From Candidatus Sericytochromatia bacterium (GTDB taxonomy: Bacteria > Cyanobacteriota > Sericytochromatia > S15B-MN24 > UBA4093): DNA of 54,593 nt. Where the stretch lies: NCBI GenBank assembly GCA_036676495.1, contig JAKFCT010000036.1, positions 1 to 54,593 of the forward strand. The letters are read 5' to 3'. Every line of letters begins with the position of its first letter. The first letter of the stretch is position 1. Under the pieces are notes generated by a model, which saw nothing but the letters and a program-made list of their open reading frames with translations, had not been told where the DNA came from and did no database searches. This document shows, piece by piece, positions 1 through 54,593 of the stretch. Position numbers and translations under genes: made by a program.

Positions 1-19
1 CTTCTAGGAGTGGAGAACG

Positions 20-598
20 ATGGCTCTTATTAACTACGCCAGCCGCGAGATCAACTGCAAGATCGTCTACTACGGCACGGGCCTGGGCGGCAAGACGACC
101 AACCTCGAATACATCTTCAAGCAGCTCGCCCCCGGCATCCGCGGCGAGATGATCAGCCTGGCGACCGAAACCGAACGCACCCTGTTCTTCGACTTCCTGC
201 CGCTCGACCTCGGTTCGGTGCAGGGCTTCAAGACCAAGTTCTCGCTCTACACCGTCCCCGGTCAGGTCGAGTACAACGCCTCCCGCAAGCTGATCCTCAA
301 CGGCGTCGACGGCATCGTCTTCGTCGCCGACTCCCAGAAGGAAAAGTGGGACGAGAACATCGAATCGCTGCGCAACATGGAGGAGAACCTCGCCGAGTAC
401 GGCCTCACGCTCGACTCGGTGCCCTACGTCCTCCAGTACAACAAGCGCGACCTTCCCAACGTCAACACCTACGAGGAGCTCGAGGGCGTCCTCAACCCCC
501 GTAACGTCCCCTCGTTCGAGGCCGTGGCCGTCGAGGGATCGGGCGTCTTTGCTACCCTCAAGGCCGTCTCGAAGGCCGTGCTCAACCGCCTCAGCTAA
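20..598 (+). CDS. mglA: Gliding-motility/polarity small GTPase MglA
   Basis: Typical MglA motifs [42 protein letters not shown] and NKRD; GGAG RBS upstream. Confidence 0.95.
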
Positions 599-615
599 GG
601 CGGGCGAGGGCCCGC

Positions 616-2562
616 ATGACCGAGCGCATCGCCGGATACGACCTGATCTCCGAGATCGCCCGATCGCCGTCGGGTCGTATTCTGCTGGCGCAGTCCCCGG
701 GCTCCCAGCAACTGCTGGCCATCAAGGAGATGCTGCTCGAGCCCGACTCGGGCCTCTCCGACGAGGAACAGATCGCCCGCTTCAAGCGCGAGGCGGACAT
801 CCATCTACAACTTAACCATGCCAACATCGTGAAGGCCGTCGAGGCCGGGGTGGACGGCGATCGCCACTACCTGGTCATGGAGTACCAGCCCGGCCATACC
901 TGGCGCGAGCTCATGGAGCGCGAACGGCCCCCGCTTCCCCAGATCCTCGAATGGGGCCTCCAGCTCTGCCACGCCCTCCAGGCCCTCCACGACATCGGGG
1001 TCGTCCACCGCGACGTCAAACCCGCCAACTGCCTGATCTCGCCCGCCGGCCAGCTCAAGATCACCGACTTCGGCATGGCCCGCCGCGCCTTCGCCCCCGG
1101 CATCACCCAGTCCAAGATGATGCTCGGCACCCTCAACTACATGTCCCCCGAGCAGCTGCTCGACGCTACCTCCGTCGACGGCCGCGCCGACGTCTTCGCC
1201 GTGGGCGTCATCCTCTTCAAGGCCCTGACCGGCGAGCTGCCCTTCCCGGGAGCCAGCCCCACCGACGTGGCGCATCGCCTGCTCTACGCCGAGCCCACCG
1301 ATCCCCTGACCCTCAACCCCAGGTTGCCCAAGTCCCTGGCCGAGCGTCTGCTCAAGTGCCTCGCCAAGGACCCCGACTTCCGCTACCTCAGCGCGGAAAG
1401 CTTCGCCCGCGACATCGAGACCGAGCTCGGCAACCCCGAGCTCTTCATTGCACAGGGGGAAATCCACGCCGAGCGCGACGAGTGGAAGGACGCCAACCAC
1501 TGCTTCCAGCAGGCCGTCTCCCTGGACACCGGCAATGCGCAGGCCTGGTTCCATCTGGGAAAATCCCTCCAGGAGCTGGGACAGCCCGACCCGGCCAGCG
1601 AATGCTTTCTCAAGGTCGTCCACCTCGACCCGTCGCATGTCCCGTCGTTCCGCTCGCTCGGAGCCTCCTATCGCGCGAGCGGCAACCTCCAGGCGGCCAT
1701 CAAGATGTTCCAGCGGGCTTGGGTGCTCGAACCCTCCGACCGAGAGACCTGCCTCGCCCTCGGCATGACCTACCGCGAGGACGGCATGAACGCCGAGGCC
1801 CTCGAGCAACTCCAGATCCTCGCCGAGCAGAACCCCGATTGGGGGCCCGCCCGCCTGGAGCTGGGCCGCCTGCTCTACACCGGAGACCAGGTCGAGCGCG
1901 CCCGGATCGAGTTCTCCGCCGCCCGCCGCTTGATGCCCACGGATCCCGACGCGCTCTTCAACCTGGCCTCGGCCTCCCACGAGCTCGGCATGCTCGCCGA
2001 CGCCGAGGAAGCCTACGAGCAGCTGCTGGTCGTCATGCCCGAGCATGCCAAGGCCCACCACAACCTCGCCTACCTCTGGCTCAGCCAGGACCGCCTGGCC
2101 GAAGCCGAGGAGCACCTCGTCGCCGCCATCTCCCATGAGCCATGGGCGCCGTCCTACCTCCTGCTGGGCTCGGTGCTGGAGCGGACCGGACGCCTCAAGG
2201 AAGCCATCGCGCATTACCAGCAGGCCCTGGAGCTGGCGCCGCGCAACCCCGACGCCTCCATCGCCCTGGCGCATGTCCTGCAGCGCAACTTCCAGCCCAA
2301 CGCGGCCATCGACGTCCTCAAGCAAGCCGCCGAGGTCGAGTCGCCGCGCCTGGCCGAACTTTACTTCCAGCTCGCCCTGGCGTACCGGATCAAGGGGGAG
2401 GATGTCGAGGCGGCCGGGGCGATCGCCAGCTGCCTCGCCTCGAACCCAGACTCCGAACTCAAAGCACATGCCGAGGCCCTCGCTGCCCAGCTCAACCTGC
2501 CGGATCGGCGGGGCACCGGCCGGGGAATCCTCGGGGGACGCCGCGCCGCCGGAGGCCGCTAG
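616..2562 (+). CDS. Hanks-type Ser/Thr protein kinase with C-terminal TPR repeats
   Basis: AIK lysine, HRDVKPAN catalytic loop, DFG, YMSPE and DVFAVG motifs, followed by many TPR-like helical repeats. Confidence 0.92.
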   Translation: MTERIAGYDLISEIARSPSGRILLAQSPGSQQLLAIKEMLLEPDSGLSDEEQIARFKREADIHLQLNHANIVKAVEAGVDGDRHYLVMEYQPGHTWRELMERERPPLPQILEWGLQLCHALQALHDIGVVHRDVKPANCLISPAGQLKITDFGMARRAFAPGITQSKMMLGTLNYMSPEQLLDATSVDGRADVFAVGVILFKALTGELPFPGASPTDVAHRLLYAEPTDPLTLNPRLPKSLAERLLKCLAKDPDFRYLSAESFARDIETELGNPELFIAQGEIHAERDEWKDANHCFQQAVSLDTGNAQAWFHLGKSLQELGQPDPASECFLKVVHLDPSHVPSFRSLGASYRASGNLQAAIKMFQRAWVLEPSDRETCLALGMTYREDGMNAEALEQLQILAEQNPDWGPARLELGRLLYTGDQVERARIEFSAARRLMPTDPDALFNLASASHELGMLADAEEAYEQLLVVMPEHAKAHHNLAYLWLSQDRLAEAEEHLVAAISHEPWAPSYLLLGSVLERTGRLKEAIAHYQQALELAPRNPDASIALAHVLQRNFQPNAAIDVLKQAAEVESPRLAELYFQLALAYRIKGEDVEAAGAIASCLASNPDSELKAHAEALAAQLNLPDRRGTGRGILGGRRAAGGR

Positions 2563-2565
2563 CCC

Positions 2566-3612
2566 GTGCTCGCGCGCGTCCTCCTCGCGCTCCTCGCCGC
2601 TCTCTTCCTCGCCTTCCCCGCGCTCGCCCACCAGTCCGACTTCGGCTTCTCCGAGGTCCTGGTCGAAGGCCGAGAGGTCGCCTACCTGGTCGAGGTTCCC
2701 GCCCACTACCTGCCCATCCCCGGTCTCGACCCCAACGGCCCTCCCGTCGAGGCGGACGAGGTCCGCCCCCACATGGCGGCCGTCAGCGAGTACCTCCGCG
2801 CGCATGTCGGAGTCGTTTCGGGAGAGGAGGCGCCGGCCCCGGTTTCCGTCGAGCTGGCCGACGCCGGCCGGAGCGCGGGCCTGATCGGCCTGGTCCTGCG
2901 TTACGAGTTCGACGCTCCGGTCCGCGAGATCGTGGTCAAGCACGACGTCTTCGATGCCCGCGAGCCCTCCTACCAGAACCTCGCCAAGGTCCACGTCGAC
3001 GGCCGAACTCTCGAAACCGTCTTCAAGCATGATCGAACGGTCTTCCGCTTTGACGGGCGCGGCATGCTCGCCCAGGCCTGGACCTTCTTCCTGCTGGGCA
3101 TCGAGCATATCTTCACGGGCTACGATCACCTGGCCTTCGTGCTCGCGATGATTCTGGTCGGACAGACCCTGGGGCAGGTCGCCAAGATCGTCACGGGCTT
3201 CACCGTGGCCCATTCCCTCACCTTGGTCTTGGCGGCGCTGGGGATCGTGAACTTGCCCGGTACGCTGGTCGAGAGCGTGATCGCGCTGTCGATCGCCGTG
3301 GTGGCCGCCGAGAACTTCCTGGGCAAGCCCGCAGACAAGCGCTGGATCATCGCCTTCGTCTTCGGCCTGGTGCATGGCTTCGGCTTCTCGGGCGTGTTGC
3401 GGGAGCTCGGCCTTCCGACCGAAGGCCTGGTCTCGAGTCTCCTTTCCTTCAACCTCGGAGTCGAGGTCGGGCAGCTCGCGGTCGTGATCGCGATCTTCCC
3501 GCTGGTGCTCGCCCTCCGCAGGACCCGCTGGCACCTTCCCGTCGTTCGGGCGACCTCGGGGGCGCTCCTCGTCATGGGGCTGCTCTGGTTCGGAGAGCGC
3601 GTGCTCGGCTAG
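2566..3612 (+). CDS. HupE/UreJ-family membrane protein with N-terminal exported domain
   Basis: Signal peptide ending ALA-H; GIEHIFTGYDHLAF, FTVAHSLTL and FGLVHGFGF motifs. Confidence 0.88.
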   Translation: MLARVLLALLAALFLAFPALAHQSDFGFSEVLVEGREVAYLVEVPAHYLPIPGLDPNGPPVEADEVRPHMAAVSEYLRAHVGVVSGEEAPAPVSVELADAGRSAGLIGLVLRYEFDAPVREIVVKHDVFDAREPSYQNLAKVHVDGRTLETVFKHDRTVFRFDGRGMLAQAWTFFLLGIEHIFTGYDHLAFVLAMILVGQTLGQVAKIVTGFTVAHSLTLVLAALGIVNLPGTLVESVIALSIAVVAAENFLGKPADKRWIIAFVFGLVHGFGFSGVLRELGLPTEGLVSSLLSFNLGVEVGQLAVVIAIFPLVLALRRTRWHLPVVRATSGALLVMGLLWFGERVLG

Positions 3613-3710
3613 TCCGGGTTTTAGCTGAGGCTTAACAGGCTTATAAGATAAATAATCGGCCTTGCGGGGGATAACAGGGATATGACCGTGTTTGCGCAAG
3701 GAGGGTTCCG

Positions 3711-5114
3711 ATGATTCCAGTGCTCAAGGGAGGCCGCATCAGCGAGCAGGTTCGCCGTCAGCTGGCGAGCACCGGAGCCCAGGTCGTCGAGAGCCAGGGC
3801 CAGACGATGATCAAGAAGCTGTCGAAGGAAGTCGATCAGCTGCTCCTGTCGAACCCCACGGTTCGCAACCAGATCACCTACCACCTCACTCCCGATGCGT
3901 CGCGCCAGGCCATCCTGGACGCAGTGAACTCCGCCAAGAAGTCCTTCCACATCGAGACCTTCATCTGGCACAACGACGAGGCCGGCCACGAGCTGATCGA
4001 TGCCCTCGTGAAGAAGAAGACCGCTGCCAAGGAAGCTGGCAAGGAGTTCGACATCAAGGTGCTGATCGACTCGATCGGCCTGCGTGGGGGTTCCGGCGGC
4101 TCCAAGGACACGGCCGTCGTCGACATTCTCAAGGGTCACGGGATTGACGTCCGGGAGTTCAACGCCAAGTACGTCTCCTGGGAGGCCAAGGGCATTCCCA
4201 TCACGCACCGCAAGCTTTACATCGCCGACGGGGAGAAGTTCATCACTGGCGGCCGGAATATCGGTAACGAGTACCTCAAGCCGCAGTTCAAGGGTGCCAA
4301 CGGCCTGGAGACCTCCTGGCATGACCTGCTCTACACCGTGCATGGCGACGAGGCCGGCCGAATTCAGGCGGAGTTCTACGAGAACTGGGCCCGCGTCGGC
4401 GGCGAGGTTCCCAAGGTCATGCCCGCGGCCGTGCCCCATGCCACCGGCACCGCGAAGGTCCAGACCATTGTGACCGATCCGCATGCCAAGACCTTCGGCA
4501 TCCGCGAGGCGCACTCCAAGGCGATCAAGGGTGCCGAGAAGGAGATCGTCGCGATCTTCCCGTACTTCTCGGATGATCAGCTGGTCAAGGACCTGATCGA
4601 GGCCAAGCGCGCCAACACCGCCAAGCGCGCCGATCTCTTGAAGGCCGCGCAGAACAAGTGGGATCGCCAGGCCATCGACCAGGCCGTGCCCGAGCTCGAC
4701 ATCAAGGTGCTCATGCCTGGAAACCGGGAGGCGAGTCGCGAGGGCAGCATGTACTTCCATCTCAACCAGGAGTCGGCCCGCCAGCTTCTCAAGGAGGGCG
4801 TCGACGTCCGCTTCTTCGACGGAGGCAAGATCGACGGCAAGGATGTCCAGCGCTTCAGCCACTTCAAGGGGATGGCCGTCGACGGCAAGCTGCTGAGCCT
4901 CGGCTCGGCCAACGCCGACGCCCGCACCTTCGGCGCCAACCACGAGCTCAATACCCTGATCTCGGACGAGAAGGCGGTCAAGGAATTCTTCGATCAGGTG
5001 ATCACTCCCGACTGGAACTCGGCCCGCAAGGCCAGCCTCCAGGAGCTGGAGAGCGCTCCGATGAAGGACAAGCTCAAGCAGAAGTTCTACGAAGCGGTCG
5101 ACTTCCTGCTCTAA
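3711..5114 (+). CDS. Phospholipase D / cardiolipin synthase-like protein, paralog 1
   Basis: Two HKD motifs (HRKLYIAD...GGRN and HFKGMAVD...GSAN); AAGGAGG RBS; no TM anchor or signal peptide. Confidence 0.9.
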   Translation: MIPVLKGGRISEQVRRQLASTGAQVVESQGQTMIKKLSKEVDQLLLSNPTVRNQITYHLTPDASRQAILDAVNSAKKSFHIETFIWHNDEAGHELIDALVKKKTAAKEAGKEFDIKVLIDSIGLRGGSGGSKDTAVVDILKGHGIDVREFNAKYVSWEAKGIPITHRKLYIADGEKFITGGRNIGNEYLKPQFKGANGLETSWHDLLYTVHGDEAGRIQAEFYENWARVGGEVPKVMPAAVPHATGTAKVQTIVTDPHAKTFGIREAHSKAIKGAEKEIVAIFPYFSDDQLVKDLIEAKRANTAKRADLLKAAQNKWDRQAIDQAVPELDIKVLMPGNREASREGSMYFHLNQESARQLLKEGVDVRFFDGGKIDGKDVQRFSHFKGMAVDGKLLSLGSANADARTFGANHELNTLISDEKAVKEFFDQVITPDWNSARKASLQELESAPMKDKLKQKFYEAVDFLL

Positions 5115-5119
5115 GCTTC

Positions 5120-5160
5120 AAAAGCCCCGCCACCCTCAGGGTGGCGGGGTTGCTTCTTTT
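5120..5160. terminator. Intrinsic terminator between convergent genes
   Basis: ccccgccaccc-tca-gggtggcgggg stem with A-run before and T-rich tail after. Confidence 0.8.
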
Positions 5161-5174
5161 CAGGGGCTGGGCGC

Positions 5175-5780
5175 TTACGGCTGAGGATGCGCCTGGATGA
5201 TGCGCACCATGTCGAACCAGTGACGCTCCTCGGACGCGATCCGGATCCCGGACGCTTCGATCAAGCCCCGGATGTCCCGGTCGTGGTGACAGCCGAACAT
5301 CCGGTATAGCAGCGGATCGAACGCCTTTTGTGCGCGCGAGAGCAGGGGGCTGGGGCTAATGCCGTGCTCCAAGAGGAGGATTGTCCCCTCAGGCTTGCAC
5401 CACCGCCGGAGGTTCGCCAGCACGCGCGCGGGGTTCTCGTAGCTGCAGAGCGAGAGCGTCGAGACGACCGTATCGAACGCGTCGTCCGGAAAGCTCAGGG
5501 TTTCGACGTCCTCGCAGCGGAACTCTGCATCGATGCCGTAGCGCTGGGCCGCGGATTCGGCCTTGGCGATCATGGCGGAGCTGAAGTCGGTGGCGGTCAC
5601 CCTCACGCCCGAGGGGTAAAAGGGGAAGTTGGCCCCGGCTCCCACAGCCAGTTCGAGAACGTTTCCCCTGGCTTGGCTCAGGAGATTCTGGCGCCATTTC
5701 TTTTGGCTTGGGTTTTCGCGCTGCCGGTCGTACTGAGCGGCTTGGCGATCGAAGAGGGAGATGTGTTTCTGCTTGTCCAT
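5175..5780 (-). CDS. Class I SAM-dependent methyltransferase (UbiE/PmtA-like)
   Basis: VLELAVGAG motif I, FPDDAFDTVVSTLSLC and KPEG..LLLEHG. Confidence 0.88.
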   Translation of the reverse strand: MDKQKHISLFDRQAAQYDRQRENPSQKKWRQNLLSQARGNVLELAVGAGANFPFYPSGVRVTATDFSSAMIAKAESAAQRYGIDAEFRCEDVETLSFPDDAFDTVVSTLSLCSYENPARVLANLRRWCKPEGTILLLEHGISPSPLLSRAQKAFDPLLYRMFGCHHDRDIRGLIEASGIRIASEERHWFDMVRIIQAHPQP

Positions 5781-5803
5781 GGGGGGCCTCGGGATCCGCT
5801 TCT

Positions 5804-5856
5804 AGCATGAGCTGCGTGTCACTTTTATTGTAGTGACTCGCAGCTCATGCTTACAA
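5804..5856 (-). promoter_or_regulatory. Sigma70-like promoter (TTGTAA-18-TACAAT) overlapped by a 20-bp inverted repeat
   Basis: Arms 5804-5823 and 5832-5851 match at 19/20 positions; the -10 hexamer lies almost entirely in the 8-nt loop. Confidence 0.6.
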
Positions 5857-5992
5857 ATGGCGATACTGACAGTCTCTGCCTGGAGAGCCGGTGCATATGA
5901 TGGTCGAGCCGTCGCCCGAAACGTCCACATCGAGACGGCGCTCCAGGTTGGGGGGTATCGAGAGTCTCGTGATCCCCCCGCAGATTCCCCTG

Positions 5993-6208
5993 CTAGCCTT
6001 TGTTGCGCTCGGGGGCCTGCTCGTGAACGAGAATGTCACTGGTTTCAGCCATGATGCCCTGTCCAGCCGGGAAGGGGCCCAGGTTGCTCGAACCGGGGAC
6101 CCCGGCGTTCTCCTTGCCGTAGGGGCCGGTCCCCATGCCACCGGGATCGAGCTTCCCGGCGCGCTCCCGTTCGCCGGGACGGCGGTTCAGGTCGAGGTGC
6201 TCGTTCAT
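5993..6208 (-). CDS. Small Gly/Pro-rich hypothetical protein (71 aa, MNEHLDLN...)
   Basis: AAAGGGGG RBS, GC3-rich codons and a hairpin at about 5951-5979 downstream. Confidence 0.55.
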   Translation of the reverse strand: MNEHLDLNRRPGERERAGKLDPGGMGTGPYGKENAGVPGSSNLGPFPAGQGIMAETSDILVHEQAPERNKG

Positions 6209-6426
6209 GCGTGATCCCCCTTTTGAGTCGATGGGCGACAGTCTCCCCCGACAGGATACGCCGCGCGTCGGCGCTGGCAATCATCGTTCGGCTCTCCTTC
6301 CATTTCCCCCCCATACTCCCCCCGCGTCTTTCCGTGGCGTTAACGGCTCCATAAGAAAGTCAGGGCCCGTCCTCCCGATAACCCTCGAAAGGTGACGTTG
6401 CTCCGCGTGATCCGGGAGGGGAATTC

Positions 6427-7824
6427 ATGGCAACTGCGCTTTCCTCAACTCGGTTTTCGTCCGCACCGGCGTCGGCACCGCGCCCCGTGGCCTCCCAGGC
6501 CAAGGCGGGCCAGGACTTGCTTTCGAAATGGAGTCCGGAAGTCGATCGCCTCCTACTGGGCGCGGCGACCACGCGGAATGCCATCACCTACCACGTTTCG
6601 CCCGAGGACTCCCGCGAGGCCTTGCTCGCGGCCATCCGGGGGGCCAAGGAATCCTTCCACATCGAGACCTTCATCTGGCATGACGACGAGGCCGGCAACG
6701 AAATCGTCGAGGCCCTGGCGGCCAAGAAGCGCGAGGCGGCGCGCGCGGGTCGGGACTTCGACGCGAAGGTCCTGATCGACTCGATCGGCCTACGCGGCGG
6801 CTCCAACGGCGCCAAGGACACCCAGGTCATCGACAAGCTCGAAGCGCAAGGCATCGAGGTCCGCATCTTCAACTCCCGCTTCATCTCGCTGGACGCCATG
6901 GGCGTGCCGATCACGCACCGCAAGCTCTTCATCGCCGACGGCGAGAAGTTCATCACCGGCGGGCGCAACATCGGCAACGAGTACCTCCGCCCGTCTTTCG
7001 AGGGGAAGGGCGGGACGGAAGCCTCGTGGCATGACCTGCTTTACACGGTGCATGGCGAGGAGGCGGCCCGGGTCGAGCGCGAGTTCTATCAGAACTGGAG
7101 CCTGGCGGGAGGAGCGGTTCCCGACATCCTCCCGGTGGCCAAGCCCCATGCGACGGGGGCCGCTCGGGTCCTGAGCATCGTGACCAACCCGCATGAGGAG
7201 GTCTTCAGCATCCGCGAGGCGCATTCCAAGGCCGTGGCGAGCGCCCAGAAGGAGATCGTGGCGATCTTCCCGTACTTCTCGGACGATCGCTTCATCGCCG
7301 AGCTGATCGCGGCCAAGGAGAAGAACGCTGCGCGGCGCGCGGCGCTCGCGGCCCGGGCGCGCACGCCTCAGGAGCGCGCGGCCTTCCTGCGCGAGGTGCC
7401 CGAACTCTCGATCAAGGTGCTGCTTCCGGGGAAGAAGGAAGAGGGTTCCGGGGGGCTCTTGTACCCGGAGTTGAACATGGAGACGGCCCGCCAGCTTCTC
7501 GAGGCGGGCATCGAGGTTCGCCTCTACGAGGGCTCGGAAGTGGACGGTCAGAGGGTGGAGCGTTTCAGCCACTTCAAGGGCATGGCCATCGACGGCAAGC
7601 TCTTGAGTCTGGGCTCGGCCAACGCCGATGCCCGCACCTACGGCTCGAACCACGAGCTCAACACGCTGATCGCCGACGAGAAGGCCGTCAAGGAGTTTTA
7701 CGCGAGGGTGGTCGAGCCGGACTGGAACTCGGCGCGCCCCGTCACGCTCGAAGAGTTGGGGCAGGTCCCGTGGTATCAGCGGGCCTGGCGGAAGGTGCTC
7801 GAATCGCTCGACTTCCTCTTCTAG
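6427..7824 (+). CDS. Phospholipase D / cardiolipin synthase-like protein, paralog 2
   Basis: HRKLFIAD and HFKGMAID HKD motifs; collinear with 3711..5114 over almost the whole length. Confidence 0.9.
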   Translation: MATALSSTRFSSAPASAPRPVASQAKAGQDLLSKWSPEVDRLLLGAATTRNAITYHVSPEDSREALLAAIRGAKESFHIETFIWHDDEAGNEIVEALAAKKREAARAGRDFDAKVLIDSIGLRGGSNGAKDTQVIDKLEAQGIEVRIFNSRFISLDAMGVPITHRKLFIADGEKFITGGRNIGNEYLRPSFEGKGGTEASWHDLLYTVHGEEAARVEREFYQNWSLAGGAVPDILPVAKPHATGAARVLSIVTNPHEEVFSIREAHSKAVASAQKEIVAIFPYFSDDRFIAELIAAKEKNAARRAALAARARTPQERAAFLREVPELSIKVLLPGKKEEGSGGLLYPELNMETARQLLEAGIEVRLYEGSEVDGQRVERFSHFKGMAIDGKLLSLGSANADARTYGSNHELNTLIADEKAVKEFYARVVEPDWNSARPVTLEELGQVPWYQRAWRKVLESLDFLF

Positions 7825-7853
7825 GCGGTTTGCCGTCGCGATAGATCCCAAGG

Positions 7854-7883
7854 AAAAGGGCCCCCCGTGAGAACGGGGGGCCC
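7854..7883. terminator. Intrinsic terminator (U-tail on the minus strand)
   Basis: aaaa-gggccccccgt-gaga-acggggggccc between convergent genes. Confidence 0.78.
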
Positions 7884-7890
7884 GAGTGGT

Positions 7891-9051
7891 TTAGCGGGTG
7901 GCCAAGCTCTGGGCCTTGGCCAGGGCTTGCTCCAGGTCGGCCAGGAGGTCGTCACCGTCCTCGATGCCGACCGAGAGACGCAGCAGGCCGTCGGTGACGC
8001 CGCGGGCCTCGCGGATCTCCTTGGGGATGGCGCCGTGGGTCATGGTGACCGGGTGGCAGGTGAGGGACTCGATGCCTCCGAGGCTCTCAGCGAGGCTGAA
8101 GAGCTTGAGGGAGCGGGCGATCGCCCGCGCCGGCTCCAGGCCGCCCTTGGCGACGAAGCTGACCATGCCGCCGAAGCCGCGCATCTGGCGCTTGGCCAGC
8201 TCGTGCTGCGGATGCGAGGCCAGGCCCGGGTAGTAGACCTTTTCGACCGCCGGGTGCTCGGCCAGGAACTTGGCCACGCGCTCGGCGTTGGCGCAGTGCT
8301 GGCGCATGCGCAGGGCCAGGGTCTTGAGCCCGCGCAGGGTCAGGAAGGCGTCCTGAGGGCCGGGGACCGCGCCGATCGAGTTCTGGTGGAACTTCACCGT
8401 CTGGTAGAGTTCTTCCGAGCGGGTGGCGAAGAAGCCGCCCACGACGTCCGAGTGGCCGCCGATGTACTTGGTGGTCGAGTGCACCACGATGTCGGCGCCC
8501 AGGTCCAGCGGGTTCTGGAGGTAGGGGCTGGCGAACGTGTTGTCGATGGCCAGCAGGACGCCATGCTTCTGGGCGACCGCGGCGAGGCCCGCGATATCGA
8601 CCAGCTTGAGCAGGGGGTTGGTGGGGGTTTCCGACCAGATCAGCTTGGTGTTGGGCTGGACGGCCTTGTCCACGTTGCCGAGGTCGGTGGCGTCCACCCA
8701 GCTGAAGCTGATGCCGTAGCGGCTGAGGACCCGCTCGAAGAGCCGGTAGGTGCCGCCGTAGACGTCATCCGAGACGACGACATGATCGCCCGCCGACAGG
8801 AGCTTGAGGGCGGCGTCGGTGGCGGCGACTCCCGAGGCGAAGGCCAGGCCGTACTCGGCGTTCTCGAGCGAGGCGAGGCAGACTTCGAGGGCCTTGCGGG
8901 TGGGGTTGGCGGTGCGGGAGTAATCGAAGCCCTTGTGGACTCCGAGATCCGGCTGGGTGTAGGTCGAGGTCTGGTAGACCGGCACGATGGTCGCGCCGGT
9001 GGTCGGGTCGGCGTCCTGGCCGATGTGGATGGCCTTGGTCTCGAACTTCAT
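7891..9051 (-). CDS. Cystathionine gamma-lyase/synthase (Cys/Met PLP family)
   Basis: YSRTANPT, DNTFASP, HSTTKYIGGHSD (PLP lysine) and AESLGG; abuts the CBS gene. Confidence 0.93.
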   Translation of the reverse strand: MKFETKAIHIGQDADPTTGATIVPVYQTSTYTQPDLGVHKGFDYSRTANPTRKALEVCLASLENAEYGLAFASGVAATDAALKLLSAGDHVVVSDDVYGGTYRLFERVLSRYGISFSWVDATDLGNVDKAVQPNTKLIWSETPTNPLLKLVDIAGLAAVAQKHGVLLAIDNTFASPYLQNPLDLGADIVVHSTTKYIGGHSDVVGGFFATRSEELYQTVKFHQNSIGAVPGPQDAFLTLRGLKTLALRMRQHCANAERVAKFLAEHPAVEKVYYPGLASHPQHELAKRQMRGFGGMVSFVAKGGLEPARAIARSLKLFSLAESLGGIESLTCHPVTMTHGAIPKEIREARGVTDGLLRLSVGIEDGDDLLADLEQALAKAQSLATR

Positions 9052-10419
9052 TTATACGCCTGCCTTCAGGGTCTGGGCGCCCGCGAAGAACTCGATCAGA
9101 TCGATCTTGGTGAGCACGCCGGAGGGTTTGCCGTGCTTGGCGACGATGACCGCGCCGTCGCCCCGCAGGAGGGCGTCGGAGACGCGCGAGAGGGACTCGG
9201 ACTCGTCGACCACCGCGTAGGGGCGGCCCATGAGCTCGCGGACCCGGCGGCTGGCGTTTCCGCCTTCCATGAGGGCCTTGAGCATGGAGGATTCCTGGAT
9301 CGAGCCGATCACCCGCTCGCCGTCGAGGACGGGGAGCTGGGAGATGCCGTGGCGGCGCAGGAGTTCGATCGCGTCTTCGAGGGTCATCTCCGGGGAGGCG
9401 GCGATCAGCTCGGGGCGCTCCGCCCGGCTGGCGAGCAGCTCGCGGATGGTGCGGGTGGCCTGGGGCTCTTCGAGGAAGCCGTGCTGGCGCATCCACTCGT
9501 CGTTGAAGATCTTGGAGATGTAGCTCTTGCCGGAGCCCGGCAGCAGCACGACCACGATCGCGTCGGCAGGCAGGGTGCGGGCGACGCGCAGGGCGGCGAC
9601 CACGGCGTTCCCGGCGGATCCGCTGACCAAGAGGCCCTCCTCGCGGGCGAGGCGGCGGGTCATGGTGAAGGCGTCGCGATCGCCCACCCGCTCCCAGCGG
9701 TCGATCAGGCGGAGATCGACGGTGTCGGGGATGTAGTTCATGCCGATCCCCTCGACCTGGTAGGGCTTGGGGGTGTCGCCCGAGTAGATCGAGCCTTCCG
9801 GATCGGCGCCCACGATGACGACCTGGGAGTTCTGCTCCTTGAGGTACTTGGCGGCGCCGGAGATGGTGCCGCCGGTGCCGACGGAGGCCACGAAGTGGGT
9901 GACCTTGCCGTCGGTCTGCTGCCAGACTTCGGGGCCGGTCGTCAGGTAGTGGGACTCGGGGTTCTTCTCGTTGTGGAACTGGTTGGGCTGGTAGGCGCCG
10001 GGGATCTCGCGGGTGAGGCGGTTGGCGACTTCGTAGTAGGAGTCGGGGTGGTCGTTCTCGACGGCGGTGGGCGTGATGACGACTTCGGCGCCGTAGGCCC
10101 GCAGGAGGTCGCGCTTCTCCTGGCTCATCTTGTCGGGCATGGTGAAGATGCAGCGGTAGCCCTTGACGGCGGCGGCGATGGCGAGGCCCACTCCGGTATT
10201 GCCCGAGGTCGGCTCCACGATGGTGCCGCCGGGCTTCAGGAGCCCCCGCCGCTCGGCGTCCTCGATCATGCGAAGGGCGGGGCGGTCCTTCACGGACCCG
10301 CCGGGGTTGAAGTATTCGACCTTGGCCAGGACGGTCGCCTGAATCCCGTCGGTCACGCGGTTAAGCTTGACCAAGGGAGTTCCGCCGATCGCCTCCAGCA
10401 CGTTTTCACAGTATTGCAT
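9052..10419 (-). CDS. cbs: Cystathionine beta-synthase with C-terminal CBS domains
   Basis: NPGGSVKDR, EPTSGNTG, GTGGT and a C-terminal CBS pair (ISQLPV). Confidence 0.92.
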   Translation of the reverse strand: MQYCENVLEAIGGTPLVKLNRVTDGIQATVLAKVEYFNPGGSVKDRPALRMIEDAERRGLLKPGGTIVEPTSGNTGVGLAIAAAVKGYRCIFTMPDKMSQEKRDLLRAYGAEVVITPTAVENDHPDSYYEVANRLTREIPGAYQPNQFHNEKNPESHYLTTGPEVWQQTDGKVTHFVASVGTGGTISGAAKYLKEQNSQVVIVGADPEGSIYSGDTPKPYQVEGIGMNYIPDTVDLRLIDRWERVGDRDAFTMTRRLAREEGLLVSGSAGNAVVAALRVARTLPADAIVVVLLPGSGKSYISKIFNDEWMRQHGFLEEPQATRTIRELLASRAERPELIAASPEMTLEDAIELLRRHGISQLPVLDGERVIGSIQESSMLKALMEGGNASRRVRELMGRPYAVVDESESLSRVSDALLRGDGAVIVAKHGKPSGVLTKIDLIEFFAGAQTLKAGV

Positions 10420-10493
10420 GGGCGTCCTTTCCGGGGAGCTCGTATCGTTCTTTTCTATTGGAGGACCGCGTCACCGCCGCTTTCCACCTCACC

Positions 10494-10523
10494 AGTATAC
10501 CGGGCTGATCCCCGCAGTCTCAA
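10494..10523 (-). promoter_or_regulatory. Sigma70-like promoter of the cbs operon
   Basis: TTGAGA-18 nt-TATACT on the minus strand. Confidence 0.5.
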
Positions 10524-10562
10524 GCGCCGGTGGACCGATCTTTAAAAACACGTTAATCTTGG

Positions 10563-10589
10563 TCAGGATCCCTTCGAACACTCCGATAA
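10563..10589 (+). promoter_or_regulatory. Putative sigma28 (FliA)-type promoter of the diguanylate cyclase
   Basis: TCAG-N15-TCCGATAA compared with the consensus TAAA-N15-GCCGATAA. Confidence 0.5.
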
Positions 10590-10678
10590 CAGACATGAGG
10601 ACGTGAGTCCGAAGGTCTGTTTCCGGCGCCGCGAGGCGCGATAACAGTTCCCTCGGCGGGTCCGAAGGGGAGGGCGTC

Positions 10679-12337
10679 ATGCGCATCAACATCGCGGTCA
10701 AACTTGCTGGGGTCTTCACCCTGGTCTGCATGTCCTTGTTGGTCCTGGTGGCTCTCCTGGCCTCCGTGATGACCACCAAGGGACTCAAGGCCGAGGCGTC
10801 GAAACGCCTCGACAACGACGTGGCCGTCACCCTCCACACCTTTGACTACTTTGCTCAGGACGCGCTGGCCCAGGCCCGCATGGTGGCCGGGAACCCGCGG
10901 GCCGTCCGTTACGTGGACAGCAACGCCACCTCCGATCCCGCGGCCCTCGAGGATCTCCTCAACATGCTTCCGGCCCAGCGGATCGTTCGGCTCTTCGATG
11001 CGTCGGGCCGCCCCCTCCGCAGCCAGGGACTTCCCCCCGAGGCCACCGACCTGGTGAGCGCCGGGGTTCACTTGGCTTTGGCCGGCGAGGCCGTGAGCGG
11101 AGTCGAACCCATCGGCGATCGCGGTCTGGCCATCCGAGGCATCGCCCCGATGCGTTCCAACGGCAAGATCGTCGGAGCCGTCATGGTGGGGTCGTGGCTC
11201 GATCAGGCTTTCGTCGACCAGATCAAGGGCATCACCGGACTGGAAGTCGGCATCGCCGGCGGCAACTCCCGGGTGAGCCATTGGCTCGCGCAGACCATCC
11301 AGATCGATAACTCGCGCCGTCTCATGGGCGAGGTTCCGCTCGACGTCGTTCACCAAGTCCGCGGCTCCGCCGAGGTCCTCAAGAAGAACGCCACCTTCCA
11401 GGGCAGCGATTACCTCGCGGCCTGGGCTCCGCTTTTCGGCGATTACGGCGAGTTCGTCGGCTTGCTCTTCATCGGTGAGCCCCTGGCTCCCTTGCAGACC
11501 ATGGTTCGCCAGAGCCAGTTCCTGATCTTCGGCCTGGCCTTGCTGGGCGCCCTGCTGGCCTCGGTGATCGCCACCCTGTTGAGCCGCACCATCACCAACC
11601 CGATTCGCACCCTGGTGGAGCAGGCCACCAAGATCGCCCGCGGCGAGCTGGACGGCCGGGTCTCGATCAATACCGGCGACGAGCTGGAGCAGCTGGCCCA
11701 GACCTTTAACATCATGAGCGAATCGCTCGCCATCATGAAGCTCAACGATCAGAACTGTAACCCGCTCACGAAGCTGCCCGGAAACCTCAGCATCGAGCGC
11801 GAGGCCCAGCAGCGCCTGGGTCGCGGCGAGAAGCTGGCCGTGCTTTACCTCGACCTCGATCACTTCAAGGCCTTCAACGACCGCTTCGGCTTCGAGCAGG
11901 GCGACCGGGTGATTCACCTGACCTCCCAGGCCATCCAGCAGGCGGTGCAGGTCCTCGATCACCCTGGGGACTTCGTGGGGCATATCGGGGGAGACGACTT
12001 CATCGTGCTCACGGATCCGCAGCATGCGGAGCGCCTCAGCGAGGAGATCATCCGGATCTTCGATTCGGAAGTGCCCATGCTCTACCCGGCCGAGGATCGC
12101 GAGCGCGGCTTCATCACCTCGGTGGATCGCCGGGGCCAGGTCCAGAACTTCCCCTTGTGCTCGCTCTCGATCGCGATCGTCAGCAACGAGCATCGCCCGA
12201 TCCGGGACTTCCTGGAGCTCTCGAGCCTCGCCACCGAGGTCAAGAAGTACGCGAAGAGCCTGGAAGGTTCGGCCTTCGCCCGGGACCGGCGCAGCGATCG
12301 CACGGCGCCCCTGGACCCCTCGATTCTCGTCGTCTAA
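10679..12337 (+). CDS. Membrane sensor diguanylate cyclase (Cache-like, HAMP, GGDEF)
   Basis: Two TM helices, HAMP (DELEQLAQTFN), PLTKLPGN, DLDHFKAFND and GGDDF. Confidence 0.9.
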   Translation: MRINIAVKLAGVFTLVCMSLLVLVALLASVMTTKGLKAEASKRLDNDVAVTLHTFDYFAQDALAQARMVAGNPRAVRYVDSNATSDPAALEDLLNMLPAQRIVRLFDASGRPLRSQGLPPEATDLVSAGVHLALAGEAVSGVEPIGDRGLAIRGIAPMRSNGKIVGAVMVGSWLDQAFVDQIKGITGLEVGIAGGNSRVSHWLAQTIQIDNSRRLMGEVPLDVVHQVRGSAEVLKKNATFQGSDYLAAWAPLFGDYGEFVGLLFIGEPLAPLQTMVRQSQFLIFGLALLGALLASVIATLLSRTITNPIRTLVEQATKIARGELDGRVSINTGDELEQLAQTFNIMSESLAIMKLNDQNCNPLTKLPGNLSIEREAQQRLGRGEKLAVLYLDLDHFKAFNDRFGFEQGDRVIHLTSQAIQQAVQVLDHPGDFVGHIGGDDFIVLTDPQHAERLSEEIIRIFDSEVPMLYPAEDRERGFITSVDRRGQVQNFPLCSLSIAIVSNEHRPIRDFLELSSLATEVKKYAKSLEGSAFARDRRSDRTAPLDPSILVV

Positions 12338-12360
12338 CCCGACCCCCGTCATCACGAAGC

Positions 12361-12392
12361 GAGGCCCCGCGGATGCGGGGCCTCTTCCTTTG
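12361..12392 (+). terminator. Intrinsic terminator
   Basis: gaggccccgc-ggat-gcggggcctc followed by ttccttt. Confidence 0.75.
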
Positions 12393-12496
12393 GTTCGCCT
12401 GAGCAAGGGGGACTCGATAGGGGTGCTGAGATGCCCAGGCTTCGCTGGTCCCCTCGTTCCCTGTGGCTAGCCGCAGGCGCTGGGGGACAAAATGGG

Positions 12497-12534
12497 GAAG
12501 ATAAGATTGCGCCCCCCGCCTTGGCGGGGGGCGC
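12497..12534 (-). terminator. Intrinsic terminator after the response regulator
   Basis: gcgccccccgcc/ggcggggggcgc stem with T-rich tail on the minus strand. Confidence 0.7.
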
Positions 12535-12545
12535 GAACGACTTGT

Positions 12546-13277
12546 TTACTGCTGGGTGGTCGGGGTGGCCTCGACCGGCTGCGGGGTGTAGGAGGCGAAC
12601 ATGTAGCCGGTGCCGCGGGCGGTGAGGATGAGCTCGGGGCTGGACGGATCGTCTTCGAGCTTGGAGCGCAGGCGGGAGATGTGGACGTCGACCACGCGGG
12701 TGTCGGAGTACTGGCTGAGGCGGTAGCCCCAGACCTGGTGGAGGATCTCCGAGCGCGAGTAGGCGCGGCCGGGGTTGGTGGCGAGCAGCTCGAGGAGGTT
12801 GAACTCCATCTCGGTGAGCTTGACCTTCTTGCCGTCCTTGAGGACCTGGCGCTTGCCGGTGTCGATGACCAGCTTGTCCACCTTGATGATGGCTTGCTTG
12901 GTGACATCGGTGTGGGTCCGGCGCAGGACCGCCTTGATGCGGGCTTCCAGCTCACGGGGAGAGAAGGGCTTGACCACGTAGTCGTCGGCGCCGAGTTCGA
13001 GGGCGGCGATCCGGTCGGTGATGTCGCCCTTGGCGGTCAGCATGATGATCGGGGTCATCATGTTCTTGCGAAGCTCCCGGCACACTTCGAACCCGTCGAT
13101 CTTGGGCATCATGATGTCCAGGACGATCAGGTCGGGGTTGTGCGCGGCCGCCTTCTCAAGAGCCTCGACGCCATCCGCTGCGGTGATGACCTCGTATCCG
13201 GCCAGTTTCAGGCGGGTCTCGACGATTTGGCGAATACTCGCTTCATCGTCGACGACGAGAATCTTTTCCTTATCCAT
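12546..13277 (-). CDS. rpaB: OmpR-family response regulator, RpaB/Ycf27-like
   Basis: KEKILVVDDEASIR..ETRL and DTRVVDVHISRLRSKLEDDPSSPELILTARGTGY closely match cyanobacterial RpaB as I recall it. Confidence 0.8.
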   Translation of the reverse strand: MDKEKILVVDDEASIRQIVETRLKLAGYEVITAADGVEALEKAAAHNPDLIVLDIMMPKIDGFEVCRELRKNMMTPIIMLTAKGDITDRIAALELGADDYVVKPFSPRELEARIKAVLRRTHTDVTKQAIIKVDKLVIDTGKRQVLKDGKKVKLTEMEFNLLELLATNPGRAYSRSEILHQVWGYRLSQYSDTRVVDVHISRLRSKLEDDPSSPELILTARGTGYMFASYTPQPVEATPTTQQ

Positions 13278-13361
13278 TGTGATCCATCTCTCCCTGTCGG
13301 CTTGAAGTCAAAGCGATTGGGTGTATTTCTTCATTAAAAAGAATACGATCTACGATACCAC

Positions 13362-13976
13362 TTAAATCGTTGCACGTAAACCGATCTGAAGTCCGCCAAA
13401 GTCCACCGGAGCCGTCTGTTCATTGAGATCCCGGTAGCCGAGATAGCGGACGCCGATGTTCACCATCGGCAGGATGGAGAAGTACCCGCCGACCATCGTG
13501 CCCAGCACCGGACGCCCCAGGGTGAGCGGGTAGGAGACATTCGCCTCGCCCTCGAACCAGATGGGGGAGAGGATCGGCGAGAAGGCCGCTTGAAGCTTCC
13601 CGATGGGGGCATGGTCCCAGCCGGTGGTGAAGACGTTTTGACCCTGGTAGCCGACGCCAGGCTTGATCGAGATCATCGGCAGCATCGAGAACTCCTTGCG
13701 GAGCACCACCTCGGCCAGGTTGGCCTGGGTGGAGAAGTTGGTCATGTAGCGGCCCGAGAGATCCAGGAGGCCGAAGGCGGCTCCCGACGCTTCCAGCGTC
13801 AGGCCCGTCGAGCCTGCCGGAACCTGCCCCTTGTTGCCCTGCATGGCGTAGTCGAGGAAGGCCGCAGCCGAGCCCTCGATCCCGATGAGCGGGACGGCGC
13901 CGGCGGGGGCGGCCAGGCCCATGCCGAGCGTGGCGGCGCAGGCGAGCAGGCTAAGACGACGGAGGCAGGAAATCAT
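13362..13976 (-). CDS. Exported hypothetical protein, probable outer-membrane beta-barrel
   Basis: Signal peptide, amphipathic beta-strands and a C-terminal strand GLQIGLRATI. Confidence 0.6.
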   Translation of the reverse strand: MISCLRRLSLLACAATLGMGLAAPAGAVPLIGIEGSAAAFLDYAMQGNKGQVPAGSTGLTLEASGAAFGLLDLSGRYMTNFSTQANLAEVVLRKEFSMLPMISIKPGVGYQGQNVFTTGWDHAPIGKLQAAFSPILSPIWFEGEANVSYPLTLGRPVLGTMVGGYFSILPMVNIGVRYLGYRDLNEQTAPVDFGGLQIGLRATI

Positions 13977-14496
13977 GGGCGAACTCCTTTGCAGCGTTGA
14001 CGATGGCCTGCCGGAAGGCTTCCTCCGGCGCGGCGGGGCTCTCGATCGGGACGAAGGCGATGGTATGCTTCGACCATAAAATACTTCCTGAGTCGGCTTC
14101 GAGCAGGCGCACGGTCATCGTCACGCAAACCCGCCCTTCCGCCTTTTGGATCTGATAGCCGGTGACGGTCCCCGTCACGAAGCCATCCACCCCTTTGGCG
14201 CGCGCCTCGGCCTTGAGCCACGAGCCCGCCAGCCGTGGTCCGGGGCGGGGCAGCGGTCCCGCCAAGACAAGGCTACCGAGGCGTTCCTGCAGCGTCTGCC
14301 CGAAGATCCGCGAGAGATCCCGGGGGATCCGCTGCGCGGTCAGGTCCGCGAACTCGACGACGGCCACGCGCCGGATCCCCTGCGCTTCGAGCTCCATCTT
14401 CGCCCGGGGGCCGCCGAACCCCTGCAGCCACGCGGCACAGCCGGGTAGCAGGAGCAGCAATCCCAGGATCAGCCCTCGCGTCAGGATTCTCCGCAT
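13951..14496 (-). CDS. Lipoprotein of the CsgG/LpoB/GNA1162-like type
   Basis: LLLLLPGC lipobox; RVAVVEF, GVDGFVTGTV and VRLLEADSGSILWS. Confidence 0.7.
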   Translation of the reverse strand: MRRILTRGLILGLLLLLPGCAAWLQGFGGPRAKMELEAQGIRRVAVVEFADLTAQRIPRDLSRIFGQTLQERLGSLVLAGPLPRPGPRLAGSWLKAEARAKGVDGFVTGTVTGYQIQKAEGRVCVTMTVRLLEADSGSILWSKHTIAFVPIESPAAPEEAFRQAIVNAAKEFAHDFLPPSS

Positions 14497-14621
14497 GCGC
14501 TTACGCCTCTATCAAGTCCCGACGCGATCCCGGTGGAGGTCCCCGGTGGGTAAGCACGAGGACAGGGATTTAGCATCGGCTCGTATCCCAATGTAACGGA
14601 ATTTCCGCACCCATGTCTAGC

Positions 14622-15788
14622 CTAGGTCCGGCGGATGACCTCGATCGGGTCGAGCTGGATCGCCCGTCTCGCCGGCAGCAGGCACGCCAAGAGGGAGATG
14701 GCGATCGCCGCGATCGCCGTCGCGACGAAGTCCCCGACCTGCATCTCGACCGGAAGCTTATCGATGTAGTAGACGTCCGACGGCAGCGAGATCGGGAAGG
14801 TCGCCAGCGCCAGCGAGAGCCCCACGCCCGCGGCCAAGCCCAGGGCGACGCCCCCGATGGCCACGACCATGCCCTCGGTGACCACCAAGGCTCCGATCTG
14901 CCTTCCGGTCGCTCCCACGGCCCGCACCAGGCTCAATTCGCGGTTCCGCTCCAGCACCCACATCGCCAGGGTGTTGGCGATCCCCATGGTGGCCACCACG
15001 ATGATGAAGAGGATCACCAGGAAGATCACCCGCTTCTCGAGGGCCAGGGCGGCCATCAGGCTCTGGTTCTGCACCGTCCAGGAGCGAACGTGGTAGGGGT
15101 AGCGGTCCTGGATCTCCCGGGCGATCGCCGGGGCCTCGAAGACCTCGTCCAGCCGCAGGGCGATCCCGGTGACCGCGCCGTCCAGCTTGAAGAGCTGCTG
15201 GGCGGTTTTCAGGTTGACGTAGGCGATGTGCGAGTCGTACTCGTAGAGCCCCGCCTGGTAGATGCCGGTGACCACCACCTCCTGGCTGGTCGCCGTTCCG
15301 GTGACCAGTTTGAGGCGATCGCCCATGCCGGCTCCCAGCTTCTTGGCCAGTTCGCCCCCCAGCATGACAGGAGTCAGGCCGCCAGGCACCTCGTCGAGGT
15401 CGCCGACGAGCACGTAGCGCGTCCAATCCTTGTTTTTCGCTTCCTGGGCCGGATCGATCCCCCGGATGAGGGCGCCGGCGGCCTGTCCGCTCCGCGCCAG
15501 CAAGCCCTGCCCGGAAATGTAGGGAAGGGCGGTCTGCACCGCGTCCATGCCGGCGAGGTCCTTTTGCAGGGCCTCGTAGTTGTCCACGCGGCCGGTGACC
15601 GCGTTGGTGACCGAGATATGGGGAGTGGTGCCCAGGATCCGGCCGACCAGGTCCGCCTCAAAGCCGTTGGTGAGGGAGAGAGCGGTGGTCAGGATGGCGA
15701 CCCCGACCGCCACGCTCGCCATGAGCATGAGGGTCTGACGCCAGCGGGCGCGGAGATGGGAGGAGGCCAGGAACCAGAGTAGCTGCAT
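14622..15788 (-). CDS. LolC/LolE-like FtsX-family ABC permease
   Basis: VAVGVA..TALSLTNGF, periplasmic loop, RELSLVRAVGA and YYIDKLPV. Confidence 0.88.
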   Translation of the reverse strand: MQLLWFLASSHLRARWRQTLMLMASVAVGVAILTTALSLTNGFEADLVGRILGTTPHISVTNAVTGRVDNYEALQKDLAGMDAVQTALPYISGQGLLARSGQAAGALIRGIDPAQEAKNKDWTRYVLVGDLDEVPGGLTPVMLGGELAKKLGAGMGDRLKLVTGTATSQEVVVTGIYQAGLYEYDSHIAYVNLKTAQQLFKLDGAVTGIALRLDEVFEAPAIAREIQDRYPYHVRSWTVQNQSLMAALALEKRVIFLVILFIIVVATMGIANTLAMWVLERNRELSLVRAVGATGRQIGALVVTEGMVVAIGGVALGLAAGVGLSLALATFPISLPSDVYYIDKLPVEMQVGDFVATAIAAIAISLLACLLPARRAIQLDPIEVIRRT

Positions 15789-15825
15789 GCCTTCACGTTA
15801 CCATGGAAGTGGGTGAACTGCCCGG

Positions 15826-15909
15826 GTGGCGCGGGGTCCCGGCCCAGTGGCGCGGGCGTTCCTGCCCGCGATGGCGGGCGCAGAGGCCCGCCCCACAGGC
15901 CCGCCCCAC
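15826..15909. repeat. REP-like palindromic repeat cluster
   Basis: GTGGCGCGGG at 15826 and 15847; gcgggc..gcccgc palindromes; aggcccgccccac twice in the opposite orientation. Confidence 0.55.
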
Positions 15910-15917
15910 AGGAGAAC

Positions 15918-15954
15918 GACCCGGGGGATCGACCGAAGCCGATCCCCCGAGGTC
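15918..15954 (-). terminator. Hairpin downstream of glpX
   Basis: gacc-cgggggatcg...cgatcccccg-a-ggtc; poor U-tail. Confidence 0.5.
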
Positions 15955-15974
15955 AATGCGCTGTCGGTGATGGA

Positions 15975-17000
15975 TTAGTAGCGCGAGAGCGAGACCGGGT
16001 TGCGCTTGTCGGTCACGTGGACCGAGTCGATGAACCGGATCAGGCCGTACTTGGCGCCCATGACCATCGAGTAGGTGCGGCAGCCGGAGCCGAAGTAACG
16101 GACGCCGTGAAGGGTGTCGCCCTCGGTGACGCCGGTGGCGGCGAAGATGATCTCCTCGCCGGGAGCCAGGTCGTTGGTGTGGTAGACCTTGTCGAGATCG
16201 ATGCCCATGCGGACGCAGCGGGCGGCTTCTTCCTCGTTGCGGGGCTTGAAGCGGGCCTGGATCTCGCCACCGAGGCACTTCATGGCCGCCGCGGCGAGGA
16301 CGCCCTCGGGGGCGCCGCCGGTGCCCATGACGGCGTGGACTGCGGTGCCGCGGACCGCCGCCGCGATAGCCGCGGTGACGTCGCCGTCGCCGATCAGGCG
16401 GATGCGCGCGCCGGCCGCCCGGACTTCCTCGATCAGCTCCGCGTGGCGGGGGCGGTCGAGGATCATGACGGTCAGGTCCTCGATCTCACGGTTGAGCGAC
16501 ATGGCGATGATGGCCAGGTTGGTCTTCACGGGGGCGGTGATGTCGATCTTGCCCGCCGCGGCCGGCCCGACGATCAGCTTTTCCATGTAGGTGTCGGGGG
16601 CGTGCACCAGGCCGCCCTTGGTGGAGACGGCCAGCACCGCGATGGCGTTGGGCATACCGTTGGCCACCAGGTTGGTGCCCTCGAGGGGATCCACGGCGAT
16701 GTCGATCTCGTTGGCGTCGTCATGCCACGAGCCGACCTTCTCGCCGATGTAGAGCATCGGGGCTTCGTCCCGCTCGCCCTCGCCGATGACGATGGTCCCG
16801 CGCATGTTCATCTGGTTGAGCGTGTCGCGCATCGCCTCGGTCGCAGCTTCGTCAGCGGCATGGCGATCGCCCCGGCCCATCAAACGACCCGCGGCCAACG
16901 CCGCAGCCTCGCAGACCTGAACGAAGTCATCCGCGTAGCGGCGCTCCAGGGAGTTGGCCTCCTGGGTAATCCGGCGGCTCATCGGGGTATCAGCCAGCAT
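15975..17000 (-). CDS. glpX: Class II fructose-1,6-bisphosphatase
   Basis: [39 protein letters not shown] and GGAPEGV; AAAGGAG RBS. Confidence 0.95.
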
Positions 17001-18549
17001 CGTTGCTCGTCTCTCCTTTCGCGAGGGGCGCGACCCGGATCGGCGCTGATCCGGAAGAAGCGGGAATAAGGGGGGCGGATCTCAAAACGTCTGTTAGGCA
17101 GTTTAACATATCCAGGGCCAGCATGGATCGGCCATTCGGGCCGCGCGCGCTCGCTTCCCCGAGACTGGCATGCACGCGGACGCCCCGCCGGGCAGCTTCC
17201 CGAGGAGAGAGCCGCTGAGCCAGCAATCCCCCGATCAAGCCCGCCAGCACGTCCCCCGAACCGGCCGTCGCCATCACCGGGTGCCCTCCCACGTTCACGC
17301 CGTACCGCCCTCCGGGCTCCGCCACCACCGTGCGCGCCCCCTTCAGCACCACGTGACTCGCGAAGCGCTCCGCTCCCTCGCGGGCCCAGCGGATCCGATC
17401 CGCCTGAACCTCCGCCGCCGGGATCTCCAGCATGCGTCCCATCTCCCCGGGATGCGGCGTCAGCACCCGCGCTCCGCCCGGCGTGCCCCCTGCCGCCCGC
17501 AGGGCGTCGGCGTCCACCACCAGGGGCCGCTCCCAGGTTCGATACAGGCGCGCGGCAACCTCCATGGCTCCCGCGCCTTGTCCGAGGCCCGGTCCCAGAA
17601 TTCCCGCGTGGCAGCGCTCCAGCATGGGGAGCAGCACGTCCCATGCCTCCGCCGCGATGCCTCCCTCGGAGTCCTCCGGCAGCGGGATCACCACGGCTTC
17701 GGGCATCCCGGCCGCCACCACGTCCCGGATCCCAGCGGGAACCGCCGCGTAGACCAGGCCCGCGCCGATTCGTCCAGCGGCCAGCGAGGCCATCAGCGGA
17801 GCTCCGCTCATCGTCCGGGACCCTCCGACGACCAGCACGAAGCCCGCCTCCCCCTTATGCGCGGAAAGCCGCCGCTCCGGTTGGCTTTCCACCCGGATCA
17901 CGTCCCCCGGCAGCGCGTCCAGGAGCGTTTCGGGGAAGCCCAGGTCTCCGAGCCAGAGGTGACCGATAGTGTCGAGGGCCGGATCGGTGACGAGGCCGGT
18001 TTTCAGGGCGCCCAGCGCGACGGTGTGGTGGGCGCGGACGGTTTCGCCGAGAGGTATGCCCGTAGTGCCGTCCAGGCCGGAGGGGAGGTCGACGGCGACG
18101 ATCGGAGCGGGGTCGGCGTTGAGCCGCGCGATGGCGCGTTGCGCGGCTCCTTCCGGAGCGCGGTTGAGGCCGAAGCCGAAGACGGCGTCGATCGTGACGT
18201 CGGCGGGGGGGAGGCGATCGCCGAGCGGCACGACCGGAACTCCCCAGCGGCGCGCCCAGTCGAGCTGCTGCTCGCATGCCGGCGTCATGGGGCCGTCGAG
18301 CATGGCGACCACGGGCTCGAGCCCCCAGCCCTTCAAGAGGCGCGCCGCGGCGAGCCCGTCCCCGCCGTTGTTGCCCCACCCGGCGACCACGGTGATGCGG
18401 GGGCCGTGCGAGACGCAGAGCCGACGGGTGACCTCGGCCACGGCCAGGGCGGCGCGCTCCATGAGCAAGAGCTGGGGCATGCCCCAGCTCGAGATGACGT
18501 CGTGTTCGAGTTTTCGAATTTCGGCGATGCTGGCGACGTTCAGGGGCAT
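16990..18549 (-). CDS. nnr: Bifunctional NAD(P)H-hydrate epimerase/dehydratase
   Basis: LMERAA, GNNGGDG, DLPSG, HKG..G, VVDADA, TPHPGE and [11 protein letters not shown]. Confidence 0.93.
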
Positions 18550-18553
18550 GGGG

Positions 18554-19573
18554 TTAGAGTCCTCGTTTCAATCGCTCGCGAAGGCGTTCGATCAGCTCCT
18601 CGCGCTGGACGGCGTCTTGACGTTCGGATTCCTGCCGGGCGCGCTCCTCGCGGCGTTCCTCCCGGCGCTGTTCCGCTTGCTCGCGGCGCTCGTCGCGCTG
18701 GGTCCGGTCGATCATCCGATCCAGGCGTTCTCCGACTCCGCGCTCGAGCCGTTCTTCCATGCGAAGCTTCTGCTCAAGGCGCAGCTCGGCGGCAGCCCCA
18801 CGCGATTCGAGGCGCTCCTGGGCCATTTCGCGTCCGGGGCGATCGGCGCGTCGGGCGTCGCGATCCGCGTGCTGCGGGCCGCGCTCGTGGGATGAGCGGC
18901 CTGGTGCATCGTCGCGTTGCCGCAGCTGGCGTCCGCGTTCGACGCGATCCATGAAGCCGCGTCCTTCGTCGAGCGTGCCGGACGGCGCCCGCTCCATGCG
19001 CTGAAGGCGTCCTTCGCGGTCGGCCCGGACGGCGTAGCCCGCTCCGACCATTTCCCGGCGTGAGCCTTGGCGATCGACCACCTCGACCAGCCCTTCGACG
19101 ACGGCGACCTGAGAGGCGCCGTTGGCGTCGCTTTCCACCGTGAGGACCGTGCCGCGGATCAAGGCGACCGAAGAGGGGGTGCGTATCTCATGGGGGCGGC
19201 CGACGGCCTTTTGAAACTGGGACCAGATCTTGCCCAGCCAGAGCATGATGGCCTTCTCGTCCTCGACGGTCGCCTCGGAGAGCGGATACAACTCGAGCGT
19301 GGTGCCGTCGGGCCTCAAGACGGTGGCCTGGGAGCGGCCCAACGTGCGAAGGGTGTCGCCGGGATTCAGGGCGCTGCCCGCGACGGCGGGAGTCCAGGTG
19401 GCGTCCCCTTTCCGGCGAACCTCGACGGAGCCCTGGAACTCCAGGAGGCGCGCGATGGCCTCCTGCGCATGGACCGGCAGGGCGGGGCTCACCGTGACGA
19501 GCACCGCCAGAAGCACCATGAACCATGGCTTCCAGTTTGAGGGAGATCGTTTCGCTGCGCGCGTCATGGGCAT
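18554..19573 (-). CDS. Exported FecR-domain protein with a long Arg/Glu-rich tail
   Basis: Signal peptide (VHA-Q), GDTLRT, IRTPSSVALIRGT and VAVVEGLVEV; start codon uncertain. Confidence 0.75.
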   Translation of the reverse strand: MPMTRAAKRSPSNWKPWFMVLLAVLVTVSPALPVHAQEAIARLLEFQGSVEVRRKGDATWTPAVAGSALNPGDTLRTLGRSQATVLRPDGTTLELYPLSEATVEDEKAIMLWLGKIWSQFQKAVGRPHEIRTPSSVALIRGTVLTVESDANGASQVAVVEGLVEVVDRQGSRREMVGAGYAVRADREGRLQRMERAPSGTLDEGRGFMDRVERGRQLRQRDDAPGRSSHERGPQHADRDARRADRPGREMAQERLESRGAAAELRLEQKLRMEERLERGVGERLDRMIDRTQRDERREQAEQRREERREERARQESERQDAVQREELIERLRERLKRGL

Positions 19574-19723
19574 GGTGCACCCTCCTGGTCAGCGACCGCA
19601 TACCCCGTGAACACGCCCACCTAACTTCACGAGGCTCCGTCTCTACCTAACCACGAACACCGGGCCCTCGTCATCCGCCATTTGGCGCATCGCCGCATGA
19701 ATGGAACATGGTAAGCTGATGAC

Positions 19724-22330
19724 ATGGCATCCTATCGCCCGCGCATCCCGTCAGCCTCCACGTTCGCGGCCCTTCGCCGCCGCCTGGAGGCACTCATGCC
19801 GCCCGTCCGCATGCCCTTCCGATGGGTGGGCGCCGTTGTCGTCCTCCTCCTCGCGACCCTCTTCGGCACTCGCCCGCTGGCGTGGTCCCTGGGCTCGGGC
19901 GTGCTGGATCCCCTCGACGGAGTCCTCGATACCTGGATCATGGCCTGGGGGGCGAAGGCCCTCACCACCCATCCGTTGGCCTTCTTCGAGGCCCCCGCCT
20001 TCTACCCGGCCTCCAGCGCGCTCGCCTTCAGCGAGAACCTCCTGGGCAACCTCCCCCTCTTCGGTCCGCTCCTGGCCGTTTCGGGCGATCCCTTCTGGGC
20101 CTCCAACGCCTTCATGGTGCTTTCGGTCTTTCTCACGGCCCTGGCCACCTTCGGCCTGACCTACCACTGGACCCGGAGCCGGACGGCAGGCCTCGTGGCC
20201 GCCATCTTCTTCGCGCTCTCCCCGATTCGCCTCAGCCAGACGAGCCATTTACAGCTTTTCGGGATCTGGTGGAGCCCGCTCGCGCTCTGGATGGCCAGCC
20301 GCTTCCTCGAGCGTGGGCGATGGAGGGACGCGTTGCTCGCGGCCCTCTTCCTGGTCGCGCAGTTCGCCTCGTCCATGGCGCTCGGCACCTTCCTGCTCGT
20401 CCTCCTCGGCGCTTACTTCGCGATACACCTGCTGCTGGACCGCTCGCTCCGGCGGCGCGACCTGGCCCTGAAGGGGGGCGGCGCCGCGGCGCTCGCCGGC
20501 CTCGGGCTCCTGCCCCTCTGGCTCCCCTATTGGCGTCTCAACGAGGCCTGGGGTATGGCGCCTTCCCTGCGCGACGCCACTGCGTTTGGTGCTGACGTCC
20601 TCAGTTACCTCACCGCCTGGCCCGGCTCCGTCCTCTACGGGGGCTGGCTGCGGGTGGTGACGCCGCTTTACGCCCATGAGAAGCTGCTCTTTCCTGGGGT
20701 GATCGTGCTGCTGGGGGCATCGTTCGCCGTGGTCTGGGCCTGGAGGAACCGCGGGGAGCGCCTGAGCCGGGAAGCGCTGGCCGTGGCGGGAGCGGGGGCG
20801 ATCGCCGCCGTCCTGAGCCTCGGCCCGGTCCTTCAGGTGGCCGGCAAGATCACCTTCATCCCGCTCCCGTACGCGGCATTCTTCTATTCGCTGCCGGGCT
20901 TCGCGGCCATCCGGGTTCCGTCCCGCTTCGCCATGATGGTCGCCCTCGCGCTGGCCCTGCTCGCCGGCATCGGAGCCCTCCTGGCCGTCCGGCGCTGGGG
21001 AACGACCCCGCAGCGCCGCATGGCCGTCGTTGCGCTCGTCGTCGCCTTCGCCGTCGTCGATACCCTTTCGCATCCGCTTTCCATGCACCCCCAGCCCCGC
21101 CCCACCGAGCTCGACGCCTTTCTCGCCCGGCGCGCGGAAGGCCCCGTGATCACGCTCCCGATGCCCTCCTACCAGGACGAGGCGGACGGCGCGCTGGAGG
21201 TCTCCCGCATGATTGCGGGGCTGACCCATGGGCTCCCCATGGTGAACGGCACCTCCGGCTTCGTCCCCCGTAGTTACCTGGACCTGGCCCGTCAGCTCGA
21301 GCGCGGCCCCAGCCCCCAGGCTCTCGACGCGCTCGCGGCCATCGGCGTGAAGACCCTCGTCCTCCGCCTCGACCAGATGCCTCAAGCCCTGCGCGAGCGC
21401 TGGGCCCTCGAACGGGATCCCTCCGCCCTCGGCCTCGTCCCCCTCTGGTTCGACGAGGGCAAATCGGCGGTCTACCATCTCACGCGCACGCCGAAGCCCG
21501 CCGACCTCCTCTACGCCTCCTTGCTCGTTCCCGAACGCCTGCCTGCCGGCTGGCAGTTCACCATGGGCTTGGCCCTCGACGTTCCGGGAAAGACGGTCTG
21601 GACGGCCCCCCTGCCTCCGGAGCGCCAATCCCTGACGGTGCGCTGGGAGGGCCCCGCGCAGAGCTCGCAGGTGACCAAGCCCGTCTGGCTTCCGTTGACC
21701 CTGCATGGTCCCGAGAGCATCGGGATTCCCCTCCGGACGCCGGCGCGTCCCGGTCGCTACCAGGTCACCGTGGAAGGCGCCTCCCTGAAGGCGACCGCTT
21801 CGGTGGAGGTGACGAACTGGCAGGCGGCCGACACGCTCTCGGCTCCGCTGAACGCGCGCGTCTCCTGGGAGAAGCCGCGGCCTTCGGACAAGGTCGTGCC
21901 GGGAACCGTCTTGCCGCTGCGCTGGGAGGTCGTGAACCAGGGAGAGAACGTCTGGAGGACCCGGACGACCTGGCGGCAGCGCCTCGCCGCGCATCCGGAA
22001 TGGCTCTGGGAGCATCCGCGCCGCATCTTCGACCGCGGGACCGGGGAGGTGGTGTTGGAGGTCCGCTGGCGGAAACGCCGGACGGGCGCCGAGATCACCG
22101 AGGGACAGTCGCGCGTGCGCCGCTTCCCCTTGCGTCACGACGTCTTCCCCGGCCAGCGCTACGTCTTCGACGAATCCCTCTTCGTGCCATCGAAGCCCGG
22201 CGGCTACGTCGTCGAGCTCCGGCTCACCGACGCCTCCGGAACGCTCGACACCCCCGTCGAGCGCCGCGAGGTGCTCGTGCATGAGCTCGCCGGCTTGCGC
22301 GATTTCCTCAAGCGCTTCGAGGGCATGTAA
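19724..22330 (+). CDS. Polytopic membrane protein, YfhO/GT-C-like, with C-terminal Ig-like domains
   Basis: DP...TWIMAW, FYP...LAFSENLLG, more than 10 TM segments, IRVPSRF and MVNGTSGF, then beta-rich domains. Confidence 0.7.
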   Translation: MASYRPRIPSASTFAALRRRLEALMPPVRMPFRWVGAVVVLLLATLFGTRPLAWSLGSGVLDPLDGVLDTWIMAWGAKALTTHPLAFFEAPAFYPASSALAFSENLLGNLPLFGPLLAVSGDPFWASNAFMVLSVFLTALATFGLTYHWTRSRTAGLVAAIFFALSPIRLSQTSHLQLFGIWWSPLALWMASRFLERGRWRDALLAALFLVAQFASSMALGTFLLVLLGAYFAIHLLLDRSLRRRDLALKGGGAAALAGLGLLPLWLPYWRLNEAWGMAPSLRDATAFGADVLSYLTAWPGSVLYGGWLRVVTPLYAHEKLLFPGVIVLLGASFAVVWAWRNRGERLSREALAVAGAGAIAAVLSLGPVLQVAGKITFIPLPYAAFFYSLPGFAAIRVPSRFAMMVALALALLAGIGALLAVRRWGTTPQRRMAVVALVVAFAVVDTLSHPLSMHPQPRPTELDAFLARRAEGPVITLPMPSYQDEADGALEVSRMIAGLTHGLPMVNGTSGFVPRSYLDLARQLERGPSPQALDALAAIGVKTLVLRLDQMPQALRERWALERDPSALGLVPLWFDEGKSAVYHLTRTPKPADLLYASLLVPERLPAGWQFTMGLALDVPGKTVWTAPLPPERQSLTVRWEGPAQSSQVTKPVWLPLTLHGPESIGIPLRTPARPGRYQVTVEGASLKATASVEVTNWQAADTLSAPLNARVSWEKPRPSDKVVPGTVLPLRWEVVNQGENVWRTRTTWRQRLAAHPEWLWEHPRRIFDRGTGEVVLEVRWRKRRTGAEITEGQSRVRRFPLRHDVFPGQRYVFDESLFVPSKPGGYVVELRLTDASGTLDTPVERREVLVHELAGLRDFLKRFEGM

Positions 22331-22345
22331 GCCCGCGAGAACCGC

Positions 22346-23086
22346 TTAATCGTCCAGCGGCGGCGCTTCCTGGGCGCCCTCGCAGTAGCGGGCGTAATCG
22401 CAGTAATGGCAGTGGCGGTCCACCCGCGTCGCGAAGCGCTGATCCCCTTCGAGCTTCTGAATGGTCTCGTAGGCGCCTTCGAGCACGTCCTGCAGCGCGC
22501 CCTCCGTGAAGGGCAGCGAGACCCGGGCATTGCTCGTGAGGTAATGCACCGAGTGGCGCCGGGGAGTCTCCTCCAGGCGCGCTTGGATCAGGTGATGGTA
22601 GATGGCGAGCTGCTGGATGGTGGCCGCTCCGATCGTCTCCGGCATGCGCCCCGACTTGTAATCGATGATCTCCAGGCTCTGATCGGCATGGCGGTCCACC
22701 CGGTCGATGATCCCCAGCAGCATGACGTCCTTGTAGGGGGCGGACATGCGTTTCTCGAGGAGGATGGGCGTGCCTTCCTGTGCGCTCCAGTCGGCGTAGT
22801 ACTGGGCGAGGAGATCCTTGCCGCGGCTGAGGGCTTCCGCTTCCTGCTCGCGCGAGGCGTACCCGGCCCCGGTCCAGGAGGCTTCGAGCGTGTTCAGGCC
22901 GTCCTCGAGCTTCTGGGGACCGCCGGTCTCATGGATCTGCTGGAGCGTGCGGTGCAGGGAGATTCCGAAGCTTTGGTTGGCCCAGGCGCGGCGGGGGAGC
23001 TTGCGGACGTACTGGAACCAGTATTGCCGGGGGCAGGTCTGGTACGTGCCGAGGCGACTGGGGGAGTACTGGGGTTTGCGAGACAA
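22346..23086 (-). CDS. PD-(D/E)XK nuclease of the RecB/AddB/Cas4-like family with Fe-S cysteines
   Basis: SPSRL..YQTCP, G..LH, GIIDRVD, IIDYKSG, QLAIY and C-terminal CHYCDYARYC. Confidence 0.88.
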   Translation of the reverse strand: MSRKPQYSPSRLGTYQTCPRQYWFQYVRKLPRRAWANQSFGISLHRTLQQIHETGGPQKLEDGLNTLEASWTGAGYASREQEAEALSRGKDLLAQYYADWSAQEGTPILLEKRMSAPYKDVMLLGIIDRVDRHADQSLEIIDYKSGRMPETIGAATIQQLAIYHHLIQARLEETPRRHSVHYLTSNARVSLPFTEGALQDVLEGAYETIQKLEGDQRFATRVDRHCHYCDYARYCEGAQEAPPLDD

Positions 23087-23166
23087 GGAATTACCTCATT
23101 CCGGGGACGAGGGCGCACGCTCATGATACCGCACGCACCCTCAAGAGGCCCAGCGGACTCCCGCGC

Positions 23167-23200
23167 CAAGCCGCCCCCCGGATCATCCGGGGGGCGGCTT
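23167..23200 (-). terminator. Strong hairpin after the serine hydrolase
   Basis: caagccgccccccgga / tccggggggcggcttg perfect stem. Confidence 0.7.
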
Positions 23201-23206
23201 GCTCTG

Positions 23207-24985
23207 TTACGTGATCTTCCGGTAGCGGTAGCCGCCGCAAAGGAGCTCTTCGCCAGATTCTCCGCGCACGACCCGGATCGTCTGCCCCACTCCCAGCCCG
23301 TATCCGGCCACCTGGGCTTCCGTATCCGAGAAGACCTTCAAGCCGAAGGGGAAGGGCGGGACGCCGTCCATGGCGAACTGACCGCTGAAGACCAGGGTTT
23401 CGTTCTCGGTCTTGAGTTCGAGGAAGCGCAGCATCACGAAGTCGTCCCCGGCGTTCACGAGTTCGTACTTGCCCAGTCGTTCCTGCCAGGCCGGGGAGAT
23501 TGGAGCGGCCGGGAGCTTCTTGCCGAAGGCCGGCATGCCGGCATTGTACGTGACGAGCATCGGCTTTCCGTTCGCCTCGTAGAAGGAGAAGGCGACCTCG
23601 CGGAGCGGCTCGATGTCCAGCGGGATGAGGCCGAAGAGCCGGAAGCGCAGCCCGAAGGAATCCTCGGGTTTCGGCAGCAGGTCGAGGTGCTGGCCCATCA
23701 TGCTGATCTGGAATGGATCGCGCGTGGCGTCGACCGAGAGGATTCCCATGGAAGTTGCGTACGTGCCGGACATGGCCTCCTTCGTGGGGAGGGCGCGTGC
23801 GTTCGTTTGCGCGCGGGCCTCGGGGAGCGGGCCCTCATGGGCCTCGACGAGAAGCTTGAGGCCTTCCTCGGCGAGCTTCACCGAGGCCAGCGCCCCGTTC
23901 GTCGAGTTGGTGAGGATGGCGATGCCCAGTTTCGATTCCGGGGCGAGCAGCAGGTGGGCATGACTGTGGACGGTGGCTCCGCGCACGCCGGCGACGCGCC
24001 CCAGGGCGCCGAGCTTGGGGTAATGGAGCGAGAACGCCAGCCCCGCCCGGAAGTCGTGGTCAGCCGGGACGTCCAGGTTCTGGGGCGCGAGCATCTCGCG
24101 GACGCTCGATGCTGTCAGGACCGTTTGGCCCTCGATCCGCCCTTCGGCGAGTATGGCGCGGCCGAAGCGGGCCAGCTCATGGGAGCTGGCCGTGAGGCCG
24201 CCGGCCGGCACGTCCCGCAGCGTCGGATCGACGACGGGCTTCCCGTTCTGGTAGGTCCGGGTGAGGGCGTCGCTTTCGGGCGAGAAGCCGCTCTGGGTCA
24301 TGCCGATCGGCCTCAGGAGCGCGTTCTGGACGAAGGTTTCGTAGGGCTTGCCGCTGACCCGCTCGATGACCGCCCCGAGGACGTCATAGCCGAGGTTGGA
24401 GTAGAGGAACCCGCTGCCGGGCGGGAAGGCCAGCTGCTCGTCGCGCAGCATGGGCAGGACCGAGGTGAAGTGCGCGGGGCGAGGCGTCCACATGCCGGCG
24501 GCCATGTCCCCGGGGAGGCCCGAGTGGTGGGTCATGAGCTGCCGGAGGGTGATGGGGCCGGCCTCGGGGAAACGGCTGCGGATGTGGAACTCCGGCAGGT
24601 AGGTCGTGACCGGCGCATCGAGCTTGACCTTGCCTTGCTCGGCGAGCCGCATGATCGAGGCGGCGGTGAAGGCCTTGGTGAGCGAGCCGACCCGGAAAAG
24701 GGTCTGGGGGGTGACGGGACGCATGGCCTCCTTGTCGGCCATGCCGAAGCCTTGCTCCCAGAGGATCTGGGAGTCGTTGAAGACGGCGAGGCTCGCGCCT
24801 TCGATCTGGTGCTTCGAGAGTTCGGAGCGGACGAGCTTGCCGAGCTGTTGCTGGAGGCCGTCGAAGTCGCCCTGGCTGACGGCGTAGCGGGTGGCGGCGG
24901 GAGCGCAGCCGGGGAGGAGGGTGGCGATCGCCAGGCATGCGGCCACGGCAGAGCGGAGAGGCTGAGACACGGGGACTCCTTTCAT
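23207..24985 (-). CDS. Beta-lactamase/AmpC-family serine hydrolase lipoprotein
   Basis: LLPGC lipobox; FRVGSLTK (SxxK), LMTHHSG and YSN. Confidence 0.88.
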   Translation of the reverse strand: MKGVPVSQPLRSAVAACLAIATLLPGCAPAATRYAVSQGDFDGLQQQLGKLVRSELSKHQIEGASLAVFNDSQILWEQGFGMADKEAMRPVTPQTLFRVGSLTKAFTAASIMRLAEQGKVKLDAPVTTYLPEFHIRSRFPEAGPITLRQLMTHHSGLPGDMAAGMWTPRPAHFTSVLPMLRDEQLAFPPGSGFLYSNLGYDVLGAVIERVSGKPYETFVQNALLRPIGMTQSGFSPESDALTRTYQNGKPVVDPTLRDVPAGGLTASSHELARFGRAILAEGRIEGQTVLTASSVREMLAPQNLDVPADHDFRAGLAFSLHYPKLGALGRVAGVRGATVHSHAHLLLAPESKLGIAILTNSTNGALASVKLAEEGLKLLVEAHEGPLPEARAQTNARALPTKEAMSGTYATSMGILSVDATRDPFQISMMGQHLDLLPKPEDSFGLRFRLFGLIPLDIEPLREVAFSFYEANGKPMLVTYNAGMPAFGKKLPAAPISPAWQERLGKYELVNAGDDFVMLRFLELKTENETLVFSGQFAMDGVPPFPFGLKVFSDTEAQVAGYGLGVGQTIRVVRGESGEELLCGGYRYRKIT

Positions 24986-24994
24986 GGGCGGGGA

Positions 24995-26044
24995 TTAGCT
25001 CCCCGCCTTCACCGTTTCGCGCATAAACCGGATGAACGCCTCGGGCTCTTCGAAGTAGGGGCTGTGAGCGGACTTCTCGAAGATCACGAGCTGCTTCGAC
25101 GGGGCCTTGAGGTTGTGGTAGTAGCCCTCGATCAGGGGCAACGGGGTGTTGTAGTCATGCCGCCCGGCCACGAAGTAAACCGGCACCTTCAGCTCGGGAA
25201 CCTTCCGGGTGAGGTCGACTTTCATCGAGTCGGCCCACATCGCTCCGGTCGAGAACATGATCCCGTTGAGGAGGTTGAGCTTGTTGGAGAGCGAGTACTC
25301 GCCCGACCAGAGGACCGTCATGAAGAGGCTGTTCATGTTGTCCTGGCCGTAGAGGAAGCCGCCGGACTTGACCAGCCATTCCTTCTGGGCGACCAGCTTG
25401 TCCTCGGCCTTGGGACCGCTGAAGGGCGGGGGGCCGATCTCGTCGAGCTGCCGGATGGCGTCCTTGTTCCGGGTTCGTTTGGCCCAGTCGAGGATGAGGT
25501 TGTAGGACGTGCGCTCGCGAACTTCGCCATCGGTCCACTGCGCGACCCCCACGTAGTCATGAAACAGCTCGGGGTAGCGCTGGGCCAGCAGCGTGCCGGT
25601 GATGGTGCCCCAGGAATGGGCGACCAGGTGGACCTTCTCGACGCCGAAGCGCTGGCGCAGCTTCAGGACGAGCTCGTGGGCGTCCGCGACCATCTGGTCG
25701 TGGGTCATGGATTCCTTGGGGATCCGGGGGGAGTAGGATTTGCCCGCGCCGCGCTGGTCGTAGGTGACTACGACGAAGTCGTCTTCGAGGGGCTCGAAGT
25801 GCTTGCGGATCATCGGCATCTCGGCGTGGCCCGGTCCGCCGTGGATGAAGAGGACGACGGGGTTGGAGGCCTTCTTGCCGCGCATGAGGACCCATTGCTT
25901 CACGCCGCCGAGGGTCATCTCTTCGAGCGCGGTGATGCTTCCGGCGGGTGCCCCGCCGAACATGCCTCCATAGGACGTGGTATGGGCGCAGCCGCTGAGC
26001 ATGGCCATCATGGCGAGGATGGCGAGAGAGCGCTTGAGGGTCAT
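24995..26044 (-). CDS. Alpha/beta hydrolase (proline iminopeptidase-like) lipoprotein
   Basis: LSGC lipobox; HGGPG, YDQRGAGKS, HSWG nucleophile elbow, GRHD and SAH. Confidence 0.88.
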   Translation of the reverse strand: MTLKRSLAILAMMAMLSGCAHTTSYGGMFGGAPAGSITALEEMTLGGVKQWVLMRGKKASNPVVLFIHGGPGHAEMPMIRKHFEPLEDDFVVVTYDQRGAGKSYSPRIPKESMTHDQMVADAHELVLKLRQRFGVEKVHLVAHSWGTITGTLLAQRYPELFHDYVGVAQWTDGEVRERTSYNLILDWAKRTRNKDAIRQLDEIGPPPFSGPKAEDKLVAQKEWLVKSGGFLYGQDNMNSLFMTVLWSGEYSLSNKLNLLNGIMFSTGAMWADSMKVDLTRKVPELKVPVYFVAGRHDYNTPLPLIEGYYHNLKAPSKQLVIFEKSAHSPYFEEPEAFIRFMRETVKAGS

Positions 26045-26268
26045 CGGGGATCTCCTTCAAAGGGGTTATGGCGTCGCAGCGAGATCAGGACCAAGCCCAG
26101 GTCCCGGATGCGGGTCAGGAGGCCGTGTAAGGCGGCTTGATCGGGGAAGATTCCCTCTATCAGGGTCTCTCCGTCGTCTCCTGTGAGGGTGAGGCCGTCG
26201 AAGCGTTGGGACCAGTCCTCGCTCAACTGGGGTCGGACGCGAATGCGGTAGGTTGCAGGACCGTTCAT
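26041..26268 (-). CDS. Small conserved hypothetical protein (75 aa)
   Basis: YRIRV...W...FDGL...DQAALHGLL.RIRDLGL.LISL pattern, which I recall next to MalT-like regulators; GGGAG RBS; stop overlaps the next start. Confidence 0.7.
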   Translation of the reverse strand: MNGPATYRIRVRPQLSEDWSQRFDGLTLTGDDGETLIEGIFPDQAALHGLLTRIRDLGLVLISLRRHNPFEGDPR

Positions 26269-26429
26269 GGCAGCTCCCGGTGGGTGGGTGGGCGATGGGC
26301 CTACCGTACCAAGGGCGGGAGGTGGGGGGGATCCTACCAAGGTCGTATCTTGGGGTGGGAGGGTCGTAGTTAGGGGGCGCACGGGATCGGCGCGCCACGC
26401 TTAGCAGCGACCCGCGTTCAGCCGGTGAG

Positions 26430-29033
26430 TTAGAGCAGGCCCAGGGCGCGGGCGCGTGCGACGGCTTGGGTGCGGTTCGTGGCGCCGAGTTTGCCGAAGA
26501 GGTTGGTGCCGTGGCGTTTGACGGTGCTGAGTTCGATGACGAGCTGCTGGGCGATCGCCTGGTTGGTGAGGCCTTCGGCGATCAGCGCCAGGACCTCGCG
26601 CTCGCGTTCGCTGAGCGGATCGAGAAGGCTTTCGGGAGCGAGGGCTTCGCTTTGTGGGCCGATGAGCGTCTCGAGGAAGCGCGTTGCCGCGTCGTCGAGG
26701 GTCGTCGCGAGCGTGCGCAGCAGCGGCTGGAGGGAGGTGCCTTCGTCGAGAAAGGCCTGGCGGAGGTTTTCCGGCTCGGCGAGCACCACGGCGCGCGAGA
26801 GAAGGGCCGGGGCTTCTTCGGGGAGCATGCTCGCCCGGAGCACCATCGCCTGAAGCGCCAGCGGGAGGCGGCCCGCCTCCTGGGCATGGCGCTCGACTTC
26901 TTCGAGTCTGGCGAGGCCGCGTTCGCGCTCGCCGAGGGCCAGGAGGGCCTTGGCGGCCAGCAGGTTCCAGTCTTGCAGGGGCCAGTGGCGGGGCGTGCCG
27001 GCCTCGGGAGGTGGCGCCATGGCCACCAGGCGCTCCAGGGCGGGCCCGGAGTCGTCGAGGCAAAGGGCGCGCAGCGCGTTGAGGTAGATGCCGACGTTGG
27101 GGAGGGCTTGTCCCACCTGATGGGCCTCCTGCCACATGCGCTCGGCCTTCTCGCGCTCGTCGTGCAAGGCGTAGAGCCTGGCGAGCTGGGTGCATGCGTT
27201 GAGGTGAGGTTCGAGCAGGCCTTCGCCGCAGGCGCGGCCTTCGTGGAAGCAGCGGAGCGCCTCGTCATCGCGGCCTTGCTTGAGATGAAGGTGGGCGAGT
27301 CCCACCCATGCGTAGCTGGTGAGGGTGTTGGCCCGTCCGCCGTGGGCTTCCGCGAGCCGCAGGGCGGCTTCGAAGAGCGGCAAGGCCTCGCCGAGCTTCC
27401 CGAACTCTTGAAGGCAAGTGGCCTTCAGGCTCATGGCCAGGATGGCGTCGTGGGCGTCGGCTTCCGCGAGCACCAAATCGAAGGTGCGGAGGGCGTCCTG
27501 GGGGCGATCGCCATGCTGGTAGGCCGTTGCGAGGTTCAGGGCGACGCCGATGCGCCACATCGGCTCGTTCGGGGGGAGGGCGGCGAGCGCCGTTTCCGAG
27601 AGCCGCGTGGTGGTCGCAAGGTCTCCCCTCGCGCGGGCGGTGAAGGCTTGTAGGGCGACGAACTGGGCGGCGTAGGCGTCTCGCTTGCGCTCGTCTTCGA
27701 GGGGACGCGCGAGGGCTTGCTCGACACGACGAAACAGGGACGTCAGTTCGGCGTGATTCCCGCTCGGGAAGCGCACCCATGCCATGAGCAGGAGCAAGTC
27801 GGGGCGTTGATCCAGCCGGAAAGCCGGCAAGGCCGATAGCCAGCCCAGGAGGGTGGCGATTTCACCTCGGCCGAGCGTGGGGGCGGCGGCGGCGATCAGG
27901 TCGGCTGCGCGGGCGTCGTGTTGGCCCTCGAGGGCATGGTGGATGGCCTCGGAGTAGTGGCCTTGCCGCTCGAACCAGCTTGAGGCCTTCTCATGCAGGG
28001 AGCTCACGGAGGCGGGAGCTTGCCGCTCCAGCAGGTGCCGCAGCATGTCGGCGAAGAGGTGGTGGTAGCGGTACCAGCGCCGCTCGCCGTCAAGGGGCAC
28101 CAGGAAGAGGTTGGCCTGTTCGAGTTCTTCGAGAATCTGCTGGCTGCCGTGACTGTCGAGGAGGGCGTCGCAAAGCGGCCCCGAGAGGCGTTCGAGGATA
28201 CTGGTCTTCAGCAGGAAGTGCTGGACATGCGGTGGATGGGCGTGCAGGACCTCTTCGACCAGGTAGTCCACGATGTAGCGGTTCGTGCCGGCGAAGGCCG
28301 AAACGAAGGCCTCGCGATCCGGCGCGTGCTGAAGCGACAGTGCGGCGAGCTGCAAACCCGTCACCCAGCCCTCGGTGGCCTGAGTGAGCGATGAGAGGGC
28401 GTTCGCCGAGAGCCCCAAGGCCATCCGCTCGTTGAGATAGGCTTGGGCCTCCTCGGCTTCGAAGCGCAAATCCGCTGCTCTCAGTTCGAGCATCTGCCCT
28501 TGAGCCCGCAGCCGTGCCAACATGAAGGGAGGGTCCGAGCGGGTTGCCAGCACGACGTGCATGCCCTCGGGCAAGCGATCGATGAAGAGCGCCATCGCGT
28601 CGTGAATGGGGGGCGCCGTGATCACGTGGTAATCGTCGAGGACCAGCATGACGGGCGTGGGGCTCTCGGAGAGGCGGTTGATGAGCGCCGCGATCAGGGA
28701 CTTGTAAGACGGGGCGGGAGAATTCAAGATCTCCTCGGCCGCCATGACGAAGTCTCCCAGGGGCTTCGAGAGCGCCCGCAGCACATACATCCAGAAGCGG
28801 GTGGGATCGTTGTCGTCCCCATCAAGCGAAACCCACGCGGTTTCGGCATTTGCCGAGGAAGCCCAGGTGCTCACGAGGGTGGTTTTGCCGAAGCCCGGAG
28901 GGGCCGAGACCAGGGTGAGCTTGCGGGTCGGCCAGGATGCCAGCCGTTCGGCAAGCTGGGGCCGTGCCACCGTGCGCGGTTGCGGCCGGGGCATGAAGAG
29001 CTTCGTGCTAAGCAGGGGGGAAGCGAGGGGCAT
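26430..29033 (-). CDS. MalT-like (STAND/LAL) LuxR-family transcriptional regulator
   Basis: TKL..P, APPGFGKTT, LVLDDYH, TEGW, YRYHHLFAD, TPR-like sensor and C-terminal LSEREREVL HTH; alternative start at 29066. Confidence 0.93.
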   Translation of the reverse strand: MPLASPLLSTKLFMPRPQPRTVARPQLAERLASWPTRKLTLVSAPPGFGKTTLVSTWASSANAETAWVSLDGDDNDPTRFWMYVLRALSKPLGDFVMAAEEILNSPAPSYKSLIAALINRLSESPTPVMLVLDDYHVITAPPIHDAMALFIDRLPEGMHVVLATRSDPPFMLARLRAQGQMLELRAADLRFEAEEAQAYLNERMALGLSANALSSLTQATEGWVTGLQLAALSLQHAPDREAFVSAFAGTNRYIVDYLVEEVLHAHPPHVQHFLLKTSILERLSGPLCDALLDSHGSQQILEELEQANLFLVPLDGERRWYRYHHLFADMLRHLLERQAPASVSSLHEKASSWFERQGHYSEAIHHALEGQHDARAADLIAAAAPTLGRGEIATLLGWLSALPAFRLDQRPDLLLLMAWVRFPSGNHAELTSLFRRVEQALARPLEDERKRDAYAAQFVALQAFTARARGDLATTTRLSETALAALPPNEPMWRIGVALNLATAYQHGDRPQDALRTFDLVLAEADAHDAILAMSLKATCLQEFGKLGEALPLFEAALRLAEAHGGRANTLTSYAWVGLAHLHLKQGRDDEALRCFHEGRACGEGLLEPHLNACTQLARLYALHDEREKAERMWQEAHQVGQALPNVGIYLNALRALCLDDSGPALERLVAMAPPPEAGTPRHWPLQDWNLLAAKALLALGERERGLARLEEVERHAQEAGRLPLALQAMVLRASMLPEEAPALLSRAVVLAEPENLRQAFLDEGTSLQPLLRTLATTLDDAATRFLETLIGPQSEALAPESLLDPLSEREREVLALIAEGLTNQAIAQQLVIELSTVKRHGTNLFGKLGATNRTQAVARARALGLL

Positions 29034-29148
29034 GGCTCTGCGGTGAAAAGGGCGTGCGTTGGGCATTGTAGCGCTTTCCGCCCGGCTCCGGCAACGTGGG
29101 CCTCCTCGGAGGGCGTAAAATGGTCCCGTTCACCCTCAGGAGGATCGC

Positions 29149-29550
29149 ATGCTCATCACGCTCACCCTTCCCACTCACGCCCGCGAGCAACTGGTCGACA
29201 TCACCGACCAGGTTCTCGGCGCCGTGCGGCGCTCCGGCACCCGGGACGGCATCGCCGTCGTCTTCAGCACGCATACCACCGCCGGGATCACGATCAATGA
29301 GAACGCGGATCCCGACGTTCCCCGCGACATGCTGCACTGGCTGAAGACCCGCATCCCCCAGAACGGCGAGTTTCGCCACGGGGAAGGCAATGCCGACGCC
29401 CATCTCAAGACCTGCCTCTTCGGGATCTCCCAGACGGTCATCATCGAGGAGGGCGCGCTCGCCCTGGGCACATGGCAAGGCATCTTCCTGGCGGAGTTCG
29501 ACGGTCCCCGCACCCGGCGCGTCCTGGTGAAGATCATCCCGACGACCTAG
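29149..29550 (+). CDS. yjbQ: UPF0047 YjbQ-family protein
   Basis: HTTAGITINENADPDV, EGNADAHLK and LGTWQGIFLAEFDGPR. Confidence 0.93.
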   Translation: MLITLTLPTHAREQLVDITDQVLGAVRRSGTRDGIAVVFSTHTTAGITINENADPDVPRDMLHWLKTRIPQNGEFRHGEGNADAHLKTCLFGISQTVIIEEGALALGTWQGIFLAEFDGPRTRRVLVKIIPTT

Positions 29551-29557
29551 CTCCTGT

Positions 29558-29583
29558 GGGGCTTTCGAATGCCCGAAAGCCCC
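29558..29583 (+). terminator. Hairpin after yjbQ
   Basis: ggggctttcg...cgaaagcccc. Confidence 0.6.
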
Positions 29584-29589
29584 GTGGCC

Positions 29590-29618
29590 TTGACCGCTGC
29601 GCCCGCTTGAGGTAGCGT
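29590..29618 (+). promoter_or_regulatory. Sigma70-like promoter of sugE/gdx
   Basis: TTGACC-17 nt-TAGCGT. Confidence 0.65.
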
Positions 29619-29623
29619 TTTGG

Positions 29624-29721
29624 TGTGCGCCACTGGGGAAGCCGATGGCGGCGAGTAATCGCCGTAGGCCCCTCCAGGGGCCTTTTTGTCTTTTTATAGG
29701 TATCGGTTAGGAGCAGCGGCC
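29624..29721 (+). ncRNA. Candidate riboswitch/attenuator leader
   Basis: Terminator 29666-29683 plus T-tract lies before the RBS; a competing helix pairs 29633-29643 with 29667-29677 around a GTAA-tetraloop hairpin. Confidence 0.55.
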
Positions 29722-30042
29722 ATGGCATGGTTCTTTCTTTTCCTGGCGGGACTCAGCGAGGTGGGTTGGGCACTTGGATTGAAGTACACCGAGGGCTTCA
29801 CGCGCCTCGGGCCCAGCGTGGCGACGGTCGCGCTGATGATCGTGAGCTTCGCGCTGCTGGGACAGGCCCTGCGCGTCTTGCCGATCGGCACCGCTTACGC
29901 GATCTGGACCGGCATCGGGGCCATCGGGACCGCCGTGGCCGGCATGGTCCTCTTCGGAGAGCCCCGCGATGCCCTTCGCCTCGCCTGCCTTGGCTTGATC
30001 GTCGCGGGAATCGTCGGCTTGAAGCTGGTGACGCCCCAGTAG
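29722..30042 (+). CDS. sugE: SMR-family exporter SugE/Gdx (guanidinium exporter subtype)
   Basis: [40 protein letters not shown] and GIVGLKL; AGGAG RBS. Confidence 0.93.
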
Positions 30043-30179
30043 GCGCTCAGCAAGACTCGTTTGCCCGGTCGAGGGGTGGGGTTCACGCGTCACAGCCTTG
30101 CGGCTCCTGGCATCGTAGGATCGTTCTGCCGTGTTGACCCCTGGCATGAGGTTTTTTTATGGAAAGGGATGGCTTGCCG

Positions 30180-30512
30180 ATGGATGAGGAGGTCCTGGAG
30201 GTTCTTCGCTGCCTGGGAACTTACCAGATTCTCGAACCCCATCATCCGGCGCGTTCGGGCAAGGAGCCCGTCCGTCACATCGCCTTCGAGGCCAACGTGC
30301 ACTACCGCCGCGTCAGGCGCTTTGCCGGCGAGGCGCTGTGCTCCGCTCGCTCCATCTCCCGCTCGGGAGGCCGCAAGGTCAACGAGGAGCCGACTTGCCG
30401 CGCCTGCCTCGACGTGGCCCGCCGCTTGACCGAGGTCCCTCCGACCTCTGCCCATCTCCCCTCCGAACACCAGATGAGCCTCTTCGACCTCCTGGCTCCG
30501 GAGATCGCCTAG
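30180..30512 (+). CDS. Hypothetical protein with Cys/His cluster and C-terminal QMSLF motif
   Basis: GC3-biased ORF with AAAGGGA RBS; H...C...CRAC; alternative start at 30159. Confidence 0.6.
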   Translation: MDEEVLEVLRCLGTYQILEPHHPARSGKEPVRHIAFEANVHYRRVRRFAGEALCSARSISRSGGRKVNEEPTCRACLDVARRLTEVPPTSAHLPSEHQMSLFDLLAPEIA

Positions 30513-30633
30513 CCTCCGGCGCCTCCCTCAGCACTGACGCCTGCTTGGTGTAAAATGAAGCGCGGCCGCCAGGCTTGCTCGTTCCGTTTTTACCAGGATC
30601 CCGAGGGTACATGACCCTCCGAGGTGTGCAACC

Positions 30634-31962
30634 GTGCGTGAGAAAACCATGTCCAGCGTCCAAGATCGCCTGATCGAGGCCATCCAGACTCGCAAGGCCC
30701 GGATTGGGGTCGTCGGCATCGGCTACGTGGGCTTGCCCCTGGCCGTCGAGAAAGGCAAGGTCGGATTCTCGGTTCGGGGTTTCGACCGCAATCCCAAGCG
30801 CGTCGCGCAGATCAACGCGGGCGAGAACTACATCGACGACGTGGTTGACGCGGAACTGACCGAGCTGGTCCGCGAGGGCCGGCTCGAGGCCACCACGGAT
30901 TTCAGCTTGCTCGCGGACTGCGACGTGATCGTCATCTGCGTGCCGACCCCTCTCACCGAGCACCGGGACCCCGACATCCAGTACATCGTCAACGTCGCCG
31001 AGCAGATCGCCAAGGTCCTGCGCCCCGGCCAGCTCGTCAGCCTCGAGAGCACCACCTACCCCGGCACCACCGAGGAGGTCCTGCTTCCCATCCTGGCCGC
31101 GTCCGGCCTCACGGTCGGTGAGGACTTCTTCCTGGCCTTCAGCCCCGAGCGGGTCGACCCCGGCAACGCCCGCTACACCACCAAGAACACCAACAAGGTG
31201 GTCGGAGGCGTCACGCCCGCTTGCCTCGACGTCGCCAAGACCTTCTACCAGCAGACCATCCTGCACGTCGTCCCCGTCTCCAGCCCCGCCGTCGCCGAGA
31301 TGACCAAGGTCTTCGAGAACACGTTCCGCTCGGTCAACATCGCGCTGGTCAACGAGCTCGCCCTCCTCTGCGATCGCATGGGCCTCAACGTCTGGGAAGT
31401 CGTGGAGGCCGCCAACACCAAGCCCTTCGGGATCATGCGCTTCAACCCCGGCCCCGGCGTCGGCGGGCATTGCATCCCCATCGACCCCTTCTACCTCACC
31501 TGGAAAGCCCGGCAGTACGACTTCCACACCCGCTTCATCGAGCTGGCGGGCGAGATCAACGTGCAGATGCCCTACCACGTCCGCGAAAAGCTCATCCGCG
31601 CCCTGGGGCGTACCCGCAAGCCCCTGGCCGGCTCGAACGTGCTGATCGTGGGGGCCGCCTACAAGAAGGACATCAACGACTGGCGCGAATCCCCGACCCT
31701 CAAGCTGATATCGATCCTGGCCCGGGACGAGGTGGCGATCGCCTACCACGACCCCTACGTCCCCGCCTTCACCCACCACGGCCGAGACTACGCCTCCATG
31801 GACCTCCACGCCGGCCTCTCCTGGGCCGACGGCGTGGTCATCATGACCGATCACTCCCAGCTGGACTACGAGACCATCGTTCGCGAGGCACCGATCGTCG
31901 TGGACACCCGCAACGCCACCCAGCACGTGACCGAAGGGAGGGAGAAGGTTGTCCTCCTCTAA
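30634..31962 (+). CDS. wbpA: UDP-GlcNAc 6-dehydrogenase (WbpA-like)
   Basis: GIGYVGLP, CVPTP, ESTTYPGTT, SPERVDPG and GVGGHCIPIDP. Confidence 0.88.
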   Translation: MREKTMSSVQDRLIEAIQTRKARIGVVGIGYVGLPLAVEKGKVGFSVRGFDRNPKRVAQINAGENYIDDVVDAELTELVREGRLEATTDFSLLADCDVIVICVPTPLTEHRDPDIQYIVNVAEQIAKVLRPGQLVSLESTTYPGTTEEVLLPILAASGLTVGEDFFLAFSPERVDPGNARYTTKNTNKVVGGVTPACLDVAKTFYQQTILHVVPVSSPAVAEMTKVFENTFRSVNIALVNELALLCDRMGLNVWEVVEAANTKPFGIMRFNPGPGVGGHCIPIDPFYLTWKARQYDFHTRFIELAGEINVQMPYHVREKLIRALGRTRKPLAGSNVLIVGAAYKKDINDWRESPTLKLISILARDEVAIAYHDPYVPAFTHHGRDYASMDLHAGLSWADGVVIMTDHSQLDYETIVREAPIVVDTRNATQHVTEGREKVVLL

Positions 31963-32980
31963 CGCGCCCCCCCGCGTGGCCACGCCTCGCGTGGCCATGG
32001 TCGGCGCGGGCTACTGGGGTCCCAACCTCACCCGGAACTTCCATGCCCTCGGCGCCCTCGACATGCTCTGCGACCTCAACCCCGAGATCTTGGCCAAGCT
32101 GGGCGCCGCCTACCCCGAGATCCGTACGACGACCGATTTCGCGGAGGTCCTGGCCGACCCGGCGATCGACGCCGTCATCCTCGCCACTCCGGCTCCGACC
32201 CATCACCGGCTCGCCATGCAGGCCATGCAGGCCGGCAAGCACGTCTTCGTCGAGAAGCCCCTGGCCTTGAGCCGCAAGGAGGCCGAAGAACTCGCCGCGG
32301 AGGCCGACCGCCTGAACCGCATCCTCATGGTCGGGCATATCCTGATCTACCATCCCGCCGTCGAAGCCCTCGCAGCCCTGGTCCACTCGGGAGCGCTCGG
32401 TGAGGTGAAGCATGTCCGCTCCGAACGCCTCAGCCTCGGCAAGCTGCGCAGCGAGGAGAACGTGCTCTGGAGTTTCGGGCCTCATGACGCGAGCCTCCTG
32501 GCCGAGCTGATCGCCGCCGAACCCGAAACGGTCTCGGCCAGCGGCCATGCCATCCTCCAGGAGGGCATCGAGGACCTCGTCACCATGGACCTGCGCTACC
32601 CCGGCGGGGTCACGGCCCATATCCACCTGAGCTGGCTGGAGCCCGTCAAGCGGCACCGCCTCACGGTGATCGGCACCGAGAAGATGGCCGTCTTCGACGA
32701 TACCCTCACCGAAGGCAAGCTGCGCCTCTACGACCGCGGCTTCGACCGCGTCGCTTCGGGCTGGGAGCTGCGCCGCGGCGAGGAAACGCTCGTCGCCTAC
32801 GAGCCCGGCGAGCCCATGGCCCGGGAATGCGCCCACTTCCTCGATTGCATCCGGACGGGCACCCGCCCTCGCACCGACGGCATTTCCGGCGCCCGGGTGC
32901 TCGGCATCCTCGAACACGCCCAGAACCAGTTGAAGCAAAACGAATGCTCCCAGCCAGCGAATACAGGAGTCACCGCGTAA
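31949..32980 (+). CDS. Gfo/Idh/MocA oxidoreductase (UDP-GlcNAcA 3-dehydrogenase, WbpB/WlbA-like)
   Basis: VGAGYWG, GKHVFVEKP and GPHD; operon context. Confidence 0.85.
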   Translation: MSSSNAPPRVATPRVAMVGAGYWGPNLTRNFHALGALDMLCDLNPEILAKLGAAYPEIRTTTDFAEVLADPAIDAVILATPAPTHHRLAMQAMQAGKHVFVEKPLALSRKEAEELAAEADRLNRILMVGHILIYHPAVEALAALVHSGALGEVKHVRSERLSLGKLRSEENVLWSFGPHDASLLAELIAAEPETVSASGHAILQEGIEDLVTMDLRYPGGVTAHIHLSWLEPVKRHRLTVIGTEKMAVFDDTLTEGKLRLYDRGFDRVASGWELRRGEETLVAYEPGEPMARECAHFLDCIRTGTRPRTDGISGARVLGILEHAQNQLKQNECSQPANTGVTA

Positions 32981-33576
32981 TGGCCGTAGATACCGAGAAG
33001 AACTACTTCGTGCATGAGTCCAGCTACGTGGACCAACCCTGCACGATCGGCCCCGGCACCAAGATCTGGCACTTCAGCCACGTCATGAAGGACGCGGTCA
33101 TCGGGGCGAACTGCAACATCGGGCAGAACGTCGTCATCAGCCCCGGCGTGACCCTCGGCGACAACGTCAAGATCCAGAACAACGTCTCGGTCTACACCGG
33201 CGTGACCCTCGAAGACGACGTCTTCTGCGGGCCCTCCTGCGTCTTCACCAACGTCACCACCCCCCGCTCGCACGTCCGGCGCAACGACCCCGAGAAAGAT
33301 TACGCCAAGACTCGGGTGAAGCGCGGAGCCAGCATCGGAGCCAACGCCACCATCGTCTGCGGGAACACGCTCGGAGAGTACTCCTTCGTCGGCGCCGGCG
33401 CCGTCGTCACCAAGGACGTCCCTCCCTACGCCATGGTCTACGGCAATCCCGCTCGAATCAAAGGCTGGGCGTGCGCTTGCGGCGTCAAGCTCGCCTTCGA
33501 GGCCAATGACGCCACCTGTTCCGAGTGCGGCACGCAGTACCAGTTGACCGGCCCCGCGTCGGTCGTGAGGAAGTAA
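32980..33576 (+). CDS. Hexapeptide-repeat N-acetyltransferase (WbpD/WlbB-like)
   Basis: [34 protein letters not shown] and C-terminal Cys pairs; start overlaps the upstream TAA. Confidence 0.9.
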
Positions 33577-33578
33577 CC

Positions 33579-34694
33579 ATGATCCCGATTCTCGACCTCA
33601 AGCCCCAGTACGAGTCCCTCCAGGCCCAGATGGACGCGGCCATCCTGGATGCCGTGCGCTCGGGCCAGTACATCAACGGCCCCAACGTGAAGGCCTTCGA
33701 GAAGGAACTGGCGGCGTATGTCGGCTCCAAGTACGCCATCGGGCTGAACTCCGGCACCGATGCCTTGCACCTGGCGCTTCGCGCCCTGGACATCGGCCCC
33801 GGGGACGAGGTGATCACCGTGCCCTTCACGTTCGTGGCCACCACCGAGGCGATCGGCATCGTGGGAGCGAAGCCCGTCTTCGTGGACATCGACCCGGTGA
33901 CCTACAACATGGACCCCTCCGAAGTCGAGGCCAAGATCACGCCGCGCACCAAGGCGATCATGCCCGTGCACCTCTACGGCCAGCCGGCGGACATGGAGGC
34001 CTTGATGGCGATCGCCAAGAAGCACGGCCTCCACGTGATCGAGGACTGCGCCCAGGCGATCGGGGCGACGATCAATGGCAAGATGGTGGGCACCATCGGC
34101 ACGGTGGGCTGCTTCAGCTTCTTTCCCAGCAAGAACCTGGGGGCCTACGGGGACGGCGGCGCCTGCGTGACCGACGATCCGGAGCTCGCGGCGCGCATCA
34201 CGGCGCTTCGGGGACACGGCGGCCGGGTGAAGTACCACCACGAGGAACTGGGCGTCAACTCGCGCCTCGACGAGGTTCAGGCCGCGGTCCTCCGGGTCAA
34301 GCTGCCGCACCTCGACTCCTGGAACGCCTCCCGGCGCGAGGTCGCGAAGCGCTACAACGAGCTCTTGAAGGACATCCCCGGGGTGATGACCCCCGAGGAG
34401 CTGTCGGGGACCGTGCCGGTCTACCACCAGTACACCATCCGGATCAAGGACCGCGACGGCATCCAGGAGGGCCTGAAGACCCGGGGCGTGCAGAGCATGG
34501 TCTACTACCCGGTGCCCCTGCACCTCCAGAAGGTCCACGACTATCTCGGCTGCAAGACGGGCGACTTCCCGATCTCGGAGCGGGCGGCTCGCGAGGTCTT
34601 GAGCTTGCCCATCTTCCCGGAGCTGACCTTCGAGCAGCAACAACAGGTGGCCGAGGCCCTGCGTCAGGCCGTCGAGAATGGAATCCCCGTCTAG
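33579..34694 (+). CDS. DegT/DnrJ aminotransferase (WbpE/WlbC-like)
   Basis: [28 protein letters not shown] and NSRLDE. Confidence 0.9.
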
Positions 34695-35747
34695 ATGAAG
34701 GTCCTCACGGTCGTCGGCGCCCGCCCCCAGTTCATCAAGGCGGCCCCCGTCAGCCAGGAGCTCCGCAAGGTCGCGACCGAGGTCCTGGTCCACACGGGCC
34801 AGCACTTCGACGCGAACATGTCGGACGTCTTCTTCGAAGAACTGCGCATCCCCAAGCCCGATTACCACCTGGGCATCGGCGGGGGCTCTCACGGAGCGAT
34901 GACCGGAGCGATGCTGGCAAAGCTCGAAGAGGTCATCCAGCGAGAGAAGCCCGACTGGGTCCTGGTCTACGGGGATACCAACTCGACCATGGCCGGCGGC
35001 CTCGCAGCCGCCAAGCTCCATGTGCCCGTGGCCCACGTCGAGGCGGGCTTACGCTCGTTCAACCGCCAGATGCCCGAAGAGATCAACCGGGTCCTGACCG
35101 ATCACCTCTCGACCCTGCTCTTCGCTCCCACGGATACCGCCGTTCGTCATCTCTCGAACGAGGGCATCACCGAAGGCGTGCATCAGGTCGGCGACGTCAT
35201 GTACGACGCGACCCTCATGTTCAAGCCTCGAGCGGAGGAGCGTCTCGATCGCCTCGACGCGCTCGGCCTCATGCCGGGAGGATTCGCCCTCGCCACCGTT
35301 CATCGCGCCGAGAATACCGACGATCCGCAGCGGCTCGGTGCCATCCTCTCGGCGCTCGGGGAACTCTCCCTTCCGGTCGTTTGGCCCATGCATCCGCGCA
35401 CGCGAAAACAGCTTCACGCCTTCGGCCTCACGCTTCCGGAGCACATCCGGATGGTGGAGCCCGTGGGCTACCTCGACATGCTCCTGCTGGAGTCCCGGGC
35501 CCGGGTGATTCTCACGGATTCGGGAGGGGTTCAGAAAGAGGCCTGTTTCCTGCGGGTCCCGTGCCTCACGCTAAGAGACGAGACGGAATGGACCGAGACC
35601 GTCTCGGCGGGCTGGAACGTCCTGGTCGATGCTGATCCGGCGCGGATCGCCGAGGCCATGCGCACGCTAGGGAGTCCGGCCGAGCCCTTGCGGGCCTTCG
35701 GAGACGGTCAGGCCGCGGCGCGGATTGCTCGCTTCTTCACGACTTAG
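34695..35747 (+). CDS. Non-hydrolysing UDP-HexNAc 2-epimerase (WbpI/WlbD/WecB-like)
   Basis: GARPQFIK, HTGQH, GDTNST, HVEAGLRS and TDSGGVQKEA. Confidence 0.92.
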   Translation: MKVLTVVGARPQFIKAAPVSQELRKVATEVLVHTGQHFDANMSDVFFEELRIPKPDYHLGIGGGSHGAMTGAMLAKLEEVIQREKPDWVLVYGDTNSTMAGGLAAAKLHVPVAHVEAGLRSFNRQMPEEINRVLTDHLSTLLFAPTDTAVRHLSNEGITEGVHQVGDVMYDATLMFKPRAEERLDRLDALGLMPGGFALATVHRAENTDDPQRLGAILSALGELSLPVVWPMHPRTRKQLHAFGLTLPEHIRMVEPVGYLDMLLLESRARVILTDSGGVQKEACFLRVPCLTLRDETEWTETVSAGWNVLVDADPARIAEAMRTLGSPAEPLRAFGDGQAAARIARFFTT

Positions 35748-35748
35748 C

Positions 35749-36828
35749 CTAGCAGCCCTCGACGGACGACTCCCTGCGGTAACGGGCGATCTGCGCGTGG
35801 TACAGGGCTTCCACCTCGGCCATGTTGGTCTCCCAGAGGGCTTTGCGCGCGATGATCTCGCGGTTCAGCCGCGCGGCATCTTCGCGGATTTCCGGATGCC
35901 CGAGGGCCCGGAGGATGGCGTCGGCCAAGGCCTCGATGGACCCATGCGCGATGATGGCACCGTTCTTGCCGTCATCGACCCATTCCCGGTTGGCGGGAAG
36001 GTCGGAGACGATGGGGTAGGCTCCCAGGGCCATGGCTTCCAGCAGGGTCACCGAGGTGGCATCCGACTCGGGAATCGAGACGTAGACGGCGCTCTCCCTC
36101 AAGAGCCGGTGCAGATCGCCCGGGCTCTGGAAGCCGATGAACTCCACCCGGTCCTTAAGGTTCAAGGTTTCCGCCAGGGCTTGAAGGGCGGGCAGCTCCG
36201 GCCCTCGATTGCCGATCAGGAGCCGGGCGCTCGGATCGCGCTGGGCCACCGTTTGAAAGGCCTGGATGAGGCGATCGATGCGGAACTGGGGCTCCAGGTT
36301 GCGCAGGCTCACGACCAGCGGCCGGCGGGGCGCGTCTGCCGGGGCATTCAGCAGGCGTTGGTTCACTCCCAGGGGAATCGTCAGGGTCTTGGCGTGCCCT
36401 CCCATCTCGAGAATCGCGGCCGTCATGAACTCCGCATCCGAGGTGATGGCGTCGGCGCGCTCCAGCACCCAGCGGACGAGATGGCGCATGACGGCTGACT
36501 CGCGGGGGGTGACGAGGATGTCCGAGCCCCAGGCGGTCACGACGAAGGGCCGTAGGCCGCTGAGCGCTCCCAGGAAGCCGTAGCTGGTCGCGTAGTGCGC
36601 ATGCAGCAGATCGGGGCGAATCGTCTTCACGAGGCGTCGGACCCGGGGAATGGCGGCCAGGTAGTCCAGCTTGTTTCCGAAGCGTCGCGCGAGCCGGTGC
36701 TCCTGAACTCCCGGCACGCCGGAGGGCTCCAGGGAAATCACATGGACCTCATGGCCTTGCTCGGCGAAATGGCTCAGCCAGCGCCGCGTGTGAACGCTGC
36801 CGCCGTCGGCCAGGTAACAAAGCCTCAT
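35749..36828 (-). CDS. Family 4 glycosyltransferase
   Basis: SVHTRRW, HAHYATSYG, WGSD and LLEAMALG. Confidence 0.88.
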   Translation of the reverse strand: MRLCYLADGGSVHTRRWLSHFAEQGHEVHVISLEPSGVPGVQEHRLARRFGNKLDYLAAIPRVRRLVKTIRPDLLHAHYATSYGFLGALSGLRPFVVTAWGSDILVTPRESAVMRHLVRWVLERADAITSDAEFMTAAILEMGGHAKTLTIPLGVNQRLLNAPADAPRRPLVVSLRNLEPQFRIDRLIQAFQTVAQRDPSARLLIGNRGPELPALQALAETLNLKDRVEFIGFQSPGDLHRLLRESAVYVSIPESDATSVTLLEAMALGAYPIVSDLPANREWVDDGKNGAIIAHGSIEALADAILRALGHPEIREDAARLNREIIARKALWETNMAEVEALYHAQIARYRRESSVEGC

Positions 36829-38042
36829 GAGCGGATCCGATCGAAAACCTCGGCCAGCGCCTGAGCCTGGAGGCGGCGGTCGTAGCGCGCGATCCGGTCG
36901 GGGAGCGGCTGGCAGAGCGGCTCGCCCTCCTGCCAGAGCCGATAGCAGCGGGCGAAGGCGTCGGCGACGTGATCCGGGTCGTTGACGGTGATGCCGCACT
37001 GCGTCTCGCGAATCACCTGGTCGGCCTCGGCGCCGGCTGGGAAGAGTCCCAGGACGGGCCGCCCGGAGGCCATGTACTCGAAGAGCTTCACGGGGATCCC
37101 GGCCATCATCCAGGAGGGGTAGCTGAGCAGGAGGAGGTCGGCCCTTTGCAACTGACTCGGAATCTCGGCATGGGGGATGAAGTCCATGGTTTCGATCGGG
37201 AAGGCGAAGGGGGAGTCTCCATGGTGGGAGCGCATCCAGGCGCTAATGGCGCCGATCATGCGCACCCGAAAACGAGCCTCGGGGTTTTGCTTGGCGAATC
37301 GGTCGAGACCTTCGAGCAGGGTCATCGGGTTGTACTCGCCGTAGGCGGAGCCCGTGAAGAGCAGGGTCATGGTCTCGTTCTGCGGCGGAGGAGCCTTTGG
37401 GAACTCCTCGGGGTCAAAGCCGTTGGTGATGGCCGTGACCCGCTCCGGCGCCACGGCGAAATCTCGGAGGAGGTCGGCGCGCATGGCCTCCGTGACGGTC
37501 AGGACATGATCGGCCTTGGAGAGGATCCGGGATTCCGCGCGCCGGTCCCAACCCCGGCGCCAGGGTTGGACGCGATGCAGCGAGCGATTCTGAGACCAGG
37601 GATCCCGGAAGTCCGCCACCCAGGGCAAGGCGAGCTCACGCTGGAGCGTCTCGGCGATCAGGTGGACGGAGTACGGAGGGGCCGAGGAGTAGATGAGATC
37701 GTAGGATCGTTCCTTGGCCATTTCCAGGCCGAGGCGCACGGCATGGGGCTTCCAGAGTGCCGCGGCATCCGGCCACAACAGCAGGCGCCAGTACTTGAGC
37801 AACGGCAGCCGATCGAGCTTCATGAAACGCGTTTCCGCCGTCGCCGCTGCCCGGACGCGGGTTTCCGCGGGGACGTCCTCGGCGAGCGAGGGATCGAGCT
37901 TGAGGCCGATTTTCGGATCGACCGTCAGGACGTCCACGTCCCAGCCGAATTGACGGAGGTACTTGGCGAACTTCAGCGGGCGCTGGGCACCGACGCCCCC
38001 GAGGGGAGGGAAGTAGTAGCAGACGAAGAGCGCGCGCTTCAT
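36825..38042 (-). CDS. Family 4 glycosyltransferase
   Basis: YYFPPLGGVG, WVADFRDPW, ITNGFD and KLFEYMASGRP. Confidence 0.88.
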   Translation of the reverse strand: MKRALFVCYYFPPLGGVGAQRPLKFAKYLRQFGWDVDVLTVDPKIGLKLDPSLAEDVPAETRVRAAATAETRFMKLDRLPLLKYWRLLLWPDAAALWKPHAVRLGLEMAKERSYDLIYSSAPPYSVHLIAETLQRELALPWVADFRDPWSQNRSLHRVQPWRRGWDRRAESRILSKADHVLTVTEAMRADLLRDFAVAPERVTAITNGFDPEEFPKAPPPQNETMTLLFTGSAYGEYNPMTLLEGLDRFAKQNPEARFRVRMIGAISAWMRSHHGDSPFAFPIETMDFIPHAEIPSQLQRADLLLLSYPSWMMAGIPVKLFEYMASGRPVLGLFPAGAEADQVIRETQCGITVNDPDHVADAFARCYRLWQEGEPLCQPLPDRIARYDRRLQAQALAEVFDRIRS

Positions 38043-38827
38043 GGCGTGCGGCGTTCGTAGGCTGCGAGCAGCCAGAAAGGTTCACTGGGCACGGTCAGCC
38101 GGTAAAGCAGGTTCAGGGCATCGGCGCAGCGGCCCAAGGCCTGGCGCGGCAGGCTGCGCCGCGCGGCCGTGATGGCGTGATCGCAGCGGGGGCAGTGCAG
38201 GTCCTCGGGCACGAACCAGTGCTGGCCCCAGCGTTGGCGCATGGAGTCGAGGGAGGGATGGGTCGGAACCTCGCGGACTCCGCAGGTCCGGGTCTGCCGT
38301 CGCTGGAACTCCGGGAAGAGGGCATCGAGGCGCTCCGGGGTGAAGGAGTGCTGGTGCAGGTAGGCGTGGAATTCGAGCCCGCATGCGGGGCAGCGACTGA
38401 AGCGCTTGCGCAGGTACTCGCGGTTCGGCACGGCCAAGAGGAGGTGGCGTCGGGCAATCCGGCTCAGCTCGCGGCTCGCACCGGCGAGAACGGCGTCCGG
38501 CAAGTGCTCGAGGAGTTCGCTGGAGAGCACCATGTCGAAGCTTCGGTCGGGCACGGGGATCTGATCGGCGCTGGCGCAAATCGAGGGCCCGTCGAGGTGA
38601 GTGAGGGCGGCCGGGCTGCGGTCGACTCCCGTGACGGCGTAGTGCTTTCCCAGGGCGTTGGTGATCAGGCCGTTGCCGCAGCCGACGTCGAGGATCGTGC
38701 CGACGTCGGACGGGATCAGCCCCTCCATGAGGCGGATCTTCTCTTCGAGCGAGGCGGACATCTTCAGGCGGTTCGCCTGCCAGTGACGTTCGTAGTAGTC
38801 CGGGCTATCGACGGGCGGGTGGCTCAT
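38039..38827 (-). CDS. Class I SAM methyltransferase with two CxxC pairs
   Basis: ILDVGCGNG, FDMVLSSELLEH, CPAC and CPRC. Confidence 0.85.
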   Translation of the reverse strand: MSHPPVDSPDYYERHWQANRLKMSASLEEKIRLMEGLIPSDVGTILDVGCGNGLITNALGKHYAVTGVDRSPAALTHLDGPSICASADQIPVPDRSFDMVLSSELLEHLPDAVLAGASRELSRIARRHLLLAVPNREYLRKRFSRCPACGLEFHAYLHQHSFTPERLDALFPEFQRRQTRTCGVREVPTHPSLDSMRQRWGQHWFVPEDLHCPRCDHAITAARRSLPRQALGRCADALNLLYRLTVPSEPFWLLAAYERRTP

Positions 38828-40290
38828 GAGCTCCTCTCGGGGCCAAGGTTCAAGATGCGCGGCATGTCCGCGAGCCGCAATCGGCCCAGCGCCGAGGCCA
38901 AGAGCAGGTACGTCGTTCCGAAGAGGGCCAGGCTCAGCATGATCTCGACGAGGCCCCCCAGCGACGGCATGACACGGGTGGCTGCCCAGGTGACCGCACC
39001 TGCGAGCAGGGCGGGAACGGCGTTTCCGAGCAGCAGGCGCCACGGCACGAGCGCTCCGAGGGAAACCGCCAGTTCTCGGCGCAGCAGGATCAGATAATAC
39101 CCGATCAGTGCCAGCGTCGCGAGCACCGAGCCGGCCGCCGCGCCGGGAAGGCCCCAGACGTGGAGTCCCAGGCCCGTGAAGAGCAGGTTGGCGACGAGGT
39201 ACATGACCGAACCCGCCAGGTTGAGGTGCGTTCGGCCCGTCGCCTGGAAGATCAAACCGTAGGTCGCGATGCGCAGGGGCATGAGCAGCAGGTAGATCCG
39301 GAACAACATGACGCTATCGGCGTAGCGGGGTGAGAACACGAGCGGGATGAGCGTTCCGGCTTCGAGCATGAGGTAGACGAAGAGCGGGAAGTAGACCAGG
39401 CTGAGGCCCCCCATGGCCGCGTGCCAGCGCGTCAGGATTCCGGGAGTGTCGCCCTGGCGGTGCAGCTTGGCGAACTCGGGGGTGAGGACGTTGTTGACCG
39501 CGCCGCTGAGGGCCGCGATGAAGGGAATCTCGGTGGCGCCCACCACGTAGACGGCATAGGCGCCGGGCTCCACTCCCGTGCCGACCAGGAGCTTGTCCAT
39601 TTGCCATGACAGCGTCCCGACGATCGAGGTGAGTCCCAGGGGCAAGGCGTAGCGGAGCTGTTCGGGGAGCGTGATGGAGCCGCCGCCAAGACGCGGCTTG
39701 CCGATGAGCGTGGTGAGCAAGACCAGGGAGACCGCCCACATGAGCAGTCCGGCGGCACTCCACGCGGCGATCAGGGCTTCCAGCTGCGGCGACAGCCATG
39801 CCGCGCCTCCGATCAGGAGGAAGTTCGCCAAGCTGGCCGTGAGGGTGAAGCCGGCGGCGAGGCGGGAGCGTCCGAGGGCGATCGCCGCCGAAAGGAAGTA
39901 GCTCGTCCCCACCGTGGCCATGACCGACGGCGCGAACCACGGTGCCAAGCTGGCCAGGTCCGGGTTGTGAAAGGCCTGCGCCAAGGCGAAGCGGGCCAGG
40001 ACCAGGCAGCCTGCGGCAAATCCGCCCGCCGCGGCCAGCAGGCCCACCGTGCGCCAGAGAAAGGCCGCGCGCTTCTCGCCCTCCAGGTTGGGCACGAAGT
40101 AAAGCAGGCTGGCGGGAAGGGCCACCGAGAAGAGCAAGGTCGAGAGCGTCGAGACCAGCAGCAATTGCTGGTAACTGCCGTAATCCGCGGCGGAGAACGT
40201 GCGGGCCAGCAGGATTCCCAGCACGAGCGCCGTGATCTGGGAGGCGACGGAGCCGAAGGTGAGAATCAGGACGTTGCGGATGGTGGCCAT
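38824..40290 (-). CDS. wzx: Oligosaccharide flippase (Wzx/MOP family)
   Basis: About 14 TM segments, LARTFS..DYG and MDKLLV; start MATIRNVL lies inside the longer listed ORF. Confidence 0.85.
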   Translation of the reverse strand: MATIRNVLILTFGSVASQITALVLGILLARTFSAADYGSYQQLLLVSTLSTLLFSVALPASLLYFVPNLEGEKRAAFLWRTVGLLAAAGGFAAGCLVLARFALAQAFHNPDLASLAPWFAPSVMATVGTSYFLSAAIALGRSRLAAGFTLTASLANFLLIGGAAWLSPQLEALIAAWSAAGLLMWAVSLVLLTTLIGKPRLGGGSITLPEQLRYALPLGLTSIVGTLSWQMDKLLVGTGVEPGAYAVYVVGATEIPFIAALSGAVNNVLTPEFAKLHRQGDTPGILTRWHAAMGGLSLVYFPLFVYLMLEAGTLIPLVFSPRYADSVMLFRIYLLLMPLRIATYGLIFQATGRTHLNLAGSVMYLVANLLFTGLGLHVWGLPGAAAGSVLATLALIGYYLILLRRELAVSLGALVPWRLLLGNAVPALLAGAVTWAATRVMPSLGGLVEIMLSLALFGTTYLLLASALGRLRLADMPRILNLGPERSS

Positions 40291-40404
40291 GGCAACGTTG
40301 TACCCGCCCCGGAGGCGAACGGAACGGTCGCGATCCCGCTTCAGGAACGGTATAATGGCGGCAATGCTTGAAGCCTTGCCGATCCCGACCTTGAAGGAGA
40401 CCCC

Positions 40405-41499
40405 ATGAGCGGAGTTCTCGCCCTGTTGGCGGATGTCCAGGATCCTGCCGTGATCCGCGGGGCGTCGGAAATGAGCCGCCGGGGCTGGCGCGTGCATGTC
40501 CTTTCGCTGCGCATGGGGGGCATCCCGGGAGTCGAGGTCCATGCGCTGATGCCTCGCCTCGCCGGTCAGCTGGGGAGGGCCATGGTCGGCCGACAGATCC
40601 GAGGTCTCCTGGACCAGCTGCAGCCCGACGTGGTGCATGTTTTCGGCGGCAGCGCCTACGGGGCGCTCGCCCGACATGCCGATGGGTATCCCGTCGTCAT
40701 CTCGGTCTCCTCGGAGGATGTCCGCATCCTGCATCACTGGGAGCCTTTCCGGCGGCGCGAGCTGATCCGGACCTTGAGCGAAGCCGATCGGCTGCTCACG
40801 CCCAGCTACGCCATGTCCCACATGGTGGCGACCCAGCTTCCCGGCCCCAAGCCCGAGGTGATTCCCTTCGGAGTGGACCTCTCGCGCTTCACGCCGGGCG
40901 AAGAGCCGGAAGTGCCGACCATCGGTTGCTCGCTTCCGCTGGAGCCCGAGGGGGGCCAGGAGTACCTGCTCTGCGCGCTGAGGCTGATCGTCCAGCGCAA
41001 CCCCGATCGCCCGCTGCGACTGGTGCTCGGCGGAGAAGGGGCGGAATTGGGCGCCCTGGACACCCTGTCCCGAGACCTGTCGATGGCGACCCGCACCTCG
41101 TTCGTCGGCTTCATCCCTCCCGAGGAGACCCCGAGATTCCTTCGAGGCCTCACGCTCTACGTCATGCCCGTCCTGAGGGATCTCGAAGGCTACGCCCAGA
41201 CGGCGATGGAGGCGGCCTCCTGCGCCCTGCCCGTGGTGGCCAGCTGGGTCGGCGGCCTGGGGGAAGTGGTCCTCGACGAGGTGAACGGCCTGCTCGTGCC
41301 GCCCAAGGATCCCGAATCGCTCGCTGATGCGATCGAGCGCCTGCTCGACGATTCGAGCCTGCGGGCCGAGATGGGCGCCAATGGCCGATCCTTGATCCGG
41401 GGCAGCTACGACTGGCGCCAGAACGCCGATCAGCTGGAGGCGTTGTATCAGGGGCTCGTCGAGGAGCAGCCTCAGACCCATGACTATCTTATTGATTAA
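40405..41499 (+). CDS. Family 4 glycosyltransferase
   Basis: IPFGVD, EGYAQTAMEA (EX7E), LPVVAS.VGG and NGLLVPP. Confidence 0.82.
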   Translation: MSGVLALLADVQDPAVIRGASEMSRRGWRVHVLSLRMGGIPGVEVHALMPRLAGQLGRAMVGRQIRGLLDQLQPDVVHVFGGSAYGALARHADGYPVVISVSSEDVRILHHWEPFRRRELIRTLSEADRLLTPSYAMSHMVATQLPGPKPEVIPFGVDLSRFTPGEEPEVPTIGCSLPLEPEGGQEYLLCALRLIVQRNPDRPLRLVLGGEGAELGALDTLSRDLSMATRTSFVGFIPPEETPRFLRGLTLYVMPVLRDLEGYAQTAMEAASCALPVVASWVGGLGEVVLDEVNGLLVPPKDPESLADAIERLLDDSSLRAEMGANGRSLIRGSYDWRQNADQLEALYQGLVEEQPQTHDYLID

Positions 41500-42736
41500 C
41501 CACTACGCGGGGAGCCCCGCGCACGGCATGGAGCATCGCCCCTTCTACATGGCCCGCGAGTGGGTCAGGGCCGGCCATGACGTCACCATTCTCGCCGCCA
41601 CTCACTCCCACCTTCGCACTCAGAACCCTGCTGCCGGTGAGGAGATCATCCAGGGCATTCGTTACCGTTTTCTCGACACGCCCTCCTACCAGGGGAACGG
41701 TCTCGGCCGCGTCCGCAACATGCTGGCCTTCGTGAGCAGCGTCTGGCGTCAGGCCCGCCGCCTCGCCGACGAGCTGAAGCCGGACATCGTGATCGCCTCC
41801 TCGACCTATCCGCTCGACATCTACCCGGCCCGCCGGATCGCCCGCCTGGCCAAGAAGCAAGGCGCCAAGACGCATGGCGCCGGGACGCATCGCGCCAAGG
41901 CCCGCCTCATCTACGAGGTGCATGACCTCTGGCCCCTCTCCCCCATGGAACTGGGCAACATCCCCGCCTGGCACCCCTTCATCATGGGGATGCAGAAGGC
42001 CGAGAACGACGCCTACCGCTCCGTCGACCGGGTCGTCTCCATGCTCCCCAAGGCCGAGGCGCACATGCGCGCGCACGGCATGGCCCCTGAGAAGTTCGCG
42101 TACCTGCCCAACGGGATCGATGTCTCGGAGTGGAAGGAGGCCACGGAGCCCCTTCCTGCGCTTCACCGGGAGGCGCTCGAGGGCCTCCGGGCACAGGGAC
42201 GCTTTATCGTGGGTTATGCCGGGTCGCATGGGGTCGCCAACGCCCTTCACCACCTGATCGATGCCGCCTGCCTCCTCGCGGGCCAGCCGGTGACGCTGGT
42301 CCTGGTGGGCCAAGGTCCAGAGAAGGACGCCTTGCAAAGCCGGGCGATGGGGGTGGATAATGTCGTGTTCCTGCCGCCTTTGGCCAAGGGGGCCGTTCCC
42401 GCCCTGCTGGACGCCATGGACGCCTTGTACCTGGGCTGGAATCGGGTCCCGCTCTATCGGTTCGGCATCAGTCCCAACAAGCTGATGGACTACATGATGG
42501 CCGCCAAACCGGTGATTCACTCGGTGGAGGCGGGGAACGATCCGGTGGCTGAAAGCGCGTGCGGCCTGTCGGTGCCTCCCGAGGATCCGGAGGCGATCGC
42601 CCGGGCCATCACGCAGATGATGGCCACCGACCCCGCGGAGCGTGCGGCGATGGGAGCCCGCGGTCGCGCCTTCGTGGTGGATCAGCACGATTACCGGGTC
42701 CTGGCCCAGCGGTTCCTGGAGGTGATGGAGGCATGA
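41480..42736 (+). CDS. Family 4 glycosyltransferase (WbuB/WlbE-like)
   Basis: LINHYAGSP.HGME.RP, YEVHDLWP and SPNKLMDYM. Confidence 0.88.
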   Translation: MTILLINHYAGSPAHGMEHRPFYMAREWVRAGHDVTILAATHSHLRTQNPAAGEEIIQGIRYRFLDTPSYQGNGLGRVRNMLAFVSSVWRQARRLADELKPDIVIASSTYPLDIYPARRIARLAKKQGAKTHGAGTHRAKARLIYEVHDLWPLSPMELGNIPAWHPFIMGMQKAENDAYRSVDRVVSMLPKAEAHMRAHGMAPEKFAYLPNGIDVSEWKEATEPLPALHREALEGLRAQGRFIVGYAGSHGVANALHHLIDAACLLAGQPVTLVLVGQGPEKDALQSRAMGVDNVVFLPPLAKGAVPALLDAMDALYLGWNRVPLYRFGISPNKLMDYMMAAKPVIHSVEAGNDPVAESACGLSVPPEDPEAIARAITQMMATDPAERAAMGARGRAFVVDQHDYRVLAQRFLEVMEA

Positions 42737-43455
42737 CCATGTCCGATGAACAATCGCGCATCGCGCAGGTCTACTCCGAACGCGCCCGCCGCTTGCCGGC
42801 CGGTTACTACTCGCCGTTTCACCCGGGGAACCTCTTCATCACCCAGGGCCGCGAGCGCGCCATGCTGCGTCACCTCGCCAGAGCCGGCTGCGAGGACCTT
42901 TCCGGCCTTCGGATCCTCGACCTGGGCTGCGGCTTCGGAGGGGACCTCCGCCACATGCTGGACCTGGGAGCGCAGCCCGACAACCTCTTCGGCGTGGACC
43001 TCCTCCCCGAGCGGCTCGAGCGCGCCCGCCAACTGGCGCCCCAGCTCAACTTCCAGCTGGCCGACGCCCAGCAGCTCCCGTTTCCCGACGCGAGTTTCGA
43101 CCTCGTCATGCAGGCCACCGTCTTCAGCTCCATCGTCGATCCCGACGTGCGCCGCCAAGTGGCCCACGAAATCACGCGCGTGCTCCGTCCCGGCGGCCTC
43201 ATGCTCTGGTACGACATGCGCCTCACGAACCCCAAGAACCCCAACCTGGTTCCCATGACCTCCGCCGAGATCGCGGGCCTCTTTCCCGAGTTCGCCCGGC
43301 GCCTGGAATCCGTCACCCTCTTCCCCCCGCTATCACGGCGTCTCGCCCGCCTCTCCTGGAGCCTCTGCACGCTCATGGAGACCCTCCCCTTCCTGCGGAG
43401 CCACCTCATCGGGACCTTCCGGAAGCCCGGGGGCAGTGAGGAGCGGCCCGCGTGA
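42733..43455 (+). CDS. Class I SAM methyltransferase
   Basis: ILDLGCGFG, FPDASFDLV and RVLRPGG; overlaps both neighbouring genes. Confidence 0.88.
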   Translation: MTMSDEQSRIAQVYSERARRLPAGYYSPFHPGNLFITQGRERAMLRHLARAGCEDLSGLRILDLGCGFGGDLRHMLDLGAQPDNLFGVDLLPERLERARQLAPQLNFQLADAQQLPFPDASFDLVMQATVFSSIVDPDVRRQVAHEITRVLRPGGLMLWYDMRLTNPKNPNLVPMTSAEIAGLFPEFARRLESVTLFPPLSRRLARLSWSLCTLMETLPFLRSHLIGTFRKPGGSEERPA

Positions 43456-45335
43456 TAACCCTTCGAACCTCCCTCTTGCGCCTGATCCCCCCGGTGCTCG
43501 ACCTCGTGGTCGTCGCCCTGGCCTACTGGCTCGCCTTCTGGCTGCGCTTCGAAGGGGACGTTCACGTCGCGCATATCCACCAGTTCTGGCTCTTCTTCCT
43601 GGCGGTCCCGGCGCTTCGCCTCGCCTTCAACTTCGCCTGGGGGCTCTACCGCCATGTCTGGCGCTACCTGGGCGTCCGCGAGGCGATGGCCATCGCAATG
43701 TCCACGGCCACGGGCACCTTCGCCTTTGCGTTTTTGCTGTATTTGACGTCAAACGCCAGTTTCCCGCGATCCATCGTCGCGATCGAGGCCGTCTTCAGCC
43801 TGGTCCTGATGGGGGGGACCCGCTTCCTCCTGCGGTACTGGCACGAGATGCACCCCGTTTCGCATCCCGGCGAATCGACCCGGGTGCTGGTCATCGGGGC
43901 CGGGGACGCCGGAGAGATGCTCGTGCGCGACATGCTGCGCCAGCCCGAGCGCGGCCTGCGCCCCGTGGGCTTCCTGGACGATCACGCCGACAAGCGCGGC
44001 ATGCGGATTCACGGCGTGCCGGTCGTGGGCGATCGCCACGCCCTCCCCGATGCCGTCTCCCGCCTCGGCGTCGACCTGATCGTGCTCGCCATGCCCTCGG
44101 CCCCCGCCAAGGAGCAGCGCGACATCCTCCAGCGCTGCGCCGCCACCCCCGCCAAGGTCCAGATCGTCCCCGCCCTGCAATCGATCATCACCGGGGAAGT
44201 CGCCATCAGCCACCTCCGCGACATCCAGATCGAGGATCTCCTGGGCCGCGACCCCGTCGTGATCGACTCCTCGCTCCTCGGCTACCTGAAGGGCAAGCGC
44301 GTCATGGTCACCGGTGCCGGAGGCTCCATCGGCTCGGAACTCTGCCGCCAGATCGTGACGCTGGGCGCCGAATCCCTGATCATGCTCGACCATCACGAGT
44401 ACGCGGTCTACCAGATCGACCAGGAGCTCCAGGCCCTCGCCCCCCAGGGCGTCTCGCTCGTCCCGGTGGTGGCCGACGTCCGCGACGACGGCCGCATCCG
44501 CAAGGTCCTCGCGGCGCAGCGCCCTGAGATCGTCTTTCACGCCGCCGCCCACAAGCACGTTCCCTTGATGGAGGCCAGCCCCGCCGAGGCCGCCCAGAAC
44601 AACGTCCTGGGGACCCTCGCCCTCGCGACGGCCGCTCAGGAGGCAGGCGTGGAAAGCTTCTTGCTGGTCTCGACGGACAAGGCGGTCCGCCCCAGCTCGA
44701 TCATGGGCAAGACCAAGCGTCTCGCGGAGCTGGCGCTGCAGGACCTGGCCGCCCGGCATCCCGGCGGGACCAAGTTCCTGGCGGTGCGCTTCGGCAACGT
44801 GCTCGGCAGCCGGGGCTCGGTGGTGCCGCTCTTCCGCGATCAGATCGCCAAGGGCGGTCCGATCACCGTCACGCATGCCGAGATGACCCGCTACTTCATG
44901 ACCATCCCCGAAGCCGTGACCCTGGTCCTGCAGACCGGGGCCTTGGGCCGCACCGGAGAGGTCCTGATGCTCGACATGGGAGAGCCCGTCCGGATCCTGG
45001 ATCTGGCCCGCAACATGATCAAGCTCTCGGGCCTGCGCGAGGAGGACGTCGAGATCGTCTTCACCGGCATGCGGCCCGGCGAGAAGCTCTACGAGGAGCT
45101 GCTGGTCACCACCGAGGGCACTCGTCCCACCGAGCATCCCCAGGTCTTCGCGGCCCGCTCCCCCAATCCCCCCGATCCCCGCTGGTGGAGCGGCGTGGTG
45201 GCGGGGATCCGCGCGGAGGTCGAACGCCACTCGGACGAGGGGATCCGCCATCTGCTCGAAGGGGCGATCGCCCATGACCAGGCCCGCCCCGCCTCATCCG
45301 AACCCCGACCCGTTTCCCAGGAGGGCTCCTTGTGA
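43452..45335 (+). CDS. Membrane UDP-GlcNAc 4,6-dehydratase (CapD/WbpM/PglF/WlbL family)
   Basis: Four TM segments, GAGDAG, TGAGGSIGSE, HAAAHKHVP, STDKAV, RFGNVLGS and GEKLYEEL. Confidence 0.93.
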   Translation: MITLRTSLLRLIPPVLDLVVVALAYWLAFWLRFEGDVHVAHIHQFWLFFLAVPALRLAFNFAWGLYRHVWRYLGVREAMAIAMSTATGTFAFAFLLYLTSNASFPRSIVAIEAVFSLVLMGGTRFLLRYWHEMHPVSHPGESTRVLVIGAGDAGEMLVRDMLRQPERGLRPVGFLDDHADKRGMRIHGVPVVGDRHALPDAVSRLGVDLIVLAMPSAPAKEQRDILQRCAATPAKVQIVPALQSIITGEVAISHLRDIQIEDLLGRDPVVIDSSLLGYLKGKRVMVTGAGGSIGSELCRQIVTLGAESLIMLDHHEYAVYQIDQELQALAPQGVSLVPVVADVRDDGRIRKVLAAQRPEIVFHAAAHKHVPLMEASPAEAAQNNVLGTLALATAAQEAGVESFLLVSTDKAVRPSSIMGKTKRLAELALQDLAARHPGGTKFLAVRFGNVLGSRGSVVPLFRDQIAKGGPITVTHAEMTRYFMTIPEAVTLVLQTGALGRTGEVLMLDMGEPVRILDLARNMIKLSGLREEDVEIVFTGMRPGEKLYEELLVTTEGTRPTEHPQVFAARSPNPPDPRWWSGVVAGIRAEVERHSDEGIRHLLEGAIAHDQARPASSEPRPVSQEGSL

Positions 45336-46507
45336 CCGAGACCGACCGCTACATCCCCTACGCCCTTCCCCTGATCGGGGAGGAGGAAATCCAAGCCGTC
45401 ACCGAGGTCCTGCGCTCCGACTGGATCACGACCGGCCCCAAGACCAAGCTTTTCGAGGCCGACTTCGCCCGCTTCGTGGGCGCCCCGCACGCGGTCGCCC
45501 TCAACTCCTGCACGGCCGCCCTGCACCTGGCCCTGCTGGCCGCGGGCGTCGGCCCCGGGGACGAGGTCATCACCACGCCTTTGACCTTCTGCGCGACGGT
45601 CAACACCATCCTTCACGTAGGAGCGACCCCCGTCCTCGCCGACATCGACCCGATTTCGCTCTGCCTCAGCCCTGAGGCCGTGGAAGCCCAGATCACGCCT
45701 CGTACCAAGGCGATCGTCCCGGTCCACTACGCGGGTCACCCGGCGGAGATGGATGCCTTCCTGGAGCTGGCGCGCCGGCACGGCCTCGCGATCATCGAGG
45801 ACGCCGCCCATGCCGTCGGGACGTCCTACCGGGGCCGGAAGGTCGGTTCGATCGGCGACTACACCGCCTTCTCCTTCTACGCCACCAAGAACCTGACCAC
45901 CGCCGAGGGCGGTATGCTCACGACGGCCCACGAAGAAGCCGCTGACCGGATCCGGGTGCTCGGCCTCCACGGCATCTCCCGCGATGCCTGGAAGCGCTAC
46001 ACGGCGGCGGGCTCCTGGTATTACGAGGTCCAGGAGGCCGGCTTCAAGTACAACATGACCGACATGGCCGCCGCCCTGGGTCTGGCGCAGCTCGCGCGCT
46101 TCGAGGCCATGCAGGCCGTCCGCCGCGACTACGCCGAGCGCTACAACCGGGCCTTCGCCTCGCATCCCGCTATTCAGCTTCCGCCCGCCGCCGACGAGGC
46201 CCGCGGCGACGTGCATGCCTGGCACCTCTACGTGATCCGCCTGAACCCCGAGGCGTTGACGATCGACCGCGACGGCCTGATCGACGAGCTCAAGCGCGCG
46301 GGCGTCGGCACCTCGGTGCATTTCATCCCCATCACCCATCATCCCTTCTATCAGCGGACGCTCGGTGTCTCCCCCGACGACACGCCGGTCGCGAGCGCGG
46401 CCTACGCCCGGATGCTCTCCTTGCCGCTCTACCCCAAGATGACCGAAGCGGACGTCTCGGAGGTGATCGCCCGGATGACGGCCATCCTGGACCGCCACCG
46501 CCGGTGA
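45332..46507 (+). CDS. DegT-family sugar 4-aminotransferase (WlbF/ArnB/PglE-like)
   Basis: WITTGPK, NSCTAALH, EDAAHA and SFYATKNLTTAEGG. Confidence 0.9.
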   Translation: MTETDRYIPYALPLIGEEEIQAVTEVLRSDWITTGPKTKLFEADFARFVGAPHAVALNSCTAALHLALLAAGVGPGDEVITTPLTFCATVNTILHVGATPVLADIDPISLCLSPEAVEAQITPRTKAIVPVHYAGHPAEMDAFLELARRHGLAIIEDAAHAVGTSYRGRKVGSIGDYTAFSFYATKNLTTAEGGMLTTAHEEAADRIRVLGLHGISRDAWKRYTAAGSWYYEVQEAGFKYNMTDMAAALGLAQLARFEAMQAVRRDYAERYNRAFASHPAIQLPPAADEARGDVHAWHLYVIRLNPEALTIDRDGLIDELKRAGVGTSVHFIPITHHPFYQRTLGVSPDDTPVASAAYARMLSLPLYPKMTEADVSEVIARMTAILDRHRR

Positions 46508-47082
46508 GACCTTACCTGCACCTGAAGCGTCTGGCGGACGTCGTCTTCGCGCTCCTGCTAGGGCTTTTGCTCTTGCCCTTGCTGATCGCGGTGGCGATCG
46601 CCATCCGGCTGGAATCCCCGGGGCCCGCCATCTTCCGTCAGGCCCGCATGGGCCGCGGCGGCAAGCCCTTCACCATCTACAAGTTCCGCTCGATGGTCGC
46701 CGACGCTCCCAAGCTCGGGCCCGAGCTCACCGAGCGGAACGATCCCCGGGTCACGCGCGTGGGGCGCCTCCTGCGCCGCACGTCGGTGGATGAGTTCCCG
46801 CAGCTCTGGAACATCCTCAAGGGGGACATGAGCTTCATCGGGCCGCGCCCCGAGGTGCCGGCGATCGTCGCCTCCGAGTGGAGCGACGACGACCGGGAGC
46901 GCGTGCTCTCCGTCCGGCCCGGCCTGAGCGGCTGGGCCCAGATTCACGGCCGGGACGACCTGAGCATCCCCACCAAGCTCCGCTACGACCGGGAGTACGC
47001 CGAGCGCGTCTCGCTGGGGCTCGACCTGGCCATCCTCTGGCGCACCCCCCTCATCCTGCTCACGGGTCAGGGCATCAAGTAG
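46504..47082 (+). CDS. Monotopic phosphoglycosyl transferase (PglC/WlbG-like)
   Basis: [24 protein letters not shown] and GPRPE. Confidence 0.92.
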
Positions 47083-47210
47083 CCGGGGCCGCCCGCTCGG
47101 ACGCCTCCTCGGGAGAGGGAAAGGGCTCGGCCTCGGGCATGTTGGCCATACGAAGACGGCGGCGCTTCCCCTTACGATGACGTCGGGGCATGAAGGGGAC
47201 GGAGCGCAAG

Positions 47211-48203
47211 ATGGCGGAACGCGCCCAGGCGGATCGGGTTCGCGACGTGATCGTCGTCGGAGGAGGGCTCGCGGGGCTTTCCGCGGCCATCTACCTCGGC
47301 CGGGCGATGCGTGACACCCTTTTGATCGACTCCCGGCATTCCATGGCCATCTGGGAGCCCGACGTCCAGAACTACCTCGGCTTCCCGGAAGGCGTCTCGG
47401 GAGAGACCTTGCTCGAACAGGGCCGCAAGCAGGTTACCCATTACGGGGCCGAGTGCCTCGAGGACGAGGTCCTCTCCGTCAGCCGTCATCCTGAGGGCTT
47501 CCAGGCCGTCACCCCGCATGCCGCGTTCGTCGCGAAGCGCCTCCTGCTCGCGACGGGCATCACGCACGTTCCCCCGGATATCCCGGAGGTCAAGCCTTGT
47601 CTCGGCCGAAGCATGTTCTTCTGCAAGGACTGCGACGCCTACCGGGTGCAGGGAAAGCGGATCGCCATCTTCGGCCATAACGACGAGGCGGTGGATTACG
47701 CGCTCGGCATGCTTCATTACAGCTCGGCCGTCATGCTGGTGACCAACGGGCATCCCCCGCTCTGGAGCGATCGCCATGAAGCCTGGATCGCCGAGTACGA
47801 GATCCCGCTCTTCACGGGGCGCATCGCACACGTGGAGCATGAGGGCGGTCAGCTTCAGGCGCTGACCTTCGAAGGCGGGCGCCGGCTCGCCACCGACATC
47901 CTCTTCGCCGTCCAGGGCGATCGCTACCATAACCGCCTGGCCCGCATGCTCGATGCCGAGGTGGACGCCGAGGGCCAGGTCCGGGTGGACCTCGACGGGC
48001 AGACCAGCGTGAAGGGCCTCTACGCGGCGGGCTGCCTCACCCCGGCCAACTGCCAGATGATCGTCGCCGCCGGGCAAGGAGCCATCGCGGGGCAGGCCAT
48101 CAACCGGGACCTCTTCGACACGGAGTTGCGCCTCGGCACGCTCCGGCGCCTCCGCTGCGCCCAGGTGCAGCACGATCCGACGCTTCCGGAGCTCCTCGAC
48201 TGA
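47211..48203 (+). CDS. Thioredoxin-reductase-like FAD/NAD(P) oxidoreductase
   Basis: GGGLAG, LLATG, CKDC and TSVKGLYAAG; alternative start at 47190. Confidence 0.85.
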   Translation: MAERAQADRVRDVIVVGGGLAGLSAAIYLGRAMRDTLLIDSRHSMAIWEPDVQNYLGFPEGVSGETLLEQGRKQVTHYGAECLEDEVLSVSRHPEGFQAVTPHAAFVAKRLLLATGITHVPPDIPEVKPCLGRSMFFCKDCDAYRVQGKRIAIFGHNDEAVDYALGMLHYSSAVMLVTNGHPPLWSDRHEAWIAEYEIPLFTGRIAHVEHEGGQLQALTFEGGRRLATDILFAVQGDRYHNRLARMLDAEVDAEGQVRVDLDGQTSVKGLYAAGCLTPANCQMIVAAGQGAIAGQAINRDLFDTELRLGTLRRLRCAQVQHDPTLPELLD

Positions 48204-48336
48204 CATGAATTAGCCCTGATCGGCAATTGGCTTCTGCGTCTCCCCCGACTATCCTGGGGGCGCGCCCCATGAGCGCGACCGTCGGGAAAGCGGGCACGCG
48301 CTCTCGGTTCCGAAGAGAAAACCTATGGAGGGCCTG

Positions 48337-49554
48337 ATGAAAGCCGTCGTTTTTCGCGGAGTCGGAGACATTCGGCTCGAGGACGTCCCGGATCCCCGGC
48401 TCAAGGAGCCGACCGACGCCATCGTGCGTTTGACCGCCAGCGCCATCTGCGGGACGGACCTGCACATGGTGCGCGGCACCATGTCCGGCATGCAGCCCGG
48501 CACCATCCTCGGCCACGAAGGGGTCGGGATCGTCGAGGAGCTGGGCTCCGACGTTCGCAACCTCTCGGTGGGCGATCGCGTCGTGATCCCGTCCACGATC
48601 TGCTGTGGCTACTGCTCGTACTGCCGGGCGGGCTACACCTCCCAGTGCGACAACGCCAACCCGAACGGGCCGGCGGCCGGCACCGCCTTCTACGGGGGCC
48701 CCGCCGAGTCCGGCCCCTTCGACGGCATGCAGGCCGAGAAGGTCCGGGTGCCTTTCGCCAGCGCCAACCTCGTGAAGCTTCCCGAGGAAATCACCGACGA
48801 GCAGGCCATCCTGCTGTCGGATATCTTCCCCACGGGCTACTTCGGGGCGGACGTCGCGGAGATCGCGCCCGGCAACACCGTGGCGGTCTTCGGCTGCGGG
48901 CCGGTCGGGCAGATGGCGATCGCCTCCGCCAAGCTCATGGGGGCCGGCCGGGTCTTCGCGATCGATTGCATCCCCTCCCGGCTCGCCATGGCGCGGGCCC
49001 AGGGGGCCGAGGTGATCGATTACGAGCAGGAGAATCCCGTGGAGGCCCTCAAGCGCCTGACCGGAGGCATCGGGGTGGACCGGGCCATCGATGCGGTCGG
49101 GGTGGACGCCAACCACGCCCACCAGGGGCCGGCGGCCGAGGAGGCCAAGAAGCTCGAGAAGATCTTCCGCCAGGAGCTCGAGCAGGTCGCCCCGGAAACC
49201 AAGCCGCAGGGAGACAACTGGCATCCCGGAAACGCCCCGTCCCAGACGCTCTTCTGGGCCGTCGAGGGCCTGTGCAAGGCGGGAACCCTCTCGATCATCG
49301 GGGTCTACCCCAAGACCGTGCAGCTCTTCCCGATCGGGGCCGCGATGATGAAGAACCTCACCCTCCAGATGGGGAACTGTAACCACCGCAAGTACCTGCC
49401 GGAGCTGATCGAGCTGGTGAGGACCGGGGCGCTCGATCCCAGCACGATTCTCACCCAGAAGAAGCCCCTCAAGACGGTCATCGAGGCCTTCCAGGAGTTC
49501 GACAAGCGCACCTCGGACTGGATCAAGGTCGAGTTGAAGCCGACCTCGGTCTAG
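48337..49554 (+). CDS. Zinc-dependent alcohol/formaldehyde dehydrogenase-like protein
   Basis: CGTDLH, GHE, CGYCSYC, LSDIFPTG and GCGPVG; GGAGG RBS. Confidence 0.9.
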   Translation: MKAVVFRGVGDIRLEDVPDPRLKEPTDAIVRLTASAICGTDLHMVRGTMSGMQPGTILGHEGVGIVEELGSDVRNLSVGDRVVIPSTICCGYCSYCRAGYTSQCDNANPNGPAAGTAFYGGPAESGPFDGMQAEKVRVPFASANLVKLPEEITDEQAILLSDIFPTGYFGADVAEIAPGNTVAVFGCGPVGQMAIASAKLMGAGRVFAIDCIPSRLAMARAQGAEVIDYEQENPVEALKRLTGGIGVDRAIDAVGVDANHAHQGPAAEEAKKLEKIFRQELEQVAPETKPQGDNWHPGNAPSQTLFWAVEGLCKAGTLSIIGVYPKTVQLFPIGAAMMKNLTLQMGNCNHRKYLPELIELVRTGALDPSTILTQKKPLKTVIEAFQEFDKRTSDWIKVELKPTSV

Positions 49555-49576
49555 CCCGAACCCGTCGCATGGCGCC

Positions 49577-49607
49577 ACGGCAAGCCGGAGCCTTTTCGGC
49601 TTGCCGT
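49577..49607 (+). terminator. Hairpin terminator
   Basis: acggcaagccg...cggcttgccgt. Confidence 0.6.
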
Positions 49608-49659
49608 CTTCGTGCGCTTGCGCCACCATGAAGGGCCCCCCGTATGAGAGGACGACGCC

Positions 49660-49926
49660 ATGACCCTCAATTCCCGCCAGCAAGCCGATTACCTCGTTCG
49701 CGATCTCTTCCGGGAGCGCCACGGGATCGACGTCCCGTACGAGTCGCACCGGGAGCTGAAAGGCCACCGCATCTCCACCACGATGAAGGCCCTTTCCCTG
49801 CTCGGCTTCGACGCCGCAGACCAGGACCGCTACCTCAAGCAGTACATGAACTTCTGGGACGACGCGACCTACGCCGGCCTCGCGCGCTACCTCACCACCG
49901 TCCTGGCCCGCCGCCCCGGCGAGTAA
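49660..49926 (+). CDS. Hypothetical protein (88 aa)
   Basis: GAGGA RBS and strong GC3 bias. Confidence 0.7.
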   Translation: MTLNSRQQADYLVRDLFRERHGIDVPYESHRELKGHRISTTMKALSLLGFDAADQDRYLKQYMNFWDDATYAGLARYLTTVLARRPGE

Positions 49927-50041
49927 CCCGACGGCTTAAGGTAAGCTTAACTTCCTTTTACTCTCGTCTTGGTGAGGTGAAATCCGGGGTAAGGCTATAT
50001 GTAAATGAGTTTAATGACCCCTGTACAAAGACGAGGAATTC

Positions 50042-50533
50042 ATGACGCGTCACCTGCTTCCACTGGCCCTGACGGCCGCCCTGTTGGCGGGCTGCGGGGC
50101 TCCCGCGCCTCAGCCCCTTCCCTCGCAAAACCAGACGCTCTCGGCCCGCGACCTCAACCTGGTCAAGTCGGCCATCAAGCAGGCCGTGAGCCGCGAGTTC
50201 ACCAAGCTCGACACCAACCGCGACAAGCGCTTGACCAAGCAAGAGCTCTCCCGGAAGAGCCCGTTGTTTTTGGTCCTCTTCCAGACCATCGACCTCGACA
50301 TGGACGGCTACGTCACCTATGACGAGTTCCTCAACCGCATGGCCGGCAACATGGAAGTCGTCTCGCGCCTTCTCTTCGCCCTCATGGACAGCAACGACGA
50401 CGGGCAGGTCACCTCGGCGGATCTCAGCAAGTTCCTGATCGCGCTCTTCGACGCCGACAACGACCGGAAGGTCTCCTTCGACGAGTTCCAGCGCTTCATC
50501 ACCAGCCCCGTGATGATCAACACCCCATGGTAG
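50042..50533 (+). CDS. Lipoprotein with four EF-hand motifs
   Basis: LLAGC lipobox; DTNRDKRLTKQE, DLDMDGYVTYDE, DSNDDGQVTSAD and DADNDRKVSFDE. Confidence 0.88.
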   Translation: MTRHLLPLALTAALLAGCGAPAPQPLPSQNQTLSARDLNLVKSAIKQAVSREFTKLDTNRDKRLTKQELSRKSPLFLVLFQTIDLDMDGYVTYDEFLNRMAGNMEVVSRLLFALMDSNDDGQVTSADLSKFLIALFDADNDRKVSFDEFQRFITSPVMINTPW

Positions 50534-50565
50534 TTTGCACCTCGAGTTTACGGAGCCTTCAACGC

Positions 50566-51231
50566 ATGCGAAATCGGATCAGCCTCCTCGTGATGACGAC
50601 CTTCCTGGCCAGCAGCTTGACCGGGTGCGGTCAGCTCGTCCACACTCCTCTGACCCCCGGGGTGGCCGCCGATCTCACGGCGTCGAGCCAGAAGTCCGAC
50701 ACCATGGCCCGCGAGTTCGCCGCCCGGGTGCAGAAGCGCTTCGACGGCCTGGTCAGCACCCGCGGCTCGGTCGTCACCTTGCGCTACCAGCTCATGGCCC
50801 CGACGGTCTACGACTTCAGCAAGACCCCCCGCAACGGCCTGGTTTCGATCAGCACCAAGGACTACCAGGTCGAGATGCCTCTGGACAAGGTGATGCAGGA
50901 AGTCGAGATCGACGCCCTGCCCGCCCTGGTCATTCCCATCGCCATCGAGGTGGCGCTGGGCGCCGCCAAGGGGCTGTCGATCTACTGGCTGACGCACCGC
51001 GGCGAGAAGTTCAACAAGCAGGAGGCCATCAAGGCGACGGCCGTCGGCATGCTGGCCTCCCTCATCCCCTTCGTGGGCAACATCCCGGTCCTCGATCAGC
51101 TCTTCCCCCTGGCCGTGAACGTGCTCTCGGCCTCCAAGACCCTCCACTACAAGGATATCGCGGAGGCGGCCCTGGGCCTGGTCGACGAGATCGTGATCGT
51201 GATCTCGCAGATCAACTGGAAGAAGAAGTAA
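50566..51231 (+). CDS. Hypothetical lipoprotein with a hydrophobic C-terminal half
   Basis: SLTGC lipobox, GGAG RBS and GC3 bias. Confidence 0.75.
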   Translation: MRNRISLLVMTTFLASSLTGCGQLVHTPLTPGVAADLTASSQKSDTMAREFAARVQKRFDGLVSTRGSVVTLRYQLMAPTVYDFSKTPRNGLVSISTKDYQVEMPLDKVMQEVEIDALPALVIPIAIEVALGAAKGLSIYWLTHRGEKFNKQEAIKATAVGMLASLIPFVGNIPVLDQLFPLAVNVLSASKTLHYKDIAEAALGLVDEIVIVISQINWKKK

Positions 51232-51243
51232 CCCGGCCTCGCG

Positions 51244-52068
51244 CTACATCCGGGTGATCAAGGACGAGCGGGAGAAGGTCTTGATGGCGACCGTGACGAT
51301 CCCGACGTTCACGAGCCAGACGACCGCTCCCAGCAGCAAGGTCAGGCCCACTCCCATGTAGAGTGCGCCGGAGACCTGGCTGACGACGAGCGCGACCACC
51401 AGCAGGACCGAGACCCCCGAGAGCTGGTTGGCCTCCATGAAGGTGCTGACCTTCGAGGAGACGAGCACGGTGAGCCCGAGGCCCATGACCGCGATGGCGG
51501 GGGTGACCCAGAGCATGAGCGGCCACCAGGTGGGAGTGGGGAACCAGACCTGCCCGACGAGGGGCCAGGAAGCCGCGTTGACCACCACGGCGTAAACCAC
51601 GAAGCTCAGCCAGGACAGGCTGATCGACGGGATCACGGCGGCCAGCATCTTGCCGACCAGCAGCTCCCCGTCGGTCGCGGGCGTGTAGAGCAGGGCTTCG
51701 AGGGTCTTGCGCTCCTTCTCGCCCGCGAAGGAGTTGGCCCCGATCAGGCTCGCGATCATGAGCGGGATGGTCAGCAGCATCGGAGCGAAGACGGTGCTGA
51801 CCATCAGCAGGCTGATCTGCTGGGCCGGCGGCAGGGGGGCGAGCATGTCGACGAAGCCGGCGGGCATGTGCTCCATCAACTTGGGGATCAGGTCGGCCGG
51901 AATGTTCATCCGGTTCTGGGGAACCTTCATCGGCATGACGATGAGCAGCAGCGGCAAGGCGATCACGACGATCAGGGGGAGCAGGAGCACCGGAGCCCAG
52001 ACGGAGCGGTTGGCGAAGACTTCCTTGAGGTCTTTGCGGGCGATCGCCCAGATGCTACGCCAGTTCAT
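51244..52068 (-). CDS. ABC-2 type exporter permease
   Basis: Six TM segments and the AGEKERKTLEALL.TP motif. Confidence 0.9.
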   Translation of the reverse strand: MNWRSIWAIARKDLKEVFANRSVWAPVLLLPLIVVIALPLLLIVMPMKVPQNRMNIPADLIPKLMEHMPAGFVDMLAPLPPAQQISLLMVSTVFAPMLLTIPLMIASLIGANSFAGEKERKTLEALLYTPATDGELLVGKMLAAVIPSISLSWLSFVVYAVVVNAASWPLVGQVWFPTPTWWPLMLWVTPAIAVMGLGLTVLVSSKVSTFMEANQLSGVSVLLVVALVVSQVSGALYMGVGLTLLLGAVVWLVNVGIVTVAIKTFSRSSLITRM

Positions 52069-52993
52069 GAGGGGCCTCCGATCGATGCTGCAGCGAGAAA
52101 TAGATGTCTTCCAGGGAGGGAGTGAGCGGGGTGACCCGGACGAGCCGGCCGCCAGCCTTCACGGCGGCGTCCACCAGGTCCGCGATCTCCGGCCGCGCGC
52201 TCACGGCGACCTGGAGCGTCTGGCCGTCCCGCGTACCCGGCAGCGCGGAGGGGATCTCGCCGTCGAATTCCAGCTCGACGCGTTGCCCTTCGTCGACCCG
52301 GCGCTCGAGCTCGGCCTTGGTGCCGGTGGCCAGGATCCGTCCCCGGCTGAAGAAGGCGAAGCGATCGCAGACGCGCTCGGCTTCGGCGAGGCGATGCGTG
52401 CAGAGGAAGACCGTGTGTCCCTGGCGCTTGAGGTCGAGGATCAGGGCATTGATCTGCTCTGCGGCTTCGGGGTCCAGGCCCGAGGTGGGCTCGTCCAGGA
52501 AGAGGACGGGGGGCTCGTGGAGGATGGCCCTGGCGATCGCGAGCCGCTGCTTCATGCCCTTGCTCAAGCCGCCCGCCTTGTCGCCCATGCGCTCCAGCAG
52601 GCCCATGCGGTCGAGGACGGCCTTGATGCGGCCATCCAGCGCGGAGGCGGGGATCCCGTAGAGGGTGCCGTAGAACTCCAGGTTGTCGTAAACCGAGAGC
52701 CCCTCGTTCAGGGAGGGGGATTCCGTGAGGACCCCCGTGAGACGGCGGACCTGATTGCCTTGCGTCACCGGATCCAGGCCCAGCACTTCCATCTTGCCGG
52801 TATCCGGGGAGATGAGACCATTCAGAAGGCGCACGGTCGTGGTCTTTCCAGAGCCGTTAGGGCCCAGGATACCGAAGACTTCGCCGGTTTGAACTTCGAG
52901 ATCGATGCCGTCCACGGCGGGGCGGCCGTCGAACGTTCGGCGGAGCCCCGTGGCCGTGATGGCAGGCTCGGCGGAAGGATGGGAGAAGGCCAT
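52055..52993 (-). CDS. ABC exporter ATP-binding protein
   Basis: GPNGSGKTT, LSKGMKQR and LDEPTSGLDP. Confidence 0.93.
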   Translation of the reverse strand: MAFSHPSAEPAITATGLRRTFDGRPAVDGIDLEVQTGEVFGILGPNGSGKTTTVRLLNGLISPDTGKMEVLGLDPVTQGNQVRRLTGVLTESPSLNEGLSVYDNLEFYGTLYGIPASALDGRIKAVLDRMGLLERMGDKAGGLSKGMKQRLAIARAILHEPPVLFLDEPTSGLDPEAAEQINALILDLKRQGHTVFLCTHRLAEAERVCDRFAFFSRGRILATGTKAELERRVDEGQRVELEFDGEIPSALPGTRDGQTLQVAVSARPEIADLVDAAVKAGGRLVRVTPLTPSLEDIYFSLQHRSEAPHELA

Positions 52994-53222
52994 GAGAACT
53001 CCTTGAAGGGATTGAGCGGTGGTGGCGGGGGATCCGGGGTGACGCTCCAGGAGAAATCATAGACGCGATGGCGTTCGAGGCCAAGCCCCTCCGGAGGGAG
53101 CGGGATTCGACTTGCCATCCAGGCGATCGTTCGCTTGAATGAACGAGGGAGAATCGAGAGGGCCGGGGTATAACCTCCTTTACTCTGTCCTTGTTGAGAG
53201 GCCTTTTCCGAGAGGAGGGGTG

Positions 53223-53999
53223 GTGCCAACTCAGTTCAGCATGACGTTCTTGGGAGTCGGAGGTGGTTTGACTCCCGAGTACGGCAACAACAATGTCCTC
53301 GTCGAGGGGCAAGAACCGGACGCGGTACTGCTCCTGGACTGCGGCTTCACCACTCCGCCGAAGCTCCTCGAGATGGGGCGGCTCGCCGAGGTCAAGCACA
53401 TCGTCATCACGCACGTTCATGCCGACCATGTGGGCGGGCTCGAGGTGATCGGGCATCTCAGCCGCTTCGTCACGAAGCAGCGCCCCCATCTCTACGTGCA
53501 TGCCACCTTGATGGACGAGCTCTGGGAAGGGTCGCTGCGCGGCGGCATGTCCCGCACGCAGGATCGCGACGGCGAGGCGGCCACGCTGGGCCTCGCGGAT
53601 TTCTTCGACGTGCATGTGCTGAGCGAGGAGGAGCCGGTGATCGCGATCGCGGGCCTTCCGCCCATCACCCTGCGGCCGACGCTGCATGTGAAGGGAAAGC
53701 CCGCGTTCAGCGTCTTTCTCGGGGATCGGGTCTACTACTCGTCGGACACCCAGTTGCTACCGCCGGGCGAGGGTCCGAGCGGCTCGCCGCTGGAGGCCAT
53801 CTTCCAGGATTGCCAGCTGGTGGGGGGGACGTCCAACGTCCACACTCCCCTGGAGCAGCTCGATCGGGAGTTGCCTCCCGATCGCAAGCGGATCACCCAT
53901 TTGATGCATTACAGCCATGGCTGGGAGGCGATCGATCCGAAAGCCATGGGCTTCGCGGAGTTCGTGCGCCCCCAGCAGCGCTTCGACTTCAGCGCTTAG
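53223..53999 (+). CDS. MBL-fold metallo-hydrolase (RNase Z/phosphodiesterase-like)
   Basis: FLGVGG, LLDCG, THVHADHVGG, SSDT and LMHY; start uncertain (53220-53241). Confidence 0.88.
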   Translation: MPTQFSMTFLGVGGGLTPEYGNNNVLVEGQEPDAVLLLDCGFTTPPKLLEMGRLAEVKHIVITHVHADHVGGLEVIGHLSRFVTKQRPHLYVHATLMDELWEGSLRGGMSRTQDRDGEAATLGLADFFDVHVLSEEEPVIAIAGLPPITLRPTLHVKGKPAFSVFLGDRVYYSSDTQLLPPGEGPSGSPLEAIFQDCQLVGGTSNVHTPLEQLDRELPPDRKRITHLMHYSHGWEAIDPKAMGFAEFVRPQQRFDFSA

Positions 54000-54136
54000 T
54001 GCGCCTGGGGTTCGGTGTCGTCGTGCTTCTCGGCCTTGAGGGCGTAGAACGAGAAGCTCAGGGTGAAGGCGGTCACGATGAAGAAAATGGTCATCATGGT
54101 GACGAGGATGCCGAGATCTTCGGGGCCGACATGCAT
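53996..54136 (-). CDS. Small single-pass membrane protein (46 aa, MHVGPEDLGILVTMMTIFFIVTAF...)
   Basis: AAGGAGG RBS, GC3-biased codons and one hydrophobic helix; below the ORF-track size cutoff. Confidence 0.7.
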   Translation of the reverse strand: MHVGPEDLGILVTMMTIFFIVTAFTLSFSFYALKAEKHDDTEPQAH

Positions 54137-54236
54137 GGAAAGATCCTCCTTGAACGAGTGGAAGCCAAAGCTAGCGCATTATACCCCAGTCGAGGGTGAG
54201 AGACTATCCGGGGAGCCAGTTTCCCCCCTGTAAGCC

Positions 54237-54265
54237 TTGAACTTCCGGGTCGCTTCGGGAATAAT
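54237..54265 (+). promoter_or_regulatory. Sigma70-like promoter of the tRNA
   Basis: TTGAAC-17 nt-AATAAT. Confidence 0.6.
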
Positions 54266-54283
54266 GGTGCTCTTACGTCTTTT

Positions 54284-54356
<73 letters not shown>

Positions 54357-54360
54357 CTAA

Positions 54361-54397
54361 GAAACCACCAGGGTTTTGGCCCTGGTGGTTCTTGTTT
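54361..54397 (+). terminator. Intrinsic terminator after the tRNA
   Basis: aaccaccaggg...ccctggtggtt followed by cttgttt. Confidence 0.8.
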
Positions 54398-54593
54398 GAT
54401 GGCTCGTGTTGTAGCCTAACTGTAGCCAGCCATCGGATTTGGTATGTGCGGTCACTATTTACGCTCTCTATGACCTGACCCCATTTACTTGGCCGAAGTG
54501 AATTGCAGCCTCAGCCCAAAATACCTTACGCCACCCCGGTTCGAGCGAGCAAGAACTCGACGGGTGGAACGTTCCCAAGTGCGCTGTGGGGTC

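Follow-up and report, generated by a model that had tools for sequence, protein, structure and literature searches.

A conserved, structured leader RNA ahead of sugE/gdx in a lineage of Sericytochromatia, a candidate transcription attenuator

The window analyzed here is the whole 54,593-nucleotide stretch of contig JAKFCT010000036.1 (assembly GCA_036676495.1) from a Candidatus Sericytochromatia bacterium. It contains a gene for an SMR protein of 106 residues, which matches Pfam PF00893 (E 1.3e-29) and scores 134.2 bits against the NCBIfam SugE equivalog NF008512, above the cut-off of 126. These matches agree with the assignment to sugE/gdx in the original prediction, and the gene very likely encodes a guanidine exporter. 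A gene for a YjbQ/UPF0047 protein (29149–29550) lies upstream of the sugE leader. Another nearby gene (26430–29066) is LuxR/MalT-like and appears to carry a DNA-binding type of domain. The features listed in the original prediction were all found in the sequence where it had placed them, and the layout is as follows.

29590..29595, + strand: -35 hexamer TTGACC, followed by a 17-nt spacer
29613..29618, + strand: -10 hexamer TAGCGT (TAGCCT in relatives, with GGTAGC kept)
29649..29664, + strand: P2 hairpin CGGCGA-GTAA-TCGCCG, read from the sequence
29666..29683, + strand: short terminator hairpin AGGCCCC-TCCA-GGGGCCT, found by terminator scan; an alternative to the upper part of the long rod described below
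up to 29695, + strand: RNA form of this hairpin, AGGCCCC-UCCA-GGGGCCU, then UUUUUGUCUUUUU
29683..29695, + strand: U-run TTTTTGTCTTTTT, directly after the hairpin
29709..29713, + strand: Shine-Dalgarno sequence AGGAG, 8 nt ahead of the ATG at 29722
29722..30042, + strand: sugE/gdx gene, 106-residue SMR protein (Pfam PF00893, NCBIfam NF008512)

The sugE promoter was left uncalled by a consensus promoter scan because its -10 hexamer fits the consensus at three of six positions. A scan of the region between the terminator and sugE revealed no second promoter-like site. Transcription would start at about 29624–29627, some 4–6 nt before the rod hairpin. In the window, the short terminator has seven pairs, six of them G-C. 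The combination of a G+C-rich hairpin and a U-run, that is, a predicted intrinsic terminator, was called in all four sequences scanned (the window and three homologues), and a U-rich run is present in all five known instances of the leader. In homologues the short hairpin has six pairs, or merely five pairs with a 7-nt loop (L067 and L068, introduced below), and its loop varies (UCCA, UCA, UUCG or CCCCGGU). One terminator-like site was observed in the 1.7-kb region, compared with 1.2 expected from shuffles, and the fold z-score was -2.0 for 29615–29730 and -2.6 for 29629–29695. The window taken alone thus beats chance weakly; it is conservation in relatives that places the leader beyond chance.

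The leader proposed in the original prediction is conserved before orthologous sugE genes. Together with its promoter, roughly 65 nt of leader precede sugE in five sequences, namely the window (G000), two genomes of the window's family (G002 and G003) and two metagenome contigs (L067 and L068), which amount to about four lineages. The sugE gene lies directly downstream in G002 (93% protein identity) and G003 (80%). The upstream gene in G003 is exbD-like rather than yjbQ, indicating that the leader travels with sugE. The genome G001 lacks sugE; what is left there is a broken remnant made up of the promoter and the leader's 5' half, converted to a perfect palindrome. The TTGACC hexamer is unchanged in all five sequences that cover the site (G000, G002, G003, L068 and the G001 remnant). 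Conservation is concentrated in the -35 and -10 hexamers and a core at 29641–29672, whereas the spacer between the hexamers, the earliest transcribed positions and the region downstream of the terminator differ in sequence and length, and the distance from the terminator to the start codon ranges from 17 to 63 nt across the five instances.

The distribution of the leader is narrow. A DNA search of 61 related genomes found it in two genomes of the same genus and in one of a second genus in the family, and the same genomes were recovered when all 47 class genomes were searched with a covariance model. A degenerate pattern scan of a metagenome collection returned three loci, of which L067 and L068 carry the leader before sugE; the identity of their cores is partly ascertainment, since the search pattern fixed much of the core. 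The third locus, L066, was a chance match with no SMR gene. With model R1, strong matches among the 47 class genomes were restricted to G000, G002 and G003 (83–98 bits); some match at E ≤ 0.1 was returned in 25 of the 47 genomes, and none of these weak loci had an SMR gene. Applied to 87 loci, including 80 sugE loci, R1 detected the motif only in L069 (the G002 locus), L067 and L068, and in a filtered search it was absent from 79 other sugE loci of the genome collection, mostly from other phyla. Model R2, run on 151 genomes of the phylum, added a single match, G055 at 26 bits; this hairpin is rich in GCGATCGC and unrelated, and its surroundings contain no SMR gene. The absence of further homologues is soft, because the genome searches were filtered and scored only the top first-look candidates. 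The leader is single-copy in each genome and stands ahead of one gene type only, so that no second gene class hints at a ligand.

RNAalifold applied to the five leaders returned a single long rod of 20 pairs as the consensus structure, with two-sided changes in three of the pairs. Its parts are listed below.

29629..29681, + strand: long rod hairpin, consensus structure from RNAalifold on the five leaders
29629-31 with 29679-81, + strand: rod base, followed by an A29632/G29678 mismatch
29633-38 with 29672-77, + strand: P1b
between P1b and P1a, + strand: internal loop, AA opposite CC
29641-43 with 29667-69, + strand: P1a
29644-48 / 29665-66, + strand: internal loop, GAUG(G) opposite (U)A
29649-54 with 29659-64, + strand: P2
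29655-58, + strand: apical GNRA loop, GUAA in the window
29644..29666, + strand: near-invariant apical module in the alignment (GAUGG, P2, GNRA loop, UA), candidate sensor

The rod ends 1 nt ahead of the U-run. Across its inner 15 pairs, all 72 of 72 alignment cells hold standard pairs, compared with 28–57% when the partner strand is slid. The compensatory changes sit in P1b, where G003 replaces U-A by C-G and G-C by A-U, and L067 and L068 replace U-A by U-G. Two-sided changes occur in two to three pairs, every one of them contributed by G003, and the covariation score was matched or exceeded in 79 of 500 column shuffles, so the covariation support is qualitative. Fold z-scores for the five leaders were -2.6, -2.9, -4.6, -4.4 and -3.2. 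Within the 23-nt apical module, the only variation among the five sequences is a G29644-to-A change in G003, the exchange of GUAA for GCGA in the loop, and one P2 pair that goes from G-C to G-U. A plain terminator would not need a near-invariant apex of this length. A reading of the element as a DNA operator or palindrome was rejected: the G-U pairs and the GNRA loop are kept on the + strand only, and the exchanges among G-C, G-U and A-U together with the fact that GUAA and GCGA are both GNRA loops argue for RNA.

The original prediction had proposed that 29633–43 pairs with 29667–77 as an antiterminator that excludes the short terminator. The pairing itself holds, with nine of 11 positions matched and compensatory changes within the helix; the proposed antiterminator (P1b, P1a and P2) is the rod minus its base. 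Its proposed effect on termination does not follow, because the helix gains three to four further pairs (29629–31 with 29679–81) and becomes a rod that abuts the U-run. Two further elements compete with or accompany the rod.

29629..29649, + strand: alternative 5' hairpin H1 (GCCA with UGGC, UGG with CCG), part of the minimum free energy (MFE) structure in the window and G002
29701..29708, + strand: segment beside the ribosome-binding site that is complementary to 29640-47, the third pairing of the original prediction

For the pairing of 29640–47 with 29701–08, all eight positions can indeed pair (two as G-U), and as strong a pairing arose in only 17 of 500 shuffles for the window and two of 500 for G002; it is not conserved beyond these two sequences, and the other three gave 338, 309 and 183 of 500. 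The outer pairs of H1 are invariant; in the alignment, the changes that preserve rod pairing in G003 disrupt the inner helix of H1, which is thereby left without covariation support. The short terminator can form alongside H1, and the five homologues revealed no covarying structure that would compete.

Fold energies differ between lineages. In the window, the rod (-31.2 kcal/mol) lies close to the combination of H1, P2 and the short terminator (-32.5 kcal/mol), and the proposed antiterminator alone reaches -25.8 kcal/mol; the corresponding values in G002 are -27.9, -31.8 and -22.5 kcal/mol. The rod is the MFE structure in the other three of the five homologues, at -36.2 kcal/mol in G003, -37.1 in L067 and -33.5 in L068, versus about -24, -23.9 and about -24 kcal/mol, respectively, for H1, P2 and the short terminator. 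The rod base of both L067 and L068 is a perfect helix of 10 bp. How the rod compares with the short terminator in stability depends on the lineage. Both alternative folds are terminator-like, since the rod base too reaches the U-run, and in all five sequences the strand preceding the U-run is paired with a probability of at least 0.89 at equilibrium, within either the short terminator or the rod base. Among the five homologues, no equilibrium structure frees the U-run and there is no sign of an antiterminated state, so that an ON state could exist only kinetically or with a ligand to hold it. Taken together, the leader is probably a real structured cis-element that includes a terminator, and it likely acts as an attenuator; termination itself is what we infer from the hairpins and the U-run.

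A comparison with the 4227 families of Rfam agrees with the original prediction in placing the leader outside known classes. Scanned at the gathering scores, the whole window yielded nothing except a tRNA at 54284–54356, and a permissive scan of 29540–29760 at E ≤ 10 returned nine weak matches (best, Xoo2 at E 0.51), each scoring well short of its gathering threshold, that were treated as noise. Guanidine-I (ykkC-yxkD, RF00442; a model of ~107 positions) had no match in the window or, at E ≤ 10, in 29540–29760, and was found in none of the 47 class genomes under strict filters. Guanidine-II (mini-ykkC, RF01068) likewise had no model match in the window and none in the 47 class genomes, and Guanidine-III (ykkC-III, RF01763) had none in the window or in 29540–29760. 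The marks of classes I, II and III are absent, as the original prediction had noted: 29620–29721 contains no ACG trimer anywhere, and thus neither the ACGR loops of class II nor the ACGA element of class III, and the leader has GUAA and UCCA loops in place of the class II ACGR tetraloops. The leader loops vary among the five homologues and are not mutually complementary, against the requirement of class IV. Judged by sequence and models, the leader belongs to no described RNA family and is set apart from class IV by its loop features.

Guanidine sensors do occur ahead of relatives of the sugE gene. Guanidine-III was detected in seven of the 47 class genomes, all of them in the sister family f6 (seven of its 13 genomes), as against none of the 10 genomes of the window's family. 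The Rfam Guanidine-III model matched just upstream of the gene in six of 20 class loci with sugE homologues, the protein at these six being 54–57% identical, and Guanidine-II was present at five of the 20 nearest sugE loci scanned from other phyla. Four unrelated riboswitch classes respond to guanidine, and it is chiefly from them that the compound is regarded as a widespread metabolite. Since the gene very probably encodes a guanidine exporter and the usual sensors are lacking in the lineage, guanidine is the obvious candidate signal, and the guanidine-III RNA ahead of orthologous sugE in the sister family makes it a sensible one; that it is in fact the ligand of the leader is nonetheless doubtful. 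Lenkeit et al. 2020 (PMC7736828) describe a systematic search of sugE leaders that gave six motifs, of which only GGAM-1 (class IV) bound guanidine; for the other sugE-associated motifs, GGAM-2 to -6, the passages dealing with them report no guanidine binding in initial tests. Four core strings of the leader were absent from the supplementary alignments of that paper (PMC7736828), in which gap characters could hide a match. In its count of classes, a 2025 review (PMC12186494) gives four guanidine riboswitch classes and no fifth, and our literature search for a new guanidine riboswitch class or Gdx likewise returned four classes and no fifth. Judged by title, no relevant literature on riboswitches in Sericytochromatia was found.

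Among known systems, the architecture of the leader most resembles the terminator-embedded aptamer of the HMP-PP riboswitch (thiS motif), which Atilho et al. 2019 (PMC6478431) portray as an extended terminator hairpin that has an alternative 5' stem and whose tip is more conserved than usual; in their account, only the terminator is seen in the full-length RNA, the aptamer being confined to the nascent transcript (PMC6478431). As in that description, the dominant fold of the leader is an extended hairpin followed by a U-run, its tip is unusually conserved, an alternative 5' stem (H1, predicted in the window and G002) could compete with the base of the terminator, and the element is highly compact and immediately precedes the gene that it would regulate; an ON switch would be expected. 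By contrast, there is no similarity in sequence or model, the Rfam matches at E ≤ 10 being only noise; the gene class is different, the alternative fold of the leader lacks covariation support, and a second, short terminator can still form in three of the five leader homologues. Guanidine-III, which controls orthologous sugE in the sister family, is similarly small (both are about 40–50 nt), and by eye CGCCGUA stands in both RNAs ahead of the outer helix's 3' strand, a shared 7-mer whose chance occurrence between the leader and Guanidine-III is roughly estimated at about one in ten. Unlike Guanidine-III, the leader has no ACGA, no pseudoknot and no model match, and its expression platform is a terminator instead of the Shine-Dalgarno region.

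Guanidine-IV (mepA, GGAM-1) is described as a terminator-based ON switch common before sugE, with the terminator hairpin forming part of the ligand-bound structure (PMC7736828, PMC12186494). The leader resembles it in its predicted terminator and its position before sugE; in class IV, as the same accounts present it, the highly conserved loops of two hairpins, one of which is the terminator, are complementary and kiss, whereas those of the leader vary and are not complementary. The motifs GGAM-2 to -6 resemble the leader in being lineage-restricted conserved structures upstream of sugE, GGAM-6 is accompanied by terminators, and GGAM-4 and GGAM-6 are each listed with eight examples (PMC7736828). 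Unlike the leader, GGAM-2 to -6 are reported from Actinobacteria, Proteobacteria and Firmicutes (PMC7736828).

Our preferred reading, to which we give about an even chance, is a lineage-specific cis-acting leader RNA that attenuates gdx/sugE transcription, and several other explanations have to be weighed against it. The original prediction envisaged a new class of guanidine riboswitch in which the ligand stabilizes the 29633–43/29667–77 helix as an antiterminator against the short terminator at 29666–83. Each of the two folds rules out the other, covariation falls in the proposed helix, a short terminator-like hairpin was called in every sequence scanned, and orthologues are under guanidine-III control. 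However, the helix continues for three to four pairs up to the U-run, so that the terminator region is not freed; the antiterminator alone is weaker than the MFE structure by 6.7 kcal/mol in the window and 9.3 kcal/mol in G002; in L067 and L068 it is the short terminator that is cut to five pairs with a 7-nt loop and the rod base that is perfect; and GGAM-2 to -6 are negative precedents. We consider the original mechanism improbable. It is also rather unlikely, although less so, that the element is unregulated, being either a constitutive leaky terminator or stabilizing 5' hairpin that simply keeps basal gdx expression low, or an independent small RNA of ~65–70 nt made from the conserved promoter, with gdx expressed by leakage only. 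Such an element would fit the terminator-like helix before the U-run in every homologue at equilibrium, the lack of a covarying competing structure, the single-copy and narrowly distributed motif, and a transcript that is nearly all one hairpin and U-tail, as in many small RNAs. It would not explain why the 23 nt at the apex hardly vary although the lower stem does, given that plain terminators keep neither loops nor internal loops invariant, nor why the leader stays before sugE despite a different upstream gene and decays when sugE is lost; moreover, the scan revealed no additional promoter-like sequence from the terminator to sugE.

The invariant apex could alternatively be recognized by a trans-acting factor, for example an antiterminator protein that binds RNA in the manner of BglG/RAT or PyrR. 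Stem sequences that stay the same and do not covary, as in P2 and P1a, are seen more typically in hairpins recognized by a protein than in purely structural helices, and the apical module extends into the left arm of the short terminator, an overlap also found in RAT elements. Yet no candidate regulator gene is conserved beside the locus, where the neighbors differ between G000 and G003, and the predicted domain of the nearby LuxR/MalT-like gene is of a DNA-binding type; we regard this explanation as quite improbable. A different kind of coupling is suggested by an ORF that begins in the leader.

29645..29710, + strand: upstream ORF of 21 codons, with its AUG within the conserved GAUGG

Attenuators of the pyrBI type have an upstream ORF that extends across the terminator hairpin and its U-run. 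The leader ORF likewise crosses its hairpin and U-run, and a ribosome translating it could suppress termination, perhaps sensing arginyl-tRNA at three consecutive Arg codons. Its AUG lies inside the conserved GAUGG with purine-rich GGGGAA and GAGGG ahead of it, the frame is open through the U-run in five of five sequences, and the first nine residues read MAAS-D/N-RRRP in all five. Unlike in pyrBI, neither the length nor the frame of the ORF is conserved: it has 21 residues in the window, is in frame with sugE in two sequences, and is out of frame and overlapping in two others. The identity of the peptide follows from the nucleotide conservation, and 17 stop-free codons are not unusual in G+C-rich DNA. 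Changes at 29634 and 29636, outside the ORF, compensate changes within it, which favors RNA pairing over coding. The upstream ORF is probably incidental, and control through its translation is very improbable.

An attenuating leader RNA acting in cis could operate as follows. A conserved sigma-70-like promoter (29590–29618) would start the transcript just before the rod of roughly 53 nt (29629–29681), and with the rod base abutting the U-run (29683–29695), most transcripts would stop ahead of gdx. The upper rod (P1a, the GAUGG/UA internal loop, P2 and the GNRA loop) is the part most likely to serve as sensor; if a signal reached the nascent RNA while its final base pairs were still open, the polymerase could continue into gdx, and the most plausible signal would be guanidine or a close guanidino compound. 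Whether attenuation responds to a signal of any kind is, in our estimate, evenly balanced, and direct sensing of a small molecule by the leader is somewhat unlikely. The most specific version, in which a soil lineage of non-photosynthetic cyanobacterial relatives has replaced the guanidine-III RNA of its sister family by a fifth guanidine riboswitch class, with an aptamer of roughly 50 nt inside its own terminator hairpin, is more doubtful still. The leader is a moderate rather than a strong candidate because it is represented by only five closely related examples and faces several negative precedents.

If the leader is a fifth class, it would add a previously undescribed small fold by which RNA recognizes a very simple ligand, and an aptamer within its own terminator would be a second example of the compact HMP-PP-type design. 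It would also document riboswitch turnover at one orthologous gene inside a single bacterial class. If instead the leader does not bind guanidine, it would join GGAM-2 to -6 among the unexplained sugE-linked motifs, pointing to another control of guanidine export. Variants of the locus also occur in soil: compared with 29300–30300, contigs of four DNA sequencing runs from soil metagenomes showed no new lineage, only variants resembling G002 and G003, one of which, for example, combines 29676 A>G with 29682 C>T.

In G001, a genome of the same genus that lacks sugE, the leader survives as a broken 5' remnant. At locus L004 (positions 1553-1590), an exact reverse-complement copy of the leader's 5' arm comes after the arm itself, and the two make up a palindrome that is perfect over 18 bp around a 2-nt centre; next come CGTAGGC and then unrelated DNA. 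The block spanning sugE through the UDP-glucose dehydrogenase-like gene in the window is missing at this site. The palindrome resembles the scar of a template switch or a deletion.

The surroundings of the leader and sugE in the window contain three further features:

26430-29066, (-) strand: 878-aa ORF with a LuxR-type helix-turn-helix at its C-terminus and a long N-terminal part resembling MalT, judged from translation
29548-29584: perfect 10-bp hairpin (GGGGCTTTCG ... CGAAAGCCCC) directly 3' of the yjbQ stop codon
30159-30512, (+) strand: 117-aa ORF 3' of sugE, without a Pfam match

The hairpin between yjbQ and the leader has no U-run and is not kept in G002, a genome of the same family; it may mark the end of the upstream transcript. 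The 878-aa ORF lies two genes 5' of sugE on the opposite strand, in a neighbourhood that is not retained in G003, also of this family. Downstream, sugE is separated from the next gene (30634) by a 590-bp gap, unannotated apart from the 117-aa ORF.

The upper helix of the leader (P2) holds GCGATCGC or GCGATCGT in four of the five leaders, and GTAATCGC instead in the window. GCGATCGC is the cyanobacterial HIP1 palindrome. A rod-like hairpin rich in GCGATCGC, found in G055 of the same phylum (L152, 1501-1565, (-) strand), is a weak match to R2, a model of the leader.

Other leaders precede sugE elsewhere. In genus g4 of the window's family, the sugE genes of loci L039 and L040 are 58% identical, start with TTG, and carry a different leader, in which a promoter of the same TTGACC kind is followed by a G+C-rich hairpin immediately 5' of the Shine-Dalgarno sequence. 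This leader gave no Rfam match and its hairpin lacks a U-run; it may be a distinct element acting on translation. In genomes of the sister family f6 of the class (L042-L047 and L051), the Guanidine-III riboswitch (RF01763) is located 20-30 nt 5' of the sugE start codon in most cases; in L043 it lies ~110 nt upstream, with additional sequence intervening, and the copy in G037 scored 33.9 bits, below threshold.
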